DNA of 64,000 nucleotides, taken from assembly GCA_963662265.2 (NCBI GenBank), contig CAXXHA010000029.1, positions 64,001 to 128,000 of the forward strand, given 5' to 3'. Below the pieces are notes generated by a model, which was not told where the DNA came from, made no database searches, and saw only the letters and a program-made list of their open reading frames with translations. This DNA is from Spirochaetia bacterium. Lineage in GTDB: Bacteria; Spirochaetota; Spirochaetia; CADAEX01. Below are positions 1 to 64,000 of this stretch, in pieces (the first letter of the stretch is position 1; every line of letters starts with the position of its first letter). The position numbers and the translations under genes are program-made.

Positions 1-621
1 CGTCTCGGTTCCCTGTTACAGCCTGTGACATCCGGCGAATTCAATATTTACCATGATCCTGTTAAAAAAATATACAGGATTACAGATTACGAACCTTATG
101 ATGATTTTACAATGATAAAAGGTGATCTTGTAAAATACTATACTGCGCTTTTATGGTTTGAGATAATTATAAAAAGTCATGCAGGCGGTGAATCAGGTGA
201 AGATCTTTATTACCTGCTGAAAAATTCACTTGAACTGCTTGAGAAGAGCAGCACTGATGTTTCAGAAAAACTTATGATTCAGTTTCTTCTCAGGACTGTT
301 GTTTTTTTTGCCGGACCATTTCAATTGAATGAATGCAGTAATTGCGGTACAATACATCTGGACAGCGATAATGTGTATTTCAGTATCAGAGATCTTGTTT
401 TTGTCTGCAGAAACTGTTCCGCTGCTGATAACAAAGTTATTAATCCTGGAGTAAAAAGATATATCAAATATTCAGTAAACCAGAGTCTTGAAATATCAAT
501 TAAATCAGGAATTGATTCAGTACAGCAGAGAGAACTTAAAAGGTTCCTGTATCAGGTTGTGCAGGAATATATAGAGGATTCACTGGTTACACTCAATACA
601 GGGAAAGAATTTTTATTTTGA
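1..621 (+). CDS. recO: DNA repair protein RecO (5' end outside window)
   Basis: Frame is open from base 1 (RLGSLLQPVTSGEFNIY...). C-terminal CxxC...CxxC zinc finger (CSNC/CRNC); directly upstream of recJ. Confidence 0.85.
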   Translation, partial: RLGSLLQPVTSGEFNIYHDPVKKIYRITDYEPYDDFTMIKGDLVKYYTALLWFEIIIKSHAGGESGEDLYYLLKNSLELLEKSSTDVSEKLMIQFLLRTVVFFAGPFQLNECSNCGTIHLDSDNVYFSIRDLVFVCRNCSAADNKVINPGVKRYIKYSVNQSLEISIKSGIDSVQQRELKRFLYQVVQEYIEDSLVTLNTGKEFLF

Positions 622-735
622 TGCAATATTATTGAATAAATTGTATTCTTTATTCAGTGCATCTCTTTACAGTGGAATATTTAAAACTGAAATATTTGCA
701 GCAGTGCTGTTTAGTGAGTAAAACGGAATTATCAG

Positions 736-2856
736 ATGAAATATAATAAAAAAGAAATTGACAGCATTCAGGTCAGAGAAACTGCAGAACGTTACAAGAT
801 AAGTCTTCTGGCAGCTTCAGTTCTTGTAAGAAGAGGATGGGCTGAAAATCCCGAAGAAGTATCTTTCATTCTTGAAGATGATCTTAAATATACACATAAT
901 CCGTTTCTTTTCCATGAAATGGAAGATGTTGTCGACAGGATTCACGCGGCCAAAGATGAAGGCGAAAAAGTTATTGTGTTCGGAGACAGGGATGTTGACG
1001 GCATAACATCAACTGTTCTTATTGTAAATAAACTCAAGGAGATGGGAATTGATGTTTCCTGGTCTCTTCCGTCAGGTGATGATCCCTATGGTATAACTGA
1101 TGAAAAAGTTAAATTATTTGCTGAAAATGACGGGACACTTATGATTACAGTTGACTGCGGAATATCGAGTGTAAAAGAGATAAAATATGCAAGGCAGTTC
1201 GGCATAGATACGATTGTTATTGACCATCATATGGCTGGAGATGAAATTCCGGAAGCATTTGCAATTATAAATCCGAAGATGGAGGATTCCGGATATCCGT
1301 TCAGGGACCTCGCAGGCTGCGGTGTGGTATCCAAAGTAATATGGGCGCTTACTTTTTCAGAAACTGATTTTTACAAAAGGAATATTTCAATACTCAATAT
1401 AGTTCCCGGAGGAAGCAGTTCCTACCGGATAGAGGCCCAGAAGCTTTTTAATCTTGTGGAGTATTCCAAACCTGTAATGGAAACAATAGTTCAGGGGATA
1501 ATAGAAAACCCGTCAGGAACCAACCTGTCAGATTTTTTAAGCGACAGTCTTATTGTTGTCTTTAACGGTGCTAATCAGAAAAAACTATTTGCTGATGCAT
1601 TCGGCAATAATGTCGAACTCAATGCCTTTGATTTATCTGAACAGATTTACAGCATGTTTCCGCGGCTTAATGGAATGAGTCTTCTGCAGATGCGTGAACT
1701 GAGCAGAGACAGCCGTTATTCAGATAAACCGCTTGGTGAAATTGATATACTGAGAAATCTTTTTATCGCACTTGTCAATAAAAACAATCAGAAGCTTGCA
1801 AACGGATATAACAGCATTCTGGATCTTGTCACTATCGGATCAATTGCCGATATGATGCCTTTGAAAAATGAGAATAGAATAATAGTAAAACACGGCCTTA
1901 AGAATATACAGAAGACTGAGAATATTGGGCTTCATGACCTTTTGATGAAACAGAAGCTTCTTGAAAAGCCGCTTGCAACATCTGATATTGCATGGAATAT
2001 CACTCCTGTCATCAATGCAACAGGCAGGATGGGTGTTCCTGAAAAAGCAGCACAGCTGTTATTCTGCAACGACAGGAGTATTATCAGGGATCTGACAGAA
2101 GAGGTCCTTTCATTGAATAAGGAACGTAAAAAACTGGGAGAAAAAAACTGGGATGCCTTGAAAGGGGGAGCTGACAGAAGTTTTCAGGATTTTGAATCAT
2201 CACTTGTCCTGACAGGCGGAAAAAATGTACCCAGGGGAATAACAGGTATTCTTTCTGCCAGGTTTGCTTCTTATTTCAATGTCCCTGCTGTTATATATAC
2301 AATTCTCGAGGACAGGATAGTCGGATCTGTGAGAAGCCTGAGGAATTATCCCATAATGAATATGCTTACATTTTGTTCAGAGCTTTTTACCGATTTCGGC
2401 GGACATGACTTTGCGGGGGGATTTTCAATGCCTGCAGGTAATCTTCCGGAATTAAGGAAAAAGCTGTCTGAATACCTTAAAAACAACAAGGTTGCAAAGA
2501 CTGAAGAGAAAATACTTGATGTTGATGCTGAATTGCCTGAAGGGTTTATGAATAATGAGGTTTTTAAGACTGCAGATATGTTAGCTCCATACGGAGAGGG
2601 TAATCCTCCTCTAGTCTTTCTTGCCAGGAAAGTGAAAATAAACAGCATTACTGAAGTTGGAAATAAAAAAATCGGACATCTGAAGATGACTCTTGATGCC
2701 GGAGGAAATACATGGCCTGCTATGTTCTGGAATGCTTCCGGCAGAATATCGGAATTCCCTCCCGGTTCAGAGGTTGATGTAATATTCAGGATAGGAAACA
2801 ACTATTTTCAGAATACTTTCATGCATCAGCTTATAGTGCTTGATATGAGCAGATAA
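736..2856 (+). CDS. recJ: ssDNA-specific exonuclease RecJ with internal ~140-aa insertion
   Basis: Motifs GDRDVDG, ITVDCG, IDHH, DLAGCGV, GSVRS, FGGHDFAGG, APYGEGNP. Confidence 0.96.
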   Translation: MKYNKKEIDSIQVRETAERYKISLLAASVLVRRGWAENPEEVSFILEDDLKYTHNPFLFHEMEDVVDRIHAAKDEGEKVIVFGDRDVDGITSTVLIVNKLKEMGIDVSWSLPSGDDPYGITDEKVKLFAENDGTLMITVDCGISSVKEIKYARQFGIDTIVIDHHMAGDEIPEAFAIINPKMEDSGYPFRDLAGCGVVSKVIWALTFSETDFYKRNISILNIVPGGSSSYRIEAQKLFNLVEYSKPVMETIVQGIIENPSGTNLSDFLSDSLIVVFNGANQKKLFADAFGNNVELNAFDLSEQIYSMFPRLNGMSLLQMRELSRDSRYSDKPLGEIDILRNLFIALVNKNNQKLANGYNSILDLVTIGSIADMMPLKNENRIIVKHGLKNIQKTENIGLHDLLMKQKLLEKPLATSDIAWNITPVINATGRMGVPEKAAQLLFCNDRSIIRDLTEEVLSLNKERKKLGEKNWDALKGGADRSFQDFESSLVLTGGKNVPRGITGILSARFASYFNVPAVIYTILEDRIVGSVRSLRNYPIMNMLTFCSELFTDFGGHDFAGGFSMPAGNLPELRKKLSEYLKNNKVAKTEEKILDVDAELPEGFMNNEVFKTADMLAPYGEGNPPLVFLARKVKINSITEVGNKKIGHLKMTLDAGGNTWPAMFWNASGRISEFPPGSEVDVIFRIGNNYFQNTFMHQLIVLDMSR

Positions 2857-2897
2857 AAAGCTGCAGTTTTTATTGTCTAAAGCAAAAGTCACCTGGT

Positions 2898-2981
2898 AAA
2901 TCACTTAGTGATCGCTTGTTAATCGCTTTCGAGCATTTTCTCTTTGAGATGTCGTTGTTGTGAAACAAGTTTTACAACATT
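2898..2981 (-). repeat. Structured dispersed repeat, copy A (related to 15583-15688)
   Basis: On the minus strand it shares AAAACTTGTTT, GAC-N15-TGCTCGAAAGCG-N4-ACAAG and the three-hairpin layout with the 15.6-kb element. Confidence 0.7.
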
Positions 2982-3099
2982 ATGGGGGCGCGGCTTTCAA
3001 ACAACCTGCTTTGCTGGTGGTTGTTGATTTCAGTAAAAACTGTAATAATTATCTGCAGCTTAAAAAGAATAAACATAATTCCGGTATATAAAGAGAAGT

Positions 3100-4074
3100 A
3101 TGAAAAAAAAATTATTAACACTGATATTATTTATAACAGCAGCAGTATATCTGTCTGCAGAAGTATTTGTTGATTTTGACAGTTCTGTCAATCAGGGAGA
3201 TATAGTAGCTGTTTACTTATATTCTGATAATAATATAGATAATATAACTTTGACCCTAAGACGCAATAATAAAAATTTCGGAAAGTTCCGAGGATTCCAG
3301 CTTGAAAGCAATGGTTTAAACATGCCAGGCGATAAGTCGTGTTATGTTGTTATAGTTTCCGTGGCTTCGGATGCTCTTCCGTCTGAATATGATATTGATA
3401 TCAGATGTCAGACTGAAGGGTATCCTGTAAGGAAAACAGGAAAAATAACTGTAGAAAAAAAGAAATTCAGAAGAGAGGAAATCCCCTTATCAAGAAGCAT
3501 GACGACTCTCAGGAAAGATGAGAGTGAAAGGAGAAAGAAGGAGACCCGGGATATAATAAAGCTTTACAGGAATTTCAACAAAAAAGATCAGTTCCTGGAA
3601 ACTGATTTTAAATATCCTTTGAAAGGGGAGTATCCTGTAACATCATGGTTCGGCGACAGGCGAATATTTGTTTATGATGACGGGGATAGGTCAAATTCCC
3701 TTCATAACGGGATAGATTATGCAGCTGTCAGGGGAACACCTGTTTATGCCTCCGGAAGCGGAAAAGTGGTATTTTCCGGAAACCGTCTCATTACCGGAAA
3801 CAGCATCATAATTGAACACTATCCCGGTTTTTATTCAGTATACTATCATCTTGATAAGGCTGAAGCTGTACAGGGATCTATGGTTTCAGGCGGAGACAAG
3901 ATAGGAGAAGTAGGGGCTACAGGTATTTCTACAGGCAACCATCTTCACTGGGAAGTCAGGAATCAGGGTATTGCGGTTGATCCGGAACAGTTTGTAGGCT
4001 CTCCAGTTATTGACAAAGATCGAATAATAAGTAATATTAATTCAAGTTTTTCGGATATAGACCGGGGGAGGTGA
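3100..4074 (+). CDS. M23 family metallopeptidase, exported
   Basis: Signal peptide; HNGID and HLHWE zinc motifs. Confidence 0.92.
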   Translation: MKKKLLTLILFITAAVYLSAEVFVDFDSSVNQGDIVAVYLYSDNNIDNITLTLRRNNKNFGKFRGFQLESNGLNMPGDKSCYVVIVSVASDALPSEYDIDIRCQTEGYPVRKTGKITVEKKKFRREEIPLSRSMTTLRKDESERRKKETRDIIKLYRNFNKKDQFLETDFKYPLKGEYPVTSWFGDRRIFVYDDGDRSNSLHNGIDYAAVRGTPVYASGSGKVVFSGNRLITGNSIIIEHYPGFYSVYYHLDKAEAVQGSMVSGGDKIGEVGATGISTGNHLHWEVRNQGIAVDPEQFVGSPVIDKDRIISNINSSFSDIDRGR

Positions 4075-4080
4075 TTCAGT

Positions 4081-4290
4081 ATCGCTTTTGTTAAAATTGA
4101 TGAGACAGAACCGCTTGAAAAAGCACTTAAAAGATTCAAAAGAATGGTAGAAAAAGAGGGTATTATCAGGGAATGGAAAAAAAGAGAATTCTTTGAAAAA
4201 CCATCTACTATCAACAACAGAAAGAAGAAAGCGATCATTCGAAAGCAGCAGAAAAAACTTAGAAAGCTGCAGGCAATGAAAAACTACTAG
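4081..4290 (+). CDS. rpsU: 30S ribosomal protein bS21, 69 aa, ATC start (absent from ORF track)
   Basis: Translates (M)[41 protein letters not shown]...MKNY*. SD GGAGGTGAT at 4067-4075; terminator follows. Confidence 0.96.
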
Positions 4291-4300
4291 AAATCTTCAG

Positions 4301-4330
4301 GGGAGTATATAAATAATACTCCCTTTTTTT
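4301..4330 (+). terminator. Intrinsic terminator of rpsU
   Basis: GGGAGTAT-N7-ATACTCCC followed by T7. Confidence 0.85.
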
Positions 4331-4493
4331 ATGCCGATAAGTGTGTAAATGTAATAAATGCTGTTGTATTATAAAAAAATGATTTCAGAATCAGTGTCTG
4401 AGTGATGCTGACAAAATAAATATACCGGGCAGCTTTCTGTTAAACAGTAAAGTGACTCCGGGCTGATATTATATTTAAAAAGCAGGAGTTATA

Positions 4494-5195
4494 ATGACTT
4501 CCGATGATGTAAAAAAAGAATTACTTGAAATGCAGAATACTGAAAAAGCTGTTCATTTATCCCGTTTTTTTAAAACCGGAAAAGGTGAATACGGGGAAGG
4601 TGACTGCTTCTGGGGAATCAAAGTACCTGACCAGAGAAAAACAGCAAAGAAATTCAGAAATATCGATCTTTCAGAACTTGATTACCTTATCAGGGATCCT
4701 GTTCACGAATGCAGACTCACTTCTTTATTAATTCTTGTTGAAAAATATGAAAAAACAGTTTCAGACAGGAAGAAAATTGTCGATTTTTATCTTGATAATA
4801 TTAAATACATAAACAACTGGGATCTTGTTGATCTTTCAGCACCTAAAATACTCGGCGCCTGGCTGTATGACAGGGAAAGGGAACTTCTTTACAGTCTTGC
4901 CGGATCCAGAGATTTGTGGAAGCAGCGTATTTCGATTCTTTCAACAATGTACTTTATTAAAAAAGGTGATTTTTTTGAAACATTTTCAATATCTGAATTG
5001 TTATTAAAACATGAGCATGATCTTATACATAAGGCTGTAGGATGGATGCTGAGAGAAATTGGAAAGAAAAACCTTGAAGAAGAGGAGAAATTCCTGAAAA
5101 AACATTACAGAGAAATGCCCCGAACAATGTTAAGATATTCAATAGAACGTTTTGAAGAGGAAAAAAGGCAAAAATATTTGAAAGGTCTTGTATAA
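4494..5195 (+). CDS. DNA alkylation repair protein (AlkD-like)
   Basis: FFKTGKGEYGEGD, INNWDLVD, HDLIHKAVGWMLRE, MPRTMLRY. Confidence 0.92.
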   Translation: MTSDDVKKELLEMQNTEKAVHLSRFFKTGKGEYGEGDCFWGIKVPDQRKTAKKFRNIDLSELDYLIRDPVHECRLTSLLILVEKYEKTVSDRKKIVDFYLDNIKYINNWDLVDLSAPKILGAWLYDRERELLYSLAGSRDLWKQRISILSTMYFIKKGDFFETFSISELLLKHEHDLIHKAVGWMLREIGKKNLEEEEKFLKKHYREMPRTMLRYSIERFEEEKRQKYLKGLV

Positions 5196-5269
5196 TTCAT
5201 CATAATATAGCTTATAATTTAAAAACATATTTTAAAAATAAAACAATGTTAAAGTAAAGGAGAAAAGAA

Positions 5270-5864
5270 ATGACTAAGAAAATTTTAGTACTGTTAACTA
5301 TTGCTTTGATAGTATTTGCTGCAGGATGCGGTTCATCACCGGCTCCGGCACCCGAACCAGCACCGGAACCAGCTCCACAGCCTCAGTCAATGGCTGATGT
5401 TCCCCAGTTTTTCCTGATGCCTCCAACTGCAGAAGATGCTCTCTACGGAGTAGGTGTTGCAAAAATGTCTTCACTTGATATGTCAAGAACAATGTCAATC
5501 TCAAGAGCAAGAGATGATATTGCCAGACAGGTTAATCTTCAGGTAAAAAATGCTATTACTGACTATGCGCAGGAAGCTGGAGCAGATGCTTCCCAGGCAC
5601 TTAAGTTTGTAGAAACTGTTTCAAGACAGATTGCAGATGCTAAACTTCAGGGCGCAAAACCGAAGGAAATGTATGCTGCAAAAGATGGAACTATCTATGC
5701 ACTGGTTGAGTACAGAATAAGCAATTTAAAGGAAGATGCTGCCGATGTATTCAAGAGAAACGAAGAAGCAGCTTTCTCAGAATTTTAAAGCATCCCAGGC
5801 TCTTGATAAACTCAATTTTGAACTCAGCAATAATCCAACAAAATCAAATCCTGTTACTGAGTAA
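5270..5864 (+). CDS. LPP20-family lipoprotein; apparent extra T at ~5783-5786 gives early stop at 5788
   Basis: Lipobox FAAG-C, Pro-rich linker, LYGVGVA...ARDDIARQV. Removing one T continues EFKASQALDKLNFELSNNPTKSNPVTE* to 5864, just before a terminator. Confidence 0.8.
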
Positions 5865-5869
5865 CAAGT

Positions 5870-5899
5870 AAATCCCGCTTTAAAAAGCGGGATTTTTTT
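5870..5899 (+). terminator. Intrinsic terminator
   Basis: AAATCCCGCTTT/AAAGCGGGATTT stem followed by T run. Confidence 0.85.
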
Positions 5900-5956
5900 A
5901 TTCAATTTAAATCCTTTTTCATGTAGATAGTTTTTAAAAAATCAGCGGAGAATAAA

Positions 5957-6763
5957 TTGTCAGGAAAAAATATATTTTACTGCCCGGTATTAGCAATAAT
6001 TCTTTTAACAGCATCATGTGCAGCAACAGGAGATTCATCATTGAAGGGAAATATCAGTACTTCAGATACAGTCGAAAAAGAGAAAACTGATAAAACTTTG
6101 ATAAGTAAAATTCCCTGAAGCTGTGTGGAATATGAATTATGATGACGGTTACATGTATTTTACCGGGATATCCCCGTATTACCTTGATGAAACAAAATCT
6201 GATGAAATATTATTAAAAGATGCTTCCCAGTCTGCTGCTGTTTTTAACAGCGTTTTCGGAGTTTCAGGGAGGATTTCAACCAGGACCCAATGTCGGGACA
6301 AGAACTGGTAATTCTTTTAATTATATTTACAACAGTTCAGATTATGATTATTACAGGGATAATTTTGAAATAGAATCAACATATAAAGACAGAGACAGTG
6401 TCTACAGAATATTTAAAATAAAAAAAAGCATGAGTATGCCGGAAGTTGAATTATCTGCAGAAGGCAAAACCCCATCCTGGATTAAAAAAAAACCCTGAGA
6501 TTGACGGTTATCTGTTCAGCATCGGAGTATCGGGAAGGTTCAGCAGAATTTCAGATTCTGTGCGAAAAGCTGATGATGCGGCACTTGAAGAAATGATAAA
6601 ACAGAAAAATATTACAGTTTTTACTGATTCAGGATATAATTACAGTAATATCAGCGGATATGAGTATTCCAGTTCCGAACTTAAAGGTTTTTATATAATA
6701 AGGCGATGGTGGAGCCCTGATTTGAATAATTTTTATTCACTGGGAATTATAAAGGATAAATAA
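5957..6763 (+). pseudogene. Lipoprotein with LPP20-like repeats, split by three +1 homopolymer frameshifts (probably intact in vivo)
   Basis: SD GGAG, TTG start, lipobox LTAS-C. Removing one base at ~6114 (CCC), ~6287 (CCC) and ~6490 (A9/CCC) joins ORFs 6123-6311, 6220-6498 and 6446-6763 (P.W...P..DGY..SIG motif). Confidence 0.7.
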
Positions 6764-6897
6764 TTAAAGATTTCCTTTTATATATTTTTTTATCATCATA
6801 TAATCAAAGTATCTGTTAACTAAAGAAAAAATAAATAAAATATCTGATTTCATATTCAGATATCTGTAAAACAATAAAATATGAACAGGAGAAAAAA

Positions 6898-8285
6898 ATG
6901 TTGTTTTTTAAAAAATACTGACCCCTCTGATTATAACAGTTCTGGTAATGTTTCTTTTCGGATGCGGAACAACATCAACCGTATCCGCACCTGAAGAAGA
7001 AGGCAAGCCGGAATGGATTGATAATTACCCGGTGGACAGCGCATACTATATTGGAGTGGGGTCTTCGAACACTGGAAATAAATCTGCAGATATGGAAACT
7101 GCAAAAGCAAAAGCTCTTACAGATCTTGCCGCGGCAATTTCAGTACAGATTTCCAGTGAACAGGAATTTGTTGTAAAGGAAGATTCTAAAGGAAATGCAT
7201 ACCAGTCTGCTGAAGTTCAGATAAACCAGGCTGTCAGCAACAATTTCAAGGATGTCGAAGTTGCAGATTCCTATTATTCCGAGAAATCAGGTTACTGGTT
7301 TTTCTACAAACTTTCAAAGGCTAAATGGGCTGCAATACAGGCTATGGAAAAAATGGCAATTGATGACAGGGTAAAGAGTCTTATAAACCCTGTTTATGAT
7401 AATTCCGATTCAACAGCAGTGGATAAAATATCATCACTTTCTAAAAGCTGGAATGTAGTTGTTGAATCACCATATGAAGGTACTATTGACAGTTCATTCA
7501 AAGGTGAATCAGGACTTCTCATAGATCTCATTGAGATGAATATGGGGAGGGTGACAAAAGACCTTGAAATAAATATTTTACCGTCTGAAATAACAACTGA
7601 GCCCGGAAAATATGAAAATATAAAAGTAAGTGTAGTAAACAGGAACGGGGAAAAACCTGGACAGATTAAAATAGGGTTCTACACAAAAAAAGATAATATC
7701 AAATGCGCCGAGATAATAACTGATCAGAACGGGAAGTATAGCGGGAAAATCAAATTCTCATCCCTGCCTACAGGTAAAAGCGATGTCACTGCTGCAATAG
7801 CACTCGATGAATTCGGGCTCTCCCCCGGTATGATGAAAAGCAGCATTATTGCGCCTGAGAAACAGCTTAAAATACAGATGAACCACATAAGTGTACTTCT
7901 TAAACTTCAGGTAAACGGGGACTTTAAAATAGAAAGCCTCAAGGATTCTGTTAAAACTCTTTTTTCAAGGGATGAATTTGCTGTAAAACTGTCTGACGGC
8001 GGCAACAATGAAAGATTTTCTATTGTATTTTCAATGTATTTCAGGAATCTCCCTGAAAACAGCTATGGTGTGTTTTTAACCAAAGCTAAAGCTTCAATAT
8101 CTTTATTAAAAGAGGGAAGCAATATATATTCTTATGAGAGCAAAGAATATAAAGAGGGGGGACTGGACTGGGATCAGGCACAGGAAAGGGCTGTTATAAA
8201 ACTATTCAGGGATATAAATGCAGACAATGAATTTATAACTCAGATAAAGGATGCAATATACAAGGCAGCAGAGGAGTCTGAATAA
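6898..8285 (+). CDS. LPP20-domain lipoprotein; frameshift in the T6A6 tract of the signal peptide
   Basis: SD AGGAG before ATG 6898. Signal peptide continues in the frame of ORF 6948-8285 (ILTPLIITVLVMFLFG-C); KPEWI..YYIGVG LPP20 motif. Confidence 0.78.
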
Positions 8286-8304
8286 AAGAACAGTTAATAT
8301 TTAC

Positions 8305-9102
8305 ATGAATCAGGACCAGGTTAAAAATAAACTCAAAAAGCTCGCTGAAGTCCCGGACTTCAGCGTAATTTTTTCAGGGAAAAAAAGTACAAAAGTTGAC
8401 GGGCTCTATAAGCCTGAATCAAGGGAAATAGTAATTCATAATCACAATATGACAGGCGACCATGATCTGATGTATACAGCTATACATGAATTCGCACATC
8501 ATGTTCACTGCTGCACATCGGGAATACCTGTGTCGGGGAGATGCCATACATCACAGTTCTGGGCAGTTTTTCATGACCTTTTAAAAAAAGCAGAAAAGAA
8601 GAAGATATATTCTAATCCATTTAAAACAGATGATGATTTTGTAAAACTTACAGCGGAAATCAGGGAAAACTATATAAAGAAAAACGGGGAGCTGATGAAA
8701 AAACTAGGTTCCCTCCTTTTCCGGGCAAGAGAACTCTGTGTGAAAAAACACATGAGTTTTGATGACTACGCAGACAGGGAGCTGAACCTTCACCGAAGTG
8801 TGGCAAAAACTGTTATAAAACTCAATTCATATGATATCAGTCCTGAAATTGGATATGAAAACATGAAAACTGTTGCATCGGTTGCAAATCATGACAGGAG
8901 AACTGAAGTTGAAAAAGAATTTCTCAAGCATGAAAGCCCGGATCTTGTAAAAGTATTTGCAAAAAATGATATCAAACAGGAAGAGGACATAGATCCTGTT
9001 ACAATGCTGGAAGCTGAAAAGCATAAAATTGAGAAGACAATTTCAACACTTCAGAAGAAACTTGCTGATGTTGAAAAGAGAATATCAGAAATAAGCAGTT
9101 AA
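8305..9102 (+). CDS. SprT-like zinc metalloprotease domain protein with C-terminal coiled coil
   Basis: HEFAHH plus downstream HxxxF (HTSQFW); ATG 8305 avoids overlap with the upstream gene. Confidence 0.7.
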   Translation: MNQDQVKNKLKKLAEVPDFSVIFSGKKSTKVDGLYKPESREIVIHNHNMTGDHDLMYTAIHEFAHHVHCCTSGIPVSGRCHTSQFWAVFHDLLKKAEKKKIYSNPFKTDDDFVKLTAEIRENYIKKNGELMKKLGSLLFRARELCVKKHMSFDDYADRELNLHRSVAKTVIKLNSYDISPEIGYENMKTVASVANHDRRTEVEKEFLKHESPDLVKVFAKNDIKQEEDIDPVTMLEAEKHKIEKTISTLQKKLADVEKRISEISS

Positions 9103-9200
9103 TTATTTTCCGGGGATCTGGAATAATTTAACAGTGAATACATATGATATTGATCTGATTTTAATATGAAATATGTTGTATTTTGGAATTCCAAATTCTG

Positions 9201-9229
9201 TTGACATAAATATGGCAATCTGATAGATT
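9201..9229 (+). promoter_or_regulatory. sigma70 promoter of tRNA-Val copy 1
   Basis: TTGACA-17-TAGATT with TG extension. Confidence 0.8.
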
Positions 9230-9240
9230 ACTATCCGTAA

Positions 9241-9313
<73 letters not shown>

Positions 9314-9353
9314 AAGCCTAAATTCTTAAATAATAAGGATTTAGGCTTTTTTT
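9314..9353 (+). terminator. Terminator of tRNA-Val copy 1
   Basis: AAGCCTAAATTCTTA/TAAGGATTTAGGCTT followed by T run. Confidence 0.85.
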
Positions 9354-9627
9354 GTCATTGCATATTAAATATTTCGGGTTGAAATTAAATTACCCTTGAA
9401 AAATTATTATTATTCTGTAATTTTTTATCAGATCCCTTTTTCCAGACGTGTCGCAGGGATTTTTTTAGTATTGTATTTAACAATATTATTTCGTCTGTTG
9501 AATAATTAAGAATTGTTTACGATTAATGACTTGAAATATTTATTATGCTGCATTTAAAATAACGTTGTAATAACAAAGAATAATGCCGTGTTTGATAAAA
9601 CATTTTAATTTAATTTTTACAACTTAG

Positions 9628-9656
9628 TTGACATTAAAATAGCAATCTGATAAATT
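9628..9656 (+). promoter_or_regulatory. sigma70 promoter of tRNA-Val copy 2
   Basis: TTGACA-17-TAAATT with TG extension. Confidence 0.8.
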
Positions 9657-9667
9657 ACTAACCGTAA

Positions 9668-9740
<73 letters not shown>

Positions 9741-9782
9741 AAGCCTAAATTCTTAAATAATAAGGATTTAGGCCTTTTTTTT
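9741..9782 (+). terminator. Terminator of tRNA-Val copy 2
   Basis: Same hairpin as copy 1, followed by T8. Confidence 0.85.
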
Positions 9783-9900
9783 GTCTTTTCATATCATATC
9801 CTGTATGTAAACAATATGCTTAAAGAGAAAGATAATTTTACTCAAAAACTAACCGTTAAAATGATTATCAATGTGGCATTCCCCTGATTCTGTAGACACT

Positions 9901-10797
9901 TTAATCTGATGAAAACTTATCTTCAAAATCAGCAGGGCTTCGCTTTCCTAAATGACCATGCCGTCTTTTTGTATTGTAAAACATTTCAATATAATTAAAA
10001 ATATCTTTTCTTGCCTCCTCTCTGGTTTTATAAATTTTATTCCTGATTCTTTCTCTTTTAAGATTTGAAAAGAATGATTCAACTACAGAATTATCCCAAC
10101 AATTACCTCTTCTACTCATGCTAATTTCCAAAGAGTGGGCCTCACAAAAATCCTCCCAATCCTTACTTGTAAACTGACACCCTTGATCAGAATGGATAAG
10201 AACAGACTTTGTAGGTCTTCTTCTTTTTACTGCCATAAACAAAGCATCCATAACAATAATTGCTTTCTGATGATTCTTCATCGACCAGCCAACAACTCCT
10301 CTGTTAAATAGATCAATTACTACTGCCAGATATAACCAGCCTTCATAAGTTCGGATATATGTTATATCAGTACACCAAGCTTGATTTGGCTCAGCAACAG
10401 AAAATTCTCTATTCAAAGTATTCTTCTGGTAAATTTCTCCAGGAACCCAAGGTACATGATGCCGTTTCCGTCTGTAAGCACCTTTTATTCCAGCTACTCT
10501 CATCAAACGAGCAACCCGATTAACACCGTAGCTATAACCTGCTTCTTTTAGATCCTCATGTATATTTGGACTTCCATATACTTGACCGCTTTCTTCCCAG
10601 TAAAAACGGATTAGTTCTGTCACTTTTTTATTTTCTATTGTTCTAGGAGATTCTGGTGTTTTTAACCACCGATAAAATCCTGATGGATTAACTTTTAATA
10701 TCCTGCACATAGGGCGAATTGGAAACGCTTTTCTGTTGTCCCGAATAAAAGCGTACTTTACTGGGACTCCTTCGCAAAGTACGCTGCGGCCTTTTTT
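9901..10797 (-). CDS. IS3 transposase OrfB (DDE), joined to OrfA by -1 frameshift
   Basis: W.TDITY, HSDQG.QF, SRRGNCWDN..ESFF; frame is open up to slippery A AAA AAG at 10797-10791. Confidence 0.93.
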   Translation of the reverse strand, partial: KKGRSVLCEGVPVKYAFIRDNRKAFPIRPMCRILKVNPSGFYRWLKTPESPRTIENKKVTELIRFYWEESGQVYGSPNIHEDLKEAGYSYGVNRVARLMRVAGIKGAYRRKRHHVPWVPGEIYQKNTLNREFSVAEPNQAWCTDITYIRTYEGWLYLAVVIDLFNRGVVGWSMKNHQKAIIVMDALFMAVKRRRPTKSVLIHSDQGCQFTSKDWEDFCEAHSLEISMSRRGNCWDNSVVESFFSNLKRERIRNKIYKTREEARKDIFNYIEMFYNTKRRHGHLGKRSPADFEDKFSSD

Positions 10798-11045
10798 AAG
10801 ATATCACGCTCCATCTTAAGCTTTCTGATCTCTGCTTTTAATTCTCTGTTTTCCTTTTCTGCTTCTGTTAATTTTTTCTTTTCTCGAGACTCCCCGGATT
10901 TCCACCCGGCCTTTCTAAGCCAGTTATAAAGAGTAACGTCACTTATTCCTGTTGCTTTTGATACTTCAAGAACACTGTGTTCTTCTTCCATTATTTGCTT
11001 TAATATTTCGTCTTTAAATTCTTCTGTGTAGGGACTCTTTGGCAC
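10758..11045 (-). CDS. IS3 transposase OrfA (HTH plus leucine zipper)
   Basis: YTEEFK...TLYNW...ERDILKKAAAYFAKE; GTG start with SD AGGAG. Confidence 0.93.
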   Translation of the reverse strand: MPKSPYTEEFKDEILKQIMEEEHSVLEVSKATGISDVTLYNWLRKAGWKSGESREKKKLTEAEKENRELKAEIRKLKMERDILKKAAAYFAKESQ

Positions 11046-11291
11046 TTTAATACTCCTTAGTTTCTAAGTATATCAAGTGTCTACAGTTTTGGGGGAATGC
11101 CAATGTTATTCGAAATTGATGTATGAGTTAGGTGTTTGAATCCCTTCAGGTTGAAATATTAAAAATAAGTTAAAAATCATTAAAAACAAAAAAAGTTATA
11201 AGAAAAATATGAAACTGTAATATAATTAATAATAGATGGAGATGATTTATAGGCATGTAGTTTGTAAAATTAGATAAAAGAGGGGAAAGTA

Positions 11292-11648
11292 ATGAATTCC
11301 GTTTATCGAAGCAGAATAAAAAATTTTTATGAACTTTATTTTACAGATAAACAACATGATAACTGGATCCGGATTATTAATAAATATTATAAAGATTCTA
11401 TTCAGGATCCTTCCAATATTGAAATATATCTTCATAGAATGCTTAACGGCGGTGTTCTTGATAAAGATGCAGTTAAAACAATAAAAGAGTCAAAAAATGA
11501 TAATATTTTATTGGAATTAACTGTTTTTGAAGAAAAAAAAGAAACAGCGCAAAATAAGAGTTTTATCAGAAAACTGTCATATGTTATTAAAGAATGCATC
11601 AATGAAATTGAAAAGTACAGCAGAATACTGAGTCATAGAAAATTCTGA
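11292..11648 (+). CDS. Hypothetical protein, 118 aa
   Basis: SD GAGGGG; protein-like composition; family not recognised. Confidence 0.6.
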   Translation: MNSVYRSRIKNFYELYFTDKQHDNWIRIINKYYKDSIQDPSNIEIYLHRMLNGGVLDKDAVKTIKESKNDNILLELTVFEEKKETAQNKSFIRKLSYVIKECINEIEKYSRILSHRKF

Positions 11649-11906
11649 GATTAAAAGGACATTGTTATTAAGATTCAGACAGATTATTTTGATGAAATAA
11701 TCTATATTATTCTTTTTTCAAATATTCCAAGAAAAATATCTATTTCTATATCAAATATATTTCTTCTGCCGCTGTCTTCTGAATATCAGGTGCAGCATTG
11801 GATAAAGATGACCTGTACTCTCAATAAAAAGTAACATAAACAGATTTTAATATTATTTTTTATTTGAATATTTTAAAAAAATATCAAAAATGCTTTAATA
11901 AAAGAC

Positions 11907-12431
11907 ATGAATAATATTTTAACAAAAAAAGAATATGATAAAAAAGAGTTTAAAAATATTGATTTTACAGGTGAGAGCTTTAATAATATTGTTTTTACAG
12001 ACTGCATATTTAAGGGATGCAAGCTGAGTGCAAATGAGCTTAGAAATACCCGTTTCCATTCTGTTGTTTTTGAAGAATGCAAGATCGCAGGATTGAGTTT
12101 TCAGAATATCAATAAAATGATTGTTGATATGAAATTTGTTTCCTGTGATCTGAAATCATCTAATTTTACCGATTTGCATATGAATAAGACTGATTTCAGC
12201 AGATGTTTGATTTTTGACTGTGATTTTATCAATACAGTGCTTAAAGAAGCTGATTTCAGCTGCTGTGACCTTAAGGATTCACTTTTCCATAACACTGATT
12301 TAACAGCAGCTGTATTTGAGCAGGCTGTTAACTACAATATAAATCCCAATCAGAACAAGATAAAAAATGCTGTGTTTTCATTGCCGGAAGCTGTAAATCT
12401 TCTGACACATTTTAATATTAAAATAAAATAA
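11907..12431 (+). CDS. Pentapeptide repeat protein
   Basis: Repeating (x)F/L-x-x-x pentads (FTDCI, FEECK, FSRCL, LKEAD, LTAAV) and C-terminal N.IK.A.FSLPEA..LL. Confidence 0.92.
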   Translation: MNNILTKKEYDKKEFKNIDFTGESFNNIVFTDCIFKGCKLSANELRNTRFHSVVFEECKIAGLSFQNINKMIVDMKFVSCDLKSSNFTDLHMNKTDFSRCLIFDCDFINTVLKEADFSCCDLKDSLFHNTDLTAAVFEQAVNYNINPNQNKIKNAVFSLPEAVNLLTHFNIKIK

Positions 12432-12446
12432 TCAGATTTTTAAGAC

Positions 12447-12535
12447 AAAAAAAAGCTATAAGAATGGTGAGTCCTTATAGCAGGTGTGATAATATGAAAT
12501 TATCAATGGAAAACGGAAAGTAGTGGAAATTAATT
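12447..12535 (-). ncRNA. Candidate ~90-nt small RNA
   Basis: Perfect promoter upstream, no ATG-started ORF, UUUCC x3, internal hairpin, 10-bp terminator stem plus U8. Confidence 0.65.
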
Positions 12536-12541
12536 AGTAAT

Positions 12542-12570
12542 ATTATACTACTAAAAGTAATTGATGTCAA
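12542..12570 (-). promoter_or_regulatory. Consensus sigma70 promoter driving the sRNA candidate
   Basis: TTGACA-TCAATTACTTTTAGTAG(17)-TATAAT on the minus strand. Confidence 0.85.
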
Positions 12571-12786
12571 TATATATATAACTTAAAGTAAGTTTAAGTA
12601 TTGCTGTTTAACATTGTAAAAAGAGAAATCATATAAATTATTCTGTATAATATTTTGTGTAAGACTCCTATATTTACTGGTGTATAAAAATACAATTATA
12701 TATAAATAACTGGTGGTTTTATAATCAGGATATTGTCTTGAAAAAAACACACAGCTTGAAAGAACGAAACAGGAAGGTGGATAAAA

Positions 12787-14067
12787 ATGAATAGAGAATC
12801 GCAAAGTCTGAAAATTACATATAATAATGATGAGATTGATTTTCCGATTTCTGAAGATTTAAATATAAAAATTTATGAACCAAACAATGTAATTGCTGCT
12901 TCTGAAGAAATACAGCTGATCAGTGAAGCTCTGAGCAAACCTTCCGGCAGTGAAAGTTTTGATAATTTTCTCAAGCAGAAAGGAAAGCTTCTCGTTATTG
13001 TAAATGATGGAACCAGACCGACTCCGACCAGGACAGTCATAAAAGTGCTTGATGAATTTCTTGAGAATCAGGATGTAACATTTATTATTGCAACTGGAGT
13101 TCACAGGGCCCCGACTGAAGAAGAATACAGATATATATTCGGGAGTTCTTATGATAAATATTCAGATCGTATTGTTGTACATGATTCTAGAAAATCAGAG
13201 GATATGATTTTTTTAGGAACTTCAAATAACGGAACAGAAATGTGGATAAATAAACATGCAATTGAGGCAGATAAAATACTTGTAATAGGTTCTGTTGAAC
13301 CCCATTATTTTGCCGGATATACTGGAGGCCGGAAAGCTCTTTTACCAGGTATTGCATCATTTAAGACAATTGAACAGAACCATAAACATGCACTGGACAA
13401 AAAAGCTCAGAGCCTTTCTCTGAAAGGAAATCCAGTACATGAAGATATGATTGATGCCATAAAGGTGGTAAACAAAAACATTTTTACAATAATGACTGTC
13501 CTTGATAAGGAGCATAAAGTCTATGCCGCTACTTCCGGAGATATTCATTCAGCTTTTAATGAAGCAACAAAATATGCTGATGATGTGTTTGTTGTTGATG
13601 TAGAGGAGGAAGCTGATATTGTTATCAGTATTGCAAAATACCCCATGGATTTTGACCTTTATCAATCGCAGAAAGCGCTTGATAACGGAAAACTTGCTTT
13701 AAAAGAAGGCGGCATTCTTATACTTATATCAGCATGCAGAAATGGAGTAGGTGAAGATGAATTTATTAAACTGCTTTCATCATGTAGAAATCCTCAAGAA
13801 GTACTGGAGAAAATTAAGAATAATTATAAACTCGGGTGGCATAAGGCTGGAAAGATGGCCGAAATTAATCTATCAGCTGAAGTGTGGGCAGTAACAGAAT
13901 TAGAAGAAGAATTGCTTAAAAGTATTTTTATTACACCTTTTAAAGATATTAAAAGCGCTCTCAATAAAGCAGTAAGCATAAAAGGAAAAAATGCGAAGAT
14001 ACTTATACTTCCAGACGGATGTGTAACTGTTCTGCGTGTAAAAAAAATGATTAAACTGAATTGTTGA
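12787..14067 (+). CDS. larA: Nickel-pincer-dependent lactate racemase family protein
   Basis: DGTRPTP, ATGVHR, EPHYFAGYTGGRKALLPG, NH, DLYQSQKA; substrate not certain. Confidence 0.88.
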   Translation: MNRESQSLKITYNNDEIDFPISEDLNIKIYEPNNVIAASEEIQLISEALSKPSGSESFDNFLKQKGKLLVIVNDGTRPTPTRTVIKVLDEFLENQDVTFIIATGVHRAPTEEEYRYIFGSSYDKYSDRIVVHDSRKSEDMIFLGTSNNGTEMWINKHAIEADKILVIGSVEPHYFAGYTGGRKALLPGIASFKTIEQNHKHALDKKAQSLSLKGNPVHEDMIDAIKVVNKNIFTIMTVLDKEHKVYAATSGDIHSAFNEATKYADDVFVVDVEEEADIVISIAKYPMDFDLYQSQKALDNGKLALKEGGILILISACRNGVGEDEFIKLLSSCRNPQEVLEKIKNNYKLGWHKAGKMAEINLSAEVWAVTELEEELLKSIFITPFKDIKSALNKAVSIKGKNAKILILPDGCVTVLRVKKMIKLNC

Positions 14068-14143
14068 TTAGTATTCAATTCATGGAGTAATAACTGATTT
14101 ATTTATAAGGTGCAATATAATGAATATTATTAAGAGGGAAGTT

Positions 14144-14734
14144 ATGTCAGCAAGACTTGAAAAACAGATAGAATTTATTAAAGAAATAGACAAACTCAAA
14201 AATATATACAGGAGATCTTTTATCACAGATAAATCCAGGAATGAAAATGATGCTGAGCATTCATGGCATATAGCCGTTATGGCACTCATACTCAGAGAAT
14301 ATTCAGATAAAAAGGAAATTGATATTGCAAAGGTAATTTCAATGCTTCTTATACATGATATTGTTGAGATATATGCAGGAGATACCTTCATATATGATGA
14401 AGAGGGAAGAAAAGAGCAGGAGAAAAAGGAAAAAGAGGCAGCAGACAAAATATTCGGTATGCTGCCTGATGAACAATGCAGTGAATTCAGAGCTCTCTGG
14501 GATGAATTCGAAGAAAAGAAAAGCGATGAAGCTGTATTTGCAAAAAGCATGGACCGGCTGCATCCGCTGCTGCTTAATTATTATGCGGAAGGCAAGACCT
14601 GGAAAAAACATGATGTTAATTCGGAAATGGTAAAAGAGGTTAACTCGGAAATAGCCTGCGGTTCAGAAACGTTATGGGAATTTGCAGAAAAACTTATTGA
14701 TGATGCAGTTGAAAACGGATTTCTGAATAAGTAA
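14144..14734 (+). CDS. HD-domain phosphohydrolase (YfbR/HDDC2-like)
   Basis: ENDAEHSWH, LIHDIVEIYAGD, LWDEFE, DRLHP; SD GAGGG before ATG 14144. Confidence 0.9.
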   Translation: MSARLEKQIEFIKEIDKLKNIYRRSFITDKSRNENDAEHSWHIAVMALILREYSDKKEIDIAKVISMLLIHDIVEIYAGDTFIYDEEGRKEQEKKEKEAADKIFGMLPDEQCSEFRALWDEFEEKKSDEAVFAKSMDRLHPLLLNYYAEGKTWKKHDVNSEMVKEVNSEIACGSETLWEFAEKLIDDAVENGFLNK

Positions 14735-15475
14735 ATGATTGAACTTCTGATTCTTCATTCGGTCATATTTTCAGCATTTTTTCTCAAAGGAATCGCAGGA
14801 TTCGGGAATACCCTTATTGTAAACGGGGGGCTGGCTTTTATACGGGAAAACAGGTTTATCACGCCTATAGACACACTTCTCGGGCTTCCTGTGAATATTT
14901 TCATGGTTATAAGGGAATGGAGATATATAAGATTCAGTATAGTTTTACCGCTTCTTATATCAGTAGGTTCAGGAATATTTCCGGGAATATTTCTGCTTGA
15001 TTCTGTCAATGACCGGATACTGAAGAGTGTTCTTGCTCTTGTTCTTCTTGCAATAAGCATTGATTTCTTCAAGACAGGAAAAAAGGAAAAAAAGGAAATT
15101 AAACATGTAAGGCTTGTTATAGTAATAACAGGTTTTTTATCAGGAATACTTACAGGACTATATGGAATAGGTGTACTTGTACCTGCAGTTCTCAGCAGGA
15201 TGGGGCTGAACAGAAGGGATTTCAGAGGCAGCATCTGTTTTCTCTTTACAGCAGAAAGTATTATAAGAATTACAGGATATTATCTGAGCGGAATAATCAA
15301 CCGGAATATTATTATGAATTTTCTTGTGCTTATACCTGCGGCTGCCTCCGGTGTAATCTTAAGCAGGTTTATAGACAGAAATATTGATGAAAATATGATC
15401 CGAAGGATAGTTATTATTGTTCTTATTTTATCTGCTGTAATGCTTCTTGTTAAAAACAGGTTCGGCTTTTGTTAA
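14735..15475 (+). CDS. TauE/SafE (TSUP) family membrane transporter
   Basis: KGIAGFG and GFLSGILTGLYGIG repeats; ~8 hydrophobic segments. Confidence 0.85.
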   Translation: MIELLILHSVIFSAFFLKGIAGFGNTLIVNGGLAFIRENRFITPIDTLLGLPVNIFMVIREWRYIRFSIVLPLLISVGSGIFPGIFLLDSVNDRILKSVLALVLLAISIDFFKTGKKEKKEIKHVRLVIVITGFLSGILTGLYGIGVLVPAVLSRMGLNRRDFRGSICFLFTAESIIRITGYYLSGIINRNIIMNFLVLIPAAASGVILSRFIDRNIDENMIRRIVIIVLILSAVMLLVKNRFGFC

Positions 15476-15582
15476 TAACAATATGTTATATTGATGTAAG
15501 TTGACTTTAAAATAAAAAATTGAGATATTAATTAAAGAAATAGCATTAACAATAATCTGTTGGAAAAACAGCGAAACTGCAA

Positions 15583-15688
15583 ACAAGGAATGATAAAAAC
15601 TTGTTTTTATCATTAGCGATAGAGACTTTCGCTTGCGAAAGTGCTCGAAAGCGTTATACAAGGAATGATAAAAACTTGTTTTTATCAT
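15583..15688 (+). repeat. Structured repeat, copy B: two identical 31-bp palindromic units around a central hairpin
   Basis: ACAAGGAATGATAAAAACTTGTTTTTATCAT at 15583-15613 and 15658-15688; spacer contains ACTTTCG-CTTG-CGAAAGT. Confidence 0.85.
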
Positions 15689-15703
15689 GTTATAGGAGAA
15701 AAT

Positions 15704-16405
15704 ATGTTTGAAAATACAGGTTTTATTTCAGAATCTCAGGCAGTAAAAGAAAGAAGCCTGATAAGAAATGTCTACATGTGGATGACTGCAGGTCTTGCAC
15801 TTACCGGAGTTGTTTCTCTCTGGATGATGTCAAATCCTGCAAGAATTATTTCAATAGTGCAGTCCGGAATGTTCTGGGGCCTGATAATAGGGGAATTTAT
15901 ACTGGTAATGTTTCTTTCTGCCAGGATAATGAGCATGAGTCCCCAGGCTGCAACTCTTTCATTTGCAGCATATTCGCTTCTTAACGGTATTACTCTTTCA
16001 ACTATATTTCTGATGTATACCGGGGCAAGTATAGTATCAACATTCTTTATAACAGCAGCAACTTTTGCAGGGATGAGCCTATATGCTGCAACCACAAAAA
16101 GAAGCCTTGCCGGAATCGGTCAATATCTGATGATGGGGCTTCTTGGAATAATAATTGCCTCTGTTGTAAACATCTTTTTAAGAAGTCCCGGAATGTATTA
16201 CCTTATTTCATATGCCGGTGTTCTTGTTTTCTGCGGGCTTACTGCCTATGACACACAGATGATTCTATCAATGAGCAGGAATTACTCTTCATCTCTTGAT
16301 GAAAGCGATTATGTGAGGTTCTCAATTATTGGAGCTCTTAAACTGTACCTCGATTTCATAAACATGTTCCTGTTCTTCTTGAGAATATTCGGAAGAAGGG
16401 ACTAG
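15704..16405 (+). CDS. Bax inhibitor-1/YccA family membrane protein
   Basis: VYMWMTAGL, GLTAYDTQ, GALKLYLDFINMF; SD AGGAG before ATG 15704. Confidence 0.93.
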   Translation: MFENTGFISESQAVKERSLIRNVYMWMTAGLALTGVVSLWMMSNPARIISIVQSGMFWGLIIGEFILVMFLSARIMSMSPQAATLSFAAYSLLNGITLSTIFLMYTGASIVSTFFITAATFAGMSLYAATTKRSLAGIGQYLMMGLLGIIIASVVNIFLRSPGMYYLISYAGVLVFCGLTAYDTQMILSMSRNYSSSLDESDYVRFSIIGALKLYLDFINMFLFFLRIFGRRD

Positions 16406-16420
16406 GGAAGCGGTCTATTA

Positions 16421-16978
16421 ATGAGAGTAACAGGGGGAAAATATCTCAGCAGGCAGGTAAAATGCCCGAAAGGTGTAATCAGACCTGCTATGGACAGAAT
16501 GCGGGAATCACTTTTCAGCATACTTGGAAATATACATGGAAAATCATTTCTGGACCTGTTCAGCGGATCCGGAATTATCGGAATAGAGGCTGCATCACGG
16601 GGTGCTTCTCCTGTTTGTTTTGTTGAAAAAGACAGAATCAAGAAGAGGATTATTCATGAAAATACAGATATGATTGATACTGAAAAAAAGATATTTATCA
16701 TGTCTGTTGAGAGGTTTATTTCAATAACGCGGGAAAAATATGACCTTATTTTTCTTGATCCCCCTTTTCCGATGGGTAAAAAACAGGATCTGGTTCTTTC
16801 TGTAAGCAGAAAAGATATTCTTTCAGATGACGGTATTCTGATGATACATCATCCGTCAGAGGAGAAATGGCCTGATACTGTCGGGAATCTAGAAATATTT
16901 GACAGGAGAAAATACGGCAGAAGCATACTGCTGTTTTTCAGAAAGAAAAAAGAATTATCCGCTGATAACAAAGAATAA
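16421..16978 (+). CDS. rsmD: 16S rRNA m2G966 methyltransferase
   Basis: MRVTGG, RPAMDRMRESLF, LDLFSGSG, FLDPPF, RRKYG. Confidence 0.93.
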   Translation: MRVTGGKYLSRQVKCPKGVIRPAMDRMRESLFSILGNIHGKSFLDLFSGSGIIGIEAASRGASPVCFVEKDRIKKRIIHENTDMIDTEKKIFIMSVERFISITREKYDLIFLDPPFPMGKKQDLVLSVSRKDILSDDGILMIHHPSEEKWPDTVGNLEIFDRRKYGRSILLFFRKKKELSADNKE

Positions 16979-17003
16979 ATTGCAATAATAATTAAATGTA
17001 TTT

Positions 17004-17040
17004 AAAGAGCTGTCTCCGGTAAAAAGAGCAGCTCTTTTTT
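17004..17040 (+). terminator. Intrinsic terminator after rsmD
   Basis: AAAGAGCTG...CAGCTCTTT followed by T run. Confidence 0.75.
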
Positions 17041-17151
17041 AATTTTAATACATCAGATTTCTATGAATTATCACAAATAAAAGAGAAATTATCTGTACCT
17101 GTTTATCCCAATTACCTTGAATAGATAAATCAATAAACATGTGAGATGTTC

Positions 17152-17553
17152 TCATGAAGACATACACTTTCTGTTAATAAGGCAGTTGACAATTATCATA
17201 TCTGAATTTGCAAATTTTCTTTCGCTGAGATTTTCAATTTTGATCCATTCAATTTTTGAATGTTCTTTCAGCTTAATTCTGTCTGAAAGGAAATTTATGA
17301 AAAATGCCTTTAAAGTATATTTCCGACCTTTATTTGTAAAGAATCCTGAACAGAAAAGATCCTTTACTTCAATATCAACATCAAACTCTTCCTTATATTC
17401 CCTGACAAGGGCATCCTGAGGTGTTTCCCCTTTTTCAGCTTTACCGCCAGGGAATTCCCAGCTTTCACCTATTGAAGTTCCGGGTTTTCTTTTTGCAATA
17501 AAAACCTTGCCGTCTATTAATGCGATTCCGGCTGTCGATGTTCTGTCAGGCAT
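17152..17553 (-). CDS. NUDIX hydrolase (MutT/NudG-like)
   Basis: WEFPGGKAEKGETPQDALVREYKEEF Nudix box. Confidence 0.93.
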   Translation of the reverse strand: MPDRTSTAGIALIDGKVFIAKRKPGTSIGESWEFPGGKAEKGETPQDALVREYKEEFDVDIEVKDLFCSGFFTNKGRKYTLKAFFINFLSDRIKLKEHSKIEWIKIENLSERKFANSDMIIVNCLINRKCMSS

Positions 17554-17963
17554 CAGATAAAAAGAACATCGGGAAAGAAAAAATGCAGCAGTGATATGAC
17601 AATAGCTGCAATACCAATGATATTTCTGTATTTCTCAATCAGAGAATCAGTCTTTTCAAGAGTCGGATTAATCTCGACTTCTTTATTCTTCTGCCAGTTT
17701 AGAAATAGAAAGACAGCAATAAGTATACTTAAAAGAGCAGGGATCATGTCCCCTATAACCGGAACATCGCCATCATAAACACTGATTATTTTAAATACCC
17801 CTGTTACAGCTGAAATGATGCTGAAACTCAAAATAAAATTCTGTGCTGCAAAGAGTTCCTGCAGTGCATCCAGTTTAGGAAACTGTTTTTTTATTACTTC
17901 ATTTGCCAGCAATAAACCGCCTATGAAATTGACAAAAATTGATAAAAAATAGAATTGAACCAT
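17553..17963 (-). CDS. Hypothetical 4-TM membrane protein
   Basis: Hydrophobic ORF coupled to the NUDIX gene; SD GAGGT; upstream TTGACG-17-TATTAT. Confidence 0.8.
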   Translation of the reverse strand: MVQFYFLSIFVNFIGGLLLANEVIKKQFPKLDALQELFAAQNFILSFSIISAVTGVFKIISVYDGDVPVIGDMIPALLSILIAVFLFLNWQKNKEVEINPTLEKTDSLIEKYRNIIGIAAIVISLLHFFFPDVLFI

Positions 17964-18016
17964 ATCTCAGCTACCTCTTTTCTAAATAATAACTGATACT
18001 GATACAGTCGTCAATT

Positions 18017-18559
18017 TTATTTTTCATAAACAATTTTATGCTTTATATCAATACTGTTGTTCTGGAATTTTATATTGACGAGAATATGTGAACTGTCATT
18101 TATATCAGGAATTTCTGACAGGGGAATTGAAATCCTGTATATTTTTTCCTCATTTATTTCACGGGGAAGGAGATCAAAAATCTTTTCATAAAAACTGTCA
18201 ATTTTTGACAGTTTAACAGTAAGTTCCACCGGTATTTCCGGTTCCTTTTCATCTGGAACTGTCGGGTTTTTGTTTACTGAAGTAACACTGATAAGGAGAT
18301 TATCATTGTAAACAAATGTTTTCATCGAAAAAGTATAATTATCCCCGGTATATCTGTTGCCTGAAATTTTCTGATAAATAAGAAATCCTGATGAAAGTAA
18401 AACAATGAGTGCAATATCAAGCCAGAGAATCAGAAGAGACTTGTTTTTTCTTTTTTTCTTTTTATATTCCAGGACAGATTCCGGCATCATGGAATGCCTC
18501 TCTTCCCGGTTATAATGAAACTCATATTCAGGTTTTTCAGGTATCTTGTCATCATCCAT
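18017..18559 (-). CDS. Hypothetical single-TM protein
   Basis: F(H)YNREER motif, basic stretch, one TM; in operon with nnr. Confidence 0.75.
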   Translation of the reverse strand: MDDDKIPEKPEYEFHYNREERHSMMPESVLEYKKKKRKNKSLLILWLDIALIVLLSSGFLIYQKISGNRYTGDNYTFSMKTFVYNDNLLISVTSVNKNPTVPDEKEPEIPVELTVKLSKIDSFYEKIFDLLPREINEEKIYRISIPLSEIPDINDSSHILVNIKFQNNSIDIKHKIVYEK

Positions 18560-18574
18560 AATATATTAAATTCC

Positions 18575-20089
18575 TTAAATCAGGCCGGAAAAAACAGCTC
18601 TTAAAGCTTTCCCGGCATATTCAGCAAGTTTTTCCGATTTGAAAAAACCTTCTTCATTATAGCATAAAAGTCCCGCATACTGGTGGATTAGTACACCTGC
18701 GGAAGCTGCATCTTCACAACTCAGCCCATATGAAAGAAGAGCTGAAATAATTCCTGCAAGGACATCACCGCTTCCTGCTGTGGCCATTGCAGAATTGGAT
18801 CCGTCAATTACTGTTATTCTGCCGTCAGGAGAAGAAATCCATATTACATGTGATTTAAGAACTGTTACTGTATTGTGTTTTTCAGAAAAACTGCGGATTA
18901 TTTCGAGCGGATTGTCCTGGATTTCTTTTCCTGATAGGCCTGTAAGCCTTGAAAACTCCCCTATATGAGGAGTAATTACAGATCTGCTGTTGTTTATTAC
19001 AAATCCTTCAGAAACAAGTTCAGACAGAAGATTTAGTGCATCTGCATCAATTACACACGGGATCGAGTCCTGCGATAAAAGTGATTTCAGCCATTTTTTC
19101 TTATTTACAGAGATCCCCCAGCCGGGGCCTACAGCAGCAGCACTGTATTTTTCAAGGGAGGATTTGTCAAAACAGCTGTAATCCTCCGTCCCTGTTATTA
19201 TTGATGGCGATATATTGGGGATGCTGATCAGCTCTTTCGGCAACTTGAGTGTAACAAGACCTGAAAGCGAATTAAGTGCAGCTGAGGCGCATAGAATTGC
19301 AGCCCCTGTCATTCCTTCAGAGCCTGCCAGTATAAGTGTGTGTCCCTTTGTGTTTTTATAGGAATAGGGGGACGGAGGATTTATAAGTGACTTAAGATCC
19401 TCAAATTCAAGGTAGCGGTTTTTAATTTTATCATCTTCTGTGAGATCGGGAGGAAACCCTATTGGGACACAGATTATCTTGCCGCATTTTTTTCTACCCG
19501 AAGGGGTGAGCAGTGATAATTTCGGGATTTCAACTGTCAGGGTTATATCTGCATCAACTGCGCAGTAACCTTCTATATAACTATCTCCGATTCCCGACGG
19601 AATGTCGATTGAACAGACTTTTGCAGAAGAGATGTTTATATGTCCGGTAATTTCTGCAGGTATATTTCCAAGTTCGCCTTTGAGTCCTGTACCAGAAAGA
19701 CCTTCAATAATCCATTCAGAGTCACTTATACACGCACAGGCAGTTTCCTTTTCTTCAGACCAGTCGATAATATCAATTCCGAGAGCCCGGCAGCTGTCAA
19801 GATGAGTCTTTACAAGTCCTTCTCTGAAACTGCTGTCTGGAATTATTACAGAACTAGTGCCTTTATTAAGGAAATGCTGTCTTGCCATTACAAGAGAATC
19901 ACCGCCATTGTTTCCTTTCCCTGCAATAAAAACAGTTTTTTCAGGGAGAATACCCTCCCAGACATTGTCAAGAAGAGAATTGTAAAGTTTTATTCCGGCA
20001 TTTTCCATGAGAACTATTCCGGGAATAAAATAATCAGACTGGGCTTTCCGGTCGATTTCCCCCATCTGTAGAGAACTTACTAATTTCAT
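18575..20089 (-). CDS. nnr: Bifunctional NAD(P)H-hydrate epimerase/dehydratase
   Basis: LMENAG, GKGNNGGD, IDIPSG (YjeF_N); GPGWG, IDADAL, TPHIGEF, ATAGSGDVLAG (YjeF_C). Confidence 0.95.
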   Translation of the reverse strand: MKLVSSLQMGEIDRKAQSDYFIPGIVLMENAGIKLYNSLLDNVWEGILPEKTVFIAGKGNNGGDSLVMARQHFLNKGTSSVIIPDSSFREGLVKTHLDSCRALGIDIIDWSEEKETACACISDSEWIIEGLSGTGLKGELGNIPAEITGHINISSAKVCSIDIPSGIGDSYIEGYCAVDADITLTVEIPKLSLLTPSGRKKCGKIICVPIGFPPDLTEDDKIKNRYLEFEDLKSLINPPSPYSYKNTKGHTLILAGSEGMTGAAILCASAALNSLSGLVTLKLPKELISIPNISPSIITGTEDYSCFDKSSLEKYSAAAVGPGWGISVNKKKWLKSLLSQDSIPCVIDADALNLLSELVSEGFVINNSRSVITPHIGEFSRLTGLSGKEIQDNPLEIIRSFSEKHNTVTVLKSHVIWISSPDGRITVIDGSNSAMATAGSGDVLAGIISALLSYGLSCEDAASAGVLIHQYAGLLCYNEEGFFKSEKLAEYAGKALRAVFSGLI

Positions 20090-21301
20090 CTATTTATCCT
20101 TTAAAATCTGATCAGTCCTCCACCATACTACAGAAGAATTATCAGTTCCTGATAGAATTGATGTAATTATTCCATTGCTGTCCAGATCAAAATCCATGCT
20201 GTTTAATGCACTGTCACCTGTATTGAGTTTTGTTGTATATAAAACATTACCATCTGTGTTGAGTATCAAAAGCTGATAACTGTTGTCTCCAACAATTGAT
20301 GACAGGAATATCTTGTCATTACCGACAATCCCCAGTGTATTGTATATAACCTGAAGCCTCTCATCACTGAAAGATATAGTACTGCTGCTGCTGGTAAATG
20401 CTTCTGGAATATCTGTGATTGTATCGAAATTCCCTGTATCAAGATTAAGTACATAGATTGCTGATTTAAAGTAATCTACATCAGTTTCCTTTCCAGTCTG
20501 TTTATTGATAATTCTTTTATAGAAATCGCATTTTATAAATAATTTATGATCACTTTCAGGGATCTGTACAGAATCTACTGTAAGGAGAATATTCCGGTCT
20601 TCAGGTGCTGGAATTGAAGTATTTCTTATATCAATCTGATAGAGAAGCTGGCCAGTGCTGTCAAACCAGTAAACAGGGTTTGAATCTGATGTCTTTGAAA
20701 CAACAACAAGATTGTTTTCCGAATTTGTCTGCATATCAGTAATATAGGGAAAAGGCATTCCTCCTGGACCATCCTGACCGATATAATCTGAATAATTCCC
20801 ACCTCTGTCAAAACGGTAGACAACTCCTGTAAGCATTGTATTGAGGTTGTTGTCCCATTCCTGCCTGTCAGGAGGGAGAAGATCACTTACATATATATTC
20901 TGATTGGAATCCACAGCTATTGAAGAAGCATTGTTAAACGGGAAAGAAATACCTTTTCTGTTTGATATAACATCTGTACTGTTATCCCTTTCCACAATAA
21001 TCGGGACAGGATTGAGTTTCTCATTCATTATCACAGACAGCAAGTCTCCGTATGAGTTGAATTTCATCACTTTCTGGAGATTCCCATTCAGTAAATAAAT
21101 AATACCATCTTTCATTGCAAGATCAGTTGAAATAGGAATATCAAATGATTTTTTCTGTGTCAGATCAATTTCATCTTCGAGTTTGCCGTAACTTATATCA
21201 AAAAGTTTTTCCCTTTTAATATAATCAGATTTTCCGGATCCGCAGGAAATTGCGGAAAACATTATAAGCAGGATTATTATTGTTTTTATTGTTTTTTCCA
21301 T
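20090..21301 (-). CDS. Spirochete-type beta-propeller-like lipoprotein (LIC_12708-like)
   Basis: Lipobox AIS-C; FNSYGDLL and YIGQDGPGGMPFPYI motifs; divergent from secA. Confidence 0.75.
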   Translation of the reverse strand: MEKTIKTIIILLIMFSAISCGSGKSDYIKREKLFDISYGKLEDEIDLTQKKSFDIPISTDLAMKDGIIYLLNGNLQKVMKFNSYGDLLSVIMNEKLNPVPIIVERDNSTDVISNRKGISFPFNNASSIAVDSNQNIYVSDLLPPDRQEWDNNLNTMLTGVVYRFDRGGNYSDYIGQDGPGGMPFPYITDMQTNSENNLVVVSKTSDSNPVYWFDSTGQLLYQIDIRNTSIPAPEDRNILLTVDSVQIPESDHKLFIKCDFYKRIINKQTGKETDVDYFKSAIYVLNLDTGNFDTITDIPEAFTSSSSTISFSDERLQVIYNTLGIVGNDKIFLSSIVGDNSYQLLILNTDGNVLYTTKLNTGDSALNSMDFDLDSNGIITSILSGTDNSSVVWWRTDQILKDK

Positions 21302-21681
21302 TGCTGAAAATGATACTATTACACATATTTAATGTCAATCTTGACTGTATATACAAAAAAAATATAAATTAATTTGGTTTAATACAGATTAATTTGTTAT
21401 TATTCATATACAGCATTTGTGCATGAAAAAAGGCATAATTTACCCATATGTCAGATTGCAGATGACTGGTTAGTAAAGTAACGGTCAGTAAAATAAATGC
21501 AGGCAGGGGAAGGTTACTATAAAAGATATGGATTGTATAGCAGGTTTTATACAATCTAACGAAATAGACTATCGTCTGTACTTGAAAATAAAAATACGCA
21601 GCAGGCTGCGGGAAATCTGTCCAGGAATTATCAGGAATATAAAACCCGCCCTGTGAATAAATATCAGGAGAATATCAGTAT

Positions 21682-24372
21682 ATGATTACTAAAATAGTTG
21701 AAACTGTTTTCGGTTCGAAACATGAAAAAGATTTAAAGGAACTTCTTCCTATTCTTCATAAAGTAAATGAAAAAGAGGGTTGGGCTGTTGCTCTTTCAGA
21801 CAGTGAACTGAAAGAACAGACTGCTGTGTTGAGAGGAAGGCTTAACAACGGGGAAACAACAGATGATATTCTCCCTGAAGCATTTGCAGTTGCAAGAGAA
21901 GCTGCAAGAAGAACTCTAGGGGAACGGCCCTATGATGTGCAGATCCTGGGAGGGATTGTACTTCACCAGGGCAAGATTACAGAAATGAAAACCGGCGAGG
22001 GTAAAACACTTTCCAGTGTCACAGCTGCCTATCTTAATGCACTTACAGGCGAAGGTGTCCATATTGTAACAGTCAATGATTATCTTGCTGAAAGGGATGC
22101 CGGCTGGATGAAGCCTGTTTATGACCTTCTTGGAATTACTGTTGGGTTTATTATTTCAAATATGACTAACGAGGTCAGGCAGAAAGCTTATGAATGCGAT
22201 ATTACATACGGAACAAACAATGAACTTGGATTTGACTATCTCAGGGATAATATGAGATGGAAAAATTCAGAAATTGTTCAGAGATCCCATCATTTCTGTA
22301 TAATTGATGAAATAGACTCAATTCTTATTGATGAAGCAAGAACTCCGCTTATTATTTCAGGTGCGGCTGATGATGATACCAGGAAATTCTATGAAGTAAA
22401 CAAAATAGTGAATCAGCTTTATGAATGCGGGAAAGATCCTGAAACTGGTGAATACCCTGAAGAGCCATCCGGTGATTATAAAATCGATGAAAAGGGCAAG
22501 AGGGTGACTTTTACCGATGAAGGTATGAATAATCTTGAAAAAATACTTATCAGAAACGGTATTATAAGGGACTCACTTTTTATCGATGAAAATTTCGAAT
22601 ATGTGCATTATATGACACAGGCTCTCAAGGCTCACCTTCTTTTCCACAAGGATGTTGACTATGTTATTCAGCAGGGACTTGTTCAGATTGTTGATGAGTT
22701 TACAGGCCGTATACTTTCAGGAAGACGTTATTCAGACGGGCTTCATCAGGCGATTGAGGCAAAGGAAAAGATAAAGGTAGCCCAGAGAAACAAGACTCTC
22801 GCCACAATTACATTCCAGAACTTTTTCAGGCTTTATGACAAGATATCCGGTATGACAGGTACTGCCGATACTGAAGCGAGGGAATTCGCGAGAATTTACA
22901 ATCTTGATGTAGTTGTTATACCCACCAACAAACCTGTTGCAAGGCTTGACCAGGATGATGAAATATATCTCAATGAAGATTTCAAGATAAATGCTATATG
23001 TGATGAAATATCAGATGCTCACAGCAAGGGACAGCCGATACTTGTCGGTACTGTTACTATCGAAAAATCTGAACTGATTTCAAAAGCGCTTACAAAACGG
23101 GGTATACGTCATGAGATCCTGAATGCAAAGAATCATGCAAGGGAAGCATTGATAATTGCAGAAGCGGGGGCAAAGGGTGCAGTAACTATTGCAACAAACA
23201 TGGCAGGACGAGGTACTGATATCAAGCTCGGGGGTAACCCGGAGTTCAGGGCGAGAAAAACTGCAGGGACTGAAGCTGGTGAGGAAGAATACAGAAAAGC
23301 ATATATCCGCGAGTATGAAAAGTGGAAAAAAGACTATGAAGAGGTTAAAAACTGCGGAGGACTCTTTGTACTCGGTACTGAACGGCATGAATCAAGGCGA
23401 ATCGATAATCAGCTGAGGGGACGATCAGGCCGTCAGGGTGACCCGGGGCGTTCCAAGTTTTATATTTCTCTCGATGATACACTCATGAGACTTTTCGGCG
23501 GGGAGAACATGAAAAACCTGATGTCAAAGGCTGGAATGAAGGATGATGAGCCTATTCATCATCCATGGATAAGCAAATCAATAGAAAAGGCACAGAAAAG
23601 GGTTGAAGAAAGAAATTATGAAATAAGAAAGCATCTTCTTGAATTTGATGATGTACTCAATGAACACAGGAAATACATTTATACTCAGAGAGATTCAATA
23701 CTTTCCGATGAAAACCAGAAAGAGAGAATAATATCCATAGTAGATGAATATCTGAGTGAAATATTCCCTGATGTGAAAACTCCTGTGGAAAACAGTCAGT
23801 CGGCAGAAATGCTGGCAGAAACTCTGATGTACAAGCCGGAAATTGATCAGGAAAAACTGGAAGAGATGACTGCTGATGAATTCCGTGATGAAGTTTATAA
23901 GGCAATCAAGGCTGACATGGATGACAAGGAAGATCAGCTTGGAAAGGAAAATTTCAACATGTTTGCAAAAATAGAATACATGAGATCTATTGATGCGAAA
24001 TGGCAGGATCATCTTGAAAACCTTGAAGCGCTTAGAGAGGCTGTTTACCTCAGAACTTACGGGCAGAAAAATCCTCTACTTGAATATAAGCTTGAAGGAT
24101 TTGAAATTTTTGACAACCTGATTGAAGATATCAGGAAAGCTGTGGTGAGAAAACTGATAAATGTGAGAATAAGAAATTTCGACAGCGACAGGAAATCCAC
24201 GGCTGATACAGCTGCACAGGCGACACACCAGGCGATGAATCAGCTTTCTTCGGGTTCTGCTAATTCAAAACCTTCCGGAGTACAGGTGAAGAGAAGTGTG
24301 CCCAAGGTTGGGCGGAATGATATGTGCCCCTGCGGAAGCGGCAAGAAATATAAGCACTGCCACGGCCGGTAG
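21682..24372 (+). CDS. secA: Preprotein translocase ATPase SecA
   Basis: [66 protein letters not shown]. Confidence 0.99.
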
Positions 24373-24387
24373 GTTTTTGGTTTGGTT

Positions 24388-25295
24388 TTATGGGGACGGA
24401 GGAGCCCCTTTTTGTATAGGCAGATTTGACTTGCTTGGGGTTATGGGGACGGAGGATTACTCTGCCATTTTCTGCTCTGTTTAACAGGGACGTAGGACTC
24501 TATCTTTTACCGGATTTGAAGCAATATTGATAATTACTCTGTTAATTAAGGCATGAGACGTCCCCGGCAGCTTAAAGAAAATGCATTATATCATATTACT
24601 GCCAGAACAAACAGGCAGGAATTTATTCTTGAATCTGATGCAATAAAGCAGCTATTTATGTTGATTGTTATCAGGGCTAAAAAGATATACAGCTTTAAAA
24701 TATATAATTTTTGTATTATGGACAATCATATCCATTTTCTTATTAAGCCATTGTATTCAAAAGATTTACCTAAAATAATGCAATGGATTTTGAGTAATTT
24801 TGCTGTTAAATACAACAGGATGAACGGTTTTCACGGACATGTGTGGTATGACAGGTATAAAAGTGTAATTGAAGAATCGTATAGCCAGTTTATAAAAGCT
24901 TATGAGTATATAAGCAATAATCCTGTAAAGGCTGGAATTGTTAAAAATGCAGAAGAATACTATTACAGCGGAAGTTTATTTATAAAAAACAGAATACATG
25001 AAATTATTGAGCCGCCCGGGAATTTTTCTTTTTTATGAAATATAATAATTAAAATTATTTTAATCTGTTTAAAAATCAAAGTAGTTGTGTTAAAGAAACA
25101 CTGATCCATAATTAAAAAATATGTAGTTATAAATAATTTACATTACAGTAATATAATAAATACTTAAATTAAAAAATAATCTCACCAAAAAAATTATCAA
25201 GGAAAAATACTTGTTTAAAATAACAAGAATATAAAAAGTACTAAGTTGAGAGGGAGGATAATATTAAGATTGTCTTAAAATAATCCTCCGTCCCC
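24388..25295 (+). mobile_element. RAYT element flanked by GGGGACGGAGGATTA repeats
   Basis: Three direct copies upstream (24392, 24445, degenerate 24486) and one perfect inverted copy at 25281-25295 around a Y1 transposase. Confidence 0.8.
24553..25038 (+). CDS. REP-associated tyrosine transposase (Y1 HUH, IS200-like fold)
   Basis: MRRPR...YHITAR, FCIMDNHIHFL (HUH), GHVWYDRY, YISNNPVKAG. Confidence 0.92.
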   Translation: MRRPRQLKENALYHITARTNRQEFILESDAIKQLFMLIVIRAKKIYSFKIYNFCIMDNHIHFLIKPLYSKDLPKIMQWILSNFAVKYNRMNGFHGHVWYDRYKSVIEESYSQFIKAYEYISNNPVKAGIVKNAEEYYYSGSLFIKNRIHEIIEPPGNFSFL

Positions 25296-25304
25296 TTAAA
25301 AACA

Positions 25305-26528
25305 CTAATTCAGCTGCTTCAGCGGATCAATCGGTTTCTGGTTCTTGTAGATCGAAAAGTGGAGATGCGGTCCGGTACTCCGCCCTGTGTTTCCAAGCTC
25401 TGCAATTATCTGCCCCTGTGAAATATTCTGCCCCTTTCTAACCAGATACTTATTCAGGTGGGCATACAGCGACTGATAACCGCCGGGGTGCTTTATAATT
25501 ATATAATTGCCGTAAACAAGACTTCTTCCGGTTTTAAGGACTTTACCGTCAAGTGTCGCTTTGACTGCTGTTCCTGTCTTGTTTGCTATATCAATACCAC
25601 TATGCATGCTTCTTCTGCCGGTGAACGGGTCTTTTCTGTAGCCGAAGGGTGATGTAATTCTCCCTTTTACAGGAAAAAGGAAAAGTTCCCCGAGAGTCTT
25701 TTTCAGTTCGAAAGAACTTATTGTAGCATCAGGAATGAAAAGTTTCTGTCCTGTTCTTATGAGGGAAGATTCAAGATCATTCATATCGAGAAGGCGGTTG
25801 AATGAAATATCATATTTCCCGGCAATTCTGCTCAGCGAATCACCTTTTCTCACTTCATACATGATACCGTCATACTGGGGTATGTTGAGTACTGTTCCTT
25901 TGTAAAGTTTTTTTGCATTTTTAATTTTGTTGAAACTGATAACTGTCCCTATTGAGACATTATGTTTTGATGCTATTGTTGAGAGGGAATCACCGTTTTT
26001 CACAGTATATTTTTTAATTTTAAGACCTTTCAGTATTGACAGATCAACTTCCTCTGTATTTTTCTGTTTTTCTCCGTTGTTCAGGAATACAGATTTCATA
26101 CTGTCTTCAACAGATGAATCTTTCTGAAACATGATAAAATCTTCAGCAGGATTAACTGCTGTTGATGATATTGAGCTTGAAAAAATAAATCCGAATAGAA
26201 TCAGAAACGCAGTTCCGCTTGTGAAAATATATCTGATTTTCAACGAGAACTTTTTCTTCCTCTTTGCTGATTCTTTCTTTTTCTCTTCAATCTTTAATCT
26301 GAGATGTGAAATAATCTGTTTCGGCAGGATCAAGCTGTTTTTACGTATCCTGTTTCTTCTGAAATTCTGCTTGAAATTCTGTTTTACAGAATTTACAGGC
26401 CTTGAATGTCGGTAATGAGATTTTACCTTTCCGTTAACAGGTTTACTGTTCCATATCATGGAATTACTGTTAACTGATTTTCTGTTTCGTTTGACTATTT
26501 TCTGCTTAAAATTAAGTAAATTATCCAT
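25305..26528 (-). CDS. LysM-LysM-M23 peptidase with N-terminal basic region and TM anchor
   Basis: Two LysM repeats (YTVKNGDSLSTIA, YEVRKGDSLSRIA); HSGID; STGPHLHF. Confidence 0.93.
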   Translation of the reverse strand: MDNLLNFKQKIVKRNRKSVNSNSMIWNSKPVNGKVKSHYRHSRPVNSVKQNFKQNFRRNRIRKNSLILPKQIISHLRLKIEEKKKESAKRKKKFSLKIRYIFTSGTAFLILFGFIFSSSISSTAVNPAEDFIMFQKDSSVEDSMKSVFLNNGEKQKNTEEVDLSILKGLKIKKYTVKNGDSLSTIASKHNVSIGTVISFNKIKNAKKLYKGTVLNIPQYDGIMYEVRKGDSLSRIAGKYDISFNRLLDMNDLESSLIRTGQKLFIPDATISSFELKKTLGELFLFPVKGRITSPFGYRKDPFTGRRSMHSGIDIANKTGTAVKATLDGKVLKTGRSLVYGNYIIIKHPGGYQSLYAHLNKYLVRKGQNISQGQIIAELGNTGRSTGPHLHFSIYKNQKPIDPLKQLN

Positions 26529-26580
26529 AAATACTTTATTTATATCGACAATTAAAGCGGAACATATTAATATACTTTTA

Positions 26581-28473
26581 ATGAAAATTCAGAATAAGGA
26601 TTTAAGAAAAACAATATTTACTGTTTTCACAGCTCTGGTAATTTTTATTATTACAGCCAAGTACCTGTCAGTTATGCTTTTTTCCTTCAGCAGTGATGAT
26701 GCTTTTATAAATGAGAAACCCATGGTCGAAAGAGGGCCTATTCTTGACAGGAATGGAAGAATACTGGCTATACAGACACGCCTTTATTCAGTGACAGCGT
26801 GGATTCCTGGTATTATTGACAAGGAAAAAACTGCTGAAATCCTTTCATCTGAACTTGATATTGATTATAACCAGCTCCTGTCTGATCTTGAAAACCGAAA
26901 CAGGTTTATGTATGTCAAAAGAAAGATATCACCTTCTGAGAGTGAAGTTATACAGCAGTTTATTGATGAAGGACGACTTCCCGGAATAGGACTTGAACCT
27001 GAATATGGGAGAAATTATCCTGAAAAAAAACTTGCTTCCCATCTTATTGGATATACAGGGACAGATAATAAAGGGCTTGATGGTATAGAATATACATATG
27101 ACAGTGTTCTTTCTCCTCTTCCTCAGTCAGGTAAAAAAAGAGGTAAAATAAAGGAAACATACGGCAACCAGGTATTCCTTACAATCGATATGAATATCCA
27201 GAATTTTGCCTATCAGGCATCTCTGGAAGCTTACCGGAAATATGATGCGGATTCTGTAATAACTCTGGCAATGGAGGCTGATACAGGTGAAATTCTTGCC
27301 TATGTATCTGTTCCTGAGATTGACCCGAATAATTTTTCTGATTCAACTAAAAATGAAAGAATCAACCGCCCTCTAAATGTGGCATATGAACCTGGTTCTG
27401 TATTCAAGATATTTTCCGTAGCATCTGCATTGGATCTTGGTGGAATTGACCGGAATACAGTATTACACTGTAACGGTTACTATGAGATTAAGCTGGAAAA
27501 TACCGATCCGATAAAAATTAAATGTCTGGGTAATCACGGTGATGTTACAGCTGAAACAATACTTAAATACTCCTGCAACTCGGGGGCTGCCTATGCTGCT
27601 GAAACATTATCTGATGATTCATTTTACCAGATGCTTAAAATGTTTGACTTCGGGACAAGGACCAACCTTCCTCTTCCCGGCGAGAGCAAAGGGCTGTTGA
27701 GAAACTACACCGACTGGTCTTTAAGGTCAAAGCCTACAATATCTTTCGGGCAGGAGATATCTGTTTCCGCGATGCAGATGGTGAAAGCCGCAACTGTGTT
27801 TGCGAACAAGGGGATGATGCTTAAGCCCCATATAGTGAAAAAAGTGCTTTCACATGACGGCAGGATTATTGAAGAAAACAGAAGGGAACCCATAAGGCAG
27901 GTGCTTCTTCCTGAGACTGCTGACCAGATACTTGAAATGATGCTGAGTGTATCAAAACATGACGGCGGGACCGGATGGAGAGCTGCTGTTGACGGTATTG
28001 ATATGTCTGTAAAAACAGGTACAGCACAGCTTCTTGACAGGGAAACCGGTAAATACTCTGATAAATCATATATATCATCATGCATGGCTATATTCCCTCA
28101 GGAAGATCCTGAAATAATTCTTTATAATGTAATTATTAATTCAAAAAAGAAAAGTATATACGGAGGTGTTATATCAGCCCCCCTTGTAGGTAAAGTGGCA
28201 GATAAGATTGTATCGTATCTTGGAATACCGAGAAAGGGTGATGTAGTTGTCGATCATTCAGGACGAGTGGTGCTCACAAAACCTGAATATGTCAGTGAAA
28301 TAGGGGATACAGTTCCTGATTTTACCGGACTGTCAAAGAAACAGATACTTCCAGCTCTAAAAGATCCCCGGCTTGATATAGTGATTAATGGTGAGGGCTG
28401 GGTGTATCAGCAGTCTCCGCCTCCGGGCACGGAAATAAAAGGAAAAACAGCAATTACACTGGATTTGAAATGA
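26581..28473 (+). CDS. Class B penicillin-binding protein (FtsI-like) with PASTA domain
   Basis: RGPILDRNG, EPGSVFK (SxxK), SCN, KTGTAQ, C-terminal VPDFTG; ATG 26581 avoids overlap with the divergent gene. Confidence 0.92.
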   Translation: MKIQNKDLRKTIFTVFTALVIFIITAKYLSVMLFSFSSDDAFINEKPMVERGPILDRNGRILAIQTRLYSVTAWIPGIIDKEKTAEILSSELDIDYNQLLSDLENRNRFMYVKRKISPSESEVIQQFIDEGRLPGIGLEPEYGRNYPEKKLASHLIGYTGTDNKGLDGIEYTYDSVLSPLPQSGKKRGKIKETYGNQVFLTIDMNIQNFAYQASLEAYRKYDADSVITLAMEADTGEILAYVSVPEIDPNNFSDSTKNERINRPLNVAYEPGSVFKIFSVASALDLGGIDRNTVLHCNGYYEIKLENTDPIKIKCLGNHGDVTAETILKYSCNSGAAYAAETLSDDSFYQMLKMFDFGTRTNLPLPGESKGLLRNYTDWSLRSKPTISFGQEISVSAMQMVKAATVFANKGMMLKPHIVKKVLSHDGRIIEENRREPIRQVLLPETADQILEMMLSVSKHDGGTGWRAAVDGIDMSVKTGTAQLLDRETGKYSDKSYISSCMAIFPQEDPEIILYNVIINSKKKSIYGGVISAPLVGKVADKIVSYLGIPRKGDVVVDHSGRVVLTKPEYVSEIGDTVPDFTGLSKKQILPALKDPRLDIVINGEGWVYQQSPPPGTEIKGKTAITLDLK

Positions 28474-30275
28474 GCATAACAGAAAAAAACCATGCTATTC
28501 TGCGGGATTATTACAATCTGGATCCAGGAAATCTAGGATCATCAGTAGAGAATAAAAGTTATACTGTGGAAACAACCCGCAGGGGATTTAAGACAGTTTC
28601 GGTTAACGGTAAATATATTCACAGCAGATATGATCCTGTGAGTGAGGCTGAAAAGATAATAAAAATGTCTGCAGACAGCTCATCAGACTGCTGGGTATTC
28701 GGAGGATTCGGGCTCGGTTATCACATTGAGGCATTTCTCAAATACACGGAAACTGTAAAAGCTGTTGTTGTCGAACCTGACCCTGAACTTTTCAGAATTG
28801 CTGCCGATGAAATAGATCTTTCAGGTATGCTGATGTCGGGCAGAATAATACTGCTTATTGGAGCGGAAAGCAGTTCAGTTATTCCTACGCTGAATATGTT
28901 CCAGTTTGAAAAAATCAAATACTTTCAGATAAGAAGCGAGTATGAACTTAACACAGATTATTTTGAAAAACTAAAAGATTCTGTTGCCTCATATATTTCC
29001 AGAAAGGATGTAAACAACAATACACTCATAAGATTCGGAAAGCTCTGGGTAAAAAACCTCCTTTTCAATCTTCCTGTTTTTGCAAATTCTCCGGGAATTG
29101 ATTCAATAAAAGAGAGGTTTAAGGGCCTTCCTGCCCTGATTCTTGCCGGCGGACCCGGTCTTGATAAATCTCTTGAAAATTTAAAATCCTACAGGGAAAA
29201 ATGTCTTATCATTGCTGTTGATACTTCATTAAGCGCAGCCTTAAGATACGGTGTTGAACCTGATTTCCTTGTAGTTGTTGATCCACAGTACTGGAACTTC
29301 AGACACCTTGACAGGTGCTCTCTTAAAAATACTATTGTTGTTTCAGAACCTTCAACATATCCCCACACATTCAGAAATCCGGAAGCTGATTATATCTTTG
29401 CAAGTTCTGTCTTCCCGCTGGGGCAGAAAATAGAAAAGGAAACTTACAGAAGGGGAAAAATCGGGGCAGGAGGATCCGTATCAACTACTGCCTGGGATTT
29501 TGCAAGAATTGCAGGATGCAGTCCTGTTGTTTTTGCAGGGCTTGATCTTTCATATCCCGAAAAACAGACCCACTTCAAGGGGAGTTTTTTCGAGGAAAGA
29601 TCACATACTCTGTCCGGTAGAACCATGACGGCAGCCCACATGGATTACAAGCTTCTTACTGATGCATCTCTGATTGAAGCTGAAAGCAACTCCGGAGGAT
29701 CTGTTTTTACAGACCGTCGTCTTGTTATCTACAGGCAGTGGTTTGAGGAGCAGCAGAAACAGCATAATGTTAAGACTCTCACACTTTCAGAAAGCGGAAT
29801 AAAGATTGAGGGGATAACACTTACCGATCATGATTATATTAATAACCTGCCTGATATAAGAAGGTCTCTTGATGACAAGATATCTGAGACGCTTGAGGAG
29901 ATAAAGACTGATCTTACAGACAGGGGAAAGTATATAGAAATATGCGAGAATACAGCATCATCACTTGACAAGTTGATGTCTGTATCTGAAAGGGGCCTTG
30001 AGATCTGCAGGATGCTGCTTGAATCAGGCCGATATAATGAGCAGGCCGCAGATGAACTTAACAGAATAGACAATGAAATACTTTCAGGTGAGAGCCGTGA
30101 TACAGCCGGTTTTCTCCTGCAGGAGGTAAGCCGGAAAATACTTACATCGGAAAAGGAAACAGATTTTAAAAAAGTAATAGGCAATTCTCTTTCTATTTAT
30201 GACAACCTGATAAAATCATCCGACTATCATATAAAACTCATCAAAAAAGCTGTAAAAATGCTGTCTGAGGGCTAA
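28470..30275 (+). CDS. Motility-associated factor (Maf/MptE-like) putative flagellin glycosyltransferase
   Basis: IHSRYDPVSEA, GFGLGYH, AGGPGL, EPDFLVVVDP, GGSVST, FAGLDLSY. Confidence 0.85.
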   Translation: MSITEKNHAILRDYYNLDPGNLGSSVENKSYTVETTRRGFKTVSVNGKYIHSRYDPVSEAEKIIKMSADSSSDCWVFGGFGLGYHIEAFLKYTETVKAVVVEPDPELFRIAADEIDLSGMLMSGRIILLIGAESSSVIPTLNMFQFEKIKYFQIRSEYELNTDYFEKLKDSVASYISRKDVNNNTLIRFGKLWVKNLLFNLPVFANSPGIDSIKERFKGLPALILAGGPGLDKSLENLKSYREKCLIIAVDTSLSAALRYGVEPDFLVVVDPQYWNFRHLDRCSLKNTIVVSEPSTYPHTFRNPEADYIFASSVFPLGQKIEKETYRRGKIGAGGSVSTTAWDFARIAGCSPVVFAGLDLSYPEKQTHFKGSFFEERSHTLSGRTMTAAHMDYKLLTDASLIEAESNSGGSVFTDRRLVIYRQWFEEQQKQHNVKTLTLSESGIKIEGITLTDHDYINNLPDIRRSLDDKISETLEEIKTDLTDRGKYIEICENTASSLDKLMSVSERGLEICRMLLESGRYNEQAADELNRIDNEILSGESRDTAGFLLQEVSRKILTSEKETDFKKVIGNSLSIYDNLIKSSDYHIKLIKKAVKMLSEG

Positions 30276-30333
30276 AGTATCTTTGCATCATACCGAACAT
30301 AAATATATATAGGGAATTTGAGAGGTTCCTTAT

Positions 30334-30376
30334 AAACGGTATGCAATATTGACGTCCAGGCATACCGTTTTTTTTT
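30334..30376 (+). terminator. Intrinsic terminator after maf
   Basis: AAACGGTATGC/GCATACCGTTT stem ending in a T9 run. Confidence 0.8.
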
Positions 30377-30704
30377 GCTCTGAATGTTTTTCCTGTACAA
30401 TATAAAATTAAAATAAGCGTAAAATAGAATCTATCATACACGGAACGATATTTTTCAAAAGCAGATAATAAAAGATCTGTTGATGATATTAAAAAGTTTA
30501 TCCGGGACCTTCTGCCTGATAAAGCTTCCATCTGATAAAAAGATCGCTTCTTCAGCCCTTTTAAAAAAACGTTTTTAAGTTCTTTCTTAAAACCGCTTTT
30601 CAAGTTCATTTTAATATTTACTGAAAAAACTATTAGAAATATTACACTTTTTCTATAATAATATATATTATCCATTCTTCTTGAAAAATATTACAGGAGT
30701 ACAG

Positions 30705-32318
30705 ATGAAAATTATAAAAAAGATTAAATCAATTTACAAAAGTGAAAATGACATATACAGGGAAAAGGCTGTGACACTCTATGTAATCAACCAGGTGCTG
30801 GCAGTTTTTTTTCTTATATTTGCTGTTATCCGATTTGCCAAAGGTGATATTGCAGTTGCTTCAGGTGAAGTGCTTATAGCACTGCTTCTTGCATTGAATA
30901 TATTGGCTCTCTTCAAGGGGCAGTACAAACTGTGCAGTTCTGCAAGTGTTATGCTGTTTACCGGTGCTGCTTTCGGGATATTTTTAATAAAAAAACCGCA
31001 GGATATAAATGATATCTATATTTTTTCAACATACATAATTTCTGTTATATGTGTTGCTCCTCTTCTCTCATATAAAGTGCTTCAGATGATTTTAATTGTT
31101 GTTGCAGGAATAGTCGGTCAGACTGCTTTCTTTTTTCTGAAACTCGTACCTGTCGCAGCAGCTAATGGAACGGAGAACTTCATTGGTGAATATATTATTT
31201 CAATAATTTTTCTTTTCATGGCAGGATTTTTTGCTGTCCTGGTTTTCAGAATGCAGCTCAGAACAATTGAAGCTGTGCAGCATGAAAAAAACAAAACTGA
31301 TAAAAATTTCCAGCAGCTTAATATTATTGTAGGTAGGATGAAATCATCATTCAATGTCGGTGAGAAACTTCTCGGGGCTGCAGAGAATACAACCCGGGTA
31401 TCGGCAAACCTTTCTGAAAACATCCAGGAACTTGACAATATTTCGAAGGAACTCACTAATTCGGCAGAAGGGACTGAAAATGCTAATATGAAGATTAATG
31501 AGTCAAGGGAACTTGTAATGGAAAAAATGGATATTCAGTCTGAAGCTATACAGAATGCTTCTGATTCTCTTAAAAACATGGTTGAAAAAATAGAGATAAT
31601 ATCAAATGAAGCTGAATCAAAACTGAATATACTTGAAGTACTGAATCAGTCATCTGAAGAAGGTTACTCGAAACTGGAACAGTCTCTTCAGTCAATTGAG
31701 AATCTTTCAAAGTCTTCATCAGAGATACTTGAGATTATTTCTGTTATAGAATCCATATCAAGCAGAACAAATATGCTGGCAATGAATGCTGCCATAGAGG
31801 CTGCCCATGCAGGAGAGGCTGGAAAGGGATTTTCAGTTGTAGCAGAGGAAATAAGAAAACTCTCTGAGGAAACATCAGAAAACTCTGATGCAATCAGAAA
31901 AAGTATCGAAAGCAATAACGAATATCTTGAAATATCAAGTAAAGCTTCAGATGATCTCGGAGAAGTAATGGGATCTGTTATCAAGGAAATAAAAGATGTG
32001 AGCAAATCGCTGAATGGAATTATCGATAATATCAAGGATCTGATTAAAGGTTCATATGTAATTACTTCTTCTGTAAATAATCTGTCCAATTCAAATAATG
32101 ATGTGAATACAGCTCTTGAAATTATGGAAAAAAGCATAGACAGCGGCAAAAAAAGCATAGAGGATATAAACAGATCAGTGAGTGTCACAAAAGAGCATAT
32201 CTCCTTTCTGCAGAAATTGGGAAATGATATTGTTGACCAGTCTTCAGGGCTTAAGGAAATCGGATCTGAAAATATTGACCAGATAAAAATACTGAATACT
32301 GAAATGGAAAAAATATGA
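30705..32318 (+). CDS. Methyl-accepting chemotaxis protein with multi-TM N-terminus
   Basis: [33 protein letters not shown]; SD AGGAG before ATG 30705. Confidence 0.93.
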
Positions 32319-32373
32319 TGAATGATAAAATAAATATCTTGCAAAATATATCAGCAGGTTTCAGAATAGAAAT

Positions 32374-33543
32374 ATGAGTAAAATTAAAAAAACTATATCA
32401 TTTCTGGTATTAAGCTTAATCTTAACTTCAGCTGCATACAGCGATAACATAAGCGCTGCTTTTCTCTCCATAGAAAATATGAACAGGAATCCCGGCTATG
32501 ATTATCTTCAGGGAATAGTTGAAGGTCTTTTTCTTTACGACATGTCTTCATCTGAAGGACTTTCGTTAACCGAAAGATCTGATCTTGAAAATATACTTTT
32601 TGAACAGAAACTTAAACTGAGCGGAATAGTTGATGACAAGGATGCCAGCATGGCTGTCGGAAAAATGGTAGGAGCTGATTATCTTTTGAGCGGCAGCTAT
32701 GTGTTTCTAGGGGAAGATCTTCTGATAAATATGAAGGCTGTAAATGTTGTTACAGGTAAAACAACTGCTTTCTCTGCCAGGGGATATACGGAAAATACTG
32801 TTCATGAAATATCGGAGCAGGTGCTTTTCGCATTGACAGGAAATGCTGTTACTCTTGTTTCAGATTCCGGTAAACGGTCAATAATTTCCATGAGGGATGA
32901 AAGTCCGGGATCTGTACATCTGTTTTCATTTATTCATGACGCGGAAATATTTCTCGATGATGAGTTTATCGGTTATACAACAGGAAACGGCAGAACTGCA
33001 ATTATTCATGATGATATTTCCCCGGGTATTCATAAAATAAGAACACATCTTGGTAACGAATTTGGTGTTATTGAACTGCCGGAATTCAATTTCAGGGACT
33101 GGGAAGAGGAATTTGAAGTGAAACCGGGGAAAAAGGTGATTCTCCGCGACGGGACACGGCATTTCAATGATCTGATTTATAAACATCTGTATATAATCTG
33201 GGAAGGATTTAAAATTGTCAAAAAAGATACAATACCTGTTCAGAGAATGCATGAAAAATTCTTTACAGACAGGACAGGCAGGGAAATACCTGTAGAACTT
33301 GTAATTAACTGCAAACCTTCCGGTGATTTTTATATGTTTTATATTACTGTTGTATATAACGGCAAAGATTATGATTATGAAATTGAACCGGAAAAAGGGA
33401 AAGACACTGTTTTTGAGAAAGATATAGAAAAGATAAGAGTTAAAATTAAAATTAATGACAGATATAAAGGACGGTATGAAGTTGATTACTCTGTGAAGCG
33501 GACTGATATCTGGCAGAATATGTTCAGGGAAGAAAATAACTGA
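32374..33543 (+). CDS. Exported protein with CsgG/TolB_N-like and PEGA-like domains
   Basis: Signal peptide; ER.DLE.IL.EQ.L..SG...VGKMVGADYLLSGS; AEIFLDDEFIGYT. Confidence 0.75.
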   Translation: MSKIKKTISFLVLSLILTSAAYSDNISAAFLSIENMNRNPGYDYLQGIVEGLFLYDMSSSEGLSLTERSDLENILFEQKLKLSGIVDDKDASMAVGKMVGADYLLSGSYVFLGEDLLINMKAVNVVTGKTTAFSARGYTENTVHEISEQVLFALTGNAVTLVSDSGKRSIISMRDESPGSVHLFSFIHDAEIFLDDEFIGYTTGNGRTAIIHDDISPGIHKIRTHLGNEFGVIELPEFNFRDWEEEFEVKPGKKVILRDGTRHFNDLIYKHLYIIWEGFKIVKKDTIPVQRMHEKFFTDRTGREIPVELVINCKPSGDFYMFYITVVYNGKDYDYEIEPEKGKDTVFEKDIEKIRVKIKINDRYKGRYEVDYSVKRTDIWQNMFREENN

Positions 33544-33610
33544 TAACAGATTTATGAAAAGTTAATCAGACCAATTAATAATAATTAAACATAATTGCCG
33601 GGGGAGGGTC

Positions 33611-34336
33611 ATGGATACAGTAATAGTTTTCTCGGATAATCTTTATCTGGATGATTTCAATGGAATTAAAATAAAAAAGGTTTTTTCAAAGGAAGAACTT
33701 GCACATGCACTTGTTACAGATGAATACATAAGATGTATTGTAGCTGAAATCCCCGAGATTTCTGATGAATATTTCGGTTTCTTCAACTCTGTAAAAATCA
33801 ACTTTCCAATGCTTGAAGGGGTAATTCTGACGCCTGAGTCTGATAAAACAATACACGGCTTCAGTTTTATTGATGCAGACAAAGATGATTATAAAGAATC
33901 CTTAAAAAGATTTATAAATAATGCTGAAAACAGAAATAAAAGGGGTGCAAACAGGTTTTCATGGCCTCTGAAAGCATGGTTTTCCGAAAATGATATCGAG
34001 TGGAACGAACTTGAAATATTTTCTGTAAGTTCAGGCGGGGCATATCTTAAGACTGATATGATTTTCCCCGGGGGAGGAAGCCGGGGCAAGATAAGGATTA
34101 ATTTTGCAAATTTCTCACTCGAAAGTGAATGCGAGGTAATTGATTCTCAGTCCCGGTCAAGTAATTATCCTTTCGGATTCAGTATAAAATTCACATCTCT
34201 TACCAATGAGGGGAAAATAGTTCTTGATAACCTTGTAAATGATGCAGTTATAAGGATCCTTATGGAACCTGAAGCAGAACCGGAAATCCCGTCACTCGGT
34301 GGGAGTGACCTGACCCCTGATTTTACATTTTTCTGA
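33611..34336 (+). CDS. PilZ domain protein
   Basis: RGANR (RxxxR), SVSSGG, GFSIKF; SD GGGAGGG. Confidence 0.8.
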   Translation: MDTVIVFSDNLYLDDFNGIKIKKVFSKEELAHALVTDEYIRCIVAEIPEISDEYFGFFNSVKINFPMLEGVILTPESDKTIHGFSFIDADKDDYKESLKRFINNAENRNKRGANRFSWPLKAWFSENDIEWNELEIFSVSSGGAYLKTDMIFPGGGSRGKIRINFANFSLESECEVIDSQSRSSNYPFGFSIKFTSLTNEGKIVLDNLVNDAVIRILMEPEAEPEIPSLGGSDLTPDFTFF

Positions 34337-34463
34337 TAAATATTGTTTTGTTTGTTTAAATACTGTAAAAAACAACATAAATGTGTATATAAACTTAAAA
34401 AAATTATCCAAATATTAAAAATTAATTAATCTGATACTAATACTGATTCTTTATTAATATAGT

Positions 34464-36869
34464 ATGAGAAATGAAAATAATAAAAGATCAAAGGCAGATC
34501 TTCATATTCACAGTAAATATTCAAATCATCCATCAGAATGGTTTCTCCGCAGAATTGGTGCACATGAGAGCTATGTTGAACCTGAGCTGATTTACAGAAA
34601 CTGCAAAAAAAAGGGGATGGATTTTGTTACGATTTCCGACCATAACAGCATAGACGGCGCACTTGAAATTGCCCACTATCCTGATACATTTATATCAAGC
34701 GAACTGACTACTTATTTTCCTGAAAACAGAGCCAAGGTTCACTGCCTTGTTTTTAATATTACAGAAAAGCAGTTTGCAGAGCTGAATTTAGTCAGGAAAA
34801 ATATTTATGATCTCAGGGAGTATATTTTAGAAAATGATATTCTATACAGTGTAGCGCATCCTCTTTTCCGGGTTGACGGACTTCTTACTGAAGAACAGTT
34901 TGAAAAACTTGCAGTTCTTTTCAACAGGTTTGAAGGAATAAATGGTTCCCGTAAACCTGCTGCTTGTGAGACTGCTTCGAAAATACTCTATAACCTTGAT
35001 GAAAATGGATTATTCAAACTGGCAGAAAAGCACGGAATTGAGCCGTTAGGTGAAAGTCCATGGGTAAAGACATTTACAGGCGGCAGTGATGATCACAGCG
35101 GACTTTTTCTGGCTGATGCCTATACTGAGACGCCCGAGTCTACATCTGTTGAAACTTTTCTTGATAACATAAGATGTGGGAGACATTATCCGGGCGGGGA
35201 ACATGGATCAAGTATTCTACTTGCTACAAGTCTTATTCAGATTGCGTACAGTTATTATAAAGACAAATTTTCTGAGAAAAATAACGGATTTAATGTTATC
35301 GGTGCTATATTTTCAAATATTATAAAAAATGAAGATAAATCATGTAAAAGAAATATCTTAACTGGATCTGTAAGAAAAATAATAAACCCGATTATTATGC
35401 ATAAAAATGAGCTGTCGGAAACTGAAAGATTCATTATCCGGGAATTTAGAAAAGTAATTACTGATGAAAAAAAACTTAAAAAAACAGGTTTGTCTGAATC
35501 TATGTCTGTAACTGAACGGAGATTCAAGTTTATAACAAGGGCTGGACATCAGCTGTCATACGTGTTTATTCAAAAATTTTTAAATAAAATCAGGAAAGGA
35601 CATTTAATCGGGGCTGTTGAATCTATTGCTTCTCTTTCTCCTGTAGCAATTGGATTTGCACCATACCTTACATCATTCACTACTCAGCATAAAGATTCCG
35701 ATTTTCTGAAAAAAATTGCAGAAAGACATTGTGTGTCCGTAAGTAAAAAGAAGAAAAGAAAAAAAGCATGGTTTACCGATACAATAAATGATCTGAATGG
35801 AGTCTCCAGGACAATCAGGAATGTATCAGAAATAGCATTTGATATGGATTATCCGCTTACTGTTTTCACTTCTACAGACAGTGGAGTAGAATGTAGCTAT
35901 GATTTAAAGAAATTCAAGCCTGTAGGGAAATTCAGCCTGGATGATTATCCTGACCAGGAAATAGTATTTCCCCCATATCTTGAAATACTTAAAGAACTTG
36001 AAGATGGTGATTATGAAGAAATTATTGTATCTACACCTGGACCAATGGGGCTGGTTGCAGTCGCAGCATCAGTTCTTTTTAATCTGCCTATTTCCGGTAT
36101 CTATCATACTGATTTTCCCAGGTATATAGAAAACTGGACAGATGATCCAGGCATGGGGGAATTGGCAATAAAATATATGCAGTGGTTCTACTCTCGGATG
36201 AAAATAATATATGTCCCTACAAATACATATCTTAAGCAGCTCGAAGAAATCGGATTCCGGAAGGAACAGCTTAAAGTCATGAAAAGGGGAGTTGACATGA
36301 AAAAATTCAGTCCGCTTTACAGGGATCCTGATTTCTGGAAAAGATACGGATTAAATAAACGAATTACCTATTTATATGTTGGAAGGATTTCAAGAGAAAA
36401 AAATCTTGATACACTTTTTAAAGCAGCTGAAGTAATTGAAAAAAAAGGTCTTGATTTTCAGATTGCTGTTGTAGGTAGCGGACCTGATGAAGATATGTAC
36501 ATGAAAATGACAGAAGGCAAAGACAATATAGTTTTTACAGGAAGGTTAGACGGGATTGAACTGTCAAGAGCTTATGCAAGTTCTGATATATTTGTATTTC
36601 CCAGTACGACTGATACTTTTGGTAATGTTGTTCTTGAAGCAAACGCAAGCGGGCTTCCCGCTGTTGTTTCAGACAAAGGGGGGCCCGGTGAAATAATAAG
36701 CAGACATGGTTCCGGTATTATCGCAGAATCAAATTCAAAAGATAGTTTTGCTGAAGCCATGATTGAGCTTGCTGTTGACAGTCAGGAATATAATGAACTT
36801 AAAAAAAAGTCTATAGTTAATGCATCTGAAAACAGATGGGACAGTGTTGTTGAAGTCCTGTTTGCCTGA
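34464..36869 (+). CDS. PHP-domain / GT4 glycosyltransferase fusion
   Basis: DLHIHS, TISDHN, AHP, GGSDDH (PHP); YHTDFP, YVGRISREKN, FPSTTDTFGNVVLEA (GT4). Confidence 0.9.
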   Translation: MRNENNKRSKADLHIHSKYSNHPSEWFLRRIGAHESYVEPELIYRNCKKKGMDFVTISDHNSIDGALEIAHYPDTFISSELTTYFPENRAKVHCLVFNITEKQFAELNLVRKNIYDLREYILENDILYSVAHPLFRVDGLLTEEQFEKLAVLFNRFEGINGSRKPAACETASKILYNLDENGLFKLAEKHGIEPLGESPWVKTFTGGSDDHSGLFLADAYTETPESTSVETFLDNIRCGRHYPGGEHGSSILLATSLIQIAYSYYKDKFSEKNNGFNVIGAIFSNIIKNEDKSCKRNILTGSVRKIINPIIMHKNELSETERFIIREFRKVITDEKKLKKTGLSESMSVTERRFKFITRAGHQLSYVFIQKFLNKIRKGHLIGAVESIASLSPVAIGFAPYLTSFTTQHKDSDFLKKIAERHCVSVSKKKKRKKAWFTDTINDLNGVSRTIRNVSEIAFDMDYPLTVFTSTDSGVECSYDLKKFKPVGKFSLDDYPDQEIVFPPYLEILKELEDGDYEEIIVSTPGPMGLVAVAASVLFNLPISGIYHTDFPRYIENWTDDPGMGELAIKYMQWFYSRMKIIYVPTNTYLKQLEEIGFRKEQLKVMKRGVDMKKFSPLYRDPDFWKRYGLNKRITYLYVGRISREKNLDTLFKAAEVIEKKGLDFQIAVVGSGPDEDMYMKMTEGKDNIVFTGRLDGIELSRAYASSDIFVFPSTTDTFGNVVLEANASGLPAVVSDKGGPGEIISRHGSGIIAESNSKDSFAEAMIELAVDSQEYNELKKKSIVNASENRWDSVVEVLFA

Positions 36870-37091
36870 ACTATAAATTATTTGGAATTCGAATCATTGA
36901 CAAATGATTAAAGTATTTATAGCAAAATATCTTGAGAATTAACGTTTTTATGTTTCAGCATAATTTAAAAATTATAATTAAAAAATTATAGTAAGAATAA
37001 AGTGAAAAAATAAAGTTAATTTATATTTAAAAAATATAATGAAGAAAATACTAATAATTGAAAACTAATAAATGACCGATAAAAAGAAATC

Positions 37092-37120
37092 TTTACAATT
37101 TAAATATCACCGGATATAAT
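37092..37120 (+). promoter_or_regulatory. sigma70 promoter ~220 nt upstream of MFS gene
   Basis: TTTACA-17-TATAAT. Confidence 0.75.
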
Positions 37121-37189
37121 TTCCATCTGGAAGTTTATTCCAATCTGGATTCTAATCTGGCTGAAAAGAAGCTGAAAATGCTTGAAAAG

Positions 37190-37298
37190 TCACGGGATCC
37201 TGGCAACATTATCAGCAGAATACTCTTTATGTTGGTATCCGAATTATATTTCGGATTATTTGCCGGGTTGATATGATGTTTCTTTATCAGTCTCGTGA
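37190..37298 (+). promoter_or_regulatory. Candidate structured cis-regulatory leader RNA with overlapping uORF (37178-37276)
   Basis: Five nested helices forming two three-way junctions; 32-codon hydrophobic uORF. Confidence 0.6.
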
Positions 37299-37339
37299 TG
37301 TTCTGTTGGTAATATAATTTAAAATAAGGATTTTATATT

Positions 37340-38553
37340 ATGAAAACAGAATGTCTGATGAAAAATATCGGCAAAAACTATATATTTACCCTCTTTTTCT
37401 ACCTGAACCTTACAAGAGGTGTCTGGATGATATATCTGGCATACAGGGGATTTTCACTTCTTGAGCTGGGTATTTTCGAAGGTGTGTTTCATATAACATC
37501 ATTTCTCATGGAAGTGCCTACAGGTGTTGTCGCAGACCTCTGGGGAAGAAAAAACAAGCCGTTTATGCGGAAGAATAATGTTTTTTCTGAGTCTTTTAAT
37601 AATGTACTATTCAGGCAGTTTCATTCTCCAGGCTGCCGGTTTCGCGTTCTGCGCGATAGGTTACAACCTTGAATCTGGAGCAGGAGAGGCTCTTGTCTAT
37701 GATTCAATGCTTTTATCAGGCGAAAAGGAAAATTATAAAAAAGTTGCAGGGAAACAGGAACTGATTTTACAGAGCGCTTTTATAATATCATACCTTGCAG
37801 GAGGCTACCTTGCTGTAAGGAGTTATTTTTCAGTTTTTTTTATATCTGCATTATTTACAGCATTATCATTCATTGTTGCGCTTACTTTTCATGAACCGGT
37901 TTTCAATGATAAGAAGACAGGCCTGAAATTCAGCATCAAAGATATATTAAGGTCAATGATTTCACAGACAGCTGAGAGTATATCTGTGATAAAAAAAAGG
38001 CCCAGGATTGCCATGTTTATCCTTTTTTCAGAAATTATATTCACTTTTATTGTCTGTCTTTTCTTTTATCTTCAGAATTTCTGGAAAGGAGAGGGAAAGA
38101 GTGAATTTTATATCGGTATTGTTTATGCTGTATCTGCATTAACAGCAGGAGTCACTGCCTTCAAAGCGCCTGTGATAGAAAAAAAAAATCGGAGAGAAGG
38201 GAGTCCTGATTTTCATGCCTGTTGCACTTGTTGTCTGCCTGTGGGGAGTTGCACTTACAGATTACAAGGAGATATTTTATATATCTACCGGAATTATAGA
38301 GGGAATACTTGTAGTTGCGATAAGCGATTACATAAACAGGCTGATTCCCAGTGAAACAAGGGCAACTGTTCTATCTTTTCAGAGCATGGTCTTCAGTTTT
38401 TTCATGATTATAGCCTTTCCTTTAGTCGGGTGGATTGGGGACAGGTATTCCTTGAGTAATGCTTTCGCTGTTATGGCAGCTGTCGGGACAGTTATATTGA
38501 TCCTGTTTATCTTTTTCAGACAGAATGAAAAAAATATGAAAAATGAAGTATAA
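37340..38553 (+). pseudogene. MFS transporter split by two +1 A frameshifts (probably intact in vivo)
   Basis: EVPTGVVADLWGRK, LESGAGEALVYDS, IPSETRATVLS. Removing one A at ~37551 and ~38183 joins three ORFs. Confidence 0.85.
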
Positions 38554-38607
38554 AAATGCTGACGTTAAAATTTGATTAATCATGAAAGTGATAATATTCT
38601 TTTTATC

Positions 38608-40218
38608 ATGGGTGGAGATAGTATATCAAATTCTGTCAACAGAGTTTTCAAAGTAATCGGTCTGATTTTTATATTCGGAGGAATTTACACCGGTATTTTT
38701 GAGATATCAAACATACCGGATGTAATATCTGTTTCAGGAACTGTCAATAAAATCTCTGTAAAACGGCAGAGGCCGCTGGGATTTGAGAATATTCCTGTTG
38801 AAACAGATAATCCTGAATATGATGACTTCCCTTTATACATAAGAACGACTCTTTCAGTTACATATGAATATGACAGAAAAAAATACAGCAGCAATGTTTT
38901 TCTTGATGGAGAAAGCGGAAATATTAATAAAGGGATGGAAATCCCGCTTTTCATAATATCGGAAGAACCGGATATCCCTTATATAAATGAACCTGTAAAT
39001 ACCAAAAAGGAACTTCAGAACAGTATAATTATCATGTCGGCAATGTCTTTGATGGGGCTTGCTCTTTTTCTTGTTTCATTCTTCTCTGTCAGAAGCGCTT
39101 TAAATAATCAAAGAAAGGAAATTGAAACTCTTAAAGAAAAAATAGAAAGAATCCATTTAGAGAGGGAGAAAGGGACAGATATAATTACCAGAAACAAATC
39201 AGGCGGTAGTATCCTGATTGGAATAATAATGACACTGCTTGGTGCTGTACTGACTTTATCCATGGCAAACATGCTATTTTTTGAAAACGGTTTTAGCCTG
39301 GAGATGAAATTTGAGTTTTTCCCTTTTATTCTGGGTATAGGACTTTTATACATAGGACTATGTGAATTTAATAAAAATATAATAATTATCTATTCAGACA
39401 GGGTTTTTATAGAAAAGAGAAATATCATATCACGCAGTAGGGTTGAAGTTGATATGAATGAATTTCTCGGTATTGGGGAATATATTACAGCAACAGTACG
39501 GGAAAGCAGGGTGAAACGGGAAATATATCATGAACATTATCTTTATCATGAGAATACTGATATTTCCGGAATTGTATTTGCAAAGCTTCCTGATAACGAT
39601 GACTACAGGGGTAAAATAAATAAAATCAGCGAAATACTTAAAATGCCTCTTGTTCTTTTTGATAACGATGAAATCAAACTGGATTATCCTGACAGCATGA
39701 AACAATATGATGATGTAAAAAAGGAGATAGAAGACCCTTTCAAAAGAAGTTATGCAAGCCAGCGTGATTTCAGGTCAAAATACCTGAAAATACTATATGG
39801 TCAGAAAGACTTTGCTGTTGAAAGAAGTTATAAGACAGCAATTCTCTGGGGATTGGGAGTATTTGCAACAGGAGCTGCTTTATCAATTTTAAGCAGATCT
39901 GCGGTTATCATGCTGCCGCTGGGTATGATAGGTGCAATATTTACAGGAATCGGGCTTAAGAGGGATCTTCTTTATATAACAGAAGGGGAGATTGTGCTTG
40001 AACTTTATTTTGCAGGAAGAATATACAGCAGGAAAAAAATAATGCTGGGAAGAATAGAGAATATTATTTCAGGTTCAGATATAAGAAGAAATATGGCGGA
40101 TTCTCTTCAGATTTTATCAGACAGCGATGAAATACTTTTCGGGCAGGCATTAAAGCATGAAGAACTTGAGTGGATTAAAGACAAGATACTGGAGTATGTT
40201 CATAAATACAGAAATTGA
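38608..40218 (+). CDS. Multi-TM hypothetical membrane protein (DUF3592-like N-terminus, repeated TM-hairpin modules)
   Basis: TM-(VSGTV..V.YEY..Y)-TM module followed by two TM-pair plus beta-rich modules. Confidence 0.7.
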   Translation: MGGDSISNSVNRVFKVIGLIFIFGGIYTGIFEISNIPDVISVSGTVNKISVKRQRPLGFENIPVETDNPEYDDFPLYIRTTLSVTYEYDRKKYSSNVFLDGESGNINKGMEIPLFIISEEPDIPYINEPVNTKKELQNSIIIMSAMSLMGLALFLVSFFSVRSALNNQRKEIETLKEKIERIHLEREKGTDIITRNKSGGSILIGIIMTLLGAVLTLSMANMLFFENGFSLEMKFEFFPFILGIGLLYIGLCEFNKNIIIIYSDRVFIEKRNIISRSRVEVDMNEFLGIGEYITATVRESRVKREIYHEHYLYHENTDISGIVFAKLPDNDDYRGKINKISEILKMPLVLFDNDEIKLDYPDSMKQYDDVKKEIEDPFKRSYASQRDFRSKYLKILYGQKDFAVERSYKTAILWGLGVFATGAALSILSRSAVIMLPLGMIGAIFTGIGLKRDLLYITEGEIVLELYFAGRIYSRKKIMLGRIENIISGSDIRRNMADSLQILSDSDEILFGQALKHEELEWIKDKILEYVHKYRN

Positions 40219-40409
40219 AGTATTGGAGATAATAGATTTATTGTCTCTGGGGAAGGTATAATATACAGATAAAAACATGAAAAAACTTGAAAAAATTGCT
40301 TAATTGACTGATCCGGATATAGAAATTTTAGCTTATTCTATGTATTTTATTTGCTGTTCAGAAAACATAATCGATAAAGAAGAAGCGAATAAGAAAGAAG
40401 GAGAAGGAC

Positions 40410-40877
40410 ATGAAACGGGTTACAGCTGTCATGATATTGATAGTCGTAATATTACCGCTGTGGGCAGAGGATTTTGGCAAACCGATGGAAAGGTATGCAA
40501 TTTCAAGTGAATTCGGCTACAGGAAGAATCCTATGGGAGGTCTTGAAGGAGATATGAGACTTCATAAGGGTGTGGATCTTGTAGGACCCTATAATTCACC
40601 TATAAAAGCCGTAAAATCAGGTGTGGTTGTTGAACACTGGCCAGCACCTAACGGATATTTTAAAGGCCATCCGGTATACGGGGGTCTTGTAGTAATTGAA
40701 CATTCAGAAGGCTTTTTTACTCTATACGCACATTTTAAAGATACATTTGTCAAAGAGGGGCAGAGAGTGAAAAAGGGGGATATACTCGGGATACAGGGTG
40801 CTACCGGTATGGCTACAGGAGATCACCTCCACTTTGAAGTCATTACAAACCCTCTTGATTTTGTCGAAAAAAAATAG
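40410..40877 (+). CDS. Minimal exported M23 peptidase
   Basis: Signal peptide; HKGVD; TGDHLHFEV; SD AAGGAG. Confidence 0.9.
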   Translation: MKRVTAVMILIVVILPLWAEDFGKPMERYAISSEFGYRKNPMGGLEGDMRLHKGVDLVGPYNSPIKAVKSGVVVEHWPAPNGYFKGHPVYGGLVVIEHSEGFFTLYAHFKDTFVKEGQRVKKGDILGIQGATGMATGDHLHFEVITNPLDFVEKK

Positions 40878-40975
40878 CTGTCTATTCAATAATACATTTG
40901 TATAAAAACAGAAATAATATTTGAAAAACTTGAGCAGTGGTATATTTGATCAGAAATAATTTTTGTTAAAATAAG

Positions 40976-41015
40976 AAAGGGGCTTTCCAGTTACTGATTG
41001 GAAAGCCCCTTTTTT
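40976..41015. terminator. Terminator between convergent genes
   Basis: 14-bp stem AAAGGGGCTTTCCA/TGGAAAGCCCCTTT plus T run. Confidence 0.85.
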
Positions 41016-41019
41016 ATAT

Positions 41020-42942
41020 TTATTCAAGAGAATCAAGAGTCTGAAAAACCTGGTTCACATTATCCATCAGGTATTCAGCCTTGGCCGAATGTTCACTCAT
41101 TTGAAATTCTGTTTCTTTTGAATTCTGTACAAGACTGTTTATTGTTTCGTTTATTGAGCTGCTTATATCATTTGCCTTCATCTGCATTGAATTGATGAGT
41201 TCGACTTTATCTTTTAAATCAGTCATAAGGCTGATAATTTCCGTAACGGAATTTTTACTTTCCTTTACATTATATTCAGTTTTGTCTGCAAGTTTTTTAA
41301 CTTCACGGGCAATTACGGAAAATCCTTTTCCTGCAGATCCTGCCCTGGCAGCTTCGATTGACGCGTTGAAGCCGAGAAGATTTATCTGGGCTGCAATATT
41401 AACTATATCAAAAAGTATTTTTTCGATGGAATCTGCACTGCTTCTCAGTTTTTCAAGTTCCTTTGTTATTAAATGACTTTTATTTTTTGAATCATCTATG
41501 CTCTGGTGCAGGTTGATAAAATCGTCATTTATCTGATTGAGTTTGTTGTCATTTTTCTGTGCATTTATTGAAGAGGCTGAAACAAATTTTGTAAGGCTTC
41601 TTATACTGTCCATGCTGTCTATCCAGAGTTTGTCTTTTATTTTATTTATCTGGATAACCTGGTTTATGGAACGCTTAAGAAAAAACTCTTTGAAAGCTGA
41701 ATATTTCTGAATAAAACTGTCAATATATTCATCCCTGAAATTGTTATCAGGCTTAACTTCGTAAAACATCAGTGCTGTAAGAGTCTGGTTTATATTGACT
41801 CCGAGAAGCTCTCCGAATGTGGAAAAACCTGATACCGGAATTTTACTGAAAGTATTTACTCTTGAAAGGCTGCTGCTGTTGAAAAGGCGCCTTAATATAC
41901 AGTCATTGAAGAGCCCCCCCAGCAGAACACCGTCTTTGTTCCTGGAAAAATCTTCAAAATCTCTTTCAATGGAATTTACAAAATCTGTATGCTTTACAAG
42001 AACAAGTTCATCTCCGAAGAAAATATCACAGTAAAAATGTATTTTTCTTTCTTTGAAATCTATATCTGATATTGAACGGACATAAATATCATTGTTGATT
42101 TTAATTGCAAAACTGAAATCATTCAGTTTATTGAGGAGTTCTCCTTCCATGCAGTTGAAATATTGACATAATTCTTTTATTGCATCTGTAATTTCACCTG
42201 TTTTATTATTGATAATGCTTTTAATATAACGCTGAGCAGGATTAGCATGCGCAACTGTAATTTTATATGGTGTTTCCTCGAAATTCTGAGATTTTAATAC
42301 ACCCAGCCTGATATTGTCCTGAAAATTTATAAGTGTTACTACAGCCTTATTCTGGACAGTTTTTTCATTGTTGAAAATATAGGTGTTCTGGAAATCCAGT
42401 TTTCCCCCTGCAGAACCACCTATTGTAAGGCATGGTATTTTTTCAGAATTATACAGAGCTTCCATATAGAAACTTTCACTTCTCGAAAGGCCGTCTATGA
42501 GTGTATATGCGACACAGTGCCTGTAGTCAAGGCTGAAGGAAGGATTGAATGTTTTAAATTCTTTTTCTATTAAAGGTATTCTCCTGTCAGGAGGAAGATC
42601 AGGATCAAAAAGATCAATTGTATGTATATCTGTGTCTTTTATTATTTTATCAGTAAAACACTGAAGTACTATTGTTTTCCTGTTTTCATCTGCAACGTGA
42701 TAAAGTTTTAAAGGTTCAGACCTGTTAAAGCTGCATAGCTCTCCTGCTGTTGATGTGAGTATTATTTTACTGCTGCCGGCCAGTGTTTTAAGTTTATAGG
42801 CCGTATCTGAGAAATCAAGATCAGGAGATAAAAATCCTATTACAAGCTTTACATTATCCGGAATAATACTGTTTGCTGTATCCGAATTTAAATCATCTAG
42901 ATTAAGCTTAATGTTGATAATGTGGGAATTCTGATTATCCAT
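41020..42942 (-). CDS. Soluble chemoreceptor: FIST_N/FIST_C plus MCP signalling domain
   Basis: STAGEL, IDGLS, GGSAGG, DCILRR, GFSTFGE...NQTLT (FIST); QINLLGFNASIEAARAG (MCP); no TM. Confidence 0.9.
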   Translation of the reverse strand: MDNQNSHIINIKLNLDDLNSDTANSIIPDNVKLVIGFLSPDLDFSDTAYKLKTLAGSSKIILTSTAGELCSFNRSEPLKLYHVADENRKTIVLQCFTDKIIKDTDIHTIDLFDPDLPPDRRIPLIEKEFKTFNPSFSLDYRHCVAYTLIDGLSRSESFYMEALYNSEKIPCLTIGGSAGGKLDFQNTYIFNNEKTVQNKAVVTLINFQDNIRLGVLKSQNFEETPYKITVAHANPAQRYIKSIINNKTGEITDAIKELCQYFNCMEGELLNKLNDFSFAIKINNDIYVRSISDIDFKERKIHFYCDIFFGDELVLVKHTDFVNSIERDFEDFSRNKDGVLLGGLFNDCILRRLFNSSSLSRVNTFSKIPVSGFSTFGELLGVNINQTLTALMFYEVKPDNNFRDEYIDSFIQKYSAFKEFFLKRSINQVIQINKIKDKLWIDSMDSIRSLTKFVSASSINAQKNDNKLNQINDDFINLHQSIDDSKNKSHLITKELEKLRSSADSIEKILFDIVNIAAQINLLGFNASIEAARAGSAGKGFSVIAREVKKLADKTEYNVKESKNSVTEIISLMTDLKDKVELINSMQMKANDISSSINETINSLVQNSKETEFQMSEHSAKAEYLMDNVNQVFQTLDSLE

Positions 42943-43139
42943 AATAAAACCTTTTTAAGTACAAAAATTATATCACAGCAGTTTTATTTCAGCAGCCGCA
43001 AATATAGTCTAAATATCGATTCAAAATAATGTCATAAAATAATGGTTTAATATTCAACAACATAAATAAACCTGAGATTATAACAATACTATACAATATA
43101 GATAAAATACAGTTTTTTTTGAAAGAAAGTTATGGGAAA

Positions 43140-45107
43140 TCAGCTAAGCTGTTTGATTACATCTTTTCTTGTTTTTTCTATTAAATCCCTGTCTTTGAAT
43201 ATATCTGCAATTTTAAAATCAAGAAAACCTGTCTGCCTTGTTCCTGTGACTTCACCTGGACCTCTAAGCTTTAAATCCTCTTCAGCAATAATGAAACCGT
43301 CATTGTTTTCTTTTATGATTTTAAGTCTTCTCGCAGATATTTCTGAAAGATTCCTGTCAAAAACCAGAAATGCGTACGATTTGTAAGTACTTCTTCCGAT
43401 TCTCCCCCTGAGCTGATGAAGTGATGAAAGGCCGAAACGTTCTGCATGTTCTATGACCATGCAGGTAGCTTTTTTGACATCAACACCAACCTCGACAACA
43501 CTGGTTGCTACCAGGACTTTTATCTCTCCACAGGAAAAAAGCTCCATTGTTTTTTCCTTTTCATCTTCAGGGATACGGGAATGGATAAGTGCGCATCTGT
43601 ATTGAGGAAAAATATTTTCAGATATATCTCTGTACATGGTTTCAGCATCCTTGAGATCAAGTTTTTCAGATTCCCCGATAAGAGGATAAACAAAATATGC
43701 CTGGAACCCCGAATCAAGTTCGTTTTTCACGAAATCATATACCTTGTACATGTTTTCACTGTAAGCGCTGTGTGTTTTTACAGGGACACGGCCGGACGGC
43801 ATTGTCCTGATAGTCGAAATATCCATGTCACCCATTATTGTTATTTCAAGAGTTCTGGGGATGGGGGTGGCACTCATCATTATTGTATCAATATTCCTGC
43901 CCTTTCTGAAAAGCCTTTCCCTCTGCTTAACACCGAATTTATGTTCCTCGTCGACAATAGCAAGGGCCAGGTTTTTGAATTTTACAGGAGAGGAGAGAAG
44001 TGCATGGGTACCGATTATTAAATTAACCTCTCCCGTTTCCAGTGATTCCAGCAGAAGCTTTCTTTTTCCTGCAGGTATTTTCCCGCTGAGGAAAGCTATG
44101 TTAATCCCTGTACCTTCAAAAAGCCTTGCAGCATTCATACTGTGCTGTTTTGCAAGAAGCTCGGTTGGTGCCATGAATGCAGCCTGGTAACCTGATTCAA
44201 TATAGGGGAGTGCTGCAAGGAGCCCTGCGAGAGTCTTACCGCAGCCAGTGTCCCCCTGTATTATTCTTGACATGCAGGTGTCAGATATTGAGTCTTTATA
44301 AATTTCCTCTATGACATTTACCTGATCTTCAGTCAGTTTGAAGGGGAGGGAATCTGTAATTTTTTTCTGAAGTTCCCGGGGCAGTTTCCTTGGTTTTCTC
44401 TTAGTTTTTTCCCTTTGAAGCCTGTTTTTTATAACAGATTCCTGAAAGATGTAAAGCTCCTCATACTTAAGAGTTTTTAGAGCTTTATCAAGAATCTCTT
44501 CAGATTCAGGGAAATGGATATTTAAAATTGCTTCATTCTTATCAAGAAGATTGTTTTCCTTTATAAGGCTGGAAGGAAGATAATTGCTGCTGTATTTCCC
44601 GTATATTTCAAGTGCTGATGCAGCAGCTTTTCTCATGAAATTCTGCGAGAGGTTTGAAGTGAGCGGATAAACAGGAAGAATGGTGTTGAATTTGGAAGGT
44701 TTCTGCGAAAAAGGTTCATAATCGAAATTTGAGCTCTGTATTTCGTTGTACCTGACAGTAAATGTTCCGTGAACAAAGAATTTTTTCCCGATAAGGAGGG
44801 AGTTTGAAAGAAAACTTCTTCCGAAGCAGATCAGATATGCTGTTGCGCTCTGGTCTTTTATTTCAACTTTCAGAGTCCTGTTTTTACCGAAACCGAAATA
44901 CTGATGATCAGTTACTTCACATACAGTGTTCAGTTCGAGTACTTGGTTTTCTGATAGTACAACCTCTTTAAGATGTGTAAACCTGTTTCTGAATTCATAT
45001 TTCCTGGGATAGTAGGAGAGAATATCTTCTGCAGAAGTTATTCCTGCTTCTTTCAGGTTTCTGGCAGAAGCAGGACCAATCCCTTTAAGGTTTTTTAAAG
45101 AGGACAT
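43140..45107 (-). CDS. recG: ATP-dependent DNA helicase RecG
   Basis: QGDTGCGKT, MAPTELLA.QH, DEEHKFG, SATPIPRTL, HAERFGLSSLHQLRGR, DLKLRGPGE. Confidence 0.97.
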   Translation of the reverse strand: MSSLKNLKGIGPASARNLKEAGITSAEDILSYYPRKYEFRNRFTHLKEVVLSENQVLELNTVCEVTDHQYFGFGKNRTLKVEIKDQSATAYLICFGRSFLSNSLLIGKKFFVHGTFTVRYNEIQSSNFDYEPFSQKPSKFNTILPVYPLTSNLSQNFMRKAAASALEIYGKYSSNYLPSSLIKENNLLDKNEAILNIHFPESEEILDKALKTLKYEELYIFQESVIKNRLQREKTKRKPRKLPRELQKKITDSLPFKLTEDQVNVIEEIYKDSISDTCMSRIIQGDTGCGKTLAGLLAALPYIESGYQAAFMAPTELLAKQHSMNAARLFEGTGINIAFLSGKIPAGKRKLLLESLETGEVNLIIGTHALLSSPVKFKNLALAIVDEEHKFGVKQRERLFRKGRNIDTIMMSATPIPRTLEITIMGDMDISTIRTMPSGRVPVKTHSAYSENMYKVYDFVKNELDSGFQAYFVYPLIGESEKLDLKDAETMYRDISENIFPQYRCALIHSRIPEDEKEKTMELFSCGEIKVLVATSVVEVGVDVKKATCMVIEHAERFGLSSLHQLRGRIGRSTYKSYAFLVFDRNLSEISARRLKIIKENNDGFIIAEEDLKLRGPGEVTGTRQTGFLDFKIADIFKDRDLIEKTRKDVIKQLS

Positions 45108-45115
45108 TTATTTAA

Positions 45116-45703
45116 CTAGAAAGGGAGCTTTGGAAGATATTCGATTATATATTTCATAATAAAGCTTCCTGCAAGTTTTACAGCTATCATTTCCGCGCAT
45201 AATATCATTAAGTTTGTCTGGTAGCCTGTCGCTGCATTTTTTACAAAGAGGGCAGCTGCCTTTGATGCCAGGGGCACAAGAATGGAATCAAGGCCGCTTG
45301 CAAACGGAGAAAAAGTATTTGTGCTTACAAGAAGCATTATAAGCCTGATAAAAATGAATATAATGAAAAAAGTAAGAAGTGATGAGAAAGCATGCCAGAC
45401 TGATGACAGGATAACACCAAGTATGATGCCCACTGTAATTCTGCCGTAGCTTCCTATCATGTTGAGAATATTGCTTGCTATTACAAGAACTGTAATTGCG
45501 ACAATTGGTGAAAAATCCACCTGCCCGAGTCTCAGATTCAGTTTTCTGAAATAATTCAGATAAGGATCGCAGACTTTTGCCAGAAAATTCCTGGGATCAT
45601 TTGCATATTGTGTTGAAAACCAGGTCATGACAATTCTTATTATGATAAGAAGCATATAAATTGAAATTGTTCCGCTCAGAAGATCTGTAATGTTTTTAGC
45701 CAT
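45116..45703 (-). CDS. YggT family membrane protein
   Basis: DPYL..FR, DFSPIVA; two YGGT repeats; between dnaE and recG. Confidence 0.9.
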   Translation of the reverse strand: MAKNITDLLSGTISIYMLLIIIRIVMTWFSTQYANDPRNFLAKVCDPYLNYFRKLNLRLGQVDFSPIVAITVLVIASNILNMIGSYGRITVGIILGVILSSVWHAFSSLLTFFIIFIFIRLIMLLVSTNTFSPFASGLDSILVPLASKAAALFVKNAATGYQTNLMILCAEMIAVKLAGSFIMKYIIEYLPKLPF

Positions 45704-45724
45704 TATTTACCTCATATTTATTAT

Positions 45725-48700
45725 TTATTCTTTCCATACAGAGCTTATAAAATTGTATTTCTGCTCTGCTGCTCTGATAACTTCATCAGAAGATGAAAGG
45801 TTAAGCTGTGTAGGTGTTCTAAGGACAGTTATTTTTTTACCCTCTTTGACATGTATAAATGTTGTGCAGGGGCCTGAATTCTCAAGCAGAAAAGATTTGA
45901 ACGAATCAAGGTTTTCCTGATTAAAGCTGCCGTCGAAGGCAAAATGTACTTCCTTGAAAGTTGCTTCCTTCATATCATCCGGGTTTATAACATCTTCACA
46001 AAGAAGTTTAGGTTCATGACTTCTCTTGTCAGCTTTTACAGTGAAGCCAAGCACCTTGTCCTCTTCCAGAAGATATCTGAACCTTGACCAGGTATGGGAA
46101 AAAAATACTACAGTGATTTCACCCTCGAAAGTTTCAATAACTATGGTACCCATCTGTTTGCCGGCTTTTGTAGTAAATTCCCTGATTGTTTTTATCGCCC
46201 CCAGAACAGTATATTTCTTATCTGCCGATGCTTTTTCAAATTCATTGACTTTAAGAGTAACACATCTGTCGCATATTTTCTTATAGTTTTTTAAGGGATG
46301 ACCTGAAAAATAGAAGCCGAGGTTTTCCTTCTCGAAATTGAGAAGTTCCTTTTCCGGCCACTCAGGAACATGTTCAAGTTCAACCTCCGGAAGTTCCTCG
46401 TTGTTTTCCCCCCCGAAAAGGGAAGTCTGTCCGAATTTCCTGCTCTCCTGTTCCCTTGATGCGCTTTCCACCAGTAGATCAAGGTTGTGAAAAAGGAGTG
46501 CTCTTCCAGGCTCGATACTGTCAAAAAGTCCTGATTTAATCAGTGTTTCAAGAACTTTTTTATTCACCACTCTAAGGTCTGATCTGTCCAGAAGGTCTTT
46601 GAGATTTTTAAAGTCTCCACCCTCATTTTTTTCCCTTACTATTTCATCTACAGCAGCCGAACCCACATTTTTTATACCTATAAGACCGTAGACAATTCTG
46701 CCCTCTGAAACAGTAAAATATTTTTCAGAAAGGTTTATATCTGGCGGAAGCATCTCTATTCCCATCTGCTTTGCTTCCGCTATATATTCTGCCATTTTCT
46801 CTGTATCCCTGATCTCATTTGTCAGGTTGGCAGCCATAAATTCTGCAGGGTAGTTGGCTTTCAGGTATGCAGTCTGGTATGCAAGTACAGAATATGCTGC
46901 TGCATGCGATTTATTGAAACCGTAGCCTGCAAACGGCTCAAGCATGTCAAAGATATCAGATGCATGTTTTTCATTATATCCCTTTTCAACAGCACCTTTC
47001 AGGAATTCGATTTTCATCTTTTCCATTTCCTTGACTTTTTTCTTACCCATTGCACGCCTCAGGATATCTGCTTTACCGAGTGAAAATCCCCCGATAATCT
47101 GGGCAACTTTCATTACCTGTTCCTGGTATACAATGACTCCGTATGTAGGTTTAAGAACTTCTTCAAGTGATGGGTCCGGATATTTGATTTTTGACGGATC
47201 TTTCTTTGATTCAATAAACTGGGGAATATTTGCCATCGGGCCCGGTCTGTAGAGTGCATTCAATGCAATGAGGTCCTCAATACTTTCAGGCTGGGCATCT
47301 TTCAGGATTTTCTGCATACCTGCACTTTCAAACTGGAATATACAGGCGCTTTTTCCCTCTCCCAGCATCTTGAATGTCGCTTCATCATCTTCAGGGATTT
47401 TTGAAATATCAAAATCTATTCCCCGTTTTTTAATCAGGTTTTCTGTATTTTTGATAAGGGTCAGAGTCTTCAGTCCCAGAAAGTCCATCTTGACAAGGCC
47501 GCAGTCTTCGAGAAGGTCCATTGTAAACTGTGTTGATACAGCACCTGTCTTGGGATCCTTGTAGAGGGGAACATACTTTGTAAGCTCTTCCTTACCTATT
47601 ACAATACCTGCCGCATGAAGGGATGAGTGCCTGTTGAGGCCTTCAAGATATTTTGAAATAGTTATCAGCTTCTCATAGACTCCGCCTCTCTGAATAATCT
47701 TCTGAAGCTCCTCTTCCTGTTCTATAGCATCCTTGAGCTTCTTAACGTCAGGGGGAACCATTTTCGTTATTGCATTTGATTCATCAAAAGGAATATCAAG
47801 AACCCTTGCAACATCCTTCAGTACAGCCTTTGTCTTCAATGTACCGAATGTTATAATCTGGCCGACACGCTCTGAGCCGTATTTACGTGTTACATAATCA
47901 ATGACTTCCTGTCTTCTTTCGAAGCAGAAGTCGATATCAAAGTCAGGCATGCTGACTCTTTCTGGATTCAGGAATCTCTCGAAAAGAAGATCATATTTGA
48001 ACGGATCAATATCTGTGATAGTCATGGCATAGGCTATAAGAGATCCTGCACCTGAACCTCTTCCCGGTCCTACCGGTATATCATGTTCTTTTGCCCAGTG
48101 GATAAAGTCCCATACAATAAGGAAATACCCTGTGAATCCCATTGAAATAATAATATCAAGTTCGAATTCAGCCCGCTTTTCTATTTTCCCGGTTATTTCA
48201 CCGTACCTGTCCTTGAGACCTTCATAGGTGATATGCCTGAGGTATTCATCCGGATCTGCAAACTGCTCAGGAATGTCGAAATCGGGAAGAAGGGGCCCCG
48301 GAAGCTCAATTTCAAGTTCACAAAGCTCTGCAACCCTGTTGGTATTTTCAATTGCCTCCGGTACATGGCTGAAAATTGACATCATTGTGTCGGGATCTTT
48401 CATGTAAAACTCTTTCTTATCAAAGACTAGCCGTCCTGAATCTGTGAGTTTTTTCTGAGTACCGATACATATCAGTATTTCCTGTGCTTCAGCTTCCTCT
48501 TTTGTAATGTAATGAATATCATTTGTGGCAATTAGAGGAATTCCTGTTTTTTCTGATATTCTTATAAGCCCCTCATTTGCTATTTTCTGCTCAGGAATAC
48601 CGTGGTCCTGAAGTTCCAGGTAGTAATGGTCTTTTCCGAAAAGCTCCTGGTATTCGAGAGCTTTTTTCTCAGCCTCATCCTCCTTGCCCTGAATAACAAG

Positions 48701-49138
48701 CTGGGGAATAAGCCCTGCAATACATGCTGATGAACAGATAAGTCCCTCTGAATGCTTCTTCATTGTATCGAAGTCGATTCTGGGTTTGTAGTAGAAACCG
48801 TCTGTAAATGCAATTGAAGCAAGCTTCATGAGGTTTGAATAGCCGGTACTGTTTTTAGCTATGAGAATCAGGTGATGGTATTTGTTTCCTTTTTCATTGC
48901 CGCTTTTTACAAGCATGGAACCGGGCGCAACATAGAATTCACATCCTATAATAGGTTTAATACCTTTCTTTTTGCATTCCATATAGAAACGGAGTACACC
49001 GAACATGTTGCCGTGGTCTGTTATAGCAAGAGCTTTCATTCCCTGCTCGACAGCAGTATCCACAAGTCTTGGAATGTTTGCCGCGCCGTCGAGTAATGAA
49101 AAGTCTGTATGATTGTGTAGATGAACGAAATCTGTCAT
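45725..49138 (-). CDS. dnaE: DNA polymerase III alpha subunit
   Basis: FVHLHNHT..SLLDG, GRGSGAGS, RVSMPDFDIDF, YGFNKSHAAAY. Confidence 0.99.
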   Translation of the reverse strand: MTDFVHLHNHTDFSLLDGAANIPRLVDTAVEQGMKALAITDHGNMFGVLRFYMECKKKGIKPIIGCEFYVAPGSMLVKSGNEKGNKYHHLILIAKNSTGYSNLMKLASIAFTDGFYYKPRIDFDTMKKHSEGLICSSACIAGLIPQLVIQGKEDEAEKKALEYQELFGKDHYYLELQDHGIPEQKIANEGLIRISEKTGIPLIATNDIHYITKEEAEAQEILICIGTQKKLTDSGRLVFDKKEFYMKDPDTMMSIFSHVPEAIENTNRVAELCELEIELPGPLLPDFDIPEQFADPDEYLRHITYEGLKDRYGEITGKIEKRAEFELDIIISMGFTGYFLIVWDFIHWAKEHDIPVGPGRGSGAGSLIAYAMTITDIDPFKYDLLFERFLNPERVSMPDFDIDFCFERRQEVIDYVTRKYGSERVGQIITFGTLKTKAVLKDVARVLDIPFDESNAITKMVPPDVKKLKDAIEQEEELQKIIQRGGVYEKLITISKYLEGLNRHSSLHAAGIVIGKEELTKYVPLYKDPKTGAVSTQFTMDLLEDCGLVKMDFLGLKTLTLIKNTENLIKKRGIDFDISKIPEDDEATFKMLGEGKSACIFQFESAGMQKILKDAQPESIEDLIALNALYRPGPMANIPQFIESKKDPSKIKYPDPSLEEVLKPTYGVIVYQEQVMKVAQIIGGFSLGKADILRRAMGKKKVKEMEKMKIEFLKGAVEKGYNEKHASDIFDMLEPFAGYGFNKSHAAAYSVLAYQTAYLKANYPAEFMAANLTNEIRDTEKMAEYIAEAKQMGIEMLPPDINLSEKYFTVSEGRIVYGLIGIKNVGSAAVDEIVREKNEGGDFKNLKDLLDRSDLRVVNKKVLETLIKSGLFDSIEPGRALLFHNLDLLVESASREQESRKFGQTSLFGGENNEELPEVELEHVPEWPEKELLNFEKENLGFYFSGHPLKNYKKICDRCVTLKVNEFEKASADKKYTVLGAIKTIREFTTKAGKQMGTIVIETFEGEITVVFFSHTWSRFRYLLEEDKVLGFTVKADKRSHEPKLLCEDVINPDDMKEATFKEVHFAFDGSFNQENLDSFKSFLLENSGPCTTFIHVKEGKKITVLRTPTQLNLSSSDEVIRAAEQKYNFISSVWKE

Positions 49139-49420
49139 TGTTTTCCTTTTAATACTGATTAAATATAACTTATTTCAAATATACTTGTAAACTGATTTCC
49201 TGCATTTGAATGTCTGATATGGAACCTTAATGCTGAAAACATTTTAAAGCTGATTGATATGCTTTTGGTTAAACATTGAAATACCTGTAAAGTATTAACT
49301 GCTTGTTAAATCTTTTTCCTGCTGGTATTATTAAATATTTGATACAGAGATAAAAAAACTTGCCAATTATTTATACAGCAGACTGGTAATTCAGTGCTGC
49401 ACTGTATTACAGGAGAAAAA

Positions 49421-49765
49421 ATGCTTCAGCTTATCGGACGACAGAAATGTAAAAATACAAAAAAAGCGGAAAGATTCCTCAAGGAAAGAAATATAGATTT
49501 CCACTTTCTTGATTTAAACAGGAAGGAGCTTTCCGCTGGTGAACTCAGAAATATATGCAGATTTATCGATCCTGAAGATCTTATTAACAAGGAATCGCCG
49601 GAATACAGGAAAAAAGGGTATGAATACATGGAGTATGATGCTTCAGAAGAGATTCTTGAGAACCAGAAGCTTATCAGGACACCTGTTTTAAGAACAGATT
49701 TCGGAGCATTTGCAGGATTTTCAGAGAGTGAATATAAAAAAATAGCAGAAAAGGTTAAAAAATGA
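49421..49765 (+). CDS. ArsC/Spx/YffB family protein
   Basis: CKNTKKAERFLKE, LIRTPVLR; SD AGGAG before ATG 49421. Confidence 0.88.
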   Translation: MLQLIGRQKCKNTKKAERFLKERNIDFHFLDLNRKELSAGELRNICRFIDPEDLINKESPEYRKKGYEYMEYDASEEILENQKLIRTPVLRTDFGAFAGFSESEYKKIAEKVKK

Positions 49766-51030
49766 GAAATGAAAAGAACATCCCGTATATTGATTCTGAA
49801 ATAGGAAAGCTTGAAGAAGTTATTATTCATTCGCCTGGGGAAGAAATAGAGGTAATGACTCCGCAGACAGCGGAAAAACTGCTTTACAATGATATTCTTC
49901 CGCTTTTAGTTGTGGAGAAAGAGCATAATGTTCTTAAAGATTTTCTTAAGACTATTTCAAATGTGGTAGATGTGCGTGATGTTCTCTGTTCCCTTTCTGA
50001 AAACAAAGAGGCAAGAAAAACAATAATTGATGGAATAGAGGGAGGCAGTTCGCTTCCTGCAAGGCTTGATGAGCTTGAAGGGCTTGAATCTGATGAATTC
50101 TGCAGGATCCTTATAGAGGGGCTTAAAAGCAGAAAATCAACATTGAGTTCATTTCTGTCTGAGGAGGAATTTGATTATTTTCCTCTGCCTAACCTGTATT
50201 TTACAAGAGATTCTGCCATGGTTTTCAGGAACCTCGGTATTGCTGGTACCATGGCATACAAGGTCAGAAAATCTGAAAGCCTTCTGATGAAAACTATTTT
50301 CAGCAGTTACTACAAGCTTCCTGAAGAGCGAATCCTTTTCTACAATAATTCACTTATGGATAAGAAGGTTTCACTTGAGGGGGGAGATTTCCTGGTTTTT
50401 AACAGAAACACCCTTATAATAGGATTATCTGAAAGAACAAGTCCCGATGCTGTGGATCTTCTCCTTGAAAGACTTAAAAAGAAAATAGATGAACATATTA
50501 CTGTTTACTGCGTAATACTGCCCCGGAAGAGGGCAACAATACACCTTGATATGGTTTTTAATATAATCAACAGGAATGAAGTTCTTGTATATGAACCCTA
50601 TATATGCGGAGTTAATAAGCTCAGGTTTATAAAAATCACAACCGGAAGTTCGGGAAGCATAAAAATTAAAGAGATAGACAGCCTTCTGGGCGACCTTGAA
50701 AAGTCGGGATACATAATGAATCCTGTTTTCTGCGGAGGAGAAGATCCTATAAGACAGCAGCGTGAACAGTGGATGAGCGGAAATAACTTTTTCGCGTTTG
50801 AGCCCGGGAAAATAATAGGTTATGACTGTAATGCCGCTACACTGGAATCTCTTGAAAAATCGGGATATGCTGTGAAACCTGCTGAAATATTTATTGACGG
50901 CAGGGACAGTACTGATAACTACAGCAAGCTTGCAGTTACAATACCTGGTACAGAACTTGCCAGAGGCGGGGGCGGAGTCAGGTGTATGACAATGCCGGTA
51001 AGAAGGTCTCGAATTGACAGTATGGGATAG
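49762..51030 (+). CDS. arcA: Arginine deiminase
   Basis: SEIGKL, PNLYFTRD, LEGGD, HLD, REQW, ELARGGGGVRCMTMP. Confidence 0.92.
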   Translation: MRNEKNIPYIDSEIGKLEEVIIHSPGEEIEVMTPQTAEKLLYNDILPLLVVEKEHNVLKDFLKTISNVVDVRDVLCSLSENKEARKTIIDGIEGGSSLPARLDELEGLESDEFCRILIEGLKSRKSTLSSFLSEEEFDYFPLPNLYFTRDSAMVFRNLGIAGTMAYKVRKSESLLMKTIFSSYYKLPEERILFYNNSLMDKKVSLEGGDFLVFNRNTLIIGLSERTSPDAVDLLLERLKKKIDEHITVYCVILPRKRATIHLDMVFNIINRNEVLVYEPYICGVNKLRFIKITTGSSGSIKIKEIDSLLGDLEKSGYIMNPVFCGGEDPIRQQREQWMSGNNFFAFEPGKIIGYDCNAATLESLEKSGYAVKPAEIFIDGRDSTDNYSKLAVTIPGTELARGGGGVRCMTMPVRRSRIDSMG

Positions 51031-51043
51031 GTTTTAATTTATA

Positions 51044-51847
51044 ATGATCAGATATGCAGTGTTAGGCAGCGGTTCATCGGCAAATTCATATATAATTCAG
51101 TATGAACCATCGTTGGATAAAGAGACTACAATTACTGTTGTAATTGATAACGGTTTTTCTCTTCGTGAATTTACAAGAAGATCTGAATCAGCAGGATTCA
51201 ATCCTGCTGATATTGATTTTCTGTTCCTGACCCATGATCATGCAGATCATATAAAGGGGATAGGAAAGCTTTCGGAAAAATACAGAATACCTGTTGTAAT
51301 GAGCAGGGAAGCATCACTTAGCAATTCACATCTTGAAAGAATCCATGAATCGCTTGTTGTTGAAGAGGGAAGGGAATATTCCTACAACAGTCTTAATTTT
51401 TCCGTGTTCAGGACATTTCATGACTCAGCCGGTTCTGTTGGATACAGTTTCAACATACAGGGGAAAATATTTACAATAATCACAGATACAGGTGTGATAA
51501 CAGAAGAGATGGAAAAACATGCCTCTGTTTCCGATGTTCTTTTCCTGGAGGCAAACTACTGCCCTGATATGCTTGAAAACGGACCATATCCATGGTTTCT
51601 TAAAAACAGGATAGCCTCAGACCACGGGCATCTTTCAAACAATGATGCTGTTGAATTTATCGAAAAACTTCACAGTACAGAAAAAAAGGACAGGAAGATA
51701 TATCTCTGCCATCTATCAGATAAAAACAACTGCCCTGATAAGCTTGAATCACTTGTAAGAGAACGGTTAGGCGGAAATCCTGAAATTGACTGCAGAATAT
51801 GCAGAAAAGGGGAGACTGTGGAGGGTATTCCTGTTAAAATTAAATAA
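51044..51847 (+). CDS. MBL-fold metallohydrolase (YycJ/WalJ-like)
   Basis: LGSGSSAN, THDHADH, TDTG, LEANY, GHLSN, HLS. Confidence 0.9.
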   Translation: MIRYAVLGSGSSANSYIIQYEPSLDKETTITVVIDNGFSLREFTRRSESAGFNPADIDFLFLTHDHADHIKGIGKLSEKYRIPVVMSREASLSNSHLERIHESLVVEEGREYSYNSLNFSVFRTFHDSAGSVGYSFNIQGKIFTIITDTGVITEEMEKHASVSDVLFLEANYCPDMLENGPYPWFLKNRIASDHGHLSNNDAVEFIEKLHSTEKKDRKIYLCHLSDKNNCPDKLESLVRERLGGNPEIDCRICRKGETVEGIPVKIK

Positions 51848-51854
51848 GGGGGAT

Positions 51855-52409
51855 ATGATGAGTAAAAAAATATTAACTGTTCTGGCTGAAGGATTTGAAG
51901 AGATTGAAGCAGTAACACCTGTAGATCTTATGAAAAGGGCAGGTATTATTGTTGAGACAAGCGGAATAAAAGGTATTGATGTCTCAGGCTCTCATGATAT
52001 TTCTTTTATTGCAGATCATTCATTTGATGAAATATCTGATACCTATGATGGAATCTTTATTCCGGGGGGAATGCCCGGGTCCAGGAATATTGCAGAATGC
52101 AGGCCTGTAATGGAACTCATAAAAACAATGTATGGCGAAGGAAAGCTTGTATGTGCAATATGCGCAGCACCTGCTGTTGTACTTAATAAAACAGGAATTC
52201 TTGCAGGTAAAAAAGCTACATGCTATCCCGGTTTTGAAAAAGAGTTTGATGTAGATGTTGAATTTACCGAAGAGCGGGTCGTTGTGGACGGCAATGTAAT
52301 TACTTCCCGCGGCGCAGGTACTGCAGCGGATTTTTCACACGCTCTTATTGAGTATCTTATAGACAGGGAAACAGCAGACAAGGTACTTAAAGCGACCCTT
52401 TACATGTAG
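51855..52409 (+). CDS. DJ-1/ThiJ/PfpI family protein
   Basis: GFEEIEA, PGGMPG, AICAAP, TCYPG, TSRGAG; SD AGGGGG. Confidence 0.93.
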   Translation: MMSKKILTVLAEGFEEIEAVTPVDLMKRAGIIVETSGIKGIDVSGSHDISFIADHSFDEISDTYDGIFIPGGMPGSRNIAECRPVMELIKTMYGEGKLVCAICAAPAVVLNKTGILAGKKATCYPGFEKEFDVDVEFTEERVVVDGNVITSRGAGTAADFSHALIEYLIDRETADKVLKATLYM

Positions 52410-52522
52410 CAGTAATATTGGGGATAATTTCCCCGAAGATCTTTTTTTAAATATCAAAAGAGAACAATTTCATTGAAAAATGAAGATTGCAGATAAAATA
52501 TATTAAACAGATATATCCAATT

Positions 52523-52563
52523 AAAAACCGCTGAAACCTGAATGGAATCAGCGGTTTTATTTT
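52523..52563 (+). terminator. Terminator of the arcA...DJ-1 unit
   Basis: AAAACCGCTGA...TCAGCGGTTTT followed by ATTTT. Confidence 0.7.
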
Positions 52564-52596
52564 ACCCTGTTTACAGCAGCAAACTTCAGGGAAGGC

Positions 52597-52633
52597 AAAA
52601 AAAACGCTGCAGCCTCAATGAGGAGCAGCGTTT
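52597..52633 (-). terminator. Terminator of ackA
   Basis: AAACGCTGC...GCAGCGTTT with U8 on the minus strand. Confidence 0.75.
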
Positions 52634-52685
52634 CCCGTATTGTGAAGTGTGCTTATTACACTAACAGTACAGATTAATCCATAAC

Positions 52686-54029
52686 TTAAGCTTTTTTACC
52701 TTTTACAGTAATATCTTTAAGACCTGGAAACTTTTTAACATCTTTAGCAGATGATTCAATTCGTGCATGATTTTCATATGCAGGATCCTGGAAACTGTAT
52801 TTGAAGTTTGTGTGTACATCATATGTTCCGTCAAGAAGAGCTTTTGTGTCTTCTGTCATTACAAGTTCTTCATCTGTGGGAATTACAAATACCTTGATTT
52901 TTGAATCAGGAGCTGTAATTTCTGTTTCGAGGTACTTGGACATTGAGTTTTTGTTTTTTTCCGGATCAATCTTGATTCCGAACTCTTCTAGTCCTTCAGT
53001 TGCAAGAAGCCTTGTAACAGGTCCTCTTTCACCAACACCTGCTGTAAATACAATAGCATCTACTCTGCCGAGTGCGAATGAGTAAGCACCGATGTATTTT
53101 CTGATTCTGTAAGATTCCATTTCCTGTGCCAGAATAGCTCTTTCATTGCCTTCTTCAGCAGCAATTTCAATGTCTCTTCTGTCAGTCCATTTTTCTGTAA
53201 TACCGAGAACGCCGCATTTTTTGTTGAGTGTAGTTTCCATTTCTGAAGGAGCCATTCCTGTTTTGTTCATCATGAAGAAAGGAATAGCAGGATCCATGTC
53301 GCCGCTTCGTGTTCCCATTACAAGACCTTCGAGAGGTGTGAGACCCATTGATGTGTCATAAGACTGACCGTTCTTAACTGCATTGATACTTGAACCGTTA
53401 CCGATGTGAGCAATAATAACATTTGTTTCAAATGGATCCTTGCCGAGAAGAGCAGCAGCTCTTTTTGCTGTGTAGAGGAATGAAGTTCCATGGAAACCAT
53501 ATCTTCTCACACCGTATTTCTTGTACCATTCATATGGTGTTGCATAAAGGAATGATTTGTTAGGCATTGTCTGGTGCCATGCAGTATCCATGATTGCACA
53601 GTGAGGTACATCTGGAAGTTCTGCCTGAGCAGCTTTGATACCTATGATGTTCGCAGGGTTGTGAAGAGGTGCAAGGTCAGAGATTTCTTCAAAGCTCTTG
53701 ATTACCTCATCATCAATAAGAACTGATTTGTTGAATTTTTCTCCGCCGTGTACAACTCTGTGACCAACAGCTTTAATATCGCTGATAGCATTGATTGCAG
53801 CAACTTCCTTATCAACAAGAGTATTCATAATCAGGTCGATTGCTTCTTTGTGAGTAGGACAGTCATGTTCAAGAACATATTCCTCTTTTCCTGGTGTCTG
53901 ATTTTTAATTACAGAATTTGCAGCTGCAATTCTTTCTACAATACCTGTTGCAAGGACAGCTTTTTTGTCCCAGTCATATACCTGGTATTTCAGTGATGAA
54001 CTACCGCAGTTTAATACGAGAATTATCAA
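52686..54029 (-). CDS. ackA: Acetate kinase
   Basis: LNCGSSSLKY, GHRVVHGGE, LAPLHNPAN, RRYGFHGTS, DTSMGLTPLEG, PTDEEL; TTG start with SD GGAGG. Confidence 0.98.
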   Translation of the reverse strand: MIILVLNCGSSSLKYQVYDWDKKAVLATGIVERIAAANSVIKNQTPGKEEYVLEHDCPTHKEAIDLIMNTLVDKEVAAINAISDIKAVGHRVVHGGEKFNKSVLIDDEVIKSFEEISDLAPLHNPANIIGIKAAQAELPDVPHCAIMDTAWHQTMPNKSFLYATPYEWYKKYGVRRYGFHGTSFLYTAKRAAALLGKDPFETNVIIAHIGNGSSINAVKNGQSYDTSMGLTPLEGLVMGTRSGDMDPAIPFFMMNKTGMAPSEMETTLNKKCGVLGITEKWTDRRDIEIAAEEGNERAILAQEMESYRIRKYIGAYSFALGRVDAIVFTAGVGERGPVTRLLATEGLEEFGIKIDPEKNKNSMSKYLETEITAPDSKIKVFVIPTDEELVMTEDTKALLDGTYDVHTNFKYSFQDPAYENHARIESSAKDVKKFPGLKDITVKGKKA

Positions 54030-54226
54030 AATTTTCCTCCGGAAATTATTATATGTAAGGTTAATGTTACCTCTTTTAAACTAATTTATCATTAAATAGA
54101 AAAAAAAGACAATATTCATGATGCTTAAAAAGCTTATGCTGGTGTTAAAATTGCTTTTTTGTCTGATAAATACCCGGTTGAATTAATTGATGAAGTAGTT
54201 GATATCAATCACCGGTAAAGAGATAT

Positions 54227-55633
54227 GTGAAAATTAAATACTTTATAACAATACTTTTATTTACATTATCTGTTTCTGAAATCTGCGGACAGGAAAAAAT
54301 ATCATGCAATATCAGGACCAGCAATAATGCATTAACATGTTTAAAAGATGAAAAACCGGGAGAATTTTTAAGGGAAAGAGCATCTTTTGAAATTGAGGAA
54401 AATTATTCAAATATAACCGGCTATTCGGGAAAAATATCCTGTGATTATATGAAATACAGAATTACAGTCATGGATTTCAGGGATGATCCTTCAGGAAAAA
54501 AGGAGGATAAAACTGTTTACAGCTTCTACTCACCAGTAATTTCTGCAGGCCGTTTCAGAAAGAAAGGTTTGTACAGGGAAATAACAAATCCATCTTCATG
54601 GTATGCAGGTTCTGAAACTTATACTGACTTCTCTGAACTTGCAGAAGACTGTACTCTGAACAGAAACGGAAAATGGGGTATTATTCTATCGCCCTGTAAC
54701 AATATTACAGCATATGCATCTGCCGATGAGAATGATGATTACAGGATAATCGAAAAAGGGGGAGGCCTGTCTTTCTCTATGCCTGATGAAACTCATATTA
54801 CAGCTGTTATATCTGAATCAATTTATGATGAAACATCGGATGACAGCTGGTACAGAAACAGAAATTATCAGTACGGGTATAAAATATGCAACAGCGCTGT
54901 TCAGATATCCCGGAAAACAGGATTTTTAATCAATTCATTTTCAGCAGGTATATCGTATGGAAAATGTTTTAAAACCGGTAAATACTTTCGGTATCATCCT
55001 TCTGCAGACCTGGGTCCCCTGATGCTTTTCTTCCTTGTATCGTGGTCAGACTGCAGTTACAGAAAGCCATTCCGGGGTTATCCCTCTGTAAAGCTGAGGC
55101 GCGGATTTAAAGGGGAATATGAGGTATGTAAATATATCAATATTGAAGCTGGATATAATATTGATATTTACCACCCTGAATACCTTTCTGATATTAAAAA
55201 CAGGAAAGGAGAGAAAATGTTTGTAAAGATGGAATATGATAACGACCTGTTTGTTTTCTCCCCCTATGCAGAAAGGAATAACTGTATTGAAGCAGAGGAA
55301 TACATAAGCAAGGATTGTTTCGGATGCAGAACAGGTATAAGGGGGGATTTTATAGGGTTCGGTTTTAATCCTGAATACATTTACATGCAGAAAAAACCTG
55401 TATCGAGAAAAGCTGTATATGATTGTTATCTGACAGATGGAACAATTAAAGTTGATTTGTGCTGCCGGAGGACTGAGAATGAAAAAATTGAAAACCTTGT
55501 GAAGGGGAAGCTGAGTTTTACATCTGAAAAAATAAAAATATACTCAGCAGGTGAATATGAAACTGTTGATGAGAATGGGGTGAATCTGAAATCTGTTTTC
55601 CGCTTCTCAGCGGGGGGGGGACTGAACTGGTGA
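54227..55633 (+). CDS. Hypothetical exported protein, possible outer-membrane beta-barrel
   Basis: Signal peptide, Tyr/Gly-rich alternating strands, terminal Trp. Confidence 0.65.
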   Translation: MKIKYFITILLFTLSVSEICGQEKISCNIRTSNNALTCLKDEKPGEFLRERASFEIEENYSNITGYSGKISCDYMKYRITVMDFRDDPSGKKEDKTVYSFYSPVISAGRFRKKGLYREITNPSSWYAGSETYTDFSELAEDCTLNRNGKWGIILSPCNNITAYASADENDDYRIIEKGGGLSFSMPDETHITAVISESIYDETSDDSWYRNRNYQYGYKICNSAVQISRKTGFLINSFSAGISYGKCFKTGKYFRYHPSADLGPLMLFFLVSWSDCSYRKPFRGYPSVKLRRGFKGEYEVCKYINIEAGYNIDIYHPEYLSDIKNRKGEKMFVKMEYDNDLFVFSPYAERNNCIEAEEYISKDCFGCRTGIRGDFIGFGFNPEYIYMQKKPVSRKAVYDCYLTDGTIKVDLCCRRTENEKIENLVKGKLSFTSEKIKIYSAGEYETVDENGVNLKSVFRFSAGGGLNW

Positions 55634-56980
55634 TTATATATTCAGAAAGAATTTTGCTGATTCAAAATAAATTGTCAGACCGAATATATCGATTACTGTA
55701 GCCATTAGAGGCCCGGACATTACAGTAGGATCATATCCCATCCTGTGAATAAGAAGAGGTGCAAGCGCCCCTACAAGGCTTGAGAATATAACAACAAAGC
55801 ACAATGATATTGATATTGCTGCTGCCTGAAAAAGCTGTATACCCGGCGGCAGAAACATTCCCCTTGCCAGAATCACAAGTCCTGTTCCGAGTCCCATAAT
55901 AAGCCCTACAGATATCTCCTTAAGCATTATTACCCATATATCCTTGAAATGGATCTCTTCAGTCGCAAGCCCCCTGATCATCAGGGTTGATGACTGGTTT
56001 CCGGAATTACCACCTGTCTGGGTAATGACAGGCATAAACATGAAAAGAAAGGCAGCGCCGATAATAATATCTTCATAGTGATGAAGCACATTTGTAGTTA
56101 TTGTTCCGAAAAGGAGGAGTATTATCAGCCACGGTATCCTCTTTTTCACGAGACCTATTATTGATGTTTCAAGGTAGGGGAGTGAATCTCCGCCCATGGC
56201 TCCCATTTTATAGAGGTCCTCTGTCTGTTCCTCCCTGATTACATCAATTACATCATCAAAAGTAATAATACCCAGAAGTACATTGTTTTCATCAACTACC
56301 GGCATGGCAAGCAGGTTATAGGTTTCAAGTGTTTTTGCTACCTCTTCCTGGTCAGTTTCTTCACGTACAGAAATTATATCCCTCTCCATGATATCTGCAA
56401 TAAGCTGATCATCTTCCGATGCAAGGATTTCCCTTAGCGAAACAACGCCTATCAGCCTTTTGAGCTGGTCCACTACATAGAAGTAGTAGACAGTTTCTAT
56501 CTCTTCCATTCCCGAACGGACAAAGTTAAGTGCCTGTTTGACTTTTATAGTGGGTTTTATTGCAATATAACGGGGGGTCATCAGACCTGCAGCATCATCT
56601 TCATCAAACCTCAACAGGAAGAGGGACTCTTTTTTTGCCTCATTGGAAAGGTTTTCCCAGACAGATTTTCTGACATCAGATGAAACAGACTGTATAAAGT
56701 CTACAAGGTCATCAGGTTCCATTTCATTTAAAAGCTGCTTGATTGATTCTTCTGTCAGTTCCTCGAGAATTCTTTCCTGTTCCTTGTAGGAGAGAGCGTT
56801 AATAAGGTCAACTTTCATCTCAAGGTTCAGGTTTTTAAATACAACAATGGATTCCTCGTCACTGAAATTATCCCAGTTTTCAATAAGATCCTGGAGAGAC
56901 CATTCCTCCAGAAGGTTTTTGATCTCGTCCGGTTTGAGGAGATTAATGTATTCTTTAATATTCTGAATCTTGTTTATCAT
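55634..56980 (-). CDS. mgtE: Magnesium transporter MgtE
   Basis: MgtE_N, CBS pair, GGNSGNQS, DPTVMSGPLMATVID. Confidence 0.96.
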   Translation of the reverse strand: MINKIQNIKEYINLLKPDEIKNLLEEWSLQDLIENWDNFSDEESIVVFKNLNLEMKVDLINALSYKEQERILEELTEESIKQLLNEMEPDDLVDFIQSVSSDVRKSVWENLSNEAKKESLFLLRFDEDDAAGLMTPRYIAIKPTIKVKQALNFVRSGMEEIETVYYFYVVDQLKRLIGVVSLREILASEDDQLIADIMERDIISVREETDQEEVAKTLETYNLLAMPVVDENNVLLGIITFDDVIDVIREEQTEDLYKMGAMGGDSLPYLETSIIGLVKKRIPWLIILLLFGTITTNVLHHYEDIIIGAAFLFMFMPVITQTGGNSGNQSSTLMIRGLATEEIHFKDIWVIMLKEISVGLIMGLGTGLVILARGMFLPPGIQLFQAAAISISLCFVVIFSSLVGALAPLLIHRMGYDPTVMSGPLMATVIDIFGLTIYFESAKFFLNI

Positions 56981-57981
56981 TTTACCTCCTCATCAACATA
57001 AATCACTTCTCTTTCAAGCTGAAATCCGTAAGTGTTGAAAACCCTGTCTGATACATAATCTATAAGCTTTTTTATGTCCTTTGCTGATGCATTTCCCTTG
57101 TTGACAATAATATTTGCGTGTTTTTCCGATACTGCCGCGTCTCCTACAGAATAACCCCGGAGTCCGAGCCTGTCGATTATCCTGCCTGTCGGTTCGCCGA
57201 AATCCCTGTTATTCTTGAAAACCGAACCTGCACATGGATAAAGGTAATGCCCTTTAGACTTTCTTTCCTCTTTATATGAAAACATTTTTTCGCTGAGGTC
57301 AGGTGATGATGATTTTTTCAGAGAAAACAGGGCATCTGTTATTATAACATTTTTATTCTGAAACGGGGATTTTTTATAGGCAAAGTCATTGCTGCAGAAT
57401 AAATATTCCTTCTTATAAGAATTTTCATCAATATAGCACACAGTCTTAATTCTTTCTGATATTGATACTCCGTAGCACCTTGCATTCATATATATACTGC
57501 CGCCCACAAAACCGGGCATGCCGTAGAAATTCTCAAGACCCTCAAGACCTTTCAGAGTACAGAGTTTTGCAAGACTGCTTATCCTGACACCTGCAGCTGC
57601 TCTGATTACAACTTCATCATTCTTAAGGCTGTCTGCCTGATGTGATGACTCTTCTGAAGTCTCAGGGCTGAAATCACTTTCACGTTTTTCCCCTGGCCTG
57701 GTTATAATATCAAAGGAATTCAAAAGCGAAGTATCAAGAATTATACCCCTGTATCCCCTGTCAGAAAAAAGAATGTTTGCTCCCTCTCCAAGCGGGTACA
57801 GCGGTATATTTTCACAATCAGTAATTTTTTTGATATGAATTATATCTTCAGATGATTTTACCCTTACATATGCATCTGCATTTCCCCCGATTTTAAAGGT
57901 TGAATGCTCTGATAAAGGTTCATCAAAGAGGATTTCACTGTCAATATTGATTTTATTGAATAATTTTCGTAAACTTTTCAC
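56977..57981 (-). CDS. murB: UDP-N-acetylenolpyruvoylglucosamine reductase
   Basis: HSTFKIGG, GEGANILFSD, GGSIYMNA, CAGSVFKN, VSEKHAN, LEREV. Confidence 0.96.
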   Translation of the reverse strand: MKSLRKLFNKINIDSEILFDEPLSEHSTFKIGGNADAYVRVKSSEDIIHIKKITDCENIPLYPLGEGANILFSDRGYRGIILDTSLLNSFDIITRPGEKRESDFSPETSEESSHQADSLKNDEVVIRAAAGVRISSLAKLCTLKGLEGLENFYGMPGFVGGSIYMNARCYGVSISERIKTVCYIDENSYKKEYLFCSNDFAYKKSPFQNKNVIITDALFSLKKSSSPDLSEKMFSYKEERKSKGHYLYPCAGSVFKNNRDFGEPTGRIIDRLGLRGYSVGDAAVSEKHANIIVNKGNASAKDIKKLIDYVSDRVFNTYGFQLEREVIYVDEEVK

Positions 57982-58059
57982 ATTGCTAATGATACTTATT
58001 AATAAAATAAGTTTCCATATATTATTTTAATTATCTTGATTTTTACAGGGAGTTTTTAA

Positions 58060-59475
58060 GTGGCTTTAAAACTATACAATACTATGGGCAGATCAATGCA
58101 GGATTTCAAACCTATCGATGAATCAGAAGTGGGACTCTACGGATGCGGACCGACTGTCTATAACTACGCTCATATAGGAAACCTTAAAACTTATGTTTTT
58201 GAAGATCTTTTAAGAAGGACTCTCGAATACCTTGGTTACAATGTCAAACATGTTATGAATATAACAGATGTCGGGCACCTTACTGATGATGCTGATGACG
58301 GTGAGGACAAAATGGAAAAAAGCGCACGTGAAACAGGCAGGACTGTCTGGGAAATTGCAGAGTTTTTTACCAGGGCTTTCTTTGATGATACAAAAAAACT
58401 CAATATTCTCACTCCCCATGTAAGCTGTAAGGCAACTGAACATATTCAGGATATGATTGATCTTATCAAGACTCTTGAAGACAGGGGATTTACCTATGAA
58501 GCAGGTGGAAATATCTATTTTTCCATTGACAAGTTTCCCGATTACGGAAAACTGGCACTCCTTGACAGGCAGAAGCTTTCTGCAGGTGCAAGAATAGAAG
58601 TTGACAGCAACAAGAAGAATCCCCATGACTTTGTACTCTGGTTTACAAATTCGAAATTTGAAAATCACGCAATGCTCTGGGACTCTCCATGGGGGAAGGG
58701 ATATCCAGGCTGGCACATTGAATGCAGTGCTATGAGCAGAAGATATCTGGGGGATCAGTTTGATATACACTGCGGCGGCATTGACCATGTAAATATCCAT
58801 CATACAAATGAAATAGCACAGACAGAGGCTGCTACAGGTAAGAAATGGGTTAATTACTGGCTTCACGGGGAGTTTCTGGTAATGAACAAGGCAAAAATGG
58901 CAAAATCTGCAGGTAATTTTCTCACACTTGCTGTTCTTGAGGAAAAGGGATATAACCCCCTCGATTACAGATATTTCTGCCTGGGCGGTCATTACAGAAG
59001 CCAGCTCCAGTTCAGCTGGGAGTCGCTTGACAGTGCAAAGACTGCCAGAAACAACCTTGTAGAGAAGGTGAGAAATCTGCTTGAAAAAGGAAAGAAAGCA
59101 GATATATCAAATATAGGCAGTGCGGCGGGAAAATATTGTGAGGATTTCAGAAACAGTATTAATGATGATCTGAACCTGCCGAAAGCTCTTGCTGTTGTAT
59201 GGACACTTTTAAAGGACAAAGAGATATCAGAAGATGAAAAACTCACTCTGATTCTTGATTTTGACCGTGTTCTGGGGCTTGATCTTGAGAATACAGCATC
59301 TGCCGAAGAAAAGGCTGATGATGTGGATCAGAAAGTTCTTGATCTTATTGAAGAACGAGCCGAAGCAAGAAAAAACAGGGATTTTGCGAAGTCAGATGAA
59401 ATCAGAGATACGCTGAAAGAGATGGGTATTGAGATAAAAGACACTGCTGACGGAACAAAATGGAAAAAAATGTAA
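58060..59475 (+). CDS. cysS: Cysteine--tRNA ligase
   Basis: CGPTVY..AHIGN, PGWHIECSAMS, HHTNE, KMAKS. Confidence 0.99.
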   Translation: MALKLYNTMGRSMQDFKPIDESEVGLYGCGPTVYNYAHIGNLKTYVFEDLLRRTLEYLGYNVKHVMNITDVGHLTDDADDGEDKMEKSARETGRTVWEIAEFFTRAFFDDTKKLNILTPHVSCKATEHIQDMIDLIKTLEDRGFTYEAGGNIYFSIDKFPDYGKLALLDRQKLSAGARIEVDSNKKNPHDFVLWFTNSKFENHAMLWDSPWGKGYPGWHIECSAMSRRYLGDQFDIHCGGIDHVNIHHTNEIAQTEAATGKKWVNYWLHGEFLVMNKAKMAKSAGNFLTLAVLEEKGYNPLDYRYFCLGGHYRSQLQFSWESLDSAKTARNNLVEKVRNLLEKGKKADISNIGSAAGKYCEDFRNSINDDLNLPKALAVVWTLLKDKEISEDEKLTLILDFDRVLGLDLENTASAEEKADDVDQKVLDLIEERAEARKNRDFAKSDEIRDTLKEMGIEIKDTADGTKWKKM

Positions 59476-59502
59476 CTTAAACAGTTTGAAGTTGTTTACT
59501 AT

Positions 59503-60027
59503 ATGAAAAAATTGGATGATACGCAGTCATTTGAGCAGCTGTACAATGAAGTTTTTCCGATTGTATACCGGGTTTCCTATCATATCACAGGGGATTCGGG
59601 TGCTGCTGAAGATATCTGCCAGGAAGCATTTATAAAATATTACAACAGGCCTGTGCCGCTGCCCTCAATGAATGATGCTAAATACTGGCTTATCAGGGTG
59701 GTTAAAAATTTATCATTCAATTACGGGAAAAGAGAAAAGAGAAAACTTAAAGTTTTTGACAAAATAAAAAATGAACCCTATTATTCTGATGAAACAGGGG
59801 AAAAGGAAATTTTAAAGAAAGAAACTAAAGAGACAGTGAACAGACTTCTTGAACAACTGCCTGAAAAATTAAAAGCTCCTCTTGTACTGCGTGAATTCAG
59901 CGGTCTTAATTATAAAGAAATATCAAAAGTGCTTGGAATCAGTGAAAGTAATGTTAAAGTGCGTATATTCAGAGCACGGGAGAATATTCAAAAGATGATT
60001 GATAAAGGAGATATATATGTGCCCTGA
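59503..60027 (+). CDS. ECF RNA polymerase sigma factor
   Basis: AEDICQEAF, WLIRVVKN, LNYKEIS..LG.SE..VKVRIFRAR. Confidence 0.95.
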   Translation: MKKLDDTQSFEQLYNEVFPIVYRVSYHITGDSGAAEDICQEAFIKYYNRPVPLPSMNDAKYWLIRVVKNLSFNYGKREKRKLKVFDKIKNEPYYSDETGEKEILKKETKETVNRLLEQLPEKLKAPLVLREFSGLNYKEISKVLGISESNVKVRIFRARENIQKMIDKGDIYVP

Positions 60028-60538
60028 CCGGGAAACTCTTTCTGCCTTTTATGACAATGAAGTTGAGGGGAAATTCAGCATTACAATAGAAAATCACATT
60101 GAGGAATGCAATAAATGCCGGAAGGACCTGTCAGTAATGGAATCTGCCAGCACTCTTTTCAGCAATGCTCTTGATGAGAAAGATATACCTGTAAAAGCTG
60201 TCTGGGGAAATATTCAGAGTGAACTTGACAGGAAAAACAGACCAGATATCTGGCACAGGAAAATAAATATTCCGCTTCCTCTTCTGGCAGCTGCATCATT
60301 TCTGGTTATTATGATAACAGCTCTTCTTTCAACACTGTTATTTAATTCCTACGGAAATGACTACAGAAATTTTACTGTATCAGAAGCTGTAAATATAAAT
60401 AATGATAATCAGTATCATATTCTGAACAATGATCAGACTGTTCAGGTGGAACTTCAGCTTCCAGCTGATGCTTTTTTTCAGATCAGCGGTACTCCGCAGC
60501 TGATAAGGAAAGTTGATTATCTTCAGGCTAATGAATAA
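60017..60538 (+). CDS. ZAS-type (zf-HC2) membrane anti-sigma factor
   Basis: CPD...LSAFYDNE...HIEECNKC, one TM; SD AGGAG before ATG 60017. Confidence 0.88.
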   Translation: MCPDRETLSAFYDNEVEGKFSITIENHIEECNKCRKDLSVMESASTLFSNALDEKDIPVKAVWGNIQSELDRKNRPDIWHRKINIPLPLLAAASFLVIMITALLSTLLFNSYGNDYRNFTVSEAVNINNDNQYHILNNDQTVQVELQLPADAFFQISGTPQLIRKVDYLQANE

Positions 60539-60553
60539 CAGGATCTGTTTGAA

Positions 60554-61153
60554 ATGATTAAGCGTGCTTTTCTTATAACTTTTATTCAGCTGGCAGTTTT
60601 ATCAGTTATAACTGCTGAAGATATTGTTTCTGAAAAAATTAATCTGCAGCAGAATAATTCTACAACCATTATTTCAGAAGGTTCAGATAAATCCGGAAAA
60701 GAAACAGAACAGAAAAATACAGAAAGGTTTTATGATATAAAAATAAACCTTAAGATACTTGATGATGAAAAAAAGGAACTGGTAAATACTGACTGGAAAC
60801 TTTCAACACTTTCAGGCAAACCTGTGTCAATTCATCTGAAAGGAAATAATTTATATATTAAAGCTGACATGACTCCATATTATGCTGACAGGAAATCAAT
60901 ACTTCTCTTGACACAGGCAAATGTTAAACTGAAACCTGTTGATTCAGAGGTCAGCAAGTTTTATTCAACTGTAAATTCACTGCCGATTAAACTGGGAGAG
61001 AAGGCGTTATTTTTCCCTCTTGGCCTTTTAAATGAAAAAATGGAAAATATTTCCTCCTGTGTACTTGAAATTGAAGTCCAGCCTTATGATAATATCGAAA
61101 GCATAAATGAACCGGGGAGTGAACAGGTTGGGAAAACAATTAAAAAAGAATAA
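60554..61153 (+). CDS. Hypothetical exported protein in the ECF operon
   Basis: Signal peptide; T.SGKPV and GEK.LFFPLG motifs. Confidence 0.75.
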   Translation: MIKRAFLITFIQLAVLSVITAEDIVSEKINLQQNNSTTIISEGSDKSGKETEQKNTERFYDIKINLKILDDEKKELVNTDWKLSTLSGKPVSIHLKGNNLYIKADMTPYYADRKSILLLTQANVKLKPVDSEVSKFYSTVNSLPIKLGEKALFFPLGLLNEKMENISSCVLEIEVQPYDNIESINEPGSEQVGKTIKKE

Positions 61154-62837
61154 GTCTCACAGAATAAGAAAAATAATAAAATCATCGGGATTTGTTCCTG
61201 TACTACTCTTTATCGTTATATATGCTGTTTATGCTGTCAGTTCATATTACAGCAGTCCTTCACCAATAATTGATCATATTACTCCGGAAATAGGTTATCC
61301 GGGAGATGTCCTTGAAATATCAGGCCATCATTTCGGAGTTCCTGACAGAAAAATATCACGAAGCATTGTTATGAAGCCTACAGGATCATCAGTCTATATT
61401 GCGAAAAACAGACTTGTGCTGTCGGATTTTATTTACTGGTCAGATGAAAAAATCAGGGTGCGAATACCGGCCGAGACTGAATCAGGGCCTTTATGGATTG
61501 AAACGAAAAACGGAACTTCAAATGAAATTATATTTACGAACCGGAGGGAAATACCCCAGATACTGTCAGGACCGGTTGATCCTGGTCAGCCTTATATTTC
61601 CGGAATAGAACCGCTTAACGGGAGTGTGGGGGATGTTATAACAATAAGCGGAATGAATTTCGGCCTTGAAAAAGAAAACAGTTCTGTTGAATTTACCCTG
61701 ACAGCCCCGGTAAATATCAATAGAACAGAAATTACCGGTAACCCTGAAATAAAAGCATCAGATCTTGACTTTGATTATATAAGCTGGACTGACAATGAAG
61801 TAAAGGTGAAAGTTCCTGATGGAGCTACATCAGGAAAAATGCAGCTGAATACAGACAGGGGAAAAAGTAATTCCATATATTTTGAACTCAATGAAAACAC
61901 CGGTACAAAGAGTTATGAACAGAAGCGCGGTTATCAGATTAAATATGATGTAAATGTAAATATAATAAAGGCTTCTGATGGAAACAGCCTTGCGTTCTGG
62001 ATACCCGGTTTAACTGATACTCCTGAACAGAGGAATATTGAATATGAGAGAAATCTGACTCCTGAACTTGAGAATTACAACGGTACAATGCTTTACAGGT
62101 TTTTCAATCTGAGGGACGGGGACAGAAAAAATATACAGCATACAGTCTGGTTTGAGAGATATGAGTTTAAAACACGAGTTAATTCAAAAAAAGTAAGCTG
62201 GGATTATGATGAGGATTCAAAGTTTTTCAAGGAATATACAAAGGAAGATGATCTTTTAAAAGTTAATGATGAAAGAATTGATTTAATATACAAGAAAATT
62301 TCCCGCTCTTCAAACCCGTACCTGAAGGCGAAACTGATATACAACTATGTAAGGCGGATAAAATTTGCATATAGTCCCGGCGGAAAAGATGTAATAGACA
62401 ACTTTAATCTCGGAACAGGCGATTCATTTACCTATGCGCTGATATTTACTACACTGGCCAGAAAGGCTGGTCTTCCTTCACGTCCTGTTGCAGGATACCT
62501 TGTTTATGATGACAAGAGGGTTGTAAAGCATTTCTGGAGTGAGTTTTACATAAATAATTACGGCTGGATTCCTGTAGACCCTGCTCTGGGTGATGGTGCC
62601 AGGTTCGGGGATATGCCAGAGGTAGAAAATCCTGCTGAATATTATTTCGGAAACATTGACAGCCGGCATATATCATTTTCAAAAGGTATAATCTCAATAC
62701 CGTTTATTGCTCCTTACGGAAAAACAGTTCACAAGAACAAGATGTTCTCCCTTCAGAAATCTTATGAAGAGGTTTCAGGTAATATAGAGAATTATAAATC
62801 AGACTGGAATGATATAAAAATAGTAGAGTGGTGGTAA
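61107..62837 (+). CDS. IPT/TIG-repeat transglutaminase-like protein
   Basis: TM; two IPT/TIG repeats (I.G..FG, W.D..I.V..P); ARKAGLPSR.V.G, HFWSEFY..GWIPVDP; start codon uncertain. Confidence 0.88.
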   Translation: MNRGVNRLGKQLKKNKSHRIRKIIKSSGFVPVLLFIVIYAVYAVSSYYSSPSPIIDHITPEIGYPGDVLEISGHHFGVPDRKISRSIVMKPTGSSVYIAKNRLVLSDFIYWSDEKIRVRIPAETESGPLWIETKNGTSNEIIFTNRREIPQILSGPVDPGQPYISGIEPLNGSVGDVITISGMNFGLEKENSSVEFTLTAPVNINRTEITGNPEIKASDLDFDYISWTDNEVKVKVPDGATSGKMQLNTDRGKSNSIYFELNENTGTKSYEQKRGYQIKYDVNVNIIKASDGNSLAFWIPGLTDTPEQRNIEYERNLTPELENYNGTMLYRFFNLRDGDRKNIQHTVWFERYEFKTRVNSKKVSWDYDEDSKFFKEYTKEDDLLKVNDERIDLIYKKISRSSNPYLKAKLIYNYVRRIKFAYSPGGKDVIDNFNLGTGDSFTYALIFTTLARKAGLPSRPVAGYLVYDDKRVVKHFWSEFYINNYGWIPVDPALGDGARFGDMPEVENPAEYYFGNIDSRHISFSKGIISIPFIAPYGKTVHKNKMFSLQKSYEEVSGNIENYKSDWNDIKIVEWW

Positions 62838-62963
62838 TTCTGCTGTTTCTAATGGGAATTTCTGCCGAGAAAAAAATATCAACAGTTTGCTGAAATATTT
62901 TATCTGTAATTTTATGCAGATCAGATCATCAGGGAATTATTTGTGTGACTTCAAGTATTTTCG

Positions 62964-62993
62964 TTGACAAAGATTACAGCAGGCGAATATAAT
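62964..62993 (+). promoter_or_regulatory. sigma70 promoter of the cNMP-binding gene
   Basis: TTGACA-18-TATAAT. Confidence 0.7.
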
Positions 62994-63024
62994 TTATTAC
63001 GTAATAAAAAGTACCGGGAGAAAT

Positions 63025-64000
63025 ATGAATAATCCTCTACAGCTATCACTCGTAAATTTCAAGAAAGGTGCCTATATAATTGTTGAAGGGAAGCAGAAAG
63101 CTTCAAATTTCTTCATCGTAAGGACAGGTAAAGTACTTATAAGCAGAGAATTTGAAGTTGTTGAAGAACAGGATGGAAATATACTGGGACCTGGCGATTT
63201 CTTCGGTGTAGTTTCCACAATGTCATCTCACAGTCATATAGAAAATGCACAGGCTCTTACTGATGTTTCAATGATTGCTGTACAAAAAGACCAGTATGGA
63301 TTCCTCATTGAACGGAATACTCCAATTGCGATGAAAATAGTAATGAGTTTCTCCAGGAAAATGAGATATCTTGATGAGGCGCTTACAAGACTAACTCTGA
63401 AAAGCACAGGGGAAGAGGATCCTGAACATCTTTTCAAGGTGGCAGAATATTACGCGAGAAAAAGCCTTTACAATTACGCATATTTTGCCTATTACCAGTA
63501 TATAAAATGCTGTACTACCGGACAGAACATTTCAACAGCCAAGGAAAGAATGGCTAAAATCAAACCATATGCTACAAATGTTATTCTTGAAGAAAACAAT
63601 GAAGTAACACGGTTCTATCCCAAGGATACTATGATCTTTTCTGAGAGCCAGACTGGCCAGGAACTTTATATTATACAGAAAGGCAGTGTTAAAATTACAA
63701 AAATTGTTAATGACAATGAAATTCTGATTGCAATTCTGAAAGCAGGGGATATTTTCGGAGAAATGTCGCTTCTTGAAAACAAGCCAAGATCTGCATCTGC
63801 AATAGCATATGAAGATACAGTGATGATGGCTGTAAACAAGGTTAATTTCCAGCGTATGGTAAGTCAGCAGCCTCAGATGATTACCCGTCTTACCCAGCTG
63901 CTAGCGGAAAGAATATGGTTCAGCTACAAACAGCTTGAAAATACGCAGATCAGCAACCCGCTGGGAAGGCTGTTTGATGCACTTTTTATCCAGCTTGAGA
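63025..64000 (+). CDS. Tandem cyclic-nucleotide-binding (Crp/Fnr-like) protein, runs off window (absent from ORF track)
   Basis: MNNPLQLSLVNFKKG...PGDFFG...; second domain LYIIQKGSVKITK...AGDIFGEMSLLENKPRSASA; SD GGGAG. Confidence 0.92.
   Translation, partial: MNNPLQLSLVNFKKGAYIIVEGKQKASNFFIVRTGKVLISREFEVVEEQDGNILGPGDFFGVVSTMSSHSHIENAQALTDVSMIAVQKDQYGFLIERNTPIAMKIVMSFSRKMRYLDEALTRLTLKSTGEEDPEHLFKVAEYYARKSLYNYAYFAYYQYIKCCTTGQNISTAKERMAKIKPYATNVILEENNEVTRFYPKDTMIFSESQTGQELYIIQKGSVKITKIVNDNEILIAILKAGDIFGEMSLLENKPRSASAIAYEDTVMMAVNKVNFQRMVSQQPQMITRLTQLLAERIWFSYKQLENTQISNPLGRLFDALFIQLE

Follow-up and report, generated by a model that had tools for sequence, protein, structure and literature searches.

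Introduction

To our knowledge, very few core bacterial genes other than infC have a conserved AUC or AUA as their initiation codon. The infC gene of Escherichia coli begins with AUU and is governed by an autoregulatory circuit in which IF3 represses near-cognate starts, and the infC gene of Flavobacterium johnsoniae begins with ATA (PMC7797042). For rpsU, which encodes ribosomal protein bS21, an autoregulatory circuit has been described in Flavobacterium (McNutt 2023, PMC9976891; PMC13000457), and in F. johnsoniae a 13-bp helix between the Shine-Dalgarno (SD) sequence of rpsU and the anti-SD sterically excludes bS21, which results in autoregulation (Arpin 2026, PMC13000457). Other described systems link start-codon choice or bS21 to translational control. 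Immature 30S subunits of E. coli misinitiate on AUA (PMC6868393), the GTC start of Streptomyces sigR is repressed by IF3 (PMC5472188), and in Francisella the bS21 content of ribosomes alters which mRNAs are translated (PMC9578407, PMC13374519).

An initial annotation of a 64,000-nucleotide stretch of spirochaete DNA, called here the window, had pointed to an rpsU gene with an ATC start behind a very strong SD, and had taken the infC and Flavobacteriia circuits as established background, which the relevant portions of PMC7797042, PMC9976891 and PMC13000457 support. The computational analysis of this locus and of its counterparts in the phylum Spirochaetota is presented here.

Results

The initiation codon of rpsU

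The rpsU gene extends from position 4081 to 4290 of the window, on the forward strand like all other features described here, and consists of 69 codons plus a TAG stop. Its 69-residue product is a full-length member of the Pfam family Ribosomal_S21 (PF01165, E = 1e-18, 67.2 bits against a cut-off of 27), with residues 4-56 matching model positions 2-54 of 55. No second bS21 gene was found in the genome, and the closest relative of solved structure is the Borrelia bS21 (chain 8fmw_U, E = 4.2e-21).

The first codons, ATC-GCT-TTT at 4081, are directly preceded in frame by TGA (4072-4074), TTC and AGT, and this TGA, three codons 5' of the ATC, leaves no canonical start possible for the full-length protein, as the initial annotation had argued. 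The first in-frame ATG, GTG or TTG is the ATG at 4144, which opens an ORF of only 48 amino acids. Since the Ribosomal_S21 match spans residues 4-56, initiation there, at residue 22, would cost F19, K20 and R21, which are invariant across 22 aligned relatives; the earlier statement that this start would delete conserved residues was therefore correct. Variation in the gene falls mainly on third codon positions, with summed minor-allele fractions of 3.69, 1.91 and 10.28 at codon positions 1, 2 and 3 of codons 2-22, and 17 of the 18 differences of a variant contig from run X4 are at third positions, four of them upstream of the ATG at 4144.

Alignment with the relatives has revealed that the ATC/ATA codon coincides exactly with the ATG or GTG of their rpsU genes, and a single genus carries ATC, GTG and ATG at the same aligned position (loci L006, L004, L010). 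Among 67 unique ATC/ATA loci, 18 have no in-frame ATG, GTG or TTG between the upstream stop and the ATC/ATA, and in a further 34 the sole candidate canonical start is a GTG lying within the SD, with a frame that shifts with the spacing. This GTG was rejected as the true start: it is impossible at the present locus, its frame is permitted in those 34 relatives and not conserved, and no spacer follows the purine run. Some NCBI protein records already start on ATC (P0012, locus L041; P0020, locus L033) or ATA (P0052, locus L045; P0101, locus L053). Reading frame, relatives, contigs and protein records together make it highly probable that the AUC at 4081-4083 is the initiation codon of rpsU.

The C at position 4083, whose confirmation had been proposed in the initial annotation, is supported by contigs from four runs that cover positions 4081-4083 with no other letter, namely X1 and X2, which share one sample, X4 from another study, and the RNA library X6; these are assembled contigs and not raw reads, and X1 and X2 may represent the source sample. 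As ATC is found in contigs of two independent studies and in both genomes of the same genus, it is not a sequencing error. The contig of the metatranscriptomic run X6 is 222 nt long and spans positions 4074-4295; it was not counted as expression because DNA can occur in such libraries.

Two other explanations of the reading frame have been considered. A start elsewhere, at the ATG at 4144 with a 48-residue protein, or an assembly error that replaced G by C at 4083, would agree with gene finders restricted to ATG, GTG and TTG, which would yield just the short ORF; it is very unlikely in view of the C in the contigs of both studies and of the RNA library, the same-genus genomes with ATC and synonymous changes downstream, the third-position variation running through codons 2-21, and the invariant family positions within the N-terminal 21 residues. 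Read-through or recoding of the TGA would produce a fusion of bS21 to the upstream M23-family peptidase, as the ORF at 3100-4074 and rpsU share one frame and are parted only by TGA-TTC-AGT. However, the upstream gene of the relatives ends in other frames (stop offsets of -8, -20, -23 and others), some relatives have no upstream gene, and this genome gives no hint of TGA as a sense codon, so that a fusion is hardly credible.

The extended Shine-Dalgarno sequence

The four 16S copies of the genome all end with GGATCACCTCCTTTCT, and therefore the sequence GGGGGAGGTGATT at positions 4064-4076 can form 13 bp with the 16S 3' tail: nine Watson-Crick pairs (GGAGGTGAT), three G-U pairs upstream and one U-G pair downstream. 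This agrees with the nine Watson-Crick pairs plus wobbles proposed initially, and the computed energy of the RNA duplex is -22.5 kcal/mol. Within the window the site ranks first among 400 seeded sites, in accordance with the initial annotation, and in the whole genome it is third of 25,551, four rDNA antisense matches having been set aside; the two stronger sites precede ORFs of just 10 and 12 codons. Among the 1,977 ORFs with a length of at least 250 codons the strongest site has -19.0 kcal/mol, and none reaches -20 kcal/mol. The rpsU gene is an outlier with an extended SD of the type found in Flavobacteriia (9-13 bp).

A spacer CAGT (4077-4080) separates the SD from the start codon, with six bases (TTCAGT) between the end of GGTGA and the ATC. 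The motif GGNGGTGAT(T) is conserved in the 67 unique ATC/ATA translation-initiation regions, and of 68 ATC/ATA genes 49 have 5 nt and 14 have 6 nt between GGTGA and the start, a tight spacing compared with the loose one (4-10 nt) of the ATG rpsU genes of the class. The mean SD energy is, in contrast, almost the same in both groups (-21.6 kcal/mol for ATC/ATA and -21.9 kcal/mol for ATG), which argues that the long SD is not there merely to rescue a weak codon.

The genome as a whole uses SD sequences widely, with sites at or below -8 kcal/mol in 564 of the 1,977 long ORFs versus 123 of 1,977 in a mock window, and spirochaetes are listed as a high-SD group (PMC7797042); it is not an SD-blind genome of the Flavobacteriia type.

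Distribution of rpsU start codons in Spirochaetota

The tabulation of start codons and SD strength across Spirochaetota suggested in the initial annotation has been carried out, and it has revealed that ATC/ATA with a near-maximal SD is kept across most of the class Spirochaetia. The aligned rpsU start codon is ATC in 41, ATA in 27, ATG in 37, GTG in 2 and ATT in none of 107 unique Spirochaetia loci; related genomes in these counts are not independent samples. That close relatives might all use ATG, a possibility raised by the initial annotation, does not hold, since ATC is found in both genomes of the same genus and ATC/ATA in 68 of the 107 loci. ATC or ATA occurs in 22 of the 25 families sampled, and rpsU of Spirochaetia carries a conserved initiation codon of the AUU/AUC/AUA type otherwise associated with infC. 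In the gene tree ATC and ATA have interchanged at least 12 times, whereas changes between ATC/ATA and canonical codons number about four. ATT is absent from the 68 starts of the ATC/ATA group, although the same genes use it for 123 of their 331 internal Ile codons. A Sphaerochaeta-like clade of 39 tree rows uses ATG throughout. The ATG lineages of the class do without the weak codon.

No ATC, ATA or ATT start was found at the 78 rpsU loci from other classes of the phylum, of which 39 start with ATG and 39 with TTG or GTG, often with GGTGA-extended sites. Median site energies in these classes are stronger for GTG (-20.9) and TTG (-16.0) than for ATG (-13.1). As judged from these comparisons, the combination of AUC/AUA and a long SD appears to be an ancestral trait of most Spirochaetia, and it seems to represent one end of a phylum-wide trend towards a long SD with a weak start (UUG/GUG) at rpsU.

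Genomic context of rpsU

The last codons of an M23-family peptidase gene (3100-4074, PF01551, E = 1.9e-30) encode the rpsU SD, and the TGA stop of this gene (4072-4074) lies within it. A promoter-like sequence TTGACA-16 nt-TAATAT (4010-4037, 10 of 12 matches) is located within the 3' end of the M23 gene and could give rpsU its own transcript; it is a weak candidate, since 7 promoter-like sites were found against 5.5 expected in shuffled sequences. Directly after rpsU, a consensus scan has identified a terminator-like hairpin (4299-4332) with a 10-pair stem at 4299-4325 followed by a T run.

The predicted RNA fold of positions 4036-4135 is no better than that of shuffled sequences (z = -0.01; 106 of 200 shuffles fold as well), and no Rfam match was obtained in positions 3000-5500 at E values up to 1. 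A small hairpin GGUGAU-AUCGCU was discarded as a regulatory element, as it is not kept in relatives with AUA.

IF3 is encoded in the genome, and its own infC gene appears to start at TTG and not at AUU, AUC or AUA, which gives no sign of a wider set of IF3-gated genes with such starts. A search for strong SDs in front of ATC, ATA or ATT gave 127 crude candidates, rpsU being the only convincing gene; all others look like non-coding frames as judged by eye. No initiator-like tRNA gene was recognised by aragorn among 40 tRNAs (with a single CAT-anticodon tRNA), a result that is uninformative because the assembly is 90.6% complete.

Discussion

Proposed mechanism

We give even chances to the reading in which the AUC start and the 13-bp SD helix jointly form a translational throttle that provides negative feedback on bS21. 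With its fixed spacing of 5-6 nt, the SD-anti-SD helix would hold the 30S subunit so that the near-cognate AUC sits in the P site, where the initiator tRNA would read it and bS21 would begin with (f)Met. The union of the strongest SD of the genome with a start codon that is among the weakest usable ones would be a throttle kept by selection: the helix would render mRNA binding nearly irreversible, and AUC or AUA would turn the inspection of the start codon, normally a task of IF3 on mature 30S subunits, into the rate-limiting step. The synthesis of bS21 would then rise with bS21-free or immature 30S subunits or with limiting IF3, and fall when ribosomes are replete, the predicted outcome being negative feedback on bS21. 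The bS21-free route is proposed because in Flavobacterium the 13-bp helix cannot coexist with bound bS21. From these considerations we infer, as the initial annotation had done, a circuit that may favour bS21-free or IF3-poor 30S subunits.

Two other interpretations of the same data have to be weighed. The weak codon may simply tune expression without feedback, the long SD being a lineage habit for robust loading and the codon scaling output to the stoichiometric need; ATC/ATA and ATG would then be near-equivalent through compensatory drift, and nothing would sense bS21 or IF3. This explanation, which we regard as possible but somewhat doubtful, accounts well for the equal SD energies of ATC/ATA and ATG genes, for the ATG of the whole Sphaerochaeta-like clade and of half of the loci in other classes, for the general use of SDs in the genome and for the lack of conserved RNA structure or Rfam elements. 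Pure scaling should, however, let the codon drift among ATC, ATA, ATT, TTG and GTG, yet ATT never appears and ATC/ATA persists in nearly all families with few switches to canonical codons; scaling alone also leaves unexplained both the tight spacing of the ATC/ATA genes and a 13-bp helix like the one that excludes bS21 in Flavobacterium. Termination-reinitiation, in turn, would have ribosomes that end the M23 gene at 4072-4074, held by the overlapping SD, restart at the AUC 6 nt downstream; being less strictly proofread they would tolerate the weak codon, and rpsU output would track M23 translation. In 42 of 67 ATC/ATA loci versus 4 of 37 ATG loci, the start lies no more than 60 nt from the end of an upstream ORF of at least 80 codons, so reinitiation could contribute, and an M23 homologue adjoins rpsU in 52 of the 120 loci examined; reinitiation and IF3 are the subject of a published study on E. 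coli (PMC2268962). As a full explanation it is nevertheless unlikely, for 25 of the 67 ATC/ATA loci have no such upstream ORF, stop-to-start distances spread from -4 to -58 nt, the weak promoter-like site could allow an independent transcript, and phylogeny confounds the association, nearly all ATG loci being members of one clade.

Comparison with described systems

The throttle proposed here resembles the rpsU circuit of Bacteroidia in the gene concerned, in a helix of up to 13 bp that is an extreme outlier of its genome, and in the predicted pairing energy (-14 to -21 kcal/mol in PMC9976891 and -22.5 kcal/mol here). It differs in that rpsU of Bacteroidia starts at AUG (PMC13000457) and their ribosomes are otherwise SD-blind, and in that the mechanism there depends on bS21 Tyr54, which stacks on A1534 and sequesters the anti-SD, and on the bS18/bS6 pocket. 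The position of Tyr54 corresponds to Lys53 in Borrelia (PMC10618245) and, by alignment to the Borrelia chain, to Ile53 in the present protein; the equivalence was drawn through Borrelia because a direct alignment with the F. johnsoniae chain 7jil_z extends no further than residues 4-48. The anti-SD sequestration that the initial annotation had carried over from Flavobacteriia does not fit this genome, given the wide SD use and the Ile53. Because the genome is not SD-blind and Tyr54 is absent, no more of the Flavobacterium model could apply than the steric exclusion of bS21, a mechanism so far known from Bacteroidia.

With infC the locus shares a conserved start of the AUU/AUC/AUA type, at which IF3 is known to reduce initiation (PMC7797042), on a gene of the initiation machinery. 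The regulator of infC is its own product, whereas the gene here encodes bS21, and an influence of IF3 on it would amount to cross-regulation; moreover, infC of this genome seems to lack a start of this type. The sigR gene is likewise an example of a non-canonical start as a regulatory input outside infC, with a different gene and codon, and the available portion of the abstract does not mention an extended SD or a link to ribosome composition (PMC5472188). Francisella shares a regulatory role of bS21 content and differs in having several bS21 paralogues, versus a single copy here (PMC9578407, PMC13374519).

A broader proposal, offered tentatively and more probably wrong than right, is that throughout Spirochaetota the 12-13-bp rpsU helix forms only on bS21-lacking 30S subunits and that AUC/AUA adds a second gate in most Spirochaetia, the device being old and general and not a peculiarity of Bacteroidia tied to SD-blindness. 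If so, the assembly state of the small subunit would control bS21 synthesis at two points, AUC/AUA being accepted only by IF3-poor or immature subunits. The AUC/AUA start that most of one class retains on the gene of a ribosomal protein, always behind a near-maximal SD, is a natural system, readily altered by mutation, in which two ideas could be tested: that bS21 is excluded by extended SD helices also in bacteria with ordinary SD use, and that the assembly state of ribosomes acts back on the synthesis of ribosomal proteins by way of start-codon fidelity.

Literature and annotation

No description of an AUC/AUA start or an extended SD for spirochaete rpsU was found in the literature searched, although the start has already been placed on ATC/ATA in NCBI records. 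Term searches in the text retrieved for PMC9976891 gave a single 'Spirochaet', where lineages that have bS21 paralogues are listed, and neither AUC nor AUU; its Figures S7-S11 (SD screens) could hold relevant taxa. Equivalent searches in the retrieved portions of PMC13000453, PMC10783764 and PMC7797042 gave no such start or SD for spirochaete rpsU.

Gene finders that accept only ATG, GTG and TTG cut rpsU to 48 amino acids here, or start it at the GTG within the SD elsewhere, and the SD escapes surveys when 5' ends are misplaced in this way, a difficulty of rpsU annotation that is mentioned in PMC9976891 itself. The bS21 records of the relatives differ accordingly in length, with 72 amino acids in JGI and older records versus 69 in those of NCBI.

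Initiation codon of rpsU in the window

The rpsU gene, coding for ribosomal protein bS21, extends from 4081 to 4290 on the forward strand, and its translation from ATC 4081 gives a 69-residue product that matches the Pfam family Ribosomal_S21 (E=1e-18, model positions 2-54/55). No second bS21 gene was found in the 3.77-Mb assembly. The sequence around the start is ...GACC GGGGGAGGTGATT CAGT ATC GCT TTT GTT AAA..., and the in-frame codons preceding the ATC are, moving upstream, AGT, TTC and TGA (4072-4074). This TGA is the stop codon of a 324-codon M23 peptidase gene (3100-4074, forward strand) read in the same frame as rpsU, and it bars any upstream start, as indicated in the initial annotation; when the full start set of NCBI table 11 was applied, the open reading frame 4081-4290 was called from ATC. 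The earliest in-frame ATG, GTG or TTG is ATG 4144, and a protein initiated at this codon would lack the first 21 residues, among them F19, K20 and R21, identical in all of 22 aligned relatives, in agreement with the earlier proposal that this start would cut a conserved N-terminal part.

Confirmation of base C4083 had also been sought in the initial annotation, and ATC was found in assembled contigs, not reads, from four sequencing runs that span 4081-4083 (X1 and X2, from one sample, possibly the source; X4, from another study; X6, an RNA library), with no other letter seen there. A variant contig from X4 differed from the window at 18 positions between 4074 and 4290, 17 of them third codon positions of the ATC frame and four located 5' of ATG 4144 (4104, 4110, 4119 and 4134). 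Both genomes of the same genus (L031 and L032) have an identical Shine-Dalgarno (SD) site and ATC, with synonymous changes just 3'. A base error at the start is contradicted by the contigs of two studies and by the ATC of the same genus, a gene truncated to ATG 4144 by the third-position variation that runs 5' of 4144, and read-through of the TGA from the M23 gene into rpsU by the relatives. The analysis as a whole shows that the initiation codon of rpsU is AUC, held by a 13-bp helix at a fixed spacing.

A promoter-like TTGACA-16-TAATAT sequence, near consensus, lies at 4010-4037, still within the 3' end of the M23 gene and 44 nt 5' of the ATC; the number of promoter-like sites around rpsU was no higher than the shuffle expectation. 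A terminator-like hairpin is located 3' of rpsU (4299-4325, forward strand). The downstream gene (4494-5195), whose product belongs to the DNA alkylation repair enzyme family (Pfam PF08713, E=3.3e-62), had no evident tie to rpsU.

Ribosome-binding site

The 16S rRNA 3' end is identical in all four copies of the assembly, GGATCACCTCCTTTCT. A pairing of 13 bp with this tail was predicted for GGGGGAGGTGATT (4064-4076), composed of 9 Watson-Crick pairs (GGAGGTGAT), three G-U pairs upstream and one U-G pair downstream; the pairing region of the tail is presumably about 1530-1542 in E. coli numbering. The duplex energy was -22.5 kcal/mol, which ranks first among 400 seeded sites in the window and third among 25,551 in the genome, four antisense rDNA hits excluded, so the SD described earlier as 9 Watson-Crick pairs plus wobbles and the strongest in the window was corroborated. 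The two stronger genomic sites, at -24.3 and -23.6 kcal/mol, both precede an ATG and an open reading frame of only 10 or 12 codons; they are on contigs G000:C13 (minus strand, reading frame 148746-148775) and G000:C25 (17029-17077), and may be due to chance, leader peptides or other causes. Among the 1,977 genomic open reading frames of at least 250 codons, each taken at its 5'-most canonical start, the minimum SD energy was -19.0 kcal/mol and none reached -20 or below. Sites at or below -8 kcal/mol preceded 564 of these 1,977 frames in the SD window versus 123 in a mock window, which indicates that the organism uses SDs generally.

Start codons of rpsU in the Spirochaetota

The codon aligned with bS21 residue 1 was tabulated. 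In the window genome and 38 relatives (L001-L039; L040, a partial match, was left out) it was ATC in 24, ATA in 6, ATG in 8 and GTG in 1, and among the best 80 of 558 relatives in species-representative genomes, all Spirochaetia, ATG 32, ATA 24, ATC 23 and GTG 1. Once 11 duplicates were dropped, along with a locus whose upstream sequence was too short, the 107 unique Spirochaetia loci had ATC (41), ATA (27), ATG (37) or GTG (2), and never ATT. ATC or ATA was present in 22 of 25 Spirochaetia families according to the family codes of the tool (21 of the 22 in the first set plus f24), and was absent in the sampled f23 (0 of 7 genomes) and f25. Outside the class but within the phylum, 78 loci (L121-L208) had ATG (39), TTG (29) or GTG (10) and no ATC, ATA or ATT, with 13 of these starts assigned by hand to the nearest upstream canonical codon. 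GGTGA was found in 42 of these 78 loci, and 42 of 78 had a site of -14 kcal/mol or stronger; median energies, which assume one shared 16S tail for all 78 loci, were -20.9 (GTG), -16.0 (TTG) and -13.1 kcal/mol (ATG). TTG or GTG is thus used in 39 of the 78, the weaker codon accompanying the stronger SD. The AUC start is real and far wider than the initial annotation knew: same-genus genomes use ATC, ATC or ATA accounts for 68 of 107 loci, and the case of relatives all using ATG is contradicted.

In 18 of the 67 unique ATC/ATA loci, the window's included, the stretch from the upstream stop to the ATC/ATA codon contains no in-frame ATG, GTG or TTG. In another 34 the sole upstream candidate is the GTG within GGTGAT, which is in frame at a 9-nt spacing and out of frame at 8 or 10, and 15 loci have further upstream candidates. 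Not this GTG but the ATC/ATA codon keeps the register with the bS21 protein. In alignments it stands opposite the ATG or GTG of relatives; within one genus ATC (L006), GTG (L004) and ATG (L010) all occur at this position. Variation in codons 2-22 was of coding type (3.69, 1.91 and 10.28 by codon position).

The AUC/AUA start is already present as database annotation. NCBI records start at the same codon, with 69-70-residue proteins beginning MAF or MAY, both at ATC loci (P0012, L041; P0020, L033) and at ATA loci (P0052, L045; P0101, L053), and JGI or older records of the same contigs begin at the GTG inside the SD, giving 72-73 residues (P0009, P0017, P0043). Doubly annotated loci are P0009/P0012, P0017/P0020 and P0043/P0050. 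No published description of an AUC/AUA start for spirochaete rpsU was found in full-text and in-paper searches. A 97%-identical relative, P0001 (71 residues, beginning MSIAFV), considered together with the X4 variant contig over 4074-4290, has its annotated start at a canonical codon that lies two codons further upstream; its strain would have a start-type codon in place of TTC 4075-4077.

Signs of selection on the start codon

In a gene tree of 108 unique rpsU coding sequences, start codon excluded, at least 4 switches between ATC/ATA and canonical starts were found (shuffle mean 32.8), almost all ATG genes forming a single Sphaerochaeta-like clade (39 rows, one ATC within). At least 12 switches between ATC and ATA occurred among 68 rows. 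ATT makes up 123 of the 331 internal Ile codons (37%) of the ATC/ATA-start genes, yet none of their 68 starts. With GCN as codon 2 in 66 of 67, an ATT-GCN start would make a +1-frame TTG at the ideal distance from a maximal SD; that this out-of-frame TTG explains the avoidance of ATT is speculation. GGTGA was separated from the start by 5 nt in 49 and by 6 nt in 14 of the 68 ATC/ATA genes, versus 4-10 nt in ATG genes, and mean SD energies did not differ (-21.6 versus -21.9 kcal/mol). A crude genome screen for a strong SD and an ATC, ATA or ATT codon with no canonical start for 12 codons retrieved 127 candidates, of which rpsU alone looks like a gene.

Possible regulation of rpsU

bS21 is a late-binding ribosomal protein. 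Subunits able to form the long helix and to accept AUC could be those that are bS21-free or immature, as three precedents suggest. In Flavobacterium, an rpsU SD-anti-SD helix of 13 bp leaves no room for bound bS21, and ribosomes lacking bS21 preferentially translate rpsU, closing a feedback loop (PMC13000457, PMC9976891); initiation at near-cognate codons, used by infC in E. coli (AUU) and F. johnsoniae (ATA), is lowered by IF3 (PMC7797042); and in E. coli, 30S subunits whose late assembly is defective misinitiate on AUA (PMC6868393). A circuit based on the AUC start would be a reasonable extension of two known circuits, any mechanism beyond this codon and the helix being suggested by precedent.

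The main rival is a tuning of expression without feedback. Termination-reinitiation, in which ribosomes from the M23 gene restart at the rpsU AUC, is also plausible in the window because the M23 stop sits inside the rpsU SD. Upstream genes abut 42 of 67 ATC/ATA loci versus 4 of 37 ATG loci, and the M23-rpsU pair is conserved in 52 of 120 loci; however, 25 of the 67 ATC/ATA loci have no abutting upstream gene, and most of the contrast with ATG loci comes from a single clade set against all others. Across many families the M23 gene lies directly 5' of rpsU and often ends at a TGA inside its SD.

With regard to feedback through bS21-free subunits, the Flavobacterium model does not transfer simply. 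ATG-using Spirochaetia lineages keep the same long SD. The anti-SD sequestration put forward initially was unsupported: unlike Flavobacterium, the window's genome is not SD-blind, and Ile53 aligns at the Tyr54 position of bS21. In the Borrelia ribosome this position is Lys53 and the anti-SD is unresolved in the structure (PMC10618245). No initiator tRNA genes were found among the 40 tRNAs of the assembly (90.6% complete, 41 contigs). A further point against a simple transfer is that infC of the window's genome (contig G000:C8, locus L209, about 1477-1500), unlike that of E. coli and F. johnsoniae, seems to have TTG as its start, preceded by AAGGTAGGTG; this start was chosen by visual inspection of an alignment to the IF3_N profile.
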